Shown here: piece by piece, positions 1 through 49,485 of the stretch
How the letters are laid out: the number at the start of each line of letters is the position of its first letter
How positions within the stretch are numbered: position 1 is the first letter of the stretch
NCBI RefSeq assembly: GCF_000315625.1
Contig: NW_005434655.1
Span: 435,090 to 484,574, forward strand
From: Guillardia theta CCMP2712
Lineage: Eukaryota > Protista > Cryptophyta
Length of the DNA stretch: 49,485 nt
Direction: 5' to 3'
Notes under the pieces: generated by a model
Told to the model about the DNA's origin: nothing
Seen by the model: only the letters and a program-made list of their open reading frames with translations
Databases searched by the model: none
Position numbers and translations under genes: made by a program

Positions 1-3000
1 CTGGTCTTGGACTTGCTCATCTCAATCGCTCGCAGTCGCTCGAGCACCAGCCGCATGTCCTTCTCGTACTCTGCGAGCATCTGCGTCCGATGAGAGCAGG
101 GAGGGAGAGGAGGCACTGGGGGAGAGGAGGAAGAAAAAGAGCCGAGCGAGACTGAAGGGAAAGTCCGAACGACGAGGATGGAGAAGAAGGATGGGCAGGA
201 GCAGGTAAGGGAGGGAGGAAGAGGAGAGGAGAGACCTGGAGATTTCGACGTCGACGAGGATTGAAGAAGAATGGGTTAAGGAAGGAGCGACGGAGAGGTC
301 GGAGAGCCGCGATGAGCTTGAAGCAGGGGAGGACGAGCCATGCAGGCAGAGCAATCTTCATCGGCAGCCTGGCGACGAGGAGTGAGGGGGAGGGGACGGA
401 GAGAGCAAGCTGCTACCCGGTCACTTTGTCGCGCGGGGAGAGGAAGGGAGGGGAGAGGAAGAAGGTCATGGAGTAGGGGCCTGCTGCAGCGTCACGACTC
501 GAGAGCCTCTCGTTCCTCTCGCTCCTTCTAGCCGCTTGTCGATCTCTTCCTGCAGCCTCCCGTCGCTCAGCAGTCTCGCTACTTCGATCTCGTCCTGCCA
601 TGGTGGTCATGCCCCTCCTCCCCCCTTCCTGGGTCACTTTATATGCCAGCAGCTTGTAGTAGTTGGTGGCTACCGCCAGCGTCAGACTCTTCACTCTGCT
701 TGACGCTCGTCCCTCTGCCTCCTCCATCGCCTCCACCGCCTGTTTCTCGTTCTCATCCACTGGATTCTTCTCCTCCTCCTTCACCTGTTCGTACTTGGTC
801 GCCAGAGCCTCGTCCTGATATGATCGCAGTCGCTGCTTCCTGTCTCTTCTCACCTTCTCCGGGTCCTGCCTGTCCTCTACCACCTCCTCCCTCCCGCTCT
901 CCCCGTAGAGCGCCTCCTCCAGCTTCTTGCTCTCTGCTGCAGCCACTCGTCCCCACTCGAACGCCGCCAGGTTGAGGTCCACGGCGACTCCCGTCTCCCG
1001 GATGCCCTCGAGGAGTCTGTGGCGGGGGAGCGGAAGCATGCCTTTCTGGTAGGCGAACCCAAGCGAGAAAACGTTGACCTTACCCCCATCGCCGATGAGG
1101 TCTTCACAGAGGGCGTACATCTCAGAGCTGCAGGTACAACAAGCTGTGAGAGGGGAGGCGAGGGAGGGGCTTGGGACCTCGTGACGTTGCTCTCTCCTGC
1201 TCGCTGCGTAATGCCAAGCAGCATGTCCTCAGTCGGGAAAGAAAGATCCCGATCTCTGCCAGCACCTCAGCTACTCGCACAACCTCACTCTCCTCCTCTC
1301 CTCCTCCCCTCCTTTCGCACCTGGTGAAGCTTCCTGGCATGATCGCATGCGTATTGCACAGGACGCGTGTGGAAGGTCCAATGCTGGCGAGACTGGCGGG
1401 GTAGGAGGCGGAGATGAGGTCAAGCGCGATGACAGCATCGACTGCTCGGGTCCCAGCTCGAACTGAGAGGAGGGAGAACCTGAAAGAGAATAATAAAAGA
1501 AGGGGAGGACAGGAATTGAACACGAGGAGATGACAGAGGAGGCGGACAAGCGAGGGAAGACGAAGAGAAGCAGGGGAAGGAGGAAGGAAAGAGGATTACT
1601 CTGAAGCATGTTCATCTGGACGAGCAACTTTGATCATAGAGTTCACGGAACCATTCTTCTGTGACAGACCCACCTGATGCTGCTCTCGAGTCAGCCTCCC
1701 CCTCCTCCCCCCTCCCCCTCCTCCAGTACCAAAACATTGACGCGAAGTCCAGCTGCATGTGCAGCACGGCCGATGATGGCTCCAGCTGTGATGATGCCGC
1801 AGCCTCCGACGCCGAAGAGGAGGATGCTGTGCACTTGCCCGGGGGCAAGAGAAGTAGAGGACGAGCACGGCTCCGGCACAGGGAAGTCCGAGAGCTTCAG
1901 CCTCCTCAAGGCTCGATCCTCTAGATTCCTCGGCTTTCCTCCTGCGACCGCAACGAAGGACGGGCAGAACCCCTTGTTGCACGAGTAGTCAGCGTTGCAG
2001 TTGGACTGGTCGATCATCCTCTTCCTTCCCAGCATCGTCTCCTTGGGCGCCAGGCCCACACAGTTGCTCTGCACGCCGCAGTCGCCGCAACCCTCGCAGA
2101 CTTCCTCATGGATGAACATCCGTCGCTTCATCTCCTCCTGCTTCCTCACCCGCCGCCTCCTCCTCTCCGTCGCGCACTCCTGGTCGAAGATGATGGCGGT
2201 CACTCCCTCCACCTGCCTCCTCGTCAGTCCGCCTGCCACATCCTGGGCATCTCCTGGACCTGACTGAGGCGGAGCTGCTCGGCCATGAGCTCCTGGCGGG
2301 GGAGGACGCGAAGAGAGGAGCGTTTGTGCTCCCGCGGCTTGTCGGCGATGATGGTCACTTGCTTGACTCCCTCCGCCAGCAGCTGCTCCCCCATCACCTC
2401 CGGATCTGCTCTCACCCCCGTGTCGTTGGGCTGACCCCCCGTCATCGCGACTGTCCCGTTGTGCAGAACCTGATGGTCAAAGGAGGGAGTGAGGAGGAGA
2501 CGAGGCAGGAGCTGAGAAAGCACCTTGAAGGTGACGTTGACGCCAGCTGCTACACATGCTCTCACCGCCATCGAGGTGGAGTGAATGAAAGATCCGTCGC
2601 CGACATTCACAAACACTGAAAGATGCTCAGTAAAAGCGCGAAGACGGACGTGATCCAATTTGAAGGAGGGGAGGCGAGGAGGGAGATGGGGCGGGGAAAA
2701 TGGAGGAAGGTGGGGGGGACGGAGGAGGAGGAATGAAGTAGATGAAGAAGGAAGGCACCATGCTTGCTCTTGAGATAGGGACTCATTCCTATCCAGTTTG
2801 CACCTTCTCCTCCCATGGGAGAGAAAAACTTGATGCGATCCATGAACATCGCAAGCGTGTGGCATCCTATCCCCCCGAGAGCGAAGCTGCCTCCTGGAAG
2901 CACCGTCGAGGAGTTGTGCGGGCAGCCCGAGCAGTAGTAGGGAGATCTCTTCATCCCCACGTTGGCGAGCTGCTGCTGAGGAGGGAGCATCAGCAACGAA

Positions 3001-4724
3001 GGAGGAACTTCGACTGTCTCGTCGCTCAGAAGTCTCAGCGCTCGGCGAATGGCGTTGGAGATGTGCAGCAAGGAGAGGTCGACCTCCTCCGGCAGCAGGA
3101 TCTTTCCTTCAAGATCTTGCTTGCCGATCACCTTCGGTCGGACCGGCGAGTTGAATAAGATGTCTTTGAGCTGCTGAGCGTGAGCACCCCTCCCGCCTCA
3201 GATCTTGCAAGCACCTGCGACTCCAGGAAGGAGCGCTTCTCTTCCACCACAAGCACTGCTGACTTGGATGAAGCGAAGTGCGACAAGGACAAAGAGTCGA
3301 CGGGCCAAACCAGAGCAATCTACAGATGAATCATGTGTGTGAACAACCGGAATCAGAAAAGTTTCACAAGCAAGAACAGATGGGAAACGAGCATGGAAAA
3401 GGTCAGAGCAACAGTGTAAACTCTTTGTCTCACCTTGTAGACTGAGATTCCTAACTCACAAGCTTTCTGCTCGTCGATTCCCATCGCTTGCATCGCCTCG
3501 ATCACGTCATACGCAATGGTTCCTGCCGTCACAATCCCCAGCTTGCCTCCCTTGCGATCACCCCACACCACCTGGAGGCATCATTACGTTCCTCCTCCTC
3601 CCAGCAGCCTGAACCTTGTCCCACTTGTTATGATAAGCGAAGGCTTCGACCGCCTTGAGCTTATGCTTGTACATCCTCACGTCCTGCTGACCCTCAGCCA
3701 TGACCGCACAAGCAGCAGCTCACCTGAGAGATCCAGTCGTCGCGGAGTCGAAGATGAAGCCCCCCATTCGGCATCGCAAAGTCGGTGAGAGGAGGGTCGC
3801 TCGTCTCGTAACAAAGCTTGTCAAAGTTAACGTTGGTTGCACTGCAAGAAGCTTCACACTCTCTCACATTCAACATCAGTGAGGGGCAGCAACATTCTCA
3901 GCTCTTGAGACACAAGGAGTCTTCCTTGCCCTCAAAGCCTTGAAGGCTCAGCGTGGAGGCGTATCAGGCGTGTGACTTTACCTGTCAACCATTAACGACG
4001 TAACCCGCATCGCTGCCCAGCAGCCGCTGAAGCGCGATAGTTGGATGCCGTACACCCCGTACTCCAGCAACTCTGCAACTGATCCTGGTGCAAGGATGGG
4101 AACGTTCATGTCCCTGAAGTTGAAGTCGCTCTGATGAGATAGAGACGATGACTTGCACGCAGGATCATCTCCCGCCAGGCATAACACTCCTCCTCTCTTC
4201 GTCGTTCCCGCATAGTTGGCATGCTTGATCGCATCGCCGCTCCTGTCAATTCCTGGACCTTTGGCGTACCAGATTGCAAACACTCCATCCACGGTCTTGT
4301 CCTGCAGTACGCATGCCTGCTGTGTGCCCTGAACGCTGGAAGCTGCTATCTCCTCGTTGATGCCAGGAATGAAAGTGATCTTCATTTCTTTCATGAGCTT
4401 CTCCATCCTCATCAGCTGAAGGTCCAAACTTCCGACAGGAGTGCCTCTGTAGCCGGACACAAAGCCCTCTGTATCAAACCCCCGATCCTTGTCGCACTGT
4501 CTCAGCAAGACAGGAAGCTTGACTAGCATCTGCATCCCAGTCATGTAGTGCTGTCCTTTTCTGGAAACATACTTCTCATGATCCTTGGCGACTTGTGACC
4601 GTGTCAACTCACTTTGTGGTCGTCTCGCTTCCTTACGAGGAACACTCTTCGCTCTCAAAGTGATTGATCTCGAAACCCGCGTAGCCCATCTATTGCTCAA
4701 CGCTCCAAGTCTTCTTGGAATCAT
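1..4724 (-). CDS. ior: Indolepyruvate:ferredoxin oxidoreductase family, fused alpha+beta single-chain type; multi-exon, 3' end beyond the left edge; probable mitochondrial presequence
   Basis: Successive exons give GFVSGYRGTPVGSLD, PGINEEIAASSVQGTQQ, WYAKGPGIDRSGDAIKHANYAG, AGDDPACKSSS, RSPYYCSGCPHNSST, GIGCH, TPP-binding GDGS..HNGTVAMTGGQP, ferredoxin motifs CEGCGDCGVQSNC and CNADYSCNKGFCPSF, and beta-domain GVGGCGIITAG, GLSQKNGSV, LGFAYQKG, YYKLLAYK. Exons are separated by GT-AG introns. First in-frame ATG is at 4724 (MIPRRLGALSNRWATR). Confidence 0.93.
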
Positions 4725-5099
4725 CGTTCTTGACGTATGAGTTTTTGCCGAACCCAATATCTGATGTTTGCCGCAAGGAGCACAAACTAGAGTATTTGCC
4801 TTACAAAGGCTCGATATGCTCTCTGTCTTCTAAATGAATCAAGGTAATTCCGAATCGATGAGATCTCTAACGCCCATGATGAAACTCAGGCTCATTTTTT
4901 GTGTGAATCATTGGATGCAACCCTTGCTCGCATACGTCATCATGATCAACTTTTACTTGGTTTTTATCTTTCTCTCTCGGCTTGCTTTCTCCTTTTCCTT
5001 CTCCTCTTCTATCCCCGTCGTGTCTCTTCCCCCGACCTCTCCGCTCTTCACTCTCTTTTCCTTGCGCTTATTTCCACTGACTGCATGGACTTCACTCAT

Positions 5100-5810
5100 T
5101 CGGGCAGTCGTAACCACAACCCATACCCTTTACCCTCCACCCCTACCCACTCTTTTCCCCTCAAGATCAGTACGTTCACAGACCCCCTACCCCTGGAACT
5201 GCTGACACCACCCATTCACTACCCCCTATTTCCATATCAATCATGCTATACCATTACCCCCGTAGTTTCCCTTGCGCCTGTGACATTTTTGAGACGGGGG
5301 GAGGTCACAACAGGGGTGGGGTGGTCGTACTTCTGAAGTCAGCAGTAATCTGACTCAAAGAGATACGTCCATCGGCCGGGCCGGCCGGGCCCGGGCCCGG
5401 GCCCGGGGGGTCACGGCAAGATGACGTTGGCGGCAGAAAAAAAGAGAAGACCGATGAGGTGTAGAGCTTGTGAGTAGGGGTACAAATACCTAATTCAGTG
5501 GGTAGGGGTAGTCATCAACCCTGTAAAAGGTAGGGGTAGTTTTACCGATTTAGTCAGGGTGGGGGTATGTTACACGAACGGTCTGAAAGCATCCTACCGG
5601 TGTGTTTGATATTTCAAAACGGGGTAGGGGTGGTTCTAAGGAATCGAATGTCAGCTTGAGAGAGAGCAAGGCAATGTGGCTTCGACCTAATCTGGGGTAG
5701 GGGTAGTACCGATACCACCGGATCTCTGCTACTTGTGGGGGGTATATGCGTCTATTAGACTAGGTGGGGGTGATGCTGTTCTTGTCGGTAAAGGGGGTGG
5801 GGTGTTGTCG
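5100..5810. promoter_or_regulatory. Divergent promoter region between ior and tpi: TACCCC/CACCCC field, GC-palindromic core (about 5373-5416), then GGGGTA/GGGGTG field
   Basis: ACCC runs on + at about 5100-5270, CCGG/GGGCCC repeats in the centre, and repeated GGGTAGGGGT-like motifs at about 5475-5805. Lies between head-to-head genes. Regulatory role is inferred. Confidence 0.5.
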
Positions 5811-5832
5811 AAGAATCATACACGTGGAACCC

Positions 5833-7335
<1,503 letters not shown>

Positions 7336-7780
7336 GCCTTGAAGCTCAGTACACTTAGCTGGCTACTTGAAGAGCAAGCGAGGTTCAGATTTAGATGGAT
7401 TACAGTGTTGGGCTAGTAAAGAGGGCTGGATATTTTCATGAATATGCTCATCTCGCAGTGGCGGGGATTCGGAAGTTCGACTTAAGTTCCAGTCTGTTGA
7501 ATCCTCACCAGTCAGCCCGGTGCCGTGGTGTCCGACCGTCACACCGGGGCACTGCTGCGGCACTGAGGTGCTCCCCGGCGGATGCCAGCCGGGGCCCGGC
7601 TTGCCGGGACCGTCCGTGGCATTCGAGATACCGCTGGGCTCTCGAGTCTCCGAGTGACCGACCTGGAATCCAATCATTCCTGTATAATTTGAAATGTTGA
7701 ATATCAGATAATCAACATATTTCAAATTTAAAGATGAGCACATTGCCAAACCCCGAGCGACTTCAGTGGTTGATGAGGAT

Positions 7781-7872
7781 GAGGGAGAGGGAGAGGGAGA
7801 GGGAGAGGGAGAGGGAGAGGGAGAGGGAGAGGGAGAGGGAGAGGGAGAGGGAGAGGGAGAGGGAGAGGGAGG
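7781..7872 (+). repeat. (GAGGGA)n microsatellite
   Basis: About 15 tandem hexamers, seen directly. Confidence 0.95.
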
Positions 7873-8176
7873 AAGGAAGCAATCAGAGGAGAAGGATGGA
7901 CGTGGAAGTAGGTAGGTACCTGAAGTCTTTTCAAGGAGTGGAATGACTGTGATGCTGAGCAAGGAAGAATGAAAGCAGCTCTCTCTTTGCCGCTCTCTTT
8001 CAATCTTCTTTCTGTCACTTCTCGACATCTTCACATTCCATTGCACATTATGAAGTGCTCGTCGCTGACTGCATTCACCCTCCTCAACCGTCCTCATGAC
8101 TGAAGGCCTACACATTGCTCTACCTGGTGCCCTGGGTTCTGTATCGTGCACTCATTGGTTCAACAGTGCAGCCGGG

Positions 8177-9814
8177 ATGGCTGGAATAGCGAGAAAGCTC
8201 ACGGAGGAGGAGATAAAGCAGCACCGGAAGGCTGCAGTCAACCCGGTCTGCCTCCTCTCCCCCTGCTGCAAGAGGCGGATAGGGTGCAACGCTAACTCGT
8301 AGCAGGTACCGTCCTTGAGCTTTGAGGCTGGTAACACGATCCTGCACAACTCGGTTCTGAAGAAGCGGGAGCGGGTCTACCTCAACGTGTACAGTCTGAC
8401 GCCCCTCAACAAGTACCTGAGCTGCTGCGGCATCTGCATCTTTCACTCGTCCATCGAAGTCTTCGGTGTTGAGATCGCCTTCGGAGGACACGCGAACTCC
8501 AGCTCGGGCATCTTCGAGTCGAAACCATTCTACCAGCTCGTTGAAGACGGTATCCTCCTCCTCCTCCTCCTGCGCCTCTCCTTGACTGGCTGGCCATGAC
8601 ACAGGCATCTTGCCGGACAATCTGAGCTTGAAGGAGCAGATTTTCGTGTGCTACACGAGGAAGACGTACAGTCAACTGCAGGAGATACTCGCTGAGATTG
8701 CTCCTGACTGGCCGGGAAACGGCTACGACCTTCTTCGTCGAAACTGCAACCACTTCTCTGCCGTGAGCTTCTCCTCCCACCTCCTTCCTCCCTGACAGCT
8801 GCCAGACGCTGACCGGGATGCTCGCGCCCAAGTTCAAGTACCCCAACCACATCAACAGAATCGCTCGAGTCGCCTCGTCCATCTCCTGCTGCCTCCCAAG
8901 CTACATCGCGCAGACCGAATTTCCTCAATTTACGGAGTTGTGGGAAGGGGAAGGAAGGTGAGCGGAGGAGCTGGTGGTAGCAGGCGCTGAAGAGAGTCGC
9001 AGGCGACTAGGCAGCAGGGCGGAGGAGAAGTCAGGGAGGAGCGACAAGTATCACCATGCCTCTTCCAGAGTCATGAACAACGCAAACTTCTTAGCTGCAA
9101 GGTCGCTCGACCCTCCTTCCGCGGAGAACATCGGGAGATACGCTGCCCTGTTTGCCTCCCTCGCCCGCTCGCGCAGCCTCTGACCTCTCCTAGGGCCGCC
9201 ATGCATCGATGGGAGAAGAACAGCGCGCTACTTCTAAATCAGCGCAGGAGACCGTCACCTCCTCCGCAGGTGAGGGAGGAAGGGAGGAGGAAGGGAGTCT
9301 GAGATATCTGCAGCTAATGATGAATCATGTCGGAGGATCGCATGGAAAGCAGGTGAGTGATGTGTTTACCACTGCCTCTCCCTCGCTCCCTCCCTGCCTC
9401 CTCCTCCCTGCCCCTCTCTCCCTCTCTCCCTCTCTCCTTGTCTCTCTCGCTCCTTCTTTGTCTCTCTTCTTCTTTCTCGCGCTCTTGCTCTATCTCGTCT
9501 CTCGTTCACTGCTTTCAGACGTGGCAAGCGGATGGCAAGATTGAAGTGCAGGACACGACGAGAAACAATCGAGTAAGAAGAGATGCGTGAGAGAAAGGGG
9601 AGGAGAGGGCACAGATGATGCGTAGGAGGGAGGAGGGAGGAGGGAGGAGAGGCAGAGAGGATGGTGAGGGGGTGGTGGGCTGGTTCTAAGACAGACATCA
9701 CAGAGCCAACAGGAGGCGCATGACCCGGAAAGTCCCTACCAGCTGGACGACAGCAACTCTGAGCTGCAAGGTGAGAGTGCGGACCTGCCTGCTCCTGCCA
9801 CTGCTCCTCTTTCT

Positions 9815-9849
<35 letters not shown>

Positions 9850-10262
9850 TTGTTCGTCGTCGTTGCTGGGTTGCTCAGCTGCCTCTCACCTTGTGCCAGA
9901 CGTCTCTGTGGAGGTGCACGAGGCCCGTGTCTCCCCCCCAAAGCCCTACGTCCTGCCTAAGGTGGGTCAAGCTTGTGCTCTGATGCCTCTGACTCTCGAG
10001 TAGCGAGGAGGAGGAGGAGGAGGAGGAGGAGGAGGAGGAGGCGGAGGAGGAAACGTGCTGGCGAAGATCATTGGGGGTGATGTTTCTCCTGCATGCCTCT
10101 TGTCTTGTGACGGCATGGCAGAAGGAGAGACGGTGACGGAGGAAGGAAGGAGCTTGTAAGTGACTCATGCTTGTTGCTCAGTCCCAGCGGGGGCGCGCAG
10201 ACTCAGCATCGCAGCCTCTCATGTCGCCCATGGGTGAGCTAGGGGAGGAGGAGAACCGATGA
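8177..10262 (+). CDS. PPPDE/DeSI (peptidase C97) deubiquitinase/desumoylase; multi-exon, low-complexity C-terminal extension, 3' end uncertain
   Basis: VYLNVYSL, IFHSSIEVFGVEIAFGG (catalytic His), YDLLRRNCNHF (catalytic Cys), YPNHINRIARV. Further short GT-AG-flanked exons continue to about 10.2 kb. Core domain at about 8300-8930 is secure. Confidence 0.8.
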
Positions 10263-10353
10263 AGACGAGGAGGTTCAGATCTCTCTGCCTTGAAGGGAGG
10301 GAGCACAGGGCAAGGAGGCTCGTTCAAGTTGATGTTTCTGCTCTTATCTACAC

Positions 10354-13300
10354 TCACAAAAACTTCACTCCCCCCCCCTCCATCTCGCTCTGCAGAGCCT
10401 CCAGCTCCTGTCGGATTCATCAGTGGCAGGAAGGAGGGACGGAGGAGGAGGGGGAATAAGAGGAAGGTGAAGGATGGGGAAGTAAAGGGAGATAGGGAAG
10501 GGAGGAAGGGCGACCCCCCCCCGTTCAGAGGGAGGGAGGGAGGGAGGGAGGGAGGGTCCTGCCTGTAGTTGGAACGAGACCCTGCTTGCAAGAGTCTCGA
10601 TCGCGCGGTTGGCGCAGGCGCCCATGACGAGGAGGCCGCGGCCGCACTCCGGGCAGCAACGAGAGTCAGAGCGACGGAGCCAGCAGGAGCGACAGATGGA
10701 GTGACCGCAAGGCTGCAGCACTACCGCTTCCTCCATAGTCTGCGTGCACAGCATGCAGCTCAGGTCCCCTTCCATGGCCTCCATTGCCAGCTCGATCCTC
10801 TGCACCGCCTGCTGTACCGCCAGCTCGCGAGTCCCAACCCTGCTCAGCCCTCGGATCCTCTCCTCCAGCGCCTCCTCCCGCCTCCTCGCGTTGCTGAGCT
10901 CTCGCTGGACTCCTCCAATGTCATGGAGGGCCAGCTGAGCGTCAGCTGTCAGCTTCTCCTGCTTGTCCAGCGAGATTCTCAGCTTGTCTCGCTCCAGCTG
11001 GAGGAGCTCCAGGCTTCTCTTGTGCTCCCCCTTCGCCTCCTCTGCCTCCCTCAGGCTCTCCCGCAGCTGCTCGACCTCCTCCGTGGCCTCCTCAAGCTCT
11101 TGCCGGGCTATGNNNNNNNNNNNNNNNNNNNNNNNNNNNNNNNNNNNNNNNNNNNNNNNNNNNNNNNNNNNNNNNNNNNNNNNNNNNNNNNNNNNNNNNN
11201 NNNNNNNNNNNNNNNNNNNNNNNNNNNNNNNNNNNNNNNNNNNNNNNNNNNNNNNNNNNNNNNNNNNNNNNNNNNNNNNNNNNNNNNNNNNNTTGTTTTC
11301 CAGGCAAGGGAGTATGATTTCAAGGCCCCGCAACCATTTGCTCAAGAAGGACATTCTTCAATTGTTTCCTGTCACAAAGGGAGTTTCTCATGAGTGCAAG
11401 GAGGCGCAGGAATTGTTGTCAGCAGGGAAGAAGTTCCAGCGGATTGGAAACCTGCACCGCGCGCTGGAGGCACTGCACGAGGCGCTCTACGTGCTGCACC
11501 AGACGTGTGGGCCAATCCATACGTCCATCGCGTCGTGCTACTCGACATTGGCTCTCGTACACCAGCAGATCGGGGACTTCGCGAAACACCCATGAAATCA
11601 ACACACAGCAAGCGACACTTGGAAGATCCTTCCGCTCCATCGTCACCTACGCCGCTGTTATCTTCCCTCCTCCTCCTCCTCCTCCTCCTCCTCCTCCAAC
11701 CTGTATCTCATTGAGTTCTCCGAGTACCAGCACCTCAAGCTCGGTCCTCTCGCCAATCTCAAGCGACTGAGTAAAGAGCAAACAATCAGAATCGATGAGG
11801 AGAGGAGCGATCGAGGATGAGCTGGAGGGTGGGAAGAGGAGAGAAGTTGGACGAATGGAGGTGAGAGGAGGAGGAGCAGGAGGAAGGAGGTGGGAGGAAG
11901 AAGATTCACGAGTACCTTGATGAGGATTTCTTTCATGCGTATCTCTGTCTCCAACTTACTGATCCTTTCCTCGGCTTCTCGCGCCTCTTCCTGCTGCCAC
12001 CCCACCTGCTTCTTGAGCATCTTGTTGTCCTCTTGTGCGGCATGCAGCGAAGCCTCCGCCTCCGCCCTCTTCCCCTCCGTCTCCTTGAGGCTCTTGCTCA
12101 ACATGCTCGCCTGCAAGCTCAGCTCCGTCGCTCGCATGCTCAGATCCTCCAGCTGCTGTCCAGCAGCGCTCAGCTCTTGCTTGGCCTGCTCGAGCTGCTC
12201 CTCCACGGACGACAGAGAACTCGAGAGCCTCTCAACCTTCTCCTGCTCCCCTCTGAGAGATTCGTTTACGCTCACAAGCGCCTCCTCCTGCTCTCCTGCT
12301 CTCCTCTCGCTCTCCTCCAGCTTCTTCGAGACTTCTTGTTCCCTGATTCTGATCTCTTCTAACTCTGCACCCAGAGCACCTTCCCTCCTCCTCCCCTCCT
12401 CCTTCGCCTGCTCCAACTCGACCTCCACCCGCATGTTTCGTTCCTGCAGATCCCGGTACAAGTCCTCAAGCGCTTTCAGCTGCTCGTACGTTCGCTCAAC
12501 CTCCTGCGCATCGTCTTCGTGCGGAGACAGACTCTCTCTGACCTGTTTCGTCTCCTCCTCCTCCTCTTCTCTCCTCTCCCTCTCTTCCTCCCCCGCCTCT
12601 TCGTTTCCGCTCGCCTTCAGATCAGACGCGGGAGACGAGGGGATGGAAGCAGAAGTTTGTTCAGGGAGTGACCGTTTGGCTGGTTTGAGACGAGGAGGCG
12701 AGGAGGAGGAGGGAGAAGAGGCTGCTGCTCCTGCCAACTGAATGTTCAATATCTTCTTGTTGAGGCTTCTTCGCTCCGCTGAGAACAGTCTCTTCTGCTT
12801 CTCCCCCGACCTCTGCAGCTCGCTGATCGTTCGCTTCTGCCTCGCTGCCTCCTCCATCGCCGCCATCTTCGCTTCCTCCAGCCCCTCCACTCGTCTGTTC
12901 AGCTCCTTTGTCTTGAGCTTTTCCGCCTCCAGCAGGAGGAGGAAGTGGCGGAACATCTCTTGCTCGGAGGAGAGCTTCGCTTCAGTCTCGTGTAGCTTCA
13001 CTGCTAGTCGCTCCCTCGTCCTCACCTCCTGCTCGTAGTCTGCCAGCGCCAGCGCTCGCGACACGTCTGCCTCTGTGATGAGCATCCTCGCCTTGGCTAC
13101 CAGCATGCGCTCGATATCTCGCTCGGCTCGCAGCAGCGTCTCCTGCTGCCTCCGCTCCCCAACCTCCTTCTGAAGCTCCTCCACCTCCCTCGCTCTCTCC
13201 GCGCTCTTCTTCCTCTCCTCCTCCAGCTTCGCGTTCAGGCGGTAGAGGATCAGAGCTGAAGTCTGTCGCGACGTCTCCGCGTCATGCCGATGTGACCGCA

Positions 13301-13523
13301 TGAAGGCGTCGAGACTTCGCGCGCCCTCGAGCTCCATGGCAGGACTCTCCCTCCACGCCTCCATCAGATGCCCCGCCTCCTTCCTCCCTCGCTTGTCCAC
13401 GTTCATAGTCGGCGAGGAGGCGAGAGAGCTGGGGCTAGCCGTGGAGGATCTGAGGGGCTTGAGGGAGGGGAGGGGAGGGGAGGAGCTCTGATGCCGGTGC
13501 TGTCGCTGAGTCTTCATGCCCAT
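10354..13523 (-). CDS. Long coiled-coil protein with C-terminal C3HC4 RING finger (probable E3 ligase); middle lost in an N-gap
   Basis: The 11.9-13.5 kb exon encodes E/K/R/L heptad coiled coil. After the gap the same strand gives more coiled coil, then LSCMLC..QPCGHSICRSC..CPEC..NRAIETL. Joining the two halves into one gene is inference. Confidence 0.72.
11113..11292. other. Assembly gap (180 N)
   Basis: Run of n. Confidence 1.
11293..11595 (+). pseudogene. Isolated fragment of a CLU/TIF31 (clustered mitochondria) gene, start of TPR region, with a frameshift; possibly an assembly artefact
   Basis: AREYDFKAPQPFAQE / DILQLFPVTK...ALEALHEALYVLHQTCGPIHTSIASCYSTLALVHQQIGDF matches the CLU-family pattern (YDF..F..DI..PVxK; GPxH..A.xYS.LA.V....GDF). 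One-base frameshift near 11349. Abuts a gap and is antisense to the surrounding gene. Confidence 0.65.
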
Positions 13524-13740
13524 CCGCCGATAAGAGAAGAAAACTTCATGGCTGCTAGCAAACTAAATGAGGCGAGGGAGAGAGAAAGACAAGCAAGTCG
13601 GCATCCTTTTCTCTAGACTATCACAACTCGTGAACCCTCATGTAATCTTACCATGCAATACCTCTCCTCCTCCTCCTCCTCCCTTGCTCCCCCCCCTGGC
13701 TTTGACCTCTGTTTTACTGCTAATTACTCCAAATGATCAA

Positions 13741-13843
13741 CTCCTCTCCTCTCCTCTCCTCTCCTCTCCTCTCCTCTCCTCTACTCTCCTCTCCTCTCCT
13801 CTCCTCTCCTCTCCTCTCCTCTCATCTCCTCTCCTCTCCTCTC
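13741..13843 (+). repeat. (CTCCT)n microsatellite
   Basis: Tandem pentamers, seen directly. Confidence 0.95.
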
Positions 13844-14022
13844 TTCTCATCCCTTCGCTCCTTCATACCTCGTTCCCAAAGTTTCTTGTCAAGACATCAA
13901 CTGACGTCCTTGACCACCCCCCATTTACCCAATCCTTTTCACCCTTTTAACCAGGTAGGGTTGATCGCATTGTGGGGATGAGGGGTTCAGTATGGCGGGA
14001 AAGCGATCGACCAGGCAAGCAG

Positions 14023-14164
14023 AGGGGAGGAGGGGAGGGGAGGGAGGGAGGGAGGGAGGGAGCGAGGGAGCGAGGGAGCGAGGGAGCGAGGGAGCGAGGG
14101 AGCGAGGGAGCGAGGGAGAGAGGGAGGGAGGGAGAGAGAGAGGGAGAGAGGGAGGGAGGGAGAG
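14023..14164 (+). repeat. Purine-rich (GGGA)n/(GAGGGAGC)n repeat
   Basis: Seen directly. Confidence 0.9.
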
Positions 14165-14599
14165 GTGATCAGGTCGTGTTTCTTCACAGGTCTTCACTTA
14201 AGCCTGTGAGTCTTTCACGCTTCCCTCCCTCTCCAACCTCTTGAAGAATTCCATCCTTGCCGGCATGAGCGCCTACGGAGGAGCCGCAGCGCTGGTGGTG
14301 AACAAGCAGGAGACGGACAGGTCAAGGCCAGGGCACGTACGGCACTCCTCATACTCATGGCAGGGAGAGGAGAATCCGACTTAGAAAGCAGGAGTTTGCA
14401 GCCAAGAATTACTCGGAGAAGAGCCTTATCCCAGCGGAACAGGTTGCTCGCTGTGTTACTGGCTCTGGGTGCTGACGGCACATGTCAGCCTGGGACAGGA
14501 TCAGGGTCTCAACTTCCAGCGCTGTCGCATGGGAGCAGGAGGGTTCCTTCAGCTGGCAGCGGTGCTCTTACCCCCTCGAGTCTTGTCGTTGACCTCGAC

Positions 14600-14672
14600 A
14601 TGGCAGAGAGTTCGAGGACCCGCGATGAAGTCTACGAGCAGAAGCGAAAGCGATTCTTAGAGCTGTGATGCA

Positions 14673-14758
<86 letters not shown>

Positions 14759-15993
14759 TCCCCTTCTTTTCCTTCCCCTTCGTCTCCTTCCCCTCCTCCT
14801 CGCCACTCATATTGTAGTCCTGGCCCTCCTTCTTTCCCGCCTCCTGTCTTCCTCGCGTTATCCTCGCCGCTGCCTCCCGCCCTGGCGTTCTCTCTTGTGA
14901 ATGTTTCTGATCAGACAAGCGAAGTTAAGGCCCGAGGAAGCGCAGCGAGACAGAAATCCCTTCGCCTGCAGCAGTGAGAGCAGCCCGATGTTGATGTCTC
15001 TCACTTGCTCGCTCAGCAGATCTTGTGGTCGCTCACCATCAAGTCACTGGAAGCACACCCGAGGTCGAGTCAGAGCAAGAGGTTCAAGCTCAGAGAGAAT
15101 GGCAAAAAGATCCGAGCCGGAAGGATGAAGACGACACATACAAACATGGAGGATACGATGATCATACTGATCTCGTACGTCGACAACGTGACGAGAGGAA
15201 CGTTGAGATGAGGAGGGAGAGGGAAGAGGAGGTGAGAAGGGAGAGGGAGGACGAGAGGAGAAGGGAGAGGGAGGACGAGAGGAGAAGGGAGAGGGAGGAC
15301 GAGAGGAGAAGGGAGAGGGAGGAGGAGGTGAGAAGGGAGAGGGAGGAGGAGATGAGAAGGGAGAGGGAGGACGAGGAGACACGATTGAAAAGGGAGGAGG
15401 AGACGAGATGGAAGAGAGAGGAAATGAAGATTAGAAGGGAAATGGAGGAGGAGAAGATGAGAAGGGAGAGGGAGGAGGAGGACAAGGTGTCGAGCGTTAG
15501 CGAGAAGATGGAGCTGGCGCGCAAGAAGAAGCTTTATGCGCAAGAGCTGCAGCAGCAGATGCAAGAGAAGAAGCTCGTCGTCGACTCGCTCGGCAGAGAC
15601 AAGAGAGAGGAAGCGAGGGCCGAGAGGACGTCAAGATGGAACGACGAGGGGGAGGACGACAGGACGTGGTCATCCGGTGTGCTGGAGAGCTCCCGGAGTC
15701 AGAGAGGTGAGAGCGACAAGAAGAAGGAGTACGCGGAGTTCTTGAGGAGCCAGATGAAGGAGCAGGAGATCAACCGGAAGAAGAGACTTTCGGAGGGCCC
15801 GGACATGCGCTCCGATGAGCTCTCAATGCTTGATCAGCTCTATGCCAAGAGCCATCATCTTCCTCCTTCTCAAGCCTCTTCTCGATCAGCTCAGCTCTTC
15901 TCCCAGCAGACCCGTGACCTGCTCACCACCATTCCAGCTTCAGCTCATCCTCCTCCTCCTCCTTCTGCTCACACTCTTGCGGCTCCTGTTACC

Positions 15994-16027
<34 letters not shown>

Positions 16028-18291
16028 ACCCCCCTCCTCTATCTGCCATGTCTTCAACTGCACGTTTTTCTACTTCTGCACCTTCCAACCTCTCCATGAC
16101 CGCCCTGTCTCCGACCTCTTCTCCTGGAGGTCTGCCAGAGGAGATCGCAAAGCACCGGGAGCAGAAGCGGCTGGAGTATGCGGAGGAGCTAAGGAAGCAG
16201 GTGGAGCTTGCCCGGAGGAGGAAGGAGAGGGAGAAAGAAGAAGAGCTGGAGAGAGAGAGGAGAGAGGAAGAAAGACTGCAGCGAGACATCGAGATGGAGA
16301 AGCTTCGAGCTCAGGTCCCTCGCGATCAATTTGGCAATCCTCTCAAGGCGTCTCACGTGGTTGCCAATGCTGCTCCTGCTGCTCCTGTGGCATCGAACCG
16401 AAGGGAGTCACGGTTGACGGAAGACCCCATGGCTTCTGGTGCAGAGAGAGAAGGCAGGGGAGGGAGCCAAGCTCGAGCGGTGGATCAGGAGCAGTACAAG
16501 GCTGAGCTTGAGCTTCAAATCGAAGAGAGGAGGAGGAGGAAACAGGCGGAGCAAGAGAGGGAGGCGGAAGAAGAAAGAAAGGATGCAGAGAGACTTGAAA
16601 GGCAGCTTGCTGAACTTGCGGCGAAGGCTGAGATGGAGGATACGAGGAGCCAGCGAGCGGCGAGCAAGTCCGAGGCGGAGGAGGCGGAGAGGAGCATGGG
16701 AGGTAGGCGTCCTCCGGCTCTTGACGTCAGCTCTCCTGCTCCCCATTGGAGCCAACCAGACGTGGACGAGAGAAGAAAGAGGGCGGAAGAGCAGCAAGGG
16801 AAGTACACGAGCGAGAACCTGGGGAGGAGGCTGAGGATGGGAAGGCAGGACGATGGGGATGAGGGAAGACAAGGGGGAAAGGGAGGAGGGCGAGGACGAG
16901 AAACGCCCAGTGAGGACGAGGAGACGTTGCCGGACATGCGCTCGTTGCTGGACTTTGCTCGAGAGGGAAGTGTGGAGGAGACGCTCGCGGCGCTGCGGCG
17001 GTGAGTCGCTTCCTCCTGTTCTTTCATGTGACTGAGAATACAGGGATCTGTTGCGCGAGCACTCGAGGCTGCAAGCTGAGCTCGGGTTGCCAGTCAAGGG
17101 GTTTCCCTCCTCCTCCTCCTCCTCCTCCTCCTTGCCGCTCAAGAAGTTTGCTCCGGTGCCCAAAGACTCGCTACGAGATTTTTTGCGACGCGAGCGAGAG
17201 AGACCTCTGTTGCGAGCGAGGGGAGGAGGAGAGGAGGAGCGAAGGCAGACGCCGGCAGCGAGCAGAGGAGAGGAGTTGCCTCAGCTGGAGCCCAGCTCGG
17301 GGTTGTCAGACGATCTCCCGCACACGAGGTTCCCGGGGATCACTCGTGACGACCTCAAGTACTTCGACCCCCCGCACCACAAGCCGCGTCCTCCTCCCCT
17401 CCCTCCCTCCCTCCCTCCCTCCTTTCTTGGCCCGTCTGCTCCTTCCCCTCTCCCTCCTGCTTCTCTTGCCCCCTCTGCTGCTTCACTTCTCCTGCCGGAA
17501 GACTTGAAGTACCTGCGGGGCTCGAGGGATCGCGAGTGGCTGGCGGACGAGCGGAGGCTCAAGGTAGCTGGTGGGAGGCCGACTGAGCCCAAGGGAGACG
17601 GCGAGCAGCCCTGGAGCTCTCAACCTAGACTCTCAGCAGGTCACAAAGTGCGAGGGAGCGAGAGGGAGCGAGAGGGAGGGAGAGACGGAGGAGGAGGGGG
17701 AGGGGGAGGGGGAGAAGGAGAGGCGCAGAGGAGGAGTATAACTTGGGAAGCAGATGACTCGCGAGAGCACGTGCAGATGTTTAGAGGAGTCGATGATTCA
17801 CTGCAGTCTGGTGAGGAAGACAAGACAAGGATCGAGCTAAGCTGGTGCGACAGGAATACTAGCAAGCGATGCAGTAGGCGAGGAGGAGGAAGAACAAGAC
17901 TCGTTTCTTGCTGGGACTCTCCCGATCGCCTCCTCCCTTGACATCTCCGATGCTCAGCTGGACTTGTTGCGGAGGCCGAGGAGCGTGCAAGAGGTGAATC
18001 GATCGCTAGCTGGAGCTTCAGTCTTCGTCCAGTCAGCAGCAGACGTCTCGCTCTCCTCTCAGTCTGCTGGCGGCAGGAGCGACCAGGAGGTCTCGTCCCT
18101 TCGTGACCTCCGAGGGCCGAGCAACAAGTGACGCCTCCTCCTGGACTATCACGTGCTGACGTCTGTGCAGGGACTTGCGAGGAGCTGACGACGAGCAGGT
18201 GAAGCCCGACCTCTGCTGGGGGTCTGCTGATGGTGAGAGAGCGCAGGTGGACTCGTTGCTCAGGAGCTTCGTGGAGGCGGGAGGTAGGTAG
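14600..18291 (+). CDS. CSPP1/CCDC66-like centrosome/cilium coiled-coil protein, multi-exon
   Basis: Four copies of a K-x-x-Y-x-x-x-L-x-x-Q-(M/V/I) motif followed by charged residues (KKKLYAQELQQQMQEKK, KKKEYAEFLRSQMKEQE, KRLEYAEELRKQVE, QEQYKAELELQIEE), as in CSPP1/CCDC66. About 2 kb central exon. Start (MAESSRTRDEVYEQKRKRFLE) and last exon (..VDSLLRSFVEAGGR*) are inferred. Confidence 0.62.
14672..14757 (+). repeat. (CTCCTG)n intronic microsatellite
   Basis: About 14 tandem hexamers. Confidence 0.95.
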
Positions 18292-18318
18292 CAAGTTGTG
18301 TATTAAATGTCTTAAATC

Positions 18319-21032
18319 TCACAGCAGCTCCTCGAGACAGAAGGTGGCGGTCTGGGTGACCCCCTGGTGTCGCGAGTGCGTCTGCAGCGCCTTCTTGAGC
18401 AGCTCCACTCCTCCCTTGCCCTTGACGCTGCTCCTGTTCTTGTCGTTCCTGAAAACCAGCCCGCACAAGGCCCCGCACGCCTGCTCCACCACCTCCGGCT
18501 GGTGAAGGAAGTTCTTGAGGGCAGAGAGGACGAGGTCGATACCTCCCTGCCTCACGATCGCCTCCTTGTTCTCCTTGAGCCCGTTGAGGCTCCACAGGGC
18601 CCCGCATGCGTGCAGCTGCAGCTCCTGGTTGGCGCGGAACTTGACCATGGCATGAAGAATCACTGGGATCCCTCCGGAGCTCCCGATCACTCGCTGGTTC
18701 TCCTGAATCAGCGCCAAGTTCTTGAGCGCGCCGCAGCCCTGCTCCTGCACCCGCCCGATCTCGCACATCCTCATGGCTTTGAGGATGAGCTGGATCCCTC
18801 CCTTGGACGCGATCGAGAGCTTCTTGTCGTCGCTGATCGCGAGGTTCCCCAGGGCTGTGCAGGCCCGCTGCTGGATCTCAGGAACGTTGGGGTGGAGGAC
18901 CATGAGCTTGAGGATCAGGTCGATCCCTCCTCCCCTCGCGATGTGACTCTGGTTGCTCGAGCTCCACGCAAGGCTTGCTAGGGCCGTCAGCCCTCGCTCG
19001 ATGAGCGACGGGGCGTCCATGTACGACTCCATGGCCTGCAGGATGATCTCGATGCCTCCCAGCTCCGCGATCTTCTCCTTGTTCTCCTCGTTCACCCCGA
19101 TGTTGCCCAGCGCACCGCAAGCCTGTTCGAGCACGTCCATCCTGGTTGGATGCGCTTTCATGGCCTCCACGATGAGGCTGATTCCTCCTCGTCTCCCCAC
19201 CTCAACCTGCACCTCCTGGTTCGACACCAGGCTCCAGATCGCCCCGCACGCGTTGCACTGAAGCCCTGAGGCCTGCGGGTGTCGCTTCATGGAGGAGAGG
19301 ATCGCGATGACTCCTCCCTTGCTCAAGATCTCCCGCTGGTTCTCTCGCTTCAGCCCGAGGTTCCCCAGCAGCCCGCAAACTCGCTCCAGCAGCAGGATCT
19401 CTCCTGGGTGTCTGCTCATGGTTTCCAGGGCATACTCGATGCCTCCCATTCTTGTCACCACCTCCTGCTCTACGCGTCACCAACTGACCCCAGCAGCCTC
19501 TCCAGCAGCCTCTCTCACCTTGTACTGGTCCTGCACCGCCAAGTTCAGGAGCGCAGTGGAGCCCTTCTCCTGCACGTCAGGACACTCGAGGAAGGCGGCG
19601 ACGCAGTCGAAGATGAGCTCGATCCCCTCGCTCTCTGCGATCATCCGGCGGTTCTCCTCCGTCACCGCGAGGTTCCCCAGCAGCGCGCACTTCTCTCGGT
19701 CCAGCTCTCTGCTGTGCTCCATCCCTCGCATCCTCCGTACCACCTTCCCCGTCGCTCCCTGCAGCGACATGTGCTGGTTGAACGTCTGCCGTGACATCAG
19801 GTTGCTCAGCAGCATAAGAGCGTGCTGTAGCAGGAGCGCGTCGGAGGATCGCTCGAGCACTTCCACCACCTGACTGACGTGGCTCCACTGCAGGCGCTCA
19901 CACTGCTCGATGGTGGAGTAAGTCAAGGAGGCGCTGAGAGCGAGAACGATCTCAAGGGTGAGAGGATGATCCTCGAGCAGCCCGTTGAAGAGGATCAGGA
20001 TCGCCTCGTCACTCACGCGCGACTGCTTGCTCTTCCCTCCCAGCAGCCACAGGATCAAGCTGCTGCTCTCAACGATGCTCCTCCTCGACTGATGCGCCTG
20101 CAACGCCCGGCTGACTATCGCCACGATCTCCGCGAGCTCGCGAGCACCCAGAGACACGCGGAGATTCTGCTGGGGCCGCAGCAGGTCATGACCGAGGAGA
20201 GAGAGGAGGGTGCGCAGGCCCTGATCCGCCACTCGCTCCTCGCTGATGCTCTTGTCTATGCTGCTCAAGATGACCTCCATGTCATCCCTCGTGACGTCAG
20301 CGTAGGAGGCCGAGTGCACACACTGACTGATGGCGCTCAAGGCCGTGACGTGAGAGTCTTGGTGGTTGGGGGAGAACTCGAGGACTGAGAGGAGCGCGCG
20401 AACAACTTCCTTGCTTGTGCTTCCGTCCCCGGGGCTCTGCTTCATGTCCATCAAGATGCTCCACAGTGCCAGGCACCCGACGCTGAGCACGCTCATCTCC
20501 CCGCGGAATCGCTGCATGGCGTCCAGGCAGGCCAGCAGCGATCGGTTCGCGAAGTAAGGTTTGAGCTCCGAGCCTCGGCCGCTGAAGATGCCGGACAAGG
20601 CCAGCAACCCTCCTCTCTGCACCCTCGCAACGTCCGCATGGCACTTGAGGCTGTCAAGAACAATCTCGCAGGTCACCTGAGCTGTGCTGGGGTCCAGCTC
20701 GGAAGTCGCTTCTATGAGGCAAGAGGAGATGGCCATCAGCCCCTGCAGGCTCAGCGTCAGCGAGAGGTCGCGCGCTCTCTGCTCCACCTTCTCTTGCAGG
20801 TTCACGTTCGTCTTGTACCGCCTGCCTCCCGGTCAGCGTCTGCTCTCGCCTCCTCCTCCCGCACCTTAGCGCCGCTATCACCTCCACCAATGCTCCTCCC
20901 CCCCCCGACGAGCCTGCGGCATTGGCGCACAGGGTGTACGCCTCCTCCTCGGAGGCAGGCTGCCGATCCTTGCGCACATTCAGAAGCAAGACATGGTGCG
21001 GGAAGAAAGAGGAAGAAGACTCTTTGCTCCAT
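18319..21032 (-). CDS. Armadillo-repeat protein (aardvark/ARMC6-like)
   Basis: About ten repeats of GGIxxIxxAMxxH...VQEQACGALxNL. Two large exons (about 19517-20748 and 18319-19462) plus short 5' exons from ATG 21032. Confidence 0.9.
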
Positions 21033-21281
21033 AACAAGATGAAGGGCAGTGATGAAGTTTCACAGAGGAAATAAGACAAGGGACGTGGTTGATGGCGGAA
21101 CAAGGATGTCAAGTTGGGATGAGAGACAGAGAGGAGGGAAGGAGAGAGCGAGAGATGACAAGCAGGGAGAGTGACGAAGAGGGTGGCAAGGATGCGAGAG
21201 AGGTTGGAAGGGTAGAGGGTAAGGAAAGTGAGTGAGTGAGAGAGTGAGGAAGAGGAGGAGGAAGAGGAGGAGGAAGAGGAG

Positions 21282-21313
<32 letters not shown>

Positions 21314-21592
21314 GGAGGAGGCGTGTGGGAAGGCATGTTATATGACATATGAAAGAGATTCCTGTACATCTAAGATGCAATGGTGGGTTGATGAGATGTC
21401 TGAGGGAGGAGAGTTCTTTACTGTGTGAGAGGAGAGGTGAATTGTTTGTTTTGCTCTTCCATTACGACGTGCTTTGCATCTGAATGTGACAGTACTGGAT
21501 TCACCAGAAGAAGGAATCATGAGCTTCGATGCGTAACGACAGATCGCTCCTGTAGGGCCGTCGCTCGTAGTGGGAGAGAGGAGGAGAAGGAG

Positions 21593-24500
21593 CTAGTGCA
21601 CATTGAAGGCACTACCTCCTATGAACTCACGTAGGATCGAAGTAGAAGCGACGGGACTCTCCTACAGCAGCAAGAAGCCCGTCAGACGCACGAAAACGAG
21701 AGGGAGATGAGGGAGGAGGAAACACTGAAATAGCGGAGAACAGAGAGAAAATGGGATGAGATGAGATGAAGAGAGGGGGTTGAGGAGAAGGCGGAAATCT
21801 AGTAGTGAAAGCACCATGACGAGTAGACACGGACCTGCCAGGTAGGGAAAGTGTCGAGCACGGCGAGGAGGTGCGAGCACTTGACGAAGTTGTCATTGTC
21901 AGGAGGAACAGTACGGAGAAGCTGATCGAGTCTTCCCTGAAGAGAAACGTAAGGAGGGAGGGAGGGAGGAACAAGAGAAACAGGGAGAGGAGATGGACAA
22001 CGGGCTGCGGCGGCGGCGGAGATTAGGAGAGATTCGAGGAGGGGAGAGGAGGGTGGGCGCTTGTTCTGCTCACCTTAAGGATTGGGAGTTCGCAGTGCAT
22101 AGCAGAGTTGAAGATAAAGTCGGCTTCGTTCTGATGAGGAAAATCCACGTGTGTTCTCCCCTCCTCACGTTGCTCCACATCGATAGAGTCTGAAATACCA
22201 TCATCACTCCTCTCCTCTCCTCTCCTCTCCTCTCCTCTCCTCTCCTCTCCTCTCCTCTCCTCTCCTCTCCTCTCCTCTCCTCTCCTCTCCTCTCCTCCCT
22301 TGATTCACTCTTTATCCTGATTTTGACCGTAGCTCACCTTAGCTGCATTGTTTCCTCGGAAGAGATAATCTCTTGACATACGTCGCGCCTGCCTTGCAGC
22401 TCATCTCCTCCTCCTCCTCCTCCTCCTCCTCTCGTACCAATCTGTGGTCGGTGGTCTTGCAGACATTGAAGTCATCGAGCTGCAGCGTCATGATGGGTGA
22501 GATGTAGACCCTGAGAGGGAGTCAGGACAAGACAAGGAGAAAGAAGGTCGAGGCTAGCAGCAAGTCCGAGGAGAGCCACCAGAGCTGGTAGAAGACGAGA
22601 AAGGGAGGAGAGGAGGTGCAGCAAGAGCCAAGAGGTTGAGAAGAGGAAAGAGCAAGGGAAGGGGATCAGTACTTGAACTTCTCGTTCTCAGGGATCTTTG
22701 AGGTGTAGTTGGGATTGAGCGCGTGAATGCCCTCGATGATCAGCGTTCCTCCCTCCTCCAGCTTCATCTCCTTCCCTGGATGCTCCCTGGCCCCCTCCTC
22801 AGGTCTCCATGACCTCCTGCTCCTCCTCCACCTCCTCCTTCACCTGTATCCTGTCTTCATGTTGTAGATCGGCGTCATGACCTGCACTTGTCTGTGAACG
22901 GCACGACCTTGCTGAGCAGCCTGATGAAGAAAAGGAGAAAGAGGCAGCAGAGCACAACACCAGGGGGGAAGGCCTGCAAGAGCAGAGGGGGGAGTTGTAG
23001 CGGGTGAGGGTGTGGTATAAACGACGAGGACGGTAACTGCGGAGGGAGAAGGGAGAGGAGAAAAGGGGCATGGTTACAGAATGAGGAGAAGGGCAAGAAG
23101 CTGAGATAGGAGGCTGATCGGGCGGGGAAGAAAGGGGAGGAGGCGGAAGCGAAGAGGAGGGAGACCGTCTCTCCATGAGTCAGCGCCATGATATGCTCCT
23201 GAACGAGTTCGACGTCCATACTCTCGATGGAGTCGTAGTCCACATCCCTTGCATACTCGTCACTGCCTCCTCTCCTCTCCTCTCCTCTCCCCTCCACTTA
23301 CGCTCTGTTGTGTCTGATCTGGTACTTGGGTTGACGGTCCAGCGGCAGGTAGTAGTGATCCACAGTGAGCGGCATGGAGGACACACCTGAATCACACGTG
23401 AGGACAGGAAGGAGACGGAGAGAGGAGGAGGAGGAGCAAGCAAGGGAGCATTAGAGGCGTGGGGGAAGACCTTCAGTACGGAGGGCGAGGGAGAGCTTGT
23501 GCGAGAAGGTGGTTTTGCCGGAAGCCGTGGGGCCTGAGTGCTGGTGAGAAGAAGAGGAGGAAGAGTGTCAAAAGTTGCCTGCTATGCAGACAACCCGAAG
23601 GCGATTCGACTCTGCAGCATCGCAGTGAGAGCGCTTAGAGGAAGCAGCGCTGGTACCGGCTCGCTTTGCTATCTGCTTTGCGAGCTCTGAGATCTTGTTT
23701 TCCAGTCGGACCTGCACGTTGGAGTAAAGGGAGGAAAGGAACAGAGGAAGGAAAGCAATGAAGTGCAGATGGAATACAAGGGAAGAGGGAAGGAGAGCTC
23801 AAGTCACCTCGCACGCATGGATGTACAACTTCTGTGCTCCATCTCCTTCTTCGACATCACACAAGTCTATCTTATGTCAGAGACGCACTTTCTTCCCCTT
23901 CCCCCTCTTCTCTCCTCTCTTCTCCTACTCTCCTCGCCTCTCCTCTCCTCGCCTCGCCTCGCCTCGCCTCTTCCCTCTCCTCCTCCTCTCCTTTCTCTTC
24001 TCCTCTCCTTTCACCTGCGCTGCAGTTCACTCCAGTCTTTTTGGACCACTCTCGAAGCTCGAGTATCGCCTGCAGCTAGATCAGCTGCCTTGCCCCTGCT
24101 CTCTGGCTCCTCTAGCTCACGCTCGTGATGGCTGGTTGATCGACGAAGCGAGAGCCGTAAGTGAGCATCACGCCACCCTTGGGGTATCTGCAGAGGATGG
24201 AAACAGCGAGGTGAGAAAGAGGAGGAAGACGAGGACGGGGGAGATGTGTGGGGGAGTGGAGAAGAAAGGAGACCGCTCTAGGATTGTGGATGAGTTGGGA
24301 GAGCAGGAGACATATGGTGGTGGAGTAGGAGTTGGACAGGAAGGAGGGGAGGGAGAGGAGGAGCCTGCCAGCCCCACATTTGGAGGTCGAAGGGGATCTT
24401 CTTCAACTTGCCGAGGCTCTCAAACACAGGGAAGAAACTAGCGCGGTGAGCTCAGTCGCCTGCTCAGCCCTCTCCTCCTTCACCTCAGACGGAAATGGGG

Positions 24501-25431
24501 CTTCTCTTCGATCATACAAACTTTGACGTCTACCTGCTGCATGCTCAGCGACTCGTGACCCGTCAAGTGTTCCCCACCATCCCTCCGATTGGGATGCGAG
24601 AGGAGAGGAGCTTTGCAGCGATGAATTGCTCCTTCTCGATGAAGTATTGCAGCACCTGCTCTCCCTTCAGCCCCTCACCACCCCTTGCATCTCCAAACCT
24701 CCTTGTACGGCCTCTTCTCCTCGTGCACCTTGACGTCTCTTGCTACCTGGTCAACCTCAATCAGGCAACGAGCATCGGCAGCGCAGCTGCATCTGTCGCC
24801 TCACCAGTTGCAGCATCTCCGCCTTGATCATCTCGAGCTCGTTGTGGTGCACGGCCTCGATGCCCTGGATCCAGTACCAGTAGGCATTTGCGATCGAGTA
24901 CCCTCCTTGAATGCTGAGGCCTCTGGGTCAGTAAACCAGAATCAAGCTCATCGTCGTACCTGCGGTCGGGAAAGATTTTCTCGCAGGCAAGTGAGAACAA
25001 AAGTCTTAGGGTCCTTCGATAAAGATCCGCGTCTTCTCCGAACAGGTACTTCGTCACCCGTCAGGTATCAGATTTCAACTTTTTCCTGGCCTTCTCTTCT
25101 TACCCTGTCCAGTCCTGTCCATCACACCTTCTCCATTCTCTCCTGCTCTTCTCTCCCTCCCTCCCNNNNNNNNNNNNNNNNNNNNNNNNNNNNNNNNNNN
25201 NNNNNNNNNNNNNNNNNNNNNNNNNNNNNNNNNNNNNNNNNNNNNNNNNNNNNNNNNNNNNNNNNTTCCTCCTCCCTCCCTCCCTCCCTCCCTCCCTCCC
25301 TCCCTCCCTCCCTCCCTCCCTCCCTCCCTCCCTCCCTCCCTCCCTCCCTCCCTCCCTCCCTCCCTCCCTCCCTCCCTCTCCCCGTCTCCTCTCCCTCCTG
25401 CAGTCACCTCGAAGTGTTCAGCGTCAGCCAT
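21593..25431 (-). CDS. Uridine/nucleoside kinase (PRK/UK family) fused to an N-terminal ThrRS-N-like domain; many exons
   Basis: YRRTLRLLFSLAC (ThrRS N-region-like), P-loop IAGPTASGKTT, LTVDHYY, DYDSIESMDV, LIIEGIHALNP, VYISP, GEHTWIFPHQNEADFIFNSA, C-terminal SILREFIGGS; TAG at 21593-21595. Confidence 0.88.
22207..22298 (+). repeat. (CTCCT)n intronic microsatellite
   Basis: Tandem pentamers. Confidence 0.95.
25166..25265. other. Assembly gap (100 N) within a (CCTC)n tract
   Basis: Run of n flanked by CCTC repeats that extend to about 25378. Confidence 1.
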
Positions 25432-26405
25432 GGTAGAGGCCGACGAGGTTGTTTACTCAACATACAAATTATTTATACTCAACTTGGCCGAATGCTCCGA
25501 GGCGGACTGACCCTCAACAATCGGTGAGTCACTTCCGAGTCAGTCCGAGCCACCCGGTCGGCTGTTCCGGGCCCGGGCCCCGGCCCGGCAGTTGGAATGG
25601 ATACACGATACAAGTCTGGTGACGCCTTTTAAAACGGTCAGAGGATTAAGACTTTCTGGTGTAATCTTTCTATTTAATTTGAAACTTACTTACTTTAATT
25701 TACAACTGAAATTATGAAGCGATACAGCATCCCTGCATATTTCCCCTTCCAACATATGTATTTTCATTAATTAAAATAAAGTTTTAATTGTCAGCCCCTT
25801 CCTCCTTTTGAAGAAGATTCTTTTCGATGTATCGTATTTAGTGCTCGGACACCACCTCCAATCACGATGGGTGGGGTGGGTTAATGTTGCACGGGTGGAT
25901 GTTCTATCAACAATACTCGGTAGGGGTAATATTTCAGTATAAAGGAGGGGTCATAAGTATGTAGGTTGAGAGTAGGGTGGGCGATGATAGGCAAAAGACC
26001 AAATCGAGGGTGGGTGGTGTAAGAACGCGGAAAGCGCAAGCAATGTTACAAGGGGGGGACTGAAGAGGAGTATGAGAGGAGGGGCAGAGGGGAGGGAGGG
26101 CGAAGAGGATAGGAGAAGGGCAGGAGGCGAAGGCCAGGAGAAACTAAGATGTCGGAGGGTAGGGGGAGGCCTTTCAGTCAGAACTTGTGCGAGAGAAAAG
26201 CACGGGATCGTTAGAAAAGGGAACCTGTTGAAGAGAGCATGAAAATCTTCGGTGTGCTTTCCTCGTTTTGAGAATTTTCAATAGGCGGGAGTGGGAGAAA
26301 ATCTTCTTGTATGAGACGAAGTCGCTGCAAAAGTCAACAGTGTATAGTGTGAGGGTTCGATTGCCCCATCAACCTTTTCTTTCTTCCTCTGCTCTCGTGA
26401 CCGCA

Positions 26406-29400
26406 ATGTCGTCGCTAATCAGATTCCTGCTGTTCCTTCTCTTGGTGTTCCCGCATCAAACAGAACAAGGGATGCTAGGAGCCTTGCTGTCTAAGATTGA
26501 TCAAGCTCAGCTCGAGGCCTACGACGCGATGCGCGTGGCCCTCCTGCGGGTGGGGCAGATGTCAAGGGTGGGCATGAGGGAGAAGAACATCTCCTTGCTT
26601 GTTGGAGACACCTCAGTGATCAGGATGCTTGAAGTACATGGCAGCAGTAGCGCCACCAAACAACGAGTCGAGTACGACACCTTCCACTTCATCGTTCAAG
26701 AAATCATCGACGAGGCGCAGGTATCCTGCACTCAATCGAACAGCTCGCTACTGGGCTTCCTCGGCCCAACCAGGAGCTCTGACGTTTACCTGATGAGAGA
26801 CTACGAGGTGAGTCACAACAGTCAAAAGCTCACGATGAGCTTCAGCGCCACCAGCTCGAAACTGTCCAACAAAACCGCGTTCCCCTACTTCTCCCGCGTC
26901 TGCCCCTCCGACTCCCTCCAGTCTCAAGCTCTCTCCGACCTCTTCGTCCAGCTGCAATGGACCGCGTGCCACATCATCGCCTGCCCCGACAGCTACTGCC
27001 AGGGGCTGGCTCAGGGCTTCAAGGAGCAGGCGGCAAGCAAGGGCGTGGCGGTGGAGTCGATGAACGTGTGGGAGTTCAACAACCCGGACGCGACGCGGAG
27101 CTTGCTCAATGACCTGACGTCCAAGTGCGGGGTGACGAGGATCGCGGTGCTGTGTCTGCACACGGAGCAAGGGCTGGAGGTGTTCCAGGCGGCGACGTCA
27201 CTGGGGATCTCGGAGAGGATGGTGTGGGTAGGCAGCGAGTCTGTGAGTACGCTGCCGGCGAGCGAGCTACCGAGGGAGTACGTGGGGCTGAGGGTGGGGC
27301 TGGACCCGAGCAGCAGGGCGTTCGAGGATCTTGTGAGCTTCTGGAGCCAGCAAGACCCCAGCAGCTTCCCGGGGAGGAAGAAGCTGATAGACAACCCGGT
27401 GATCGCGCTGGCACATGACGCGGTGATGGCGTACGGGGAGACGTTCGACCGGATGATCAGAGAGGGGAAGGACGTGTACAAGGTGGAGGAGCTGAAGGCG
27501 AGCCTAGAGAAGGTTTCGTTCGAGGGAGCGACGGGGCTGATCGAGTTCGACAAGCAGCTTGACAGGAAAAATGCATGGTGAGGAGAAGAGGAGTTGGATG
27601 CGATCTGACGTTGGTTCAGGTATGATGTTGTTTACTTGTCTTGTCTTGTCTTGTCTTGTCTTGTCTTTCTTGTCGTGTCTTGTCTTGTCTTGTCTGACGG
27701 CAGGCAGGTACGATATCATTCATACATACAACAACTCGACCAGCGTGCTGACTTACTGGACGCCTGATGGGATGAACTCTGCATCGAACCTGTCAAATTT
27801 CAGAGAGGTGATGGGAACCTCGCTCCAGCTTCCCTGCTCCAAGAAACTCAGTCAGAGCGTCATCATCGTCTCCGTCATCCTCCCCCTCGCCTTCGTGTTG
27901 ACGTTCCTCACCTGCTGCATCTGGCTGGGCCTGCGAGCGAGGAGAGACAAGTACTGGACCATCAACATGTCAGAGATCGAGTTTCCCGCGGACGGAGGAG
28001 TCATCGGACGAGGAGTGTTTGGGGAGGTGATGAAGGCTCAGTACCGAGGGACGACTGTAGCTGTCAAGCGAGCGCTGCCCCAAGTCGACCTGCCGGACGG
28101 CATTTCCTCGACCTCCTCGACCTCCTCCCTCGATGAGACTGCCGTCTACAAGTCCAACTTCCCGGATGCGAAGGCGCGAAACAGCCCTTCATCCTCCATC
28201 TCCGCCATGATGGGGCTCAGTGTGTCCTCGGCACTGACCAGGAGGAGATCGTCCAACGAATCGCTCTCCTCCTCTACTCTCCGCGCCGCCTTCGTGGAAG
28301 AGATGCGGAAGCTCTCTCGTCTGCGGCATCCTTGCATCACGACGGTGATGGGCGCGGTGAAGGGAAACAAGAAGTCGGGCCCGATGCTGGTCATGGAGTA
28401 CATGGAGTTCGGCTCGCTGCATGATATCATTCACAACGAGACCTTCACCATGGACTGCGACATCGTGCTGGAGATCCTGCTGGACATCGTGGAGGGGATG
28501 AACTTTCTTCACTCCTCCATCCCCGTCATCCTCCACGGCGACCTCAAGTCGCACAACATCCTCGTCGACAAGAACCTCCGCGCTAAGGTCGCGGACTTCG
28601 GCTTCACCCAGAAGAAGTCTCTTGGCCTCTACTCTACCAGCTGGATGGCCCCCGAGGTCCTGCGGTACCGCATGCGCGGGCCGGAGGCAGACGTCTACTC
28701 GTTCGCCATCCTCATGTCAGAGATCTTCAGCAGGCGCGAGCCCTACGAGGGGGAGGACCTCCAGCTCGTGCTCGAGCAGGTCGCTGACATCAGCAGGCTG
28801 GAGGACAAGAGGCCAGCTGTGCCCCAGGACATGCCCAAGGAGCTGAGGGGCCTGATGGAAGAGTGCTGGCACAGGACCCCCGACGTTCGCCCTCCCTTTA
28901 GCGAGATCCAGAGGCGGGTCAAGGCCCTGATCATCGTCTACAACCCACGACGACTGAACACCAGCTTCAGCTGGAAGAAGGAGTACTTCCAGCTGAACAG
29001 AGACGCGAGCAGAGCAGACGTCCTTCTCACGCAGATGTTCCCAGCTCACGTGGCGGACGCGCTCAAGAGGGGAGAGAAGGTGAAGCCTGAGGAGAAGGAG
29101 AACGTGACGATCTTCTTCTCCGACATCGTCAACTTCACTTCCATCAGCTCCCGCGTCTCTGCCGACAAGATCTCCCATATGCTCAACACCCTCTACACCG
29201 CCTTCGACGCCCTGGTCGAGAAGCACGGCATCTACAAGCTCGAGACCATCGGCGACGCCTACATGGCTGCTGCCAACCTCGTGCTGCCGCAGGAGGAGGA
29301 CCATGCGCTGAGGGTCGCAGGCTTCGCTCTAGATGCCGTGGAGGCAGCCAGTAACATCCTCCTCGACGATGATCAGCCGCAGCTGGGCACAGTGACGCTG

Positions 29401-30205
29401 CGAGTTGGGATACACAGCGGGCCAGTGGTGGCGAGTCTGATCGGAACTCAGAAGCTCAAGTACACCTTGTTCGGAGACACGATGAACGTCTCCTCGAGGA
29501 TGGAGTCCTCGTCCCTGCCCGGGAAAATCCAATGCTCTAAGGTGACGATTCTTGTCCTCCCCCTCTCGTTCTTCTTCGTCCCTCTCTCCTTCTCACCTCT
29601 CGCTCTCGTTTCACCCATATCTCACATCTCCTCACCTTATCATCAAATCTTCCTCGTTCCTGATTCCTCGCTCGCTCGCGCGCTCCCTCCCTCTCTCCCT
29701 CTCTCTCTCTCCCTCCCTCTCTCCCTCCCTCCCTCCCTCCCTCTCTCTTTCTGTCTCTCCCTCTCTCTCTCTCTCCCTCCCTCCCTCCCTCCCTCTCTCC
29801 CTCCCTCTCTCCCTCTCTCTCTCCCTCTCTCCCTCCCTCCCTCCCTCCCTCCCTCTCTTCCTCCTCTCTCCCTCCCTCTCTCCCTCCCTCCCTCCCTCTC
29901 TCCCTCCCTCTGCTTCGGCTGGTGTGGCTCACTTTCTCTCGCAGGCCACTGCAGAGCTCATCACTCGCCAGAGGGGGGCAGACTCGCACATCATCGTTAC
30001 CGAGAGAGGAGAAATTCCCATCAAGGGCAAGGGCATCATGACCACCTACTGGGTGACCTCTTCATCCCCAGCTTCCTCTTCCCCTCCCACATCCATCACC
30101 CCTCCCTCTCTGCCCCCCTCCCTCCCTCCGGTGCTCGAGAACTCTCTGCAAGACATCGAGATCAAAGTTGGCGAGGGAGAGGTCAGCGTGAGCATCCGGG
30201 AGTGA
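26406..30205 (+). CDS. Receptor-type guanylyl cyclase: signal peptide + ANF-receptor/periplasmic-binding ectodomain + TM + protein kinase + class III cyclase
   Basis: Signal MSSLIRFLLFLLLVF; LGPTRS, SFSATSSKLSNKTAFPYFSRVCPSD, AHDAVMA, FEGATGLIEFD; TM VIIVSVILPLAFVLTFLTCCIWLGL; kinase GRGVFG/VAVK/HGDLKSHN/DFG/APE; cyclase FSDIVNFT, YKLETIGDAYM, RVGIHSGPV, KYTLFGDTMNVSSRMES, IKGKGIMTTYW. Two introns (about 27578-27703/27707 and 29542-29944). Confidence 0.95.
27635..27694 (+). repeat. (TCTTG)n intronic microsatellite
   Basis: Tandem pentamers. Confidence 0.9.
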
Positions 30206-30539
30206 AGGAGGACATTGAAGAAGGATATTGTTTGCATGTAAAATACAAGGTAGATGTACATCACAGCTGAATTACCGCGAGCGTTGAGGGCGAGGACGGG
30301 GCATGGGCAGTGAATGACATACGGCAGGACATACGGGGCAAGAGGGAGGGAGGGAAGGAGAATTGAAGGGAGGAAAGATACAGAGAAGCAGAGGACGCAA
30401 AAGACGAAGGGATTCCCCATAGAGAGGCAATGGCAGTAGCCTCTAGAGCAAACGAGCTCGTTTCAACGTGTAGGTGTTGGACGAAGACGAGGCAAGCAGT
30501 TGAGGTCAGAGTGGTGGAGGGTGACGACGAAGAGCACGA

Positions 30540-30607
30540 GGGAGGGAGGGAGGGAGGGAGGGAGGGAGGGAGGGAGGGAGGGAGGGAGGGAGGGAGGGAG
30601 GGAGGGG
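30540..30607 (+). repeat. (GGGA)n microsatellite
   Basis: Seen directly. Confidence 0.95.
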
Positions 30608-31465
30608 ATTGCGAGGATCTTCCGACATCGTAGAGCAAGGTTTCGGAAGACAAGAATATCAAATATGGCAGCGAAATGTTTGTACCCACTATTTGGATGC
30701 TTTTTGAAGGTACATTTGAAAATTTCTCTAATATTTCTATCTCAAAAACATATTTTTTTCAAAATCTCAAGATTTTCAGGACCCACGAATGAAATTTTGT
30801 TTGGAAATGTTCGTGGGAAAGGGTTTGTGGATGAGCAAGAAAGGGGTGGGGTGGGGTCATGGATGGAAAAGAAGGGGTCCTTTGAGTTTGTTTTAGGTAC
30901 TTGCCCAAGACATGCCATTCCAACTCTGAAAGGGTAGGGTATTTGAAGGTTTATAGTACCGGTATCTTAGCAAGGTCGGTATGGGCATTAAGATGGGGTG
31001 GGGTAGATCGTTTTTATAGGCTGGTCGGTAGGGTACTCGTTTGAAACAGCGCGGGAAGATGGCGAAAGGAGGACATGGAAGGGGAGGGCGAACATGAGGA
31101 ATGAAGACGAGAACGGAAAGTGCTGGTGTGAAGTCAGTACGAGAGAAGGAAAGAGAGCAGGAGAGGAAGTTGAACCAGAAAGATCGAGAAGCATGCACGG
31201 GACGAGTAGCATATGATTGCAAAGCAAGAAACCTGCCAAGTTTTGAGTCAAGACGATTTGTGACTGATTCGGCCTTTCTTTATCTGCTGAGAAATGAGAA
31301 TTTTTGAAGCATGCCACCAGTTGTGTGATGTACTGTGGAGCGCATAAAGGATAGAGGCGTTTGTTTTCAGGAAGCAGATCTAGGTGGATAGGCGAGGAAC
31401 CTAGTGTTCAATTGATGAGCGTTGTAAGTATATAAGAAGCTGAATAGATGGGACAGGTTGAAGGG

Positions 31466-31793
31466 ATGAGTCTGACAACCACCAAGAAGAACGAAGCGTT
31501 TCAATCCACTCCTCTCCGCGATGCCGAGCTGCTCTCGGTCCCAGGGGTTGGCCCTGTGTCAGGTGGGGAGGCTAGTGTCATGCGATGGTTCGAGTGACAC
31601 GACTGCAGCGGACAAGCTGAAGGAGGCGAACATCGACACCGCAGAGAAGCTGATGGGCAACTTCATGGTGATGGGGAGAAGCGAGGAGAAGATGGCCAAG
31701 TGGCTCGAGGATGTGTGCGAGGTGAGGTCCGTGGAGGCCAAGAAGATCTCGGCAGCGCTGGTAGAGAAGGGCGACAAGATCTGCTCTATGTAG
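31466..31793 (+). CDS. BAF: Barrier-to-autointegration factor (BAF/BANF1) homologue, 93 aa, one intron 31563-31608
   Basis: Spliced product MSLTTTKKNEAFQSTPLRDAELLSVPGVGPVSADKLKEANIDTAEKLMGNFMVMGRSEEKMAKWLEDVCEVRSVEAKKISAALVEKGDKICSM aligns by eye without gaps to human BAF (TTSQKH..F..P..LAGIG..KL...D.A..LGQFLV...EWLKDTC). Confidence 0.85.
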
Positions 31794-31889
31794 TCTGCAT
31801 GCTCCTCGTATGTGATGTTAATTCACCGACAAGTGAGCCTCCTGTGTCTACTGCAACCCCACCACGAGTGAGCCGAGCTCATGTCGCAA

Positions 31890-34016
31890 CTAGATGTTGA
31901 AGTCTGCTCCGATCATGATGTGGTCCGAGGGTTCCTGGTCGTTGGGGAGAGGTCCACTTACTTCCTGCCTGCTCACGCGTGAGGAGGTCGCCAGACTCTA
32001 CCGCGTTGACTTGTGGGTACCTGCGAGGCAGCGGTAGACAGCCGACTACCTTCATCCCCGGCCTGCCTGCATCTCAGTTGCTCATCCTTTGCTTCAAGGA
32101 GATCACCTGCAGAAGATGTAGTCGATGGTCTCTATGAAAGGAGGATCCTCGAAAATCTGCACAAAGCAGTGGGAGAGGGCAAACGAGGGTAAGAGAGATG
32201 CAAAAGGAGGATAGCATGGAGGATGAGAGATCGGGGCTGAGGAACACCTGAGCGTAGTTTGTGAAGTCTGGTTCTGAGCCCTAACAAGTCGATTAAGGAG
32301 AGTTGATCGTATTCGCTCAGTTTACGTGGAAGGACGAGTAGACGCTCTCCATCCTCTCCTCGAGTTGCGGAGCCCAAGAGTCTCCAGCTCGGTCAGGAGG
32401 GAAGTCAGGATGCGACGCTTCGAGTCGGCCTGAAAAGGAGGATGATATTCCTCTCCTGGTACAGGAGCAGGGGCGAGGGCAGGTGCAGAACTCAAAGAGG
32501 GGCAGGGATACAATTAAACTTGTAACGACAAGGTCGTGGATGTGAAAAGAAGGGCCCTGAGGTAGAAGCTGAAGAGAATGGAGAAACGAGGAGGTTGTGG
32601 TTCTGGGGAGCTTACCAGACGTTAAGAGGCGATAAGCAGCAGATTGGGGCTGAATGTTGAAATCCCCAGCAAACACCTTCAAAGTATCATCAGAAAGGGA
32701 TAGGGGACTTGAATCCATCACGTAGGGATCTGCTCCTGACAAGCTTTGAACGTGCCGAGCAGCTAGTGCGCTGCGACAAGCGCACATTGATTACGAAACG
32801 AGAAGAGGAGGAGGGGGTTACCTGTGTATGACCATGACCCGCTGGTCCCAGAAGACGCAGGGCATGTGATAGCTGTAAACCAAGTCAACTAAAACTCTGC
32901 CGACACGGCGGCTCACTTGGCAACGCAGAAGGTTTTTGGGGGTTGTTGGGCATCGGACTGAGAATTATCAGGACTGCTGGTTTGCAAATGTAGCTGACCA
33001 CTTTTCTTGACAGTCGAAGGAAGATGCAAGTGTTCTTCCGCTTTCTCGACACCTCCCACGGGCACTGACAACTCGATCAGTCACGTGAAACACGCATCCT
33101 CGCTCATGCTCACTTTATCTCGGGTCGACGACCTCGATGTCCGCAGGAACGGCAGGAAGAAGCCCATCCACGTACTCAGCAACTTGCAGGACGAGTGAGC
33201 GACGAGAATGAAGCGCGGAAACTCACTTTGCCGAAGAAAGAAAACACCCGATGAAACCAATGGGTCGATCGAGTGACCTCTTGCACTGCCAGCATCTCAC
33301 CCCGTGCGTGCCCTTCAGCTCCCTCACCGTTGGGCCACTCCTTCGTGCTCGACACCCTGTGCATATCGACATGAGGAGCGACAGGGTTGGAGGATGAGCC
33401 CTTGCCTGCGGATGTCTNNNNNNNNNNNNNNNNNNNNNNNNNNNNNNNNNNNNNNNNNNNNNNNNNNNNNNNNNNNNNNNNNNNNNNNNNNNNNNNNNNN
33501 NNNNNNNNNNNNNNNNNGCGCAATTATTCTCATACCATGAAGTCGTTGTAAGCTTCACCATACCCCGAATGAATGTAGTTGTACCCACGTTTCTGGAAGA
33601 AGCTGCAAGCAGCTGTTTCAAAATATCTTTCTCCCTCCTCTTCCTCCTCCTCTCCTCCTCCATCTCCCTGACCTTTCCAGCTCTTTGCTCCAAAACTTTC
33701 CAACCTAACGCTGATAAGCTGTGGGGCCACAGACAAAAGATCAAGGACCTCTTGCAGGCAGATGATCGCTTCTTTCTCTACCTGCTCTCCCGTCATTCAC
33801 CACCAGTGTCACACGCACCCGACTCTCCTCCTGCTCCATCTTCAATAATATTCGAGGAAGTCGCACTGCAGCATCGAGGTTTTCGGGTTTGCAGTTCCTA
33901 CACACAGAGGTCAAAGAAGCCACTCTCCATCATGATCCCCTCCCCTACCTGAATCTGTCAGCAGGCGCAAGAGATGAGCATAAGATGTTGTAGGAAACAA
34001 CGCGGAAGTCAGGCAT
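31890..34016 (-). CDS. CCR4/nocturnin/Angel-like EEP (endonuclease/exonuclease/phosphatase) protein; multi-exon, spans a gap
   Basis: MPDFRVVSYNILCSSLA, IICLQEV, YHMPC, FAGDFNIQP, EPDFTNYA, TIDYIF, LPNDQEPSDHIMIGADF*. These are the canonical EEP motifs in order. Confidence 0.9.
33418..33517. other. Assembly gap (100 N)
   Basis: Run of n. Confidence 1.
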
Positions 34017-36871
34017 CTGCTGTCAACGGTGACCTGCAGAAGGAGCTGAAGGTTGCGGGCTGTGGGTTCAAGGCAGAGGCGACAAGGGAGCAATGGACAA
34101 TGGAGGGTATGGATGAGGGAGCCTAGGTTGACCAGGATGAGGGAGTGAAAGAGATAGGGAGGTCTGCAAACAATGAGGAGGGAACAAGGGAGGGAGGTAG
34201 GGTTGGATGGATCTACAAGGAAATGCAGGAGTTCAGAGGAAGGAGCCTCTGCAGGAAAAGGGAGGGAGAGGAAGGGAGGGAGGATGGGGAGGAAGGGAGT
34301 GGACGAGTTCTTCGGAAAGGGAGGGAGGAGGGAGGGTGGATGGTTGGTAGTATTTCAACTTCACCTCAGAATACTAAATAGACGATATTTACGGGCAGTG
34401 TCTAACTACAAGCATGCAGCGGCATGCGAGCAGGTCTGCACGCAGCCCAGGGATGGTGGGAGGGTTGCCAGCATTAGCCAGTTCCAGAGATGTCAGGAGA
34501 GGTAAGCGAAGCAGCCAAAGGAGAGGAGGGAGCAGGTCAGACAACTCCGTGAGCGAAAGAGCAAGCAGCAAGATGGTTGATGCAGGTGTGTCGGAGGTGA
34601 GAACAAGTTATTCGCAAGGTTGATCTCCGCGTGGTCAACCTGGTATACAAGGTTGAAGTACGGCTTTTTCTCAACCATAAGATTACTCTTCAAACCTCAA
34701 GATGATGAGCATCATCAAAAGCTCACAGCATGCATAAAGAACAAGAGCCCTAGTTACATGCTTGTAAAACAGCTTTACTAATGAAAACAGAAGAAACAAC
34801 GTCAAAAATCCTTGTGATGACGGGAAAAACAATACAAATGAAGGAGTCGTTCCTATCGTACAATGAGCCTAGAAATAAACTGATGAATTTAACTGAGCCT
34901 GATGCATCAGTTACTTGCATGACATACATTAATGAATCCCAACTTGATGAGGGGCACCGATCACACATTTCCTGTACTTCCGTGTAGCAACGCCAACGCA
35001 GTAGGGTTCGTACGCAGAGGAAGTTCTGCAGAGCACGTGGTGCTCTTCACTTTCCTCCGAGGTACCCGAAGGAGGATGAGAGATTGCAGTCGAATGAGTC
35101 TTTGCTGCCTGTAATCTGAGCATTCTAGTAGAGACTCCTGGCATTGTGCTCAAGTGCTGTGCAGTAAAAGAGACGATGCGATGAATGCGAGATCGATCTG
35201 AGCTGGTGAGTAAGGTACAAGAAGGATAGCACGGCTTCAATGGGTACAAGGCAGACAAAGATCCAAGTTGCTGATTTTGCCTCACGAAGGTCGAATTCTT
35301 GTTATGTTGCGTTTAATAAGGTTGTAGTCGATGTGCTTGTGCTTGTGCTTGTGCTTGTGCTTGTGCTGTTACTTGACTGAGCTTGCTTGATGCTGATGCT
35401 GTTGAAGGCTCTCCGATGCCGCTCTGTCGCCTCAGTTCAGGGTTTTTACTTTGAGCAACGAGAGGGAGAGGGGTGGGTGATCGAACCAAGAGGGGTAGTA
35501 TAACATTTGGGGTGGGTACCACTTGACCACGGGTAGTGCTAGGGTCACGATATTCTATTTGATTTGAAATTCAAGACAATATATTGTTTTGGTAATATTT
35601 CAAGTTTTGTTTGTAATTTCAAAGTAGTTTTCAAAGTAGCCTACTTCAGAAAAAGTTCCCACATTACCCACCAGGTTTGAAATCTGATCGGATGTTCCAC
35701 AGAGGGGGTGGGTCATCGCAGGAGGGGTTGAACGAGATGGTCCTTCCCTATGACTCAACGTAAGTCAGCAGACCTCCTTTGCTCTCTTCTAAAACACTTA
35801 TAAAGTACCCCACCCCCAACTGGACCCACCTCCGGTTCAACCCTTCCATGACCCACAATGTGCAACCGATGTCAAAAAGCAGTGCCCAGCCTTTGCCAAA
35901 TGGTTTCATGTATGTGCCCATGCTCGTCTATTTCTTATGTATGATAATAATGTGATGTTCACCATGGGCCTCCTGACCGATTATAGACCCAACTTTTGGT
36001 GACCCCCTATCACCCTTCACGATGACCACCCTTCGATTTTAGTCCCCTCCATCCATATCCCTTCATCACCAACAAACAACCATGGGGGATGGGGGTGGAT
36101 ACTCGCCGATCTTATCTCGAGAGTGCACCCCCCTTTTCCCCCATTGATTCAGGGGTAATGAAAAAAAGTCAGGGTCAGCGAATATCTGTCCGAAATCTGA
36201 ACCACCATGTCAATGGAATGAGTGGGTGGGGTGAGGTACCCTACGTCGATCTGAAAATGAAAGTTTCAAATATGTAACATGCTCAAGATCTAATTCCAAA
36301 TTTTGTGGTGAAAATATTAACAAATATTTCATAAAATAACCCTTGATTTGATTGAACCCACTCAATCATTTAACCCACTCAGTTGATTTCTTGCAGCCTG
36401 ATCTGGAAGCTCCTCCACGTTGCCTTTTTAAACCGTGATTGTTTTATTCATAATACTAGATATAAAATTACGAATGATTGTAGTTTCACCATGGACTGTG
36501 TACCATGATCCCCTGGTCAAACCAAGGAATAAATCCTTTTAAGCCCCCTTGACCCTCTGGTCAAACCTCCCCGACTCGTTGAAGTTAAACAGCAGCTTGC
36601 CAGGTAGGGGTCATTAAATTCAGTATCTTTACCCCCTTATTTCAGGCTAAATGAACGGGTAATGAGTATTTGAGTGGGGGTGGTCATCAGGGGTGGAGTT
36701 AGATAAGACGATTAGCTCTTGCTCCCCGATCCTATATCTCCTGTCCTCTCTTGTTCAGCGACAGCAACAGTTGCTATCGTCCTTCGTGAACCCTTCTGTT
36801 TCCTCTACTCCCTCCCCTTACAGTCTCCTCCCCTTCCATTGATTCAGCGTCCATCACCGAAGTAGCCAAAG

Positions 36872-37096
36872 ATGCCAGGGATTTCATACATGTACAAGAA
36901 GATGAACAAGCACAGCGCGAGACAGAGCGCGACAGCGAGCTCGAGCTCCACCTCAAGCAGATCGTCGTCCTCCTCCAATGGGGAAGTGAGAGAAGGATCC
37001 TTGCTCTCCAGCTGCAGGACCAAACATGTGCTCGTGAGTGCGAGCTTTCCGATTACAAGAGCGAAGCTCGTCTCGGAGGTCTCACCCCGAGAGTGA
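36872..37096 (+). CDS. Possible small Ser-rich protein (74 aa), unknown function
   Basis: ATG-initiated ORF MPGISYMYKKMNK...RAKLVSEVSPRE. It is preceded by an intron-like segment (gtgaac...ttacag, about 36786-36823) and a GGGGT field, and converges on the CCA gene. No recognisable domain. Confidence 0.3.
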   Translation: MPGISYMYKKMNKHSARQSATASSSSTSSRSSSSSNGEVREGSLLSSCRTKHVLVSASFPITRAKLVSEVSPRE

Positions 37097-37187
37097 AGAA
37101 CAATGTGTCTCAGTCTTTTCCTTTATTCTTTCCCAACATGTAGATTATAATGAACTGTTATGACTTGAGTTTTGCTCTTGTCCTCTA

Positions 37188-40100
37188 TCATGATGAAGCG
37201 AATTTCGTTTTGACCCATTCCTGGCAATCCTCCTTCTTTGCCTCCATCGGTCTTGCGAACAGTCAGTACATATCAGAGGATACCTAACTTACTTGAGCTG
37301 CGACAGCTGCCAGTCAAGAACTTCCCTGGAAATGGTGCCGATTCTGATTCCGTCCTCCTGTGGAAGGTCAGCAGAGCAACTCCAACCTTGGATCACTCGC
37401 CTTGTTCTTCTTGTCCAGACCGAGGATCTGCACAATTTGTGAGATTGAATGAGAGAAAGCGAGAAAGAGTGAGAAGATGGTTGGTAGGGAGAGGGAGACG
37501 GAGAGAGGGAGAGGGAGAGGGGGAGGGAGGGAGGTAAGATGGTTGGTAAAGAAAGGGAGAGAAGATGGTTGGGATCTGCGAGGAAGGAGGAAGGGAGGAG
37601 GGAGACAGGATGAATGCGGGTCAAGTCTCGCCTGGCAGATGTCGTTGCCGGTTAGCAGGGGCTTGATCTCCCAGCACTTGTCCAAGGCCTGCAGGAGCTT
37701 CAGAAGATGTGACCTCTCCTCCACCTCCCAACCCCCAGCCCCAACTCCGTCGTTTCTTCCTCTTCGCTCACCCAGCTGTTCATCATTTCTCGCTCAAGAG
37801 CGTGCAAATCTTCCATGCTCAATGTCTCCGAGAGCTCCCCAGCAGCAAGAACCAGCGCAAGTCGCCATTGCTCTCCTCCTCTCCTCAGGCACCTGCAAGA
37901 GCCATCAAACGTCTAGCCGCATCCCCGTTGCTCCTCACTTGGCTGCTCGCAGCTTTAGCTCGACGTCCTCACGATGCGCCGGCAGGGACGCGGCGACCTG
38001 GCGCAGCTCCTCCGAGCAGTCGAGGAGGACGGAGACTTCCTGCAGCCCCTTCACCCTCCTCCGCAGCTCCTCTAGCTCCCACCTGCACGTCTTTGATGGT
38101 TCCCTTGAGAGCCACACGGATCACGTGCTCGATGAGCGGCAGCGGCTTCTTCCCTCCCTCCACTGAAAGCGACCGCAACCTGCTCCTCCCGTGAACGTGG
38201 CTGAGGGGCATGCGAGTCACAATCTTACGGCGTGAGGGCAGCAGCAAGAAAGACAAGGCGGCGCCATTCGGGTGAGAGCGACTACGAGGAGGAGGTGAGT
38301 CGCGGGACGGACAGGAGCGCGAGGTTCACGTGGAGGGCGACTAGCTGCTGCTGTACATCCTCCTTCCTGAGCATCTGACTCAATGTCTGATGGTCGAGCG
38401 ACGAGATCTGAGAGGAAGTCATAGAAACCCAAGGGCAAGAAGGGGGAGAGGAAGGGGAAGGGGGGAAGGGGAAGAGGAGGAGGATGAGGGAGAGGGATGA
38501 CAGAGGCAGGAGCGAAATGCGCGACCTTTCTCACGACTGCCATGGCCTTTGAGGTCCAACTGGGGTCCAGCTGATCTTCTGTAGAAGCCTCAAGGATGGG
38601 AATGAACGTCTTTCCTCCACCACCACCACTCTCCCTCTCTTCGTTCTGACTTCCTCTGCCTGTCTCTACTTCCTCTAGCCTCCTCCCTCACTCCCTCTTC
38701 CTACCTTTGATCGTTTCAGGAACAGAAAAAATGACCCTGCACGTACGAGAGTCAAGGCAAGGAGTGGAGAAAAGGCAAGGCAGGGTTCGGTGAAGGAGGC
38801 AGGAGGAGGCAGAGGAGGCAGTTGGGAGAATGGGAGGGAAGTCAGTGAAATTTCCCCTACCCAAACATCCCACATGAGTGCAAGAGTTCCAAGGATCGCC
38901 GAGGGTTCTGTGCTGGAGCATGAGGTGGAGATAAGGAGAGGGAGACAGCACCGGCCCCGTTAACATCCCGTTCAGCTCCGTGTACACGCGTTCCTTGCTG
39001 ACCTGATTGAGTGGATAAGAATATGAGAAGTTGGGAAGGGTAGGTAGGGAAAAGAGGAGGCAGGAAGGAGGAGGGGGGAAGGGGAGGGAGGGAAGTCATA
39101 ATGAAGGGAAACAACAGAAACTATTGGAGCAAGAGTCAAACCTTGGAAGAAAGCGCCTGCCTCACCTGCACCAGCAAAGCATCAGCTAGGTCACAGCTGG
39201 GCATTTCCTGCACTGACCTCGCCCATCGAGAGCGTATCTTCCAGCTCCTTGTCCAGCTGGAAGTCAAACCGACAACTGCGAGGAGTCATGACACGCGAGC
39301 AAGGTATGGGAGAAGTACGCGAATCGGATGGCGCGGAGGGCTCGGAGCGGATCGTCGGTCATGGTCTGTCAGGAGTGAGTGAGGGGAAGGGAGGAGTCGA
39401 GAGCTTCCGGGACCTGCAGAGGAGGGAGAGGAGTTCGGATAATCCTATCGTTCAAGTCCTTCATGCCTTGAAGTGGGCAGTCAGCGCAAGAGATCTGCGG
39501 AGGGAAGAGGAAGGAGCAGACGAGAGGACGGGAGGGAAGGATCAAGGAAGGATAAGAGGAGGAGAAAGTAGCACAGACCTGAACCTGTATGATCCTCTAC
39601 TGTCCTGGATCCAACGTGTGAGGCAAGAAGAAGTGTCCCCTGACTGACCTCTCGTTGATGTTGTAGAAGAGAGCGTTGATCGTCAGGTCTCGCCGCATCG
39701 CCTGCATACACTTCACTCGTTGCCGGAGGGCAGGGACGCTAAGGTTGACCCACGTCCTCAACAGCCGTCCCGATCCTCATCGTCGGGATCCGTGTATCCG
39801 TATACTCCTTCTCCATGTCAGTCCGCCGACTCGCTCCTGNNNNNNNNNNNNNNNNNNNNNNNNNNNNNNNNNNNNNNNNNNNNNNNNNNNNNNNNNNNNN
39901 NNNNNNNNNNNNNNNNNNNNNNNNNNNNNNNNNNNNNNNCCCCCCCTCCCCTCCCATCTCCCCCACCTCCCACCTCACCTTCAGCGTCGCTGTCTCGAGA
40001 TGTTTCGACTGCTCGGGGTTGCTCTTGATCACTCCGATGCTTCCCACCTGCTCCTCCTTCAGCCTACTCAAGCACATTGGGGCCTGGTACCTCCCCCTTG

Positions 40101-40804
40101 CGCCCCTGCGCCTGCATGTACTCCACCACACTCTCGCTGGCATCAGCGTCACCAGTGGGAGAGTAGCCCACAGCAAACATACGCAAAAGACTTTCCCATC
40201 CTATCATTGATCGCAATGTCGATGTCATGTGCCGTCTTCCCCTGTTCGCAATCAGAACGTCTCGGTGAACTTGTCCGTGTACAACCATGATCTTGTCCCG
40301 CACCCAGCCTCCTGCTACTCGAAGAATGCATGGCATCTTATAGAAGAGAATCACCTGACCGGAAACTATGTCAGGAGGAGGAGAAGAAGAGGCGCAGATG
40401 CTCCCAGACATTCATGAGCAGGCCGAAAAGATCGTCCTCCTCCTTAGACAGCTTGATCTCGACGTTTGGCACGATGCCTGCATGTCAATCACCCCATCAT
40501 CTCTCAGCCCTCGAGCACCTCTAGTCTTCCATCATGTCCATAAATGTACGCAAAAACTCCCTTTCTCTGATATTGTCTGATCCTCCGCCCATTTTCCAGC
40601 CCCCATCTCCCGCTCCCCCCCCGTCCCTCCCCTCCAATCTCTGGCTCTGTCCCTCAGTCTCTATCCCTCTTCCACCAGGAGCCTCGGTCGCCCTTCTCCT
40701 ACTTCTCCCTCTCCCTCTCGTTCCTTCGCTCTCTCCCTTCTCCTCGCCCCACCGCTCCACCCCTCTCGCTTACAAGAATCTGCCATGTCGAGCCTTCGCT
40801 TCAT
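37188..40804 (-). CDS. cca1: CCA-adding tRNA nucleotidyltransferase (class II); multi-exon, spans a gap; start uncertain
   Basis: LRVAGGWVRDK, DIDIA, IKSNPEQSKHLETA, RIPTMRIGTAVEDAMRRDLTINALFYN, DDPLRALRAIRF, VSKERVYTEL, KPLLTGNDI, IG...VLDWQL. Confidence 0.94.
39840..39939. other. Assembly gap (100 N); likely hides the DFVNLR-type exon of the CCA enzyme
   Basis: Run of n between the LETATLK and EYTDTRIP exons. Confidence 0.95.
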
Positions 40805-42039
40805 GCCCTTTCCGTTACAACATGCAATTTTCAGTTACAATGATTCACACGCCTGACCCGCCTCGGAGTCAGCACTTCGTAAAAGTTGTTTTATCATCAG
40901 TATCCCGGTCCGTCACTGCGATGACTCAGTCGGTCGGAGCGGCCCGGTGACCGTCTCGGTACTTCTCCCGCAGGCTTGGACAACCGACGAGACAGTTCGC
41001 ACGAATGCCCCATGATACTGATCCGCGCCGGATGCTGAGAGTGGACAGCAAGCATGTATTGAATTATACATCACTCCATCTCTGATGAGCCAGCAAGAAG
41101 AGCGCTAAATGCGTTGGAACAAGACTCAACACACTTTAATAGAAGGGGTGGGCAACAAGCCAGGCATGTCCGTCATCGGGGTGCATGCCATCGAAGCGGT
41201 TGTATTCCTCGTCAGAGGCAGCCGGGGCGCATCCGAACATTCCAGCAATGGCGCAAGGAGCACCTGGCAGAGAGCATGACCATCAGAACACTTCAAGATT
41301 GCATGGAGCTTCAACAAGAAAGCGGAAAATCACTCACCGACGGCAAACCCTCCAGGCGCAGTGTCGCCAGCGTGGTGACCAGCGATGTACTCCTCAACGG
41401 AGGTCAACTGCAAGTTCACATGTAAGCAAAGAATAATACATGAACTGATTCCAACTCTAACACGATGCTCACACCGATACTTGACTCTACCCATGCACGT
41501 CACTTACTCCCTAACTCCACGAAGGCATTCTAATGTTCCGAATATGCCATATACTTCGTAGCTGTGAACAAAAGTTCGTTTCTGTAATATTCAATTGCAA
41601 CGTTGCAATCTATATGTTTGAACGCTCTCTGCCTGTCGTATTGTATATAACCAACCCTTGCTGGCCCCTCCTGATAACCTCCTGATACGTTCAATACCTC
41701 CCATGCATTGCCATGGACTCTATCTCACAACTGCATCGAACTCTTGAGAAATCTTGTTTCAATTCAATTTTGAATAAACGTATCATCTCCTGGATGATCT
41801 ATCTACCCTCCACCTAGCTTTCCAGGTCGGATGATCGCCGCAGGTAATATCATCGCAACTCATCGACCTTCCAATCCTATGGTGAATGTTCAATTCATCT
41901 CTTCTTGACCTACCATTCTTCCACCATCATCGCTTCCTTCGCTTCCCATCCTTCCTATCCCCTGCCATATACTCTTCTTACCATAGGAGCGCGGCGAGGG
42001 AGGACGATTCTAGCCAACATGGCGACGAAGGGACGAGTC

Positions 42040-42770
42040 GAAGAGGCAGGTACCCACCCTGACCTCCTCAAATTCCCCTTGTTGTACCCCCTTCACATAC
42101 CACCCCCCACCTATTACTACTCATATGAGACGCACCCCTGTCAAGAGTACCCCCACCAGGTTCATATCAGTATAAAGCACCCCTTCTTATTCTGATACCC
42201 CTACCCTCAACATCAATAGGGAAACAGCCCCTTCTCGTGATGAAAAAATTGCATGGCCCTCATTCAGCACATCTTTGCTGCTGCACCAGCAGGCTCACCA
42301 ATTGGGAGGTCAACAAGGGGGGTAGGTGGTATCGATAGGTAGGGTGGGGGGTACGTACACGAGAAGGGGTGGTCGAGTTGCAGACTTTTTGGCGAAGGAA
42401 ATACCAGGGGTAGTGAACATCGGAGGAGTAGAAAAGTGGGGTCATAGCGATCAGAATAATTTTCATGGGTGGGTAGTTGGATCAAAATGGGGGGTGGTAT
42501 CTGTAAAATCAGTGGGTGGGGAGGGAGCAAAGTTTTATGATTGTTGCAGGGGTAGGTACGTACGACAGGGTGGGGTAGAACTTGAGGTGTTGGTAGGGTC
42601 CATTTCGTAGCGGGAAGGTATGTACACCAGGTAGGGGTGGTACGATAGGTCCTATCGGGAAGGGGTTCTTGACCGAGGAAGAAAGGGTGAGGTCCAGGAT
42701 AGGGTAGGGTCATGGCATTCATGGCAGAGATGACAAGAGGGGTGGGGTGGGGTGGTGGTATTGCTAATCG
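42040..42770. promoter_or_regulatory. Polarised TACCCC/CACCCC then GGGGTA/GGGGTG motif field upstream of PEPC
   Basis: C-run motifs on + at about 42050-42235 switch to G-run motifs at about 42305-42765. Function is inferred. Confidence 0.45.
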
Positions 42771-42983
42771 CAGGGAGCAGGAAGCGGCCGCCGAGGAAGC
42801 GAGCGAGGGAGAGGAGTAGGAAGAGAGGAAAGAGACGAGGAGAGGAGAGTTGTGAAGAGACTCTTCCAGGAACAAAGACGAGCTCATCTGCACAAGACTG
42901 AGAGCCCAGGGCTTCAAGGTCTTGCAAGCTTCCTGTCTTTGTAACCAGCGCCTCTGCTTGCAACCGGTCCTTTCCTGTGCACA

Positions 42984-45900
42984 ATGCCGCTCGGACTTCA
43001 ACATGGAAGAGCGAATTCGTTCGCAGACAAGGACTACCTAATCTTGTCCTCTGACGTCAAGTTCTTGCGCACACTGTTCTTTCAGGCGTTGCGGGCTGAA
43101 GAGGCAGACGAGACAGTGTACAGGAAGGCGAACAAGGAGCTGAAGGATAACCTGGAGGGCATCCCCGGAATCCCACAGAGCGTGAAGGAGCTCTTCCAGA
43201 TCAGTCTCATGTACGAGCAAGATCCGACAGAGAAGAACTTCAAGGCGATGCATCAGAAAGTTCTGCACATGAGTGCTGCGGACATAAAGATTGCTGGCCG
43301 ACTGTTCCTGGAGATGTTGCAGCATGCCAATCTTGTTGAGAGGAATCATCGAGTGCGCAGGTAGAGTCTGAATTATGAGTGGTATGTTTGATCTAAACTT
43401 TGATGTAAGGTGGAGAGAGTACAAGCGTGGCGACAAGACTGTGAAATCCTCCTCTTCCCAGACTTTGCAGGATTGCTTCAAGGAGCTCATGGAGAAAGGC
43501 TTCACTCCTGAACAGATCAGAGAGTCTCTGCTTCGACAGAACACAGAACTTGTGTTCACAGCCCATCCCACTCAGGCTGCTCGAAGAAGTGTCTTGACCA
43601 AGCATGCAACGATTTCTCAACTTCTTGAGCTCCATGACCGCAGGTAAAACCCCTTAGCAATGCAGTGTTTCAATGATAGGAATCTTCTTGATCTATTCTC
43701 TTGTGAATTTCCTTCCTACTTGTTCCAAATCAAAAATCTTGATGGCTTACCATGCTTGCAGCGGGCCAAATGGAACCTCGAAGCTCACGCCGCTCCAGAG
43801 GTCTGAGATTCTTGCTGCGTTGCAAGAGTCGTTGCTGGGTATCTGGCGAACCAATCCAGTCAGGAGGCATAAGCCAACTCCTGAAGATGAGGCTAGGTAT
43901 TGACACACGACTCTGACTTCACATCGAAGCTCTTGACTTGAATGTATCAGTATGGTCTTTCAGTTGTGGAAGAATCCTTGTGGGAGGCTCTTCCCGACCA
44001 TTACCATGCAGTCGATTATGCATTGAAGAAGATCGGATGCGAACCACTTCCTATTGACTGTTGCCTCTTGACGCTGGGGTCCTGGATGGGAGGAGATCGT
44101 GATGGAAATCCGTACGTCACAGCGGTTCTCACCAAGAGAGTCGTTTTCCTCTCCCAGGTTTCGAAGTTGATAAGTTGTTTTAAGGCTCTCTAACGTTGAC
44201 CTCCAGTGGAGAGCAGCGCACTTGTATTGGACTGAGGTTGATCAACTGTTGTGGGATTTGTCTGTCGCTGGTCCTGGAAACAAGGAGATTCAAGAAGAGG
44301 TGCGGCCTGTTGTCGTCAAATCATTTCATGTCATTCTGACGTCAAGTTTGTGCTCAGATTGCTAGGATTAATGGTATCAAGTCAAGCAACGCCAAGGGAA
44401 CACTCAAAAAGAATCATTCCCTTACCTCCGTGCACAACCTACTGGCCCCTTTTGATTTCTATCGCCCTCAGCTTGAGACCGAGGAAAACTACAGACAGGT
44501 TCTCACCCACATTCGTGCCCGTCTTGCCGCCACGGTCCGTCGCGCTACAGCTCTCTCACAGGAGCAGCCTTTCAAGCCTGATCCAATCAATCATCACTAC
44601 AGCTCAACTTCTGAGCTTGCCACGGATCTTCTCCGTATCTATCGGTCCCTTCACGAATGTGGTGATGGAATCTTGGCAGAGGGACGCTTGAAGGAGCTTC
44701 TTTGGCGTGTCCACACTTTTGGATTGTCACTCACTCGCCTGGACATTCGCCAGGAAAGCACAAGGCACGCTGACGCTCTGGATGAAGTCACAAGCTACCT
44801 TGGGTTGGGTTCATACAGAACCTGGAGCGAGGAGACGAAAATTCAGTGGTTGACCAACGAGTTGCACTCAAAGCGCCCATTGATTCCTCCTGACCTCCCT
44901 TGCTCAGCTCCCGTCAAGGAAGTCATCGATACCTTTAAGATGATAGCAGAGATTGGCTCTGAACCTTTCGGCGCTTATGTGATATCTATGACTACGTCTG
45001 CTAGTGACGTTTTGGCTGTTCGATTGCTTCAAAAGGAAGCTGGCATCCAGCAACATCTCAGAGTGGTTCCGTTGTTTGAGACCAAGTTGGATCTGGAGAA
45101 TGCTCCTGCGTGCATGGAGCTGCTGTTCAAGAACAGCTGGTATCAGGCCAACCTCTCCAGCCCACCACAGGTCCCCAACATCGGGTGGCAGCCGCATCAG
45201 GAGGTGATGTTGGGATATTCCGACTCCGCCAAGGATGCTGGTCGTCTGGCATCTGTGTGGGGGCTGCATAAGGCGCAGGAAGCTCTGGTGGAGCTCAGCC
45301 ACAAGTACAAGATCAAGCTGAATCTCTTCCATGGTAGAGGAGGGTCAGTGGGGAGAGGAGGTGGTCCGCAATACTTGGCCACCTTGTCACAGCCGGCTGG
45401 ATCTGTTCAAGGCTGGATGCGTGTCACTGTGCAGGGAGAGGTTATTGACCACTACTTTGGTCTTCCATCAATCGCTTCTCACACCATGGAGAGATACACT
45501 ACTTCGGTGCTTACTGCAACCCTCACCCCTCCTAAGGCTCCTTCAGATGACTTCCGTGAGATCATGCAGCGGCTGTCCGAGACGAGTTGCAACAAGTACA
45601 GGTCTCTCGTGTTTGAAGACCCGGAGTTCATCGAGTACTTCCGTACGGCGACACCGGACTTCGAGCTCAAGGGCCTCAACCTGGGATCTCGACCGTCCAA
45701 ACGCAAGCAGGGAGGAATAGAGTCGCTCCGAGCGATCCCGTGGATGTTTGCATGGACTCAGACTAGGCTGCAGCTGCCGGTTTGGTTGGGAGTTGGAACG
45801 GCTCTGAAAGCCGAGATTGACAACGGGAACCTCAAAACTCTTCAAGATATGTATAACGACTGGCCCTTTTTCCGCTCCACGGTCGAGCTGGTGAGGGTTG

Positions 45901-46433
45901 AGGTGATGGTGAACTGTTGTGATGCATGCTTTTCAGCTTGAGATGGTGTTGGCAAAGACTAGCAAGACCATTGCTGATTACTACGAGTCGCTGCTGGTTC
46001 CCGAAGATCTCCAGGTGAATCTCCGATGTCGGTTGCGCCTCCTGACCGTCGGTACCAGAGCGTGAGCTCCAAAGTGTGGGAAGAGTTCGAGAATACGATG
46101 AAGAGCATCCTTCAAGTGATCCGGCACGAGCACATGCTCGAGGGCGACAGCTCCTTGAGCAGCAGGCTTGCCATCGCCACCCGCGTCCCTCTCGTCGACC
46201 CCATCAACGTCCTGCAGGTCCGACCATCTGCTGGCAGTGCTTAGCATCGTCCCTGACTCTCCAACAGGCGAACGCGCTGGTGAGGATGAGGGCGGACGAA
46301 AACCAGCCGGACATTCACGTGCTGCGCGATGCCTTTGCGATCACCGTTCAGGTGCGGGCTAGGACGGCCGTGCCCTCCTATCACTGATGATGACCTGCAG
46401 GGAGTTGCGGCAGGAATGGGATGGACAGGATGA
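42984..46433 (+). CDS. ppc: Phosphoenolpyruvate carboxylase, multi-exon, no evident targeting peptide
   Basis: LVFTAHPTQ, KPTPEDEAR, GSWMGGDRDGNPYVT, LDIRQES, YVISM, VVPLFET, QEVMLGYSDSAKDAG, FHGRGGSVGRGGGP, SLRAIPWMFAWTQTR, final exon GVAAGMGWTG*. Confidence 0.98.
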
Positions 46434-47009
46434 GGGAGATGCTGTTGGGTTTCTGATCCCTCTGACTCCCCTTGGTCTGTAATGAAGACGTACCCACATA
46501 CAATCTCTTTCTTCGGCTCCTTCTCTTGGCTCCTTGCTATCGTCTTCTCTCGTCCTCTCCTCTCTCTCCTCTCTCTCCTCTCCTCTGTCGTCTCGTCTAA
46601 TCTCGTCGCTGAAGGCTGCCAGCCAAGTTTCCTCACTTTTCACTATCGCATCTCTTTTGGGTTGTCTTTCAAGGGGTAGTGGTCTGTAAAAAGAGGGGGT
46701 GGGGTCCCTTATATAACAGCAGATGATGAAGCCAAGTTGATACGAGGAGGAGGAGAGTATGATGGGATGAGGTGGTGGGATGAGAAGCTAGGTTATAGCG
46801 ATACAAGGTGAGGGGAAGATAAGAACAAATGTTGTTGAAGCTTGATGACAGTTATGCGAGCAGAAGATGAGAAGAGGGAAGTTAAGATGAGGAGCTGAGT
46901 TGTATTGGAACAAAGTTGAGGAGTTGATAAGCGTGAAAACGGCTGTTGCAACAGATCCTCTTTGTGATGTAAGGAGGGGAGGGATGCATGGAGGGGAGGA
47001 GGTATGCAT

Positions 47010-47145
47010 GGAGGGAGGCGGGAGGGAGGCAGGGAGGCAGGGAGGGAGGCAGGGAGGGAGACAGGGAGACAGGGAGACAAGGAGACAGGGAGACAGGGAG
47101 ACAGGGAGACAGGGAGACAGGGAGGCAGGGAGACAGGGAGACAGG

Positions 47146-47186
<41 letters not shown>
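47010..47186 (+). repeat. Compound (GGGAGACA)n/(GGCA)n repeat
   Basis: Seen directly. Confidence 0.9.
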
Positions 47187-47260
47187 ATGTGGCTGTATAT
47201 TTCGAGTGTCATCATTTGATTTGTTCTGCACATAGAGGTTGAGCCTATCGTCCTGTTTCG

Positions 47261-48710
47261 ATGGACATTCAGATCTCCTGCTCCTCGTTTTACTTCTCCT
47301 CCTCCCGCTCATGTGCGATCTTGGCCATCGCATGGCTGACTTGTTGTGCCTCCCCCATCACAGCCTTCTCCCTCCCCACCAGCATGAGCCCGTCGGCGCC
47401 TCCTCTCCTGTCCGTGCAGGACTTCAAGAGTGGCCTCCAAGGGCAGAGGGGCCTCGTGCTGGATATCGACGAGACTCTCAGCTGGACTGTTGGGTTCTGG
47501 ATGGAGAGGATGCAGAAGTTGTTCGGCAACCCGGAGAAGCTCTCAGTCAAGGACATGGCGGACAAGTACCACCTGACACAGAACGTGCCCTACTGGCAGA
47601 CTGATGAGGCGCATGCCTGGATGCAGGTGAGAAAACTCCTCCCTCCTCCCTCCTCCCTCCTCCCTCCTCCCTCCTCCCTCCTCCCTCCTCCCTCCTCCCT
47701 CCTCCCTCCCTCCCTCCTCCCTCACCCCTCCCCCCTCCTCCCTCCTGCTTGCTTCCTCCTCCCCACACCCTCCTCGTCTACAACCTTCCTCTCTCTCTCT
47801 CTCTCATCTATCCACATGCTGTTGTCTGAAGTGAATCGCCTTCAGAGCATGCGGGACAAGCCGGAGGCGCAAGAGGAGCTGCCGGTCATTGAGGGGGCGT
47901 TGGAGGGCGTGAAGGCGCTGCAGGAGGATGGAGTTGCACTGCTCGGCTACCTCACTGTCCGCCCGCAGTCTGTCGTCTCCTCCACGAGGAAGTGGCTCCT
48001 GGCCCAGGGATTTCCTGACCTGCCGATTGTTGCCAAACCAGATGATGTAAGGAGAAAAAGAGGAAGAGAGAAAGAGAAGAGAGAGAGAGAAGAGGGGAGG
48101 AGAAGAGGGGAGGATGAGATGAGGGAGAGTCGGAGGGCGAAGGGAGCAGGGGAGAGAAGGGAGTTTTGGGAGAGGGAGGGGTGGAAGGGATGGAGGGTGC
48201 AGCGAAAGGGGAAGGGACAACGTCGTTTATACTCTTGCTTCAGGTTTCTTTTAGCAACGGTAACAAATGGAAGGGAGAAGCTCTTCGATTTCTTTACCCT
48301 GAGGTTGGAAGAGGAAAGGAGGAGGGAAGGAGGAGAGGAGGAGGAGAGAAGAGGAGGTGAGGGAGAGGAGATAGAGAGGAGGAGAAGAAGGGTCCTCTGA
48401 CGTTTCTGCTGCTCCAGGTGTGGGGGATCGTCGACGACAACCCCAAGGTTGAAGGAGGAGGAAGCAGCTGGTAGCATCCCTCACCCTTCCCCTGCAGGTG
48501 CCCTTGGAGGCAGGAAGCAGCTACGAGGGGACCGTCTTCTTGTTTGCACATGACGCTTGCAAGGAAGGATATGAACATGTTAGATCCACTACCTCCCTCC
48601 TCCCCACTTCCCGCGTCTCCTTGCCCGCCCTCTGCTGACTTTCTTCACAGGCGATCCCGTGCAAGACATGGAAGGAGGTAGTGGAGGAAGTGAAGAAGAG
48701 GAGAAAGTAG
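47261..48710 (+). CDS. HAD-superfamily hydrolase (5'(3')-deoxyribonucleotidase-like) with N-terminal signal/bipartite leader; multi-exon
   Basis: Motif I LVLDIDETL, LPVIEGALEGVKAL, motif II YLTVR, TRKWL..GFP, motif III K (NKWK), motif IV IVDDNP, C-terminal CKTWKEV; TAG at 48708-48710. Confidence 0.82.
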
Positions 48711-48759
48711 AAGTCAAGAGAATGTAGCAATAACATCTCCTTCGACTCGCTTCTGCTTT

Positions 48760-49310
48760 TTAACTTGATTGATCTCTCTTGAACCTCAGCAGCTTCGGAT
48801 ATTTCTTTCCCAATGCCTTCTGCAGACATTCGAAGTGATCTGGTCGTTCAGCCAGCAAGAACTGAGCAAATCAAGTTAAAATTACCTTATCCCCTCCTTT
48901 CCTCTTCAATCGATGAACCCCCTGCTCTTCCTCCTCTCCTCTCCCCTCCCCTCCTCTCCTCTCCTCTCCTCTCCTCCCCTCCCTTCCCTTCCACAAACCC
49001 TCTCCTCACCGCGATGACTTTCCCCAGCGCAGCTTTTTCTGAGTTGATGCGCATGTCGCGCATGAAAGCATTCTGCAAAACACCTGAGGAGGAAGCAGGA
49101 GGAAAGAAAAGGGGAAATACGATTTTCTCTTCCGCTTCTGCTACTCGGCTCTCGTCCTCTGCCATCACTTCTACTTCCCCTTCCGATCCGTCAGCAAACA
49201 ACAGAGATGGAACAGAGGAGAGCAGGAAGAAGAGAGCAGTGAGTAGGGATCTAACCTATGCAGTAGGAGAATTGAGGAGGATAGACAACCTGAGGGGAAG
49301 TCACTTACAG
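48760..49310 (-). CDS. 3' exons of an unidentified gene entering from the right edge
   Basis: Exon-like segments bounded by splice signals: FADGSEGEVEVMAEDESRVAEAEEK, VLQNAFMRDMRINSEKAALGKVIA, FLLAERPDHFECLQKALGKKYPKLLRFKRDQSS*. Confidence 0.55.
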
Positions 49311-49313
49311 AAT

Positions 49314-49485
49314 CTCCCTCCCTCCGTCCCTCCGTCCCTCCGTCCCTCCCTCCCTCCCTCCCTCCCTCCCTCCCTCCGTCCCTCCGTCCCTCCGTCCTCC
49401 CTCCTCCCTCCCTCCCTCCCTCCCTCCCTCCCTCCCTCCTCCCTCCCTCCCTCCTTCCCTCCCTCCTCCCTCCTCCCTCCTCCCT
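49314..49485 (+). repeat. (CCTC)n/(CCTCCGTC)n intronic repeat
   Basis: Seen directly. Confidence 0.9.

Follow-up and report, generated by a model that had tools for sequence, protein, structure and literature searches.

Positions 4724-1 of the window (the whole 49,485-nucleotide stretch of Guillardia theta DNA that was analysed) encode, on the minus strand, a protein of the single-chain "long" family of indolepyruvate:ferredoxin oxidoreductases (IOR; NCBIfam NF009589). On balance, comparison of the sequence with its relatives favours a functional nuclear gene of this cryptophyte for a long IOR-family enzyme that is of bacterial (most likely Pseudomonadota) origin, duplicated and possibly mitochondrial. 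Discussion of ferredoxin-dependent 2-oxoacid oxidoreductases in eukaryotes usually turns on PFO/PNO, and OGOR, from anaerobes and a small number of algae (PMC13768988, PMC10411912). An aerobic phototroph that keeps two intron-rich copies of a long-IOR-type gene would widen this list. If the enzyme does run in parallel with BCKDH in a respiring mitochondrion, as tentatively pictured below, we found no earlier account of such a "long IOR" pathway from a eukaryote, and it would be an OFOR independent of anaerobiosis. A literature search found no paper that brings up indolepyruvate together with Guillardia or cryptophytes, and the few found that link it to eukaryotes and lateral gene transfer, protists or hydrogenosomes give no description of a eukaryotic long IOR; no paper naming either DUF6537 or PRK13030 was found. 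The gene would also help in approaching a large family of bacteria, the commonest OFOR of alphaproteobacteria, which goes by the name of "the long indolepyruvate:ferredoxin oxidoreductase" (PMC10411912). Its practical value, modest at present, would grow with proof of expression, location and substrate.

Exon-intron structure of the IOR gene

Splice sites were predicted from the sequence and from homology, giving at least 17 exons and 16 short introns of 40-155 nt with consistent phases. More than ten spliceosomal introns had been predicted, and the mapped number agrees with this. The intron borders were GT-AG in 15 of 16 cases, intron 14 being the exception. The features, all on the minus strand, are as follows.

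Exon 1, 3982..4724, minus strand: start codon, N-terminal extension and PYR domain; NF009589 14-217, 286.6 bits; 46-53% identical to Pseudomonadota kin; donor GTAAAG
N-terminal extension, 4584..4724, minus strand: about 47 residues, absent from bacterial kin, presequence-like
NEE motif of the PYR (pyrimidine-binding) domain, 4367-4350, minus strand: in exon 1
Exon 2, 3724..3841, minus strand: AG/GT borders, phase fits; fragment aligned to bacterial full-length kin
Exon 3, 3615..3683, minus strand: AG/GT borders
Exon 4, 3434..3571, minus strand: NF009589 285-323, 24.3 bits
Exon 5, 3215..3319, minus strand: NF009589 325-358, 26.4 bits
Exon 6, 2759..3170, minus strand: start of the thiamine-diphosphate domain; NF009589 374-499, 117 bits
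Three of the four proximal [4Fe-4S] Cys, in exon 6, minus strand: YYCSGCPH at 2939-2916 and GGIGCH at 2876-2859; invariant columns retained
Exon 7, 2524..2615, minus strand: GDG of the thiamine-diphosphate motif at 2601-2587; both flanking introns common to the paralog
Exon 8, 2260..2469, minus strand: Asn end of the motif, VLHNG at 2469-2455; NF009589 529-604
Exon 9, 1730..2212, minus strand: start of the IOR-beta-like domain; NF009589 601-762, 202.4 bits; weak IOR_beta matches
Cys motifs of exon 9, minus strand: FDQEC at 2188-2174 (fourth proximal Cys); ferredoxin-like insert at 2098-2060 and 1999-1961
Exon 10, 1600..1679, minus strand: NF009589 764-786
Exon 11, 1321..1479, minus strand: NF009589 789-836; donor position common to the paralog
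Exon 12, 1178..1255, minus strand: small, 25 full codons; GT-AG, phases fit; fragment aligned to bacterial kin
Exon 13, 638..1127, minus strand: beta-like domain ends and a probable DUF6537 starts; NF009589 869-1013, 85.5 bits
Exon 14 (DEIEVARL...), 525..594, minus strand: NF009589 1011-1032; acceptor common to the paralog
Intron 14, 481..524, minus strand: 44 nt, non-canonical GA...AG
Exon 15, 417..480, minus strand: matches the "..F.LAPP.." block conserved in bacterial kin and the paralog
Exon 16, 236..368, minus strand: GT-AG, phase fits; aligns to the DUF6537 part of an environmental relative
Exon 17, 1..80, minus strand: frame open to base 1; truncated by the window start and a stretch of N

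The intron preceding exon 3 is 40 nt long and has an alternative CAG/CAG acceptor 3 nt upstream; the acceptor listed was picked by eye for its fit to the relatives P0002 and P0158. The intron upstream of exon 9 is 47 nt long.

Family assignment

The exons matched NF009589 (PRK13030, "indolepyruvate ferredoxin oxidoreductase family protein", a model of 1170 positions) in collinear order over model positions 14-1032. Exons were scored singly, and their scores simply added come to about 860 bits (cut-off 816), with the last ~140 model positions partly lost to a run of N. All sequence searches and both trees were likewise run exon by exon. The original prediction of a fused (alpha-beta) IOR was confirmed, and the NEE of the PYR domain, YYCSGCPH, the GDG...N thiamine-diphosphate motif and the IOR-beta-like part were each found, together with a probable DUF6537. 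For DUF6537 (Pfam PF20169) the exon 13 ORF scored 26.2 bits, just below the cut-off of 27, and exons 14-17 align to the domain.

The closest known system is the bacterial long single-chain IOR. The Guillardia protein shares its module order (PYR domain, thiamine-diphosphate domain with proximal cluster, ferredoxin-like insert, IOR-beta-like part and a probable DUF6537), retains the cofactor motif and every invariant Cys, and is 46-53% identical over exon 1. Unlike its bacterial counterparts the Guillardia gene is nuclear, is broken by 16 introns, carries the ~47-residue N-terminal extension and has no adjoining Lrp regulator or aminotransferase partner. Two-subunit IorA/IorB enzymes belong to the same superfamily and have the same module order, but the matches were weak and below the equivalog thresholds, with exon 1 scoring 28.4 bits against IorA (TIGR03336, cut-off 650.9) and exon 9 scoring 22.1 bits against IorB (TIGR03334, cut-off 205.8). 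As these scores are far below the cut-offs and the Guillardia protein is one chain with an extra, probable DUF6537 at its C-terminus, the substrate range of IorA/IorB is not transferable to it. Going by its citation in PMC13768988, the biochemically defined two-subunit IOR is the Pyrococcus enzyme (Mai and Adams 1994). PFO/PNO have the superfamily and the chemistry in common with the long IOR but form a different family. Pfam POR_N matched none of the exon ORFs of the IOR gene; the sole POR_N gene of the genome is PFO/PNO-like and lies on a separate contig (C22:447069-447752). Eukaryotic PFO/PNO are likewise held to be of bacterial origin (PMC13768988). A PDB sequence search with three of the exons returned nothing relevant, and thus no solved long-IOR structure was found by sequence search.

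Nuclear location and probable bacterial origin

The GC3 of the IOR gene is 0.69, within the range of neighbouring host ORFs (0.60-0.85), and the neighbouring genes are eukaryotic (a RING protein, an ARM-repeat protein, a receptor guanylate cyclase and PEP carboxylase). The same 957-kb contig carries a second paralog at a distance of 215 kb, which has at least 8 intron positions in common with the window copy. Two separate exons placed the eukaryote-type sequences in one clade (SH-aLRT 98 and 97), made up of Guillardia and a few intron-bearing environmental contigs and sitting inside a radiation dominated by Pseudomonadota. Identity within the clade was 62-87% and then fell sharply to at most 53% for bacteria. 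Among 5.8 billion clustered proteins only six eukaryote-type clusters were found, all from environmental contigs. The environmental relative that was examined in detail (L011) has introns, and several of the called environmental proteins extend into non-coding repeat sequence. The nearest ESM Atlas clusters were all bacterial.

The gene's introns, its host-like composition, the eukaryotic genes around it and its nesting among bacterial sequences with few eukaryotic kin indicate a laterally acquired, domesticated nuclear gene. It probably came from Proteobacteria, and its position in the trees suits a lateral transfer into one narrow lineage of eukaryotes. The earlier claim of lateral acquisition was supported, with a Pseudomonadota-like origin and very few eukaryotic relatives in the clustered proteins. 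The sequence of events may have been that an ancestor of this lineage gained the gene from a bacterium, most likely one of the Pseudomonadota, after which numerous spliceosomal introns and the N-terminal extension were added and the gene was duplicated. Introns gained before the duplication would make this a clear, datable bacterial gene transfer.

Integrity of the window copy

In 56 bacterial full-length proteins 11 Cys columns are invariant, and both the window copy and the paralog have Cys at every one of them. Eight of these invariant Cys are retained in exon 9. The original prediction of 2x[4Fe-4S] motifs stood in that two Cys-rich ferredoxin-like motifs were found, but the insert has 7 invariant Cys, not 8; the proximal cluster has 4 Cys besides these 7. 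The thiamine-diphosphate motif GDG...N (2601-2455) is intact in the window copy, and N77/E78 of the NEE block, which holds the activating Glu of the PYR domain, are invariant in the exon 1 alignment. Across the covered columns conserved at 95% or more in the same 56 proteins, 126 of 132 are retained in the window copy. A few near-invariant residues are replaced, such as W to Q in the ..WGTQQ block.

The C-terminal end is less regular. Beyond the window start the gene enters 3.66 kb of N that reach back to C19:431431, and the C-terminal ~60-90 codons fall within this run. The donor of intron 14 is GA instead of GT; the corresponding intron of the paralog, equal in codon position and phase and 44 nt long, is GT...AG. 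Retention of intron 14 would bring the frame to a stop codon at 468-466, and inspection by hand found no frame-restoring pair of GT/GC donor and AG acceptor longer than 23 nt that could serve as a canonical substitute. The three exons beyond intron 14 are still open, with conserved blocks retained and canonical borders. The paralog is not flawless either, with an apparent 1-nt frameshift.

Two other readings of the window copy were weighed. One is bacterial contamination or an assembly chimera, given an identity of about 50% to proteobacterial proteins and an assembly gap next to the locus. We consider this extremely improbable and rejected it in view of the 16 introns, the host-like GC3, the eukaryotic genes on the same contig and the paralog with common intron positions, which also uphold the earlier description of the gene as nuclear, intron-rich and free of contamination. 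The other is that the window copy is a decaying paralog, in which the GA donor blocks splicing and the protein is truncated in the DUF6537 region, most of which is lost, with only the other copy functional. The GA at a donor that the paralog retains as GT, the long branch of the window copy (0.5 as compared to 0.15 for the paralog) and the substitutions at near-invariant positions all speak for decay. We judge it unlikely, since the highly conserved columns are retained almost throughout together with all of the Cys ligands, and open, conserved exons with canonical borders past intron 14 would not be expected if they were untranslated. The single GA base could also be an assembly error, and the paralog has its own flaw in the frameshift. 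A functional gene stays the favoured reading of the window copy.

Predicted location and substrate

The N-terminal peptide quoted in the original prediction was correct. No ATG lies between the preceding in-frame stops and the one at 4724. The first 30 residues of copy 1 (the window copy) contain 8 Arg/Lys and no Asp/Glu, the first acidic residue being at 32, and the extension includes an amphipathic stretch with a helical hydrophobic moment of 0.89. No hydrophobic signal-peptide core was found in copy 1 (maximum 12-aa hydropathy 0.21). Arg-rich extensions with few or no acidic residues are present in both paralogs and in the environmental relatives and absent from bacterial kin; copy 2 has one acidic residue in the first 30 (position 30) and the environmental relatives two or three. 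The three extensions that were compared are alike in composition, not in sequence. Targeting to the complex plastid of cryptophytes expects a signal-peptide-like core, and the lack of one in copy 1 argues against this destination. An Arg-rich, acid-free extension without a signal peptide fits mitochondrial import, which is plausible.

The loci of bacterial long IORs were informative about substrate. A divergent Lrp/AsnC regulator was present at 4 of 5 bacterial loci. In Paraburkholderia xenovorans the long-IOR gene overlaps a class IV aminotransferase gene, and in Asticcacaulis it overlaps a Leu/Phe/Val dehydrogenase gene. These operon partners point to amino-acid-derived 2-oxoacids, branched-chain at least as much as aromatic. 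By homology the enzyme would use thiamine diphosphate and CoA to decarboxylate such 2-oxoacids, namely branched-chain and/or aryl-pyruvates formed by transamination or deamination, yielding the matching acyl-CoA and CO2, while two electrons would pass via the enzyme's own three Fe-S clusters to ferredoxin. The most likely site would be the mitochondrial matrix, beside the NAD-linked BCKDH complex, with the mitochondrial [2Fe-2S] ferredoxin as a possible electron acceptor. BCKDH, a multi-enzyme complex linked to lipoate and NAD, is unrelated to the IOR and would have substrate class and acyl-CoA products in common with it if the proposed substrates are right. A BCKDH E1-alpha gene is present in the genome (a small exon on C173), and PDH and OGDH E1 genes were also found in the E1 scan. 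Replacement of a lost BCKDH by the IOR was therefore rejected; the IOR would be an addition to BCKDH rather than a substitute and has no obvious unique job. Our tentative picture is of a long-IOR enzyme, of a type that occurs in aerobic Proteobacteria, that works in parallel to BCKDH in a respiring cryptophyte mitochondrion and turns amino-acid carbon into acyl-CoA (possibly arylacetyl-CoA), with low-potential electrons going to mitochondrial ferredoxin.

Location and substrate each have a competing reading. A real, expressed enzyme could reside in the cytosol or another compartment, with an extension that is no presequence. That the three extensions resemble one another in composition only is consistent with this, which we regard as possible but doubtful given that an extension is retained in both paralogs and the environmental relatives and that in copy 1 it is acid-free over 30 residues, amphipathic and devoid of a signal-peptide-like core. 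As for substrate, the original prediction had emphasised aromatic catabolism, phenylacetyl-CoA and auxin. An enzyme acting mainly on aryl-pyruvates would supply auxin-like signalling or aromatic catabolism with indoleacetyl-CoA or phenylacetyl-CoA, as suggested by the family name, the distant similarity to archaeal IorA/IorB and the Leu/Phe/Val-type dehydrogenase at one bacterial locus. Neither the PaaA epoxidase subunit nor the ATP-grasp_5 domain of ADP-forming acyl-CoA synthetase was found in the genome, however, and the class IV aminotransferase partner is presumably of the branched-chain type. The family name itself has no assay of a long-form member behind it in the literature, where no paper reporting a substrate assay for a long-form IOR was found. 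The aromatic emphasis was not supported, and we consider a mainly aryl-pyruvate enzyme rather unlikely as compared to one for amino-acid-derived 2-oxoacids more generally.

The proposed link to hydrogenase found no support and coupling to one was rejected, as HydF was not found in the genome, where only generic GTPase matches were obtained, and the one Fe-hydrogenase-like gene was weak. A role under dark or hypoxic conditions, also proposed originally, was not supported either, as the nearest bacterial kin include Pseudomonas, Paraburkholderia, Azospirillum and Thalassospira, all of them aerobes.

A fused oxidoreductase gene broken by introns

Pieces of one protein were detected across minus-strand open reading frames between window positions 4757 and 1. 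Pfam named almost nothing in these frames, returning DUF6537 alone at 26.2 bits. The frames were matched collinearly and piecewise by NF009589 (PRK13030, "indolepyruvate ferredoxin oxidoreductase family protein", 1170 positions), the model of the long, single-chain form of indolepyruvate:ferredoxin oxidoreductase (IOR), at model positions 14-217, 285-325, 335-359, 374-499, 487-604, 601-762 and 869-1013, and short exons added positions 285-358, 764-836 and 1011-1032. The same picture was obtained when the whole genome was scanned in six frames (87.1-Mb assembly, 669 contigs; the window is contig 19, 435090-484574). An exon map was drawn from the sequence and then checked exon by exon with a script.

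Exons of the window IOR gene (sequence, script-checked)
Exons 1-6, minus strand: 4724-3982, 3841-3724, 3683-3615, 3571-3434, 3319-3215, 3170-2759
Exons 7-12, minus strand: 2615-2524, 2469-2260, 2212-1730, 1679-1600, 1479-1321, 1255-1178
Exons 13-17, minus strand: 1127-638, 594-525, 480-417, 368-236, 80-1

The 17 exons within the window total 3524 coding bases, with phases consistent throughout and all split codons being sense codons. They are separated by 16 predicted introns of 40-155 nt (median 50), 15 of which have GT-AG borders. The original prediction of a fused IOR gene broken by introns was therefore confirmed by the collinear NF009589 match and the 17-exon, 16-intron structure, and the gene adds a eukaryotic member to an enzyme family already known from bacteria.

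A nuclear gene with a paralog

A second IOR copy was found on the same contig at about C19:216100-223400, minus strand (L010, C19:216501-224500; also L099). At least eight intron positions are common to the two copies, indicating that most introns predate the duplication. The paralog is complete at its C-terminus and bears an Arg-rich N-terminal extension of its own. It resembles the environmental relatives more closely than the window copy does, with 78% identity to the relative P0156 over 115 columns. It carries an apparent 1-nt frameshift at a G run in its first coding exon (L010 ~6481-6484), where there is no room for an intron. Downstream of the window copy the contig encodes a RING-finger protein, an armadillo-repeat protein, a receptor-type guanylate cyclase and PEP carboxylase. 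GC3 summed over the IOR exons was 0.69 as compared to 0.60-0.85 for those neighboring frames; base composition alone was summed in this way, while IOR searches and trees were run per exon. The eukaryotic neighbors, the host-like GC3 and the paralog with its common intron positions rule out contamination, and the window IOR is a nuclear gene.

Integrity of the encoded protein

The exon peptides were aligned one by one, as fragments, with 56 bacterial proteins of full length. Of the covered columns that were at least 95% conserved among these, 126 of 132 were kept in the window copy, 128 of 132 in an environmental relative and 125 of 126 in the paralog. The window copy has all 11 invariant cysteines, of which four bind the cofactor-proximal cluster and seven belong to the ferredoxin-like insert. 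The NEE block of the pyrimidine-binding domain and the thiamine-diphosphate motif GDG...N were also present. The window copy is somewhat divergent (branch length 0.5 versus 0.15 for the paralog), and W is replaced by Q in its ..WGTQQ block.

Two blemishes were evident in the window copy. The gene extends past the window start, where the preceding bases are a 3.66-kb run of N (C19:431431-435089), either a gap in the assembly or withheld sequence, covering its 3' end, so that roughly the last 60-90 codons are hidden; the "..IRGYGHV.." block seen in the paralog belongs to this C-terminal region. The frame also shifts between exons 14 and 15, a point at which no intron with canonical borders can be placed. 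An intron of 44 nt with GT...AG borders occupies exactly this codon and phase in the paralog, and the corresponding 44 nt of the window copy (524-481) are bordered by GA...AG, which reflects an error in the assembly, an unusual donor that splicing tolerates or a defect in splicing. Exons 15-17, the three that follow, remain open, retain conserved blocks and are normally bordered, which argues that they may still be translated.

Relatives and origin

A full scan of exon 1 against 1.84 billion representatives gave 2613 matches, of which P0002 and P0003 reached 62-65% identity and all others 51% or less. Word searches with two relatives, which reach proteins up to about 1186 residues and may miss full-length eukaryotic models, returned only six eukaryote-type clusters, all on metagenome or Logan contigs; several of the proteins called there run into non-coding repeat sequence. 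Beyond the six clusters identity dropped sharply, with bacterial proteins at 53% or less. The nearest relatives of the window copy lie on the environmental contigs L011, L096 and L097 (62-69% identity). On L011 (JGI metagenome 3300031784, contig Ga0315899_10001853) the IOR gene is in several pieces and much poorer in introns, with no interruption in the first ~430 codons.

Across 185,579 species genomes of bacteria and archaea, the best 80 loci were nearly all from Pseudomonadota at 46-53% identity, including Thalassospira, Pseudomonas, Paraburkholderia, Azospirillum and Asticcacaulis, and the nearest ESM Atlas clusters were bacterial without exception. In separate trees of exon 1 and exon 9, a single branch set all eukaryote-type rows apart (SH-aLRT 98 and 97), and neither tree resolved a bacterial sister group. 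On these sequence comparisons the gene would fit a single transfer whose donor was a bacterium, probably a proteobacterium, and whose recipient was a narrow lineage of eukaryotes. Lateral acquisition and domestication, as originally proposed, were thus supported by the introns, host-like GC3, bacterial kin and narrow clade, whereas the aromatic, auxin and hypoxia readings attached to them were not.

Probable function

A sequence search of the PDB returned no solved structure of a long-form IOR member, and the literature yielded no paper testing the substrate of one. The long IOR is the commonest 2-oxoacid:ferredoxin oxidoreductase of alphaproteobacteria (PMC10411912). In four of five Pseudomonadota loci (L043, L028, L034, L061, L079) a divergent Lrp/AsnC regulator lies upstream of the long-IOR gene; in Paraburkholderia xenovorans this gene overlaps one for a class IV aminotransferase, and in Asticcacaulis one for a Leu/Phe/Val dehydrogenase. 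Both of these enzymes yield 2-oxoacids from amino acids, and we therefore infer that the IOR would oxidatively decarboxylate 2-oxoacids derived from amino acids in a CoA-dependent reaction in which ferredoxin is the acceptor. Bacterial gene order is a cheap lead to the substrate of the large long-IOR family.

The first genome scan for 2-oxoacid dehydrogenases detected PDH and OGDH E1 genes. A gene for the E1-alpha subunit of branched-chain 2-oxoacid dehydrogenase (BCKDH) is present on contig 173 (L109, C173:54995-58108), split into many small exons, most of which were missed by six-frame HMM scans; one 37-residue exon matched human 2-oxoisovalerate dehydrogenase alpha at E = 5e-14. This gene rules out the IOR as a BCKDH replacement, and the IOR is a route additional to BCKDH. 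A separate PFO/PNO-like gene (L015, C22:447069-447752) gave the only Pfam POR_N match of the genome (244 bits, in a 945-residue open frame).

Several of the closest bacterial genera are aerobes, so there is no need to assume a niche free of oxygen, and the suggested dark or hypoxic role was left without support. A link to hydrogenase fared no better, as the only Fe-hydrogenase-like gene of the genome scored weakly and the genome search for HydF gave generic GTPase matches and nothing more. Genome searches returned neither PaaA nor the ATP-grasp_5 domain of ADP-forming acyl-CoA synthetases, and the phenylacetate and auxin ideas gained no support.

Location of the protein

The first 30 residues of the window copy contain eight Arg/Lys and no Asp/Glu, the first acidic residue being residue 32. 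The helical hydrophobic moment reaches 0.89 in one 11-residue stretch of the N-terminal extension. The paralog and the environmental relatives likewise start with extensions rich in Arg and poor in acidic residues, and these are absent from the bacterial proteins. Cryptophyte plastid import requires a signal peptide, and no 12-residue window of the extension exceeds a hydropathy of 0.21, indicating that there is no signal-peptide core. Mitochondrial import is therefore favored and is a plausible best guess from the sequence.

Other genes in the window

Two adjoining long plus-strand frames at 26268-30270 encode ANF-receptor ligand-binding, protein-kinase-like and guanylate cyclase domains, the domain arrangement of an animal-style receptor guanylate cyclase, here in a cryptophyte. 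A large PEP carboxylase exon (Pfam PEPcase, 633 bits) lies at 44430-45941, plus strand.
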